This document shows, piece after piece, positions 1 through 5,179 of a stretch of DNA of 5,179 bases (positions are counted from its first letter, which is position 1; each line of letters begins with the position of its first letter). A program made the position numbers and the translations under genes. The stretch comes from a plasmid. Below the pieces are notes generated by a model. The model did no database searches, was not told where the DNA came from, and saw only the letters and a program-made list of their open reading frames with translations. The DNA lies in the sequence record NZ_CP072337.1. One strand, written 5' to 3'.

Positions 1-564
1 ACAACCTATTCTGTAAGTTCGTTGGGACAAATAAAGTTAGGCGGTAAAATAGGATATAGCCATACCAATACAGCAAAAGTAATAGGGGGAAGAGGATATG
101 ACGGTCTTATTTATGGCTTAACATCTTCGTTTCCTATTTATAAAAGTTTGAGAGTTAATAGTGATGTTCTCTTAGAAGGAAGAGGGTATGTTATAGATAA
201 AGGAATATATGACACTGCAAATCTAACATATAAAGATTGTAAAGTTACATTCAAATATATTGATATACCAGTGCTATTGGAAACCGATGTTAATAATTTC
301 TTATCCATAGAATTTGGTCCGTATATAGGAATGCAAGTTGGAAGAAATTTGTTTTATGACAACGAAAAACAGGACAAAGACTTATTAGGGAAAAAACAAT
401 TTTTTGATATGGGATTTCTTGCAGGTATGAAAGGGGAATACAAAGGTGTTTTTTTAGAAATTTTATATCAATATGGTCTTTCTCAGGCGTTTAAGGATGT
501 AAATGATTTTAAAACTAAAGGCGTGTGTATAAATTTTGGGTATATGTTTAATTTAAAAAAATAA
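1..564 (+). CDS. Outer-membrane beta-barrel protein, PorT/OmpA-like beta-barrel family. It is 5'-partial: the frame is open back to the window edge and no signal peptide is visible.
   Basis: ORF 22..564 is reported with a TTG start, but codons 1-21 are in frame with no stop. Amphipathic beta-strand patterns alternate through the protein (KVTFKYIDIPVLLE, FLSIEFGPYIGMQVG, GVFLEILYQYGL, GVCINFGYMF), typical of small Bacteroidetes OM barrels. AT-rich codon usage. Confidence 0.5.
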   Translation, partial: TTYSVSSLGQIKLGGKIGYSHTNTAKVIGGRGYDGLIYGLTSSFPIYKSLRVNSDVLLEGRGYVIDKGIYDTANLTYKDCKVTFKYIDIPVLLETDVNNFLSIEFGPYIGMQVGRNLFYDNEKQDKDLLGKKQFFDMGFLAGMKGEYKGVFLEILYQYGLSQAFKDVNDFKTKGVCINFGYMFNLKK

Positions 565-566
565 GT

Positions 567-1217
567 ATGAAACATTGGTTTATTTTTCTGAGTACGATGG
601 CGATATTTATGTTTTCGTCATGTAGTAATGACGAATCTGATTTGCAATCTGCGACATCTATAAAGGATGTTCCAATGAAGCTTTCTGGAACATTGACACC
701 AGAAAATCCAGTACAGACAGTAAAAGTAGGTAATCGTTATGTTACTCTGTTGTTAGAAAATAGTGAACAATTAGCAGAAGGAACAAGAGCCATAGTCCCT
801 ATTGAGGATCCTCGTCCTAAACCTGGTGAAATAGGTCCGTTTTATGCACAGGGAACTCCTAAAAAAATGGTTGGAAAAGAGTTTAAAAATAGAAAAGTCT
901 TTATACCGAATACTTTTGGAGTTCCAACAGGCGTGTACTTTGGAGATGTTTGGGAAACGGCAGGTATTATAAGACTCCCAGATAATGCCTATATTGCAAG
1001 AGTAGCATTTCCTAGGCCTTCAGGGTTTAAAAATTATAAAACTTTAGTTCCTGGTGTTAGTTGGAAGTTAGATACAGAAGAAGGTGATAAAATTTCTGTA
1101 GAATGGTCTTTTTATACCTTTGTGCTGAATTTCAATGCTGCAGGAATGCGTATTAATGAAGTGGTTCCTATTGATGGTAAAAAAGTTAGAATTCCATATT
1201 TCTATAAAGTAGATTAA
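567..1217 (+). CDS. Lipoprotein of unknown function, probably surface-exposed, co-transcribed with the upstream OM barrel gene.
   Basis: The N-terminus MKHWFIFLSTMAIFMFSSC is a SPII-type signal with a lipobox Cys. The acidic stretch after the Cys (SNDESD) resembles the Bacteroidetes lipoprotein export signal. The start lies 2 bp after the stop of the upstream gene. No recognisable catalytic motif. Confidence 0.55.
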   Translation: MKHWFIFLSTMAIFMFSSCSNDESDLQSATSIKDVPMKLSGTLTPENPVQTVKVGNRYVTLLLENSEQLAEGTRAIVPIEDPRPKPGEIGPFYAQGTPKKMVGKEFKNRKVFIPNTFGVPTGVYFGDVWETAGIIRLPDNAYIARVAFPRPSGFKNYKTLVPGVSWKLDTEEGDKISVEWSFYTFVLNFNAAGMRINEVVPIDGKKVRIPYFYKVD

Positions 1218-1317
1218 TATAGAATCGACATATTACAGTTAAAGACCGCATCATTTACAATATTCACGAGAATTTAGTGTTCGTTTATCACATCGGGGTT
1301 GAGGGGTATTACAACGA

Positions 1318-1347
1318 CAAGTAGGGCTATCTTTTAAGACCCCTACT
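1318..1347. terminator. Bidirectional stem-loop between convergent genes (aagtaggg ... ccctactt).
   Basis: An 8-bp perfect inverted repeat with a 14-nt loop sits between the end of the lipoprotein gene (+) and the relaxase stop (-), overlapping the relaxase stop codon. The U-tracts are weak. Confidence 0.3.
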
Positions 1348-2697
1348 TTGTCGCTGTCGTTCTTCACATATTACTCCGTTGGCAATGTTTCTCAATTCTC
1401 TTTCCGCCTGGTTCCACTTCGAGCTGTATTGATATTGCCCTATTATACCACATCCATAATAGGCAGCGTCTTTAAGCTTCTCTGCTGCATCTGCATCGCC
1501 CTGCATAACGAAAGACAGCAGGCGCCTGTCCTCCGCATCAAAGTGTCCGTTGATGTGCCTTACATAGCTGCGGATTGCGTTGATGCATCTTTCTATGACA
1601 GGAATGCTTTGGAATTTCTCTATATCTGCTCTGTATTTCTGTGCATCTGCTGCCTGCTCTTTAGCTTTTTTGAGTTGGGCCTGTAGATTATAAACTTCCC
1701 CATAAGCTTTTGAAAATCCCTCTTGGTAGGCTTTTTCTATCTTCTGCGTGGCATTCCCCAGCTGTCCGATATGCTCTGATTTGAGGTTGAATAATTCTTT
1801 TTTCTGGGCGTTTATTTGCGTTTTAAGGGCTTTTATCTGTTTATCCTTGGAACTCTGTTCAAAAAGCCCTTTAACGCCCTCATAAACGTTTATAATAGCT
1901 TCCTTGGCTGCCTTTTTGGTGTTATAGACTTTCAAATCTTCCTCCTGCCGTTCCTTTATCCGTTTGCGTTCTTCCTCCTCTTCCTGGTTCTGTTGTTGTA
2001 TCTGTTTGAGCATCGTGTTTGCTTCATAGACTGCTTGCCAGCGCATTGAGACCTTTGCTTCCAGCTCTTTCACACGCTGCTCTTGGCTGTATATTCTCTG
2101 TTCCATTGCGCTGCGGTGTCTTCTTCCAGTTTCTGAAGCTTTGTTTCCTCGCTCCATTCCGGTGGCTTCCGCAAGTATATCCTGCATCTTTGACAGCTTC
2201 TTTCTGTCTGCCCGGATTGCTTTTCCAGTGTTCAGATCTTGACAGCTGAACAATACGTGTGCGTGATGATTGATTTCAAAGCCTTCTTCTCCCTCGATGT
2301 ACTTTGATTTTGCGTGTCCCTCGTCCTCGTGCAGGTATATTCCGATAACTTTCCATTTCGTTTCTTGCTCGACCTTAGTCTTGAAATCGAGAAGCTGTGC
2401 ATCTGTTATCCCCTCCTTGAGGTGTAGGCAAGCTTCACGGAAAGGGGCAAAGGATTTTTGACACTTCTGCCCTGTCTTTTCGGTGTAGAGTTTTTCTGCA
2501 GCGTGAATAAGTGGAACGATCGATTTTCGTCCTTTGATAATATCATCTTCAAAGATGATTCTATTTAAGTGTGACCGATTTTGGTTTACATAACTTGGCA
2601 CTTTCTCGGTGCTGTTGTCACGTCGATTATGAGCAAGGCAGTTTGCCTTTGCGGTTTGAGTGTTTGAACTACATGCACCTTTTTTGCTTCCTTTCAT
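1327..2697 (-). CDS. mob: Plasmid mobilization relaxase, MOBV / Mob_Pre-like, with a C-terminal coiled-coil region.
   Basis: N-terminal motif LAHNRRD (motif I, HxxR-like). His-rich motif IYLHEDEGH...EINHHAHVLF (HxDE...HxH metal-binding motif III of MOBV relaxases). The long Glu/Lys/Gln-rich C-terminal half (EEEEERKRIKERQEED...) matches the coiled-coil tail of Mob_Pre proteins. GC content is noticeably higher than in the neighbouring genes. Confidence 0.8.
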   Translation of the reverse strand: MKGSKKGACSSNTQTAKANCLAHNRRDNSTEKVPSYVNQNRSHLNRIIFEDDIIKGRKSIVPLIHAAEKLYTEKTGQKCQKSFAPFREACLHLKEGITDAQLLDFKTKVEQETKWKVIGIYLHEDEGHAKSKYIEGEEGFEINHHAHVLFSCQDLNTGKAIRADRKKLSKMQDILAEATGMERGNKASETGRRHRSAMEQRIYSQEQRVKELEAKVSMRWQAVYEANTMLKQIQQQNQEEEEERKRIKERQEEDLKVYNTKKAAKEAIINVYEGVKGLFEQSSKDKQIKALKTQINAQKKELFNLKSEHIGQLGNATQKIEKAYQEGFSKAYGEVYNLQAQLKKAKEQAADAQKYRADIEKFQSIPVIERCINAIRSYVRHINGHFDAEDRRLLSFVMQGDADAAEKLKDAAYYGCGIIGQYQYSSKWNQAERELRNIANGVICEERQRQSRGLKR

Positions 2698-2737
2698 TGG
2701 GGTAATTTTTTTTTGGGGGGGGTAAATGGGGGGAGGT
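2698..2737. repeat. Cluster of homopolymer tracts (G4, T9, G8, G6) immediately 5' of the relaxase start codon.
   Basis: Direct read of ggggtaatttttttttggggggggtaaatggggggagg, abutting the mob ATG (revcomp cat at 2695-2697). Confidence 0.9.
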
Positions 2738-2761
2738 CAAGGAGGGGTTTACCCCTCCTTG
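2738..2761. promoter_or_regulatory. Perfect palindrome caaggaggggt-tt-acccctccttg, 41 bp upstream of mob. Candidate oriT inverted repeat, with an adjacent GTGTG motif on the mob strand.
   Basis: Arms of 10-11 bp with a 2-4 nt loop. On the minus strand it is immediately preceded by ctgtgtgc (plus 2762-2769, gcacacag). MOBV oriTs carry an IR next to a GTGTG-type nick sequence. Position relative to mob fits oriT. Confidence 0.4.
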
Positions 2762-2763
2762 CA

Positions 2764-3075
2764 CACAGCACTTTTAGAAGATTTTGCGTACAAAATCATA
2801 TAAAGGTGCTCGTGTGCGTTTTTCTCTGCATATTTGCTTGGGGCAAATATACATCGAAAAACCGAAACCGCCAAACGAATGGGTGTCTTTTTTGGATGTG
2901 TTTTGCTAATGAGTGCGGGCGAATAGAAGGGGGTATAGGGGGCAGCATAGCCCCCATAGCGATAGCACCATGAAACGGAGTGGTTAGATGTGCGCCCTGT
3001 GGTGTGGAGGAACGGAACACCCTGCGCACGAGTGGAGAGAGCGAAGCGGAAACGGAACGACCCCATATTATACCA
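2764..3075. other. GC-rich, highly structured non-coding island. Candidate structured RNA or oriT-accessory DNA.
   Basis: No credible ORF: the three overlapping ORFs here have nonsense-like composition. Stem-loops found: gggggc-agcata-gccccc at 2938-2955, and a nested stem gtgcgc/gcgcac (2990-2995 / 3024-3029) enclosing ggtgt/acacc (3001-3005 / 3017-3021). Short direct repeats aacggaac occur at 3012-3019 and 3051-3058. The GC-island composition is very unlike the AT-rich stretch 3090-3260 that follows. Confidence 0.3.
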
Positions 3076-3260
3076 ATGAAAGCACTTTAGCAAAGTTGAA
3101 TCTATTTATTATTATCAGAGATAAATAAATAAAAGATTTTAAATTATGCTTATAATTATAGTATTATCATTACCTGCCTTTAATTGGCTGGCTGTTTTAA
3201 GTCAAATTGCGACAATATATGTTGCTATTATGGAGTTTAGGAGAAATTCTTAATCCTTTA

Positions 3261-3288
3261 AAAGGAGGGGTAATTTTACCCCTCCTTT
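3261..3288. terminator. Perfect palindrome aaaggaggggtaa-tt-ttacccctccttt. Likely a rho-independent terminator for the rep operon, and possibly bidirectional.
   Basis: A 13-bp stem with a T-run on both sides (ttttaaagg on the minus side, tctttcgcttttg on the plus side). It sits just downstream of the 30-aa peptide stop on the minus strand. Its core aaggagggg...cccctcctt is shared with the 2738-2761 palindrome. Confidence 0.5.
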
Positions 3289-3315
3289 CTTTCGCTTTTG
3301 CCATTCTATATGTTC

Positions 3316-3408
3316 TTAGTTTTCCTTTTTGTCTTGGAGATAGAAGTAAATACCGCCAATGTTTGCAATTGCAATGACGAAAAGCATCATTAAAACACCT
3401 GCGTTCAT
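3316..3408 (-). CDS. Unannotated 30-aa hydrophobic peptide (MNAGVLMMLFVIAIANIGGIYFYLQDKKEN), translationally coupled to the rep stop.
   Basis: Manual translation of the minus strand. The ATG at 3408-3406 lies 2 nt after the rep TAG (tagATatg). A single predicted TM helix is followed by a charged tail (DKKEN). The ORF ends 25 nt before the terminator hairpin. It is below the length cutoff of the ORF track. Confidence 0.35.
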   Translation of the reverse strand: MNAGVLMMLFVIAIANIGGIYFYLQDKKEN

Positions 3409-3410
3409 AT

Positions 3411-4394
3411 CTATCTGATATTAAATTCGTCACGGAGGATTTTCCGAAGCGTGTTCTTTACGTGCTGCGTGGTCATATTTCCTGCTGTTATTTGGTCATC
3501 GTAGTATATGCACTTATTAAAGAACATTTCGCACTTGTCCGAAGATATAATCTTATCAGTGGTCGTTATAGTCTTGTTATCTGTCGGATGGTCAAAGGCT
3601 ATATCTACCCACCGTCTTATGGTTTCATTACGTCTGAATTGGTCTGTTCCTTGTGTGGCAGCTGTGGTTTTTATCTTAAATACGATAGTGTCGGCTTTTG
3701 GTTTTCTGCCGTTGTCCTGCTTGTATTTCGTTATCAGTTCATAGTCAAACCATACGTCTGAATTGCTTTCCTTGATACGCTTCATAGCTGGCTCTAATAT
3801 CTTTTTCCCAATCAGATAATTAGAATAAGAACTACTGATATTAAAGTCCTTTCGGAACGCTTCTATCGGGTACTCGTAGCGTGTCTTATCCTTGTATGCA
3901 CTTATCATTTTGTAGATGCGCTTTGTCATATTTCCACGCAAGGTTAGTGCTACGTTCTTACGAAATAGTCCACCCCCCGACCCCTCTCCATAGTAGAGTA
4001 GGAACGGAATTGCCCATTTATTGAAAGTTATGGTTAGATTGTTGCTGTCCTCGACATTGTGTATTGTTGTTATAATGGTTCCTGTCGATGTTACCCACTT
4101 ATCCCCCTTTCCTTTCCAACGAAATGAAAATAATTTGGGTATCAGTTCCTTTGCAGCTTGTATAACTTTGTTTTTGTTGTTTGTCCCCCCTGCTTCATCG
4201 CATTTTATGATGACATAAGGCTCTCCGAAAAGGTCTGTATTTAACGGCTTTTCCTTTGTCATATGCTTCTGTAGGGACTCTGTTATAAGTGTGAGAATAT
4301 TCTCCTGCCTTTCGGATATATCGTACTGACCAAAGGTCACAGACTTTGGTTGTAGTAGTAGTAAATCGTTGATATTTGGGTCTTTCTCCTGCAT
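3411..4394 (-). CDS. rep: Rep_3-family (iteron-binding, theta-type) plasmid replication initiator protein.
   Basis: N-terminal region KSVTFGQYDISERQENILTLITESLQ matches the conserved Rep_3 / 'initiator replication protein' N-terminal motif (Q/N-x-Y-x-L-S-x-x-E-x-R-L-I-L). Length of 327 aa is typical. Tandem iterons lie upstream, and the start is coupled to the upstream small ORF (taaAGatg). Confidence 0.8.
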   Translation of the reverse strand: MQEKDPNINDLLLLQPKSVTFGQYDISERQENILTLITESLQKHMTKEKPLNTDLFGEPYVIIKCDEAGGTNNKNKVIQAAKELIPKLFSFRWKGKGDKWVTSTGTIITTIHNVEDSNNLTITFNKWAIPFLLYYGEGSGGGLFRKNVALTLRGNMTKRIYKMISAYKDKTRYEYPIEAFRKDFNISSSYSNYLIGKKILEPAMKRIKESNSDVWFDYELITKYKQDNGRKPKADTIVFKIKTTAATQGTDQFRRNETIRRWVDIAFDHPTDNKTITTTDKIISSDKCEMFFNKCIYYDDQITAGNMTTQHVKNTLRKILRDEFNIR

Positions 4395-4396
4395 AG

Positions 4397-4591
4397 TTAC
4401 TGATTTGTTACTTCTTGGTTTAGCTTTTCGAGTTTTTGGCAGACTTCTGAAAGAGTAGCGTTTATCTCATCAATGTTACGTGTTGCCAACTCCTCCAAAT
4501 CTTGCTTGTAGTTTACGTTCTTGCTGATATGCGCAAGAAGTGTTTGAACTTCTGCAGCTTTAAGCTGTGCTTCAAATAATCTTTTGTCCAT
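4397..4591 (-). CDS. Small all-helical coiled-coil protein, 64 aa from the ATG at 4591 (the ORF track extends it to 73 aa using TTG at 4618). It is the first gene of the rep operon and its function is unknown.
   Basis: Heptad-like EELATRNIDEINATLSEVCQKLEKLNQEV. No N-terminal ribbon-helix-helix pattern. The predicted promoter puts the transcription start near 4610, which favours the ATG at 4591 over the TTG at 4618. The stop lies 2 nt before the rep ATG. Confidence 0.55.
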   Translation of the reverse strand: MDKRLFEAQLKAAEVQTLLAHISKNVNYKQDLEELATRNIDEINATLSEVCQKLEKLNQEVTNQ

Positions 4592-4609
4592 TGCCTTGAT
4601 TGTTGGTTT

Positions 4610-4650
4610 ATATTGCAAAGATACAGAAAATAAAGATACAAACCAAACGA
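4610..4650 (-). promoter_or_regulatory. Bacteroides-type promoter for the rep operon: -7 TAtcTTTG (plus caaagata, 4617-4624) and -33 TTTG (plus caaa, 4644-4647). Inverted half-iteron operator sites overlap it.
   Basis: Matches the Bacteroides sigma-A consensus TTTG / TAnnTTTG, with 19 nt between the TTTG (4644-4647) and the -7 box (4617-4624). aagatacag (4619-4627) and aagatacaaa (4633-4642) are reverse complements of the iteron core ttgtatctt. This fits Rep autorepression. Confidence 0.4.
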
Positions 4651-4672
4651 AATATATTTTTTTAAAGTTCTT

Positions 4673-4765
4673 TTTAGTCGTTTTGTATCTTTCCCCCCCC
4701 TATTTCTTTAGTCGTTTTGTATCTTTTCCCCCCTATTTCTTTAGTCGTTTTGTATCTTTTCCCCC
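4673..4765. repeat. Iterons: 2.8 tandem copies of a 33-34-bp direct repeat tttagtcgttttgtatcttt(t)C5-8tatttc. This is the Rep-binding replication origin.
   Basis: Copies at 4673-4706, 4707-4739 and 4740-4765. They differ only in the length of the C-tract (C8, C6, C5). They sit directly upstream of the rep operon promoter and are flanked by AT-rich DNA. Confidence 0.8.
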
Positions 4766-4787
4766 TCGCGCATTATGCGCGCGCGTG
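4766..4787. repeat. GC palindrome cgcgca-tta-tgcgcg followed by an alternating (CG)4-5 tract, at the iteron boundary.
   Basis: Direct read of tcgcgcattatgcgcgcgcgtg. A sharp GC island in an AT-rich origin region. Confidence 0.7.
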
Positions 4788-4838
4788 ATACAAGAATATT
4801 CTAACAATATAATTTCTAACAAGGCGAAAATTTTTAGT

Positions 4839-4872
4839 CGGGTGGTAGCCCGATTAAAAATTAAGCGTTGTT
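4839..4872. repeat. Imperfect 14-bp-arm palindrome aatttttagtcggg-tggtag-cccgattaaaaatt, containing the iteron start motif tttagtcg.
   Basis: One mismatch between the arms. The left arm repeats the first 8 nt of the iterons. Candidate extra Rep or host-factor site in the origin. Confidence 0.5.
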
Positions 4873-5179
4873 AGAAGTGAACAAAAAGGTGAAAGAATGA
4901 AAGACCCCCTTGGGGGATGGGGGAAACAAAGGAATAACGTTTTATACGTTGTAAATATTTTTTACTTTAATACATTTTTAACCTCTATTAGTTTCTATGT
5001 CGATAATAAATCTTATCTTTGTGGCATGAAAAAAATAGCATTGAAGAAGCTGAAAAAAAGTAGGGTAATATCTATTCGCAATCTGAAAGTTATTCTTCTA
5101 CCTCGAGAAGTAATATAAAATAAATTATCTATTTTCTATTATGAATCTTAAATATAGAATTGTATTTTTTTTGTTTGCT

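Follow-up and report, generated by a model that had tools for sequence, protein, structure and literature searches.

In the pMV158-type (MOBV1, Mob_Pre) plasmids of Firmicutes, the oriT immediately precedes a MobM-like relaxase gene, whose leader and promoter region it overlaps. The mob cassette of pMV158 is flanked by sso elements (ssoA/ssoU) (PMC5737340), and oriT, mob, and ssoA form a single module in IMESag-rpsI, an IME of S. agalactiae (PMC5090054). In ICEBs1, sso1 consists of three stem-loops, is orientation-specific, and is situated downstream of oriT (PMC4595007). The window analyzed here (the whole stretch of 5,179 nucleotides) represents a ~5.2-kb mobilizable iteron-type (Rep_3) Prevotella plasmid, and positions 2738–3288 are its mob–rep intergenic region. 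Counted from mob, this interval contains palindrome 1, an oriT hairpin, the mob promoter, a GC/purine-rich element (EL), a 35-aa ORF, and palindrome 2 (Table 1). This modular anatomy and the oriT assignment are, taken jointly, quite probable. The complete account, in which the interval is a mosaic of separate modules with no single island and the EL has the role preferred below, is tentative and lies somewhat short of an even chance.

Table 1. Features in and around the mob–rep intergenic region, with positions in the window
Feature	Position	Strand	Description
T9G8 homopolymer tract	2706–2722	−	mob 5′ leader, 10–30 nt upstream of the mob ATG (2697)
Palindrome 1	2738–2761	+	10-bp GC-rich hairpin directly abutting the oriT hairpin
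MOBV-type oriT (predicted)	2761–2817	+	GCACAC-AGCACTTTTAGAAGATTTTG-cgta-CAAAATCATATAAAGGTGCT-C-GTGTGC; 57-nt interrupted hairpin
Inverted repeat, 20 nt	2818–2862		overlaps the mob −7 box and the expected transcription start; z = −4.1
mob promoter, Bacteroidetes type (predicted)	2844–2875	−	−33 TTTG (2872–2875, reverse complement), 20-nt spacer, −7 TATATTTG (2844–2851, reverse complement)
EL, ~145 nt	2925–3070	+	GC/purine-rich; three conserved hairpins
EL H1	2935–2957	+	GGGGGC/GCCCCC
EL H2	2967–2984	+	ACCA/TGGT
EL H3	2990–3029	+	GTGCGC..GGTGT[GGAGGAACGGA]ACACC..GCGCAC
35-aa ORF	3146–3253	+	hydrophobic, MLIIIVLSLPAFNWLAVLSQIATIYVAIMEFRRNS
Palindrome 2	3261–3288	both	putative intrinsic terminator where the 35-aa ORF (+) and the rep/30-aa-ORF operon (−) converge
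30-aa ORF	3316–3408	−	hydrophobic, MNAGVLMMLFVIAIANIGGIYFYLQDKKEN; start 2 nt past the rep stop codon; outside 2738–3288

The original prediction had described a single non-coding, GC-rich island, bracketed by the two palindromes, in an otherwise AT-rich window. The palindromes are real, but the block between them does not act as a unit in relatives. The base composition is as described over about 2800–3100 (GC fraction 0.49–0.53) and not over 3100–3300, where it is only 0.28–0.36; the remainder of the window is not AT-rich throughout either, since the mob gene alone has 0.41–0.49 GC. Nor is the interval non-coding, as the 35-aa ORF is a gene call in 37 blocks of the assembly collection, and its frame, together with the motif LAVLSQIATIYVAI, is retained in a diverged copy (L027/L064). 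The stem-loops at 2938–2955 and 2990–3029 are present and conserved in relatives, and the repeat motifs GGAACGGAAC and GAAACGGAAC are found in the window, with a second GAAACGGAAC in the purine-rich tail of the EL. That no annotated feature class applies holds for the EL, the sole unexplained part of 2738–3288, and not for the remaining modules.

The predicted origin of transfer and the mob promoter

The mob product is a MOBV-like relaxase, a family assignment that came from its predicted structure and from the match to pBI143. The top four Foldseek matches of its AF2 model (pLDDT 87) are the relaxase domain of MobM (MOBV), with a probability of 1.00 and TM values of 0.53–0.59, and the HxxR and HxDE..HxH motifs do not vary within the Mob family. 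By tblastn, Mob is homologous to the ‘plasmid recombination protein’ of pBI143 (28% identity, E about 1e-17). Searches of Pfam, NCBIfam, and the PDB with Mob, alone or as a profile, returned nothing or coiled-coil noise only.

By its architecture, palindrome 1 together with 2761–2817 is predicted to be an oriT of the pMV158/pBI143 (MOBV) type. The oriT hairpin and palindrome 1 fold together, and this left edge (2735–2825), where only a palindrome had been noticed before, is the strongest fold of the interval (z = −10.7). The outer arms GCACAC..GTGTG are like those of the pMV158 oriT oligonucleotide (GCACACACTTTATGAATATAAAGTATAGTGTG/TTATACTTTA), and the layout of inverted repeat, short spacer, and nick is also alike (PMC3105389). 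Yet, the inner hairpin is much longer than that of pMV158, the spacer is 6 nt instead of 8 nt (GTGTG at 2812–2816 lies 6 nt past the inner repeat), and palindrome 1 is an additional GC hairpin adjoining the oriT. In 28 of the 32 MOBV-like loci, the N positions of the outer pair GCNCAC..GTGNGC are complementary, with all four bases occurring, and the inner stems have been replaced compensatorily among relatives. A further inverted repeat, IR2, is perfect in the b-, c-, and d-type relatives, P. veroralis, and pBI143, where it puts GTGNG in a loop on the + strand only; it is not evident in the window. The nick by Mob is accordingly placed, by inference, on the + strand after GTGTG, between G2816 and C2817.

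The mobA–oriT region of pBI143 has the same order as the window, i.e., a GC hairpin followed by CACAC-IR-TA-GTGTG/C, on the strand antisense to mobA. The nick-like strand is likewise antisense to mob in the window, whereas it is the mob sense strand in pAMalpha1/pMV158-type plasmids; in pAMalpha1, mobV shares its strand with the oriT oligonucleotide. The PLSDB comparators for this orientation were pAMalpha1 and pUB110, with no pMV158 found under NC_010096. The comparison shows that the predicted MOBV-type oriTs of Bacteroidales are inverted relative to mob with respect to the Firmicutes paradigm, so that different genes would enter the recipient first. In the window, the + strand would be transferred 5′ to 3′ after the nick, and the promoter region and the EL would thus enter first and mob last.

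The predicted mob promoter has the −33/−7 form that Bayley and co-workers are said to have defined as the Bacteroidetes consensus in 2000. Of the 43 mob-adjacent loci, which comprise all mob types, 42 have a single TAnnTTTG box at the matching place, 122–146 nt ahead of the ATG, and a generic promoter scan flags the identical site in the window. Because this promoter lies between oriT and EL, the mob leader would end near 2836; the earlier suggestion that the GC-rich part is a leader or regulator RNA of mob is thus at odds with the promoter position. The inverted repeat that overlaps the −7 box could be an operator. Within the leader, the T and G run lengths of the homopolymer tract vary among near-identical relatives (L015, L027, and L061).

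A conserved element adjoining unrelated relaxases

The EL is found on roughly 70 Prevotella plasmid contigs with ~85% identity and was seen in Prevotella-type plasmids only. It is located 84–141 nt 3′ of the predicted nick in at least five relaxase lineages, four of them MOBV-like and the other MbpA/MbpB (MOBP-like), and is flanked by the rep-operon terminator on one side and the mob promoter on the other. The MbpB protein matches the NCBIfam models MbpB and TraI_MobP, and ATCCTG is present on the + strand in 7 of 11 MbpA/MbpB loci. The EL points the same way relative to mob in each of the 43 adjacent copies, as it does in all five contigs that pair an EL-less mob with a distant EL. Of the three options raised originally, an extended oriT therefore came closest to these observations, as a MOBV-type oriT is predicted to abut palindrome 1 and the EL keeps one orientation beside mob. 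Among 47 distinct EL sequences, the median identity between mob types is 85%, compared with 50% (the random level) in either flank, and the EL is the only sequence common to otherwise unrelated plasmids. The genes to the right of the EL differ in identity and strand, and across the loci compared no gene is consistently oriented for the EL to serve.

Loci L004–L075 were fished with an exact 21-mer from H3, which means that the presence of the EL on every contig and its invariance at that site are ascertainment effects in this set; five of these loci (L007, L009, L033, L035, and L073) are chance pattern matches in unrelated DNA. All six loci that were fetched independently of the EL nevertheless contained it. 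The EL is dispensable, since the complete plasmid pYHBi1 combines the same mob/oriT with no EL, and in pPME0001 an orphan EL points the opposite way from the sole visible mob. No EL homologue is present in pBI143 or in other Bacteroides, Parabacteroides, and Phocaeicola plasmids carrying this Mob. Searches of the literature for the EL found none, and those for Prevotella plasmids and pYHBi1 yielded nothing relevant.

In the three hairpins, pairing holds in 98.6% of the aligned cells and covariation is seen at two pairs (GC23:AU13 and GC19:AU16), whereas slid controls reached at most 61% pairing, with 0–1 compensated cells versus 30 observed. H3, the most conserved portion, never varies and is therefore silent on pairing, and part of its invariance is due to the 21-mer used to fish the loci. 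In the unbiased PLSDB copies, the H3 loop is expanded in P. corporis and the inner stem is lost in P. veroralis. The EL fold is no stabler than that of shuffled sequences (z = −0.8 on the + strand and −1.0 on the − strand; about 0 in other runs), and its purine and GC skew is strand-asymmetric. The covariation amounts to two pairs, which may belong to two linked haplotypes; symmetric protein sites in duplex DNA would give the same pattern.

Coding through the EL was also considered. Two ORFs of 114 and 77 aa on the − strand were rejected, as relatives differ by 1-nt and 9-nt indels. When the whole window was searched against Rfam with cmscan (E ≤ 10), no match fell within 2762–3250, which includes the EL, and the only matches were terminator-like ones at palindrome 2.

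Candidate functions of the EL

The fixed position and orientation of the EL beside the oriTs of unrelated relaxases point to a strand-specific cis element that would be independent of the relaxase and dependent on a host factor. The reading preferred here, which is possible though open to considerable doubt, is that the EL may be an sso/ssi-like signal of the transferred single strand. After recircularization of this strand, the host priming machinery would use the three hairpins of the EL to begin synthesis of the complementary strand, as has been shown for sso1 of ICEBs1. Like ssoA, ssoU, and sso1, which measure about 150–200 nt, the EL is non-coding, has several stem-loops, is orientation-specific, and is associated module-wise with oriT–mob (PMC5737340, PMC5090054, PMC4595007). 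It is situated within about 100–260 nt of the predicted nick, at the leading end, and the inverted orphan copy in pPME0001 is the exception to its orientation relative to the nick. The occurrence of one sso in unrelated replicons of a host group is explained by its recognition by the host machinery.

The EL differs from known sso elements in that no sequence similarity was detected and the hallmarks of ssoA are not conserved. ssoA is characterized by an RSB and by the conserved hexamer CS-6, TAGCGt, in a loop. No RSB-like element was recognized in the EL. A CS-6-like TAGCGA is present in the window at 2957–2962, but most copies read CAGCGA, CAGTGA, or CAGCGG, and this candidate was discarded. 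The carriers of the EL are theta (Rep_3, iteron) Bacteroidota plasmids; a literature search found no described sso or ssi in Bacteroidota. The leading-region ssi/Frpo elements of F-like and IncI plasmids are, as the EL would be, structured, orientation-specific, and located in the first-entering part of the transferred strand. In Frpo elements, −35/−10 boxes are rebuilt in a long imperfect hairpin and drive the leading-region genes. The EL differs from them in lacking a Bacteroidetes promoter motif: no TTTG/TAnnTTTG motif able to rebuild a host promoter, as in ssoA or Frpo, is present in it.

It is rather unlikely, if still worth considering, that the EL represents an undescribed class, i.e., a portable, relaxase-independent ‘leading-end’ module acquired separately by MOBV-like and MOBP-like Prevotella systems. 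A factor of the host or helper would recognize such a module as it enters the recipient, be it for priming, to shield the incoming strand, or for early expression. If true, it would be the first single-strand signal of this type from Bacteroidota, carried by theta plasmids instead of rolling-circle ones. Should the EL prove to be just a relic or a regulatory site, nothing in the region would go beyond ordinary plasmid architecture. Human oral and gut Bacteroidota harbor small mobilizable plasmids in abundance, and the duplex conversion and establishment of their transferred strand are essentially unstudied. At ~85% identity beside the oriTs of unrelated relaxases, the EL offers a concrete, testable handle on strand establishment, and it is a practical marker of the oriT regions of Prevotella plasmids, which MOB-suite types as ‘non-mobilizable’.

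Two other proposals are both distinctly unlikely. One is that the EL is a second oriT, nicked in trans by the relaxase of a co-resident conjugative element, so that several helpers could mobilize the plasmid. As in the MOBQ oriTs (the RSF1010/R1162, pSC101, and pIP501 group), a core GTGCGCCC(T) follows an inverted repeat: 8–11 nt past H2 is GTGCG/CCC, which resembles the MOBQ/MOBV nick core, and GTGCGCCC, which lies outside the search pattern, is invariant in 36 of 38 distinct copies. Gram-positive oriTs have ..taAgtGCGCcCTta in common, and the nick of the pMV158 family is GTGNG/. Strong conservation would fit one common relaxase, and orphan ELs lie beside toxin–antitoxin genes without an adjoining mob. 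The match to the MOBQ consensus, NWACCNNTAAGTGCGCCCTYNN (PMC3832669), is limited, however, to this 8–9-nt core; the conserved TAA and ACC are missing, and P. veroralis reads ATGCGCC at the core. The spacer between H2 and the core, the part that a relaxase reads single-stranded, is variable in sequence and length (AGAT, AATCA, AGGT, and AGGAT) and amounts to 10–11 nt compared with 8 nt in MOBQ oriTs, and the core doubles as the 5′ arm of H3. Moreover, no MOBQ relaxase is present alongside, as the neighbors are MOBV-like or MbpB, and a free-standing oriT need not hold a fixed orientation and distance to another oriT. A recombination hot spot at a nick site within the EL was likewise rejected: the breakpoints between haplotype blocks are scattered along the EL, as for homologous recombination, and do not pile up at the putative nick.

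The other proposal, which has the same low probability, is a duplex binding platform for a host or helper protein upstream of the mob promoter, which would make mob expression or assembly of the relaxosome depend on whether a conjugative helper is present. The EL starts about 50 nt upstream of the mob −33 box, at a distance fixed within 1–3 nt per mob type. It contains dyad symmetries and at least two direct GGAACGRAAC repeats, with additional copies in the variants from P. corporis and P. veroralis, and symmetric changes of half-sites would imitate base-pair covariation. Between mob types, however, the distance from nick to EL ranges from 84 to 141 nt, so that the distance to the promoter varies by tens of bases, and orphan copies have no nearby promoter. 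These plasmids encode no candidate binding protein, and one-sided stem changes give + strand G-T more often than A-C, a weak hint of a single-strand fold.

A structured non-coding RNA body on the + strand, divergent from mob and ending at palindrome 2 or at a hairpin plus T-run in relatives, is improbable, although this form of the RNA option has some features in its favor. Intrinsic terminators on the + strand follow the EL in two unrelated right flanks (3261–3288, and CTTGCATCAGATGCAAGTTTTTG in L065-type loci), the hairpins covary, and wobble changes favor the + strand; a promoter-like TTTA-N20-TATATTTG precedes the EL in c-type loci only. Against it, the 5′ flanks are unrelated, with no + strand promoter conserved upstream of the EL across mob types, the fold is no stabler than shuffles, and Rfam is empty in 2925–3070. 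The 35-aa ORF accounts for the + strand terminator of the window, and the right neighbors of the EL are variable.

Still more improbable is a cer-like multimer-resolution or recombination site for host recombinases, which would explain the shared junction in mosaic and cointegrate plasmids. Cointegrate-like contigs do carry two ELs, as in L027, where a window-like plasmid lies between two direct ELs, and also in pPME0001, L039, and L091; the EL alone is common to otherwise unrelated plasmids, and no resolvase was identified among the plasmid genes. Yet, no dif/cer-like core was found, and matches to the XerD arm were at chance level and outside the EL, with the reservation that the pattern is proteobacterial and a divergent Bacteroidota site may escape it. 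The sole arm–spacer–arm candidate, H1, has a spacer that varies from about 2 to 6 nt and is therefore incompatible with strand exchange. Crossovers scattered along the EL follow a homologous-recombination pattern, and tight linkage to mob, not rep, is unexpected for a resolution site.

Palindromes, terminator, and small ORFs

Both caaggaggggtttacccctccttg and aaaggaggggtaattttacccctccttt are perfect palindromes, as had been reported, and they are the only perfect hairpins of the window with a stem of at least 9 bp. Their common core is the 10-mer AAGGAGGGGT, with four exact occurrences versus 0.2 expected with one mismatch, a count reached in none of 200 shuffles. Palindrome 1 travels with the mob/oriT module and has hairpin counterparts at the same position in pBI143 (AAGGGGGCTTGTCCCCTT) and in other MOBV-like Prevotella mob regions (GGTCAAGGGGGTGCAGCCCCCTG). 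In a variant, AAGGAGGGG..CCCCTCTTT (L061/L065/L044), pairing is retained via a G-T wobble on the + strand. Palindrome 2 (z = −5.7) is, from its GC hairpin, T-tract, and convergent ORFs, a predicted bidirectional intrinsic terminator: a terminator scan calls it on the + strand, with the T-rich tail CTTTCGCTTT, and TTTT follows on the − strand. Its hairpin is kept by compensatory changes in the L027/L064 variant, GGGAGGGGTA..TACCCTTCCC.

The comparisons refute the idea, once proposed, that the whole block is a MITE-like insertion ending in the two palindromes, although the common 10-nt arms far exceed chance. Neither 2738 nor 3288 is bordered by a target-site duplication, and in no relative does the block recur as a whole. 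Palindrome 1 is an ancestral part of the mob/oriT region, the AT-rich small-ORF module to which palindrome 2 belongs is lacking in L065, L049, and L041, all close relatives, and the EL occurs with many other flanks and recombines independently of both palindromes. Nearly the same stem (AAGTAGGGGT) forms a third hairpin at the 3′ end of mob, so that this stem type recurs at three sites, two of which are 3′ ends of transcription units. Next to the terminator, the 30-aa ORF occurs in 85 blocks, always directly after the 327-aa Rep, and its differences from the copies in L065, L049, and L041 are nearly all synonymous.

Plasmid layout and the interval between mob and rep

The window is a small Prevotella-type plasmid, and contigs of 5.17–5.26 kb almost identical to it occur in many metagenomes. 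A gap of 713 nt separates the mob start from the rep stop, most of which is taken up by the interval 2738–3288. Upstream of rep, the iterons each end in a C6–C8 run, and the GC palindrome gcgcattatgcgcgcgc comes after them (4661–4790); together they presumably form a theta origin. The porin-like beta-barrel and lipoprotein-like cargo pair (22–1217) recurs on other Prevotella backbones, e.g., at 572–1862 of the plasmid pYHBi1.

Features of the plasmid, with strand and distinguishing details
Feature	Position	Strand	Details
Outer-membrane beta-barrel protein	22–564	+	CDS
Lipoprotein-like protein	567–1217	+	CDS
Mob, 456 aa	1327–2697	−	CDS
oriT hairpin	2761–2817	+	GCACAC-AGCACTTTTAGAAGATTTTG-cgta-CAAAATCATATAAAGGTGCT-C-GTGTGC
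mob promoter	−33 TTTG 2872–2875; −7 TATATTTG 2844–2851	−	20 nt between boxes; boxes are reverse complement
35-aa hydrophobic ORF	3146–3253	+	Frame and 14-aa core kept in diverged L027/L064 copy
Palindrome 2	3261–3288	+	Called terminator by scan
30-aa hydrophobic ORF MNAGVLMMLFVIAIANIGGIYFYLQDKKEN	3316–3408	−	2 nt after rep stop codon
Rep_3 initiator	3411–4394	−	CDS
73-aa coiled-coil protein		−	CDS
Three iterons, 33–34 nt	4661–4760

The original prediction, a single structured, GC-rich, non-coding island bracketed by two palindromes, was confirmed in part. Palindromes 1 (2738–2761) and 2 are exact and are the window's sole perfect hairpins with stems of at least 9 bp, their common 10-mer exceeds chance (matched in 0 of 200 shuffles), and the stem-loops at 2938–2955 and 2990–3029 exist. 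GC-richness holds for about 2800–3100 (GC 0.49–0.53) and not for 3100–3300, where GC falls to 0.28; with the mob gene at 0.41–0.49, the remainder of the window is not plainly AT-rich. Likewise, the interval is not non-coding throughout, as its right third holds the 35-aa ORF. The GC-rich part folds with ordinary stability relative to shuffled sequence (z about −0.8); the outstanding fold of the interval lies at 2735–2825 (z = −10.7). Finally, three parts segregate independently, so there is no single island. There is nothing unusual about the oriT, the promoter, the terminator, or the small ORFs, while the element EL (2925–3070) is real, conserved, and undescribed, with a function that we infer.

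The mob/oriT module

An extended oriT with accessory hairpins was the nearest of the predicted options; the left part of the interval is a predicted MOBV-type oriT. The pMV158 oriT reads GCACACACTTTATGAATATAAAGTATAGTGTG/TTATACTTTA, and its minimal site comprises IR1 and the 8 nt as far as the nick (PMC3105389). In related plasmids, one MOBV-like lineage has AGCCCAC-AACCCT-ata-AGGGTT-ATA-GTGGG/CTATAACC, a second AGCGCAC..TAA-GTGCG/CTTAGAC, and a third AGCTCAC..TTA-GTGAG/CTAAGAAC. In relatives and in pBI143, as in pMV158, GTGNG sits in the loop of a third repeat, which is not evident in the window itself; its variable base is complementary to the left arm in 28 of 32 loci, with all four bases represented, and the inner stems are swapped compensatorily between lineages. 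The complete three-repeat layout is restricted to the strand antisense to mob, from which a + strand nick at 2816|2817 is predicted by analogy, with mob entering the recipient last. The same layout holds for pBI143 (L092 2640–2700), whereas pAMalpha1 has the pMV158-type oriT on the sense strand of mob (L093 1263–1304). The strand resembling the pMV158 nick strand is antisense to mob in Bacteroidales plasmids and the mob sense strand in Firmicutes MOBV plasmids; therefore, the oriT of the Bacteroidales cassette is inverted, and mob would transfer last. Palindrome 1 adjoins the oriT hairpin and has positional homologues (GGTCAAGGGGGTGCAGCCCCCTG in other lineages, a similar hairpin in pBI143), and is thus part of the mob/oriT module.

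The window's Mob was unrecognised by sequence-library searches. When its N-terminal 215 aa were modelled with AlphaFold (pLDDT 87), the best Foldseek match of the model was the relaxase domain of pMV158 MobM (probability 1.00, TM 0.53–0.59), followed by the MOBQ relaxases NES and MobA. The HxxR and HxDE..HxH motifs are kept across its family, and it is 28% identical to pBI143 MobA, annotated as a 'plasmid recombination protein'. Among the PLSDB records retrieved, MOB-suite types all Prevotella plasmids with these mob genes and oriTs as 'non-mobilizable', and several of the genes are split or lack annotation (e.g., in the 4.5-kb plasmid of P. denticola and in P. veroralis); Prevotella plasmids are therefore systematically under-called as mobile.

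The mob promoter fits the Bacteroidetes −33/−7 consensus, and of 43 mob-adjacent loci, MbpA type included, 42 have one TAnnTTTG box at 122–146 nt before the ATG. This placement sets the mob leader at about 2698–2836, with the oriT hairpin inside; EL lies upstream of the promoter and thus is not the mob leader that had been proposed. In the leader, just ahead of the ATG, a T9G8 tract (2706–2722) varies in length among the otherwise near-identical plasmids L015, L027, and L061; slippage could be varying mob expression in this way, or the assemblies could be in error.

The conserved element EL

The block does not recur as a whole: blastn against PLSDB found EL in six other Prevotella plasmids and hardly any other intergenic match. 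An exact 21-mer of EL fished out 5 contigs from genomes and about 60 from metagenomes, which gave a set of 72 copies with 47 distinct sequences. Identity across different mob types, i.e., lineages of the adjacent relaxase gene, is 74–96% (median 85%), against 50%, the unrelated-sequence level, in the 140 nt on each side. In all 43 adjacent cases, EL is upstream of mob in one orientation. The mob genes beside it fall into four N-terminal lineages of MOBV-like type and an unrelated MbpA/MbpB/MbpC operon, which has NikA-like and Relaxase domains and matches NCBIfam MbpB and TraI_MobP. MbpA-type loci carry a long repeat and then TATATCCTG/C, an RP4-like nick motif, on the same strand. The predicted nick-to-EL distance is 84–87, 96, 110, 112–114, or 139–141 nt by mob type; the right neighbour varies in identity and strand. 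Loci of the 30-aa ORF, fetched independently of EL, have it in the expected orientation (6/6). EL is dispensable: oriT and promoter occur without it in pYHBi1 and at five second mob genes in cointegrates, where homology stops precisely at the EL 5' edge. Several contigs hold two ELs, including L027 (1–8431), pPME0001 (L002), L039, and L091. In L027, two directly repeated ELs with swapped halves flank a window-like plasmid (rep, cargo, mob), which looks like a cointegrate made by recombination within EL.

Coding through EL was ruled out by 1-nt and 9-nt indels. RNAalifold and pair counting gave three hairpins (H1–H3) with 98.6% of cells paired and 30 compensated, compared with at most 61% and at most one in slid controls. 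Covariation is strong at two pairs (GC23:AU13 and GC19:AU16), but thin overall. H3 is invariant throughout the fished set; among pattern-independent copies, its loop is expanded in P. corporis (L077 2569–2610), and in P. veroralis (L076 2139–2215) a GGAACG repeat run takes the place of its inner stem. These variants keep the outer GCGC arms, and the replacing run is ~60 nt, purine-rich, and made of GGAACG(A)AAC repeats. The GGAACG motif may be more important than the inner hairpin.

Six properties agree with a signal that the host reads on the single strand being transferred: linkage to the nick strand rather than to relaxase family or rep, placement between rep-operon terminator and mob promoter, strand-asymmetric composition, kept hairpins, confinement to one host group, and rare one-sided stem changes, here and in neighbouring hairpins, that are G–T on the + strand. 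As the leading reading, we tentatively suggest an ssi/sso-like start site: once EL is on the transferred single strand, the host would read it and complementary-strand synthesis would begin. Precedents exist: the pMV158 mob cassette is flanked by sso elements (PMC5737340), oriT-mob-ssoA of an S. agalactiae IME moves as a single module (PMC5090054), and ICEBs1 sso1, with three stem-loops, is orientation-specific and located downstream of oriT (PMC4595007). Against this stand the unexceptional fold, one inverted orphan copy, the absence of a promoter-like motif from EL, and the thinness of the covariation, which linked haplotypes or symmetric protein sites could also produce.

A second oriT is unlikely: EL shares with the MOBQ consensus (PMC3832669) a similar core, GTGCG/CCC, but lacks the remainder of that consensus, and the spacer that a relaxase would read varies among copies. 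As duplex DNA ahead of the mob promoter, EL could also be a platform for a protein, although EL–promoter spacing varies by mob type and orphan copies lack the promoter. The predicted structured ncRNA gains from + strand terminators downstream, but with no conserved promoter and no Rfam match it is improbable. Still more doubtful is a cer-like site, since a recognisable core is absent and crossovers are scattered along EL. A MITE ended by the palindromes is refuted by the absent duplication and the independent segregation.

Small ORFs and terminators

The stretch 3075–3300, holding the 35-aa ORF and palindrome 2, is an indel module present in the window, L017, and L061 and, diverged, in L027/L064; L065, L049, and L041 have two other hairpins instead. 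Located in the 'AT-rich spacer', the 35-aa ORF converges with the 30-aa ORF across palindrome 2, and the two small hydrophobic peptides might be a toxin-like pair. Across many assemblies, the 30-aa ORF invariably comes after the 327-aa Rep; it differs from its relatives almost entirely by synonymous changes, and so probably encodes a genuine small membrane protein that is translated together with Rep.

On the − strand, palindrome 2 also terminates the operon of rep and the 30-aa ORF. The stem AAG(G/T)AGGGGT is present again at the mob 3' end, and two of the three sites are transcription-unit 3' ends. The hairpin AAGTAGGG..CCCTACTT (1319–1349) over the mob stop codon has almost the stem of the two palindromes, without a T-run, and may be a recurring terminator type of this plasmid. 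Such a stem type, recurring at transcription-unit 3' ends, rather than a transposon, may explain the resemblance of palindromes 1 and 2.
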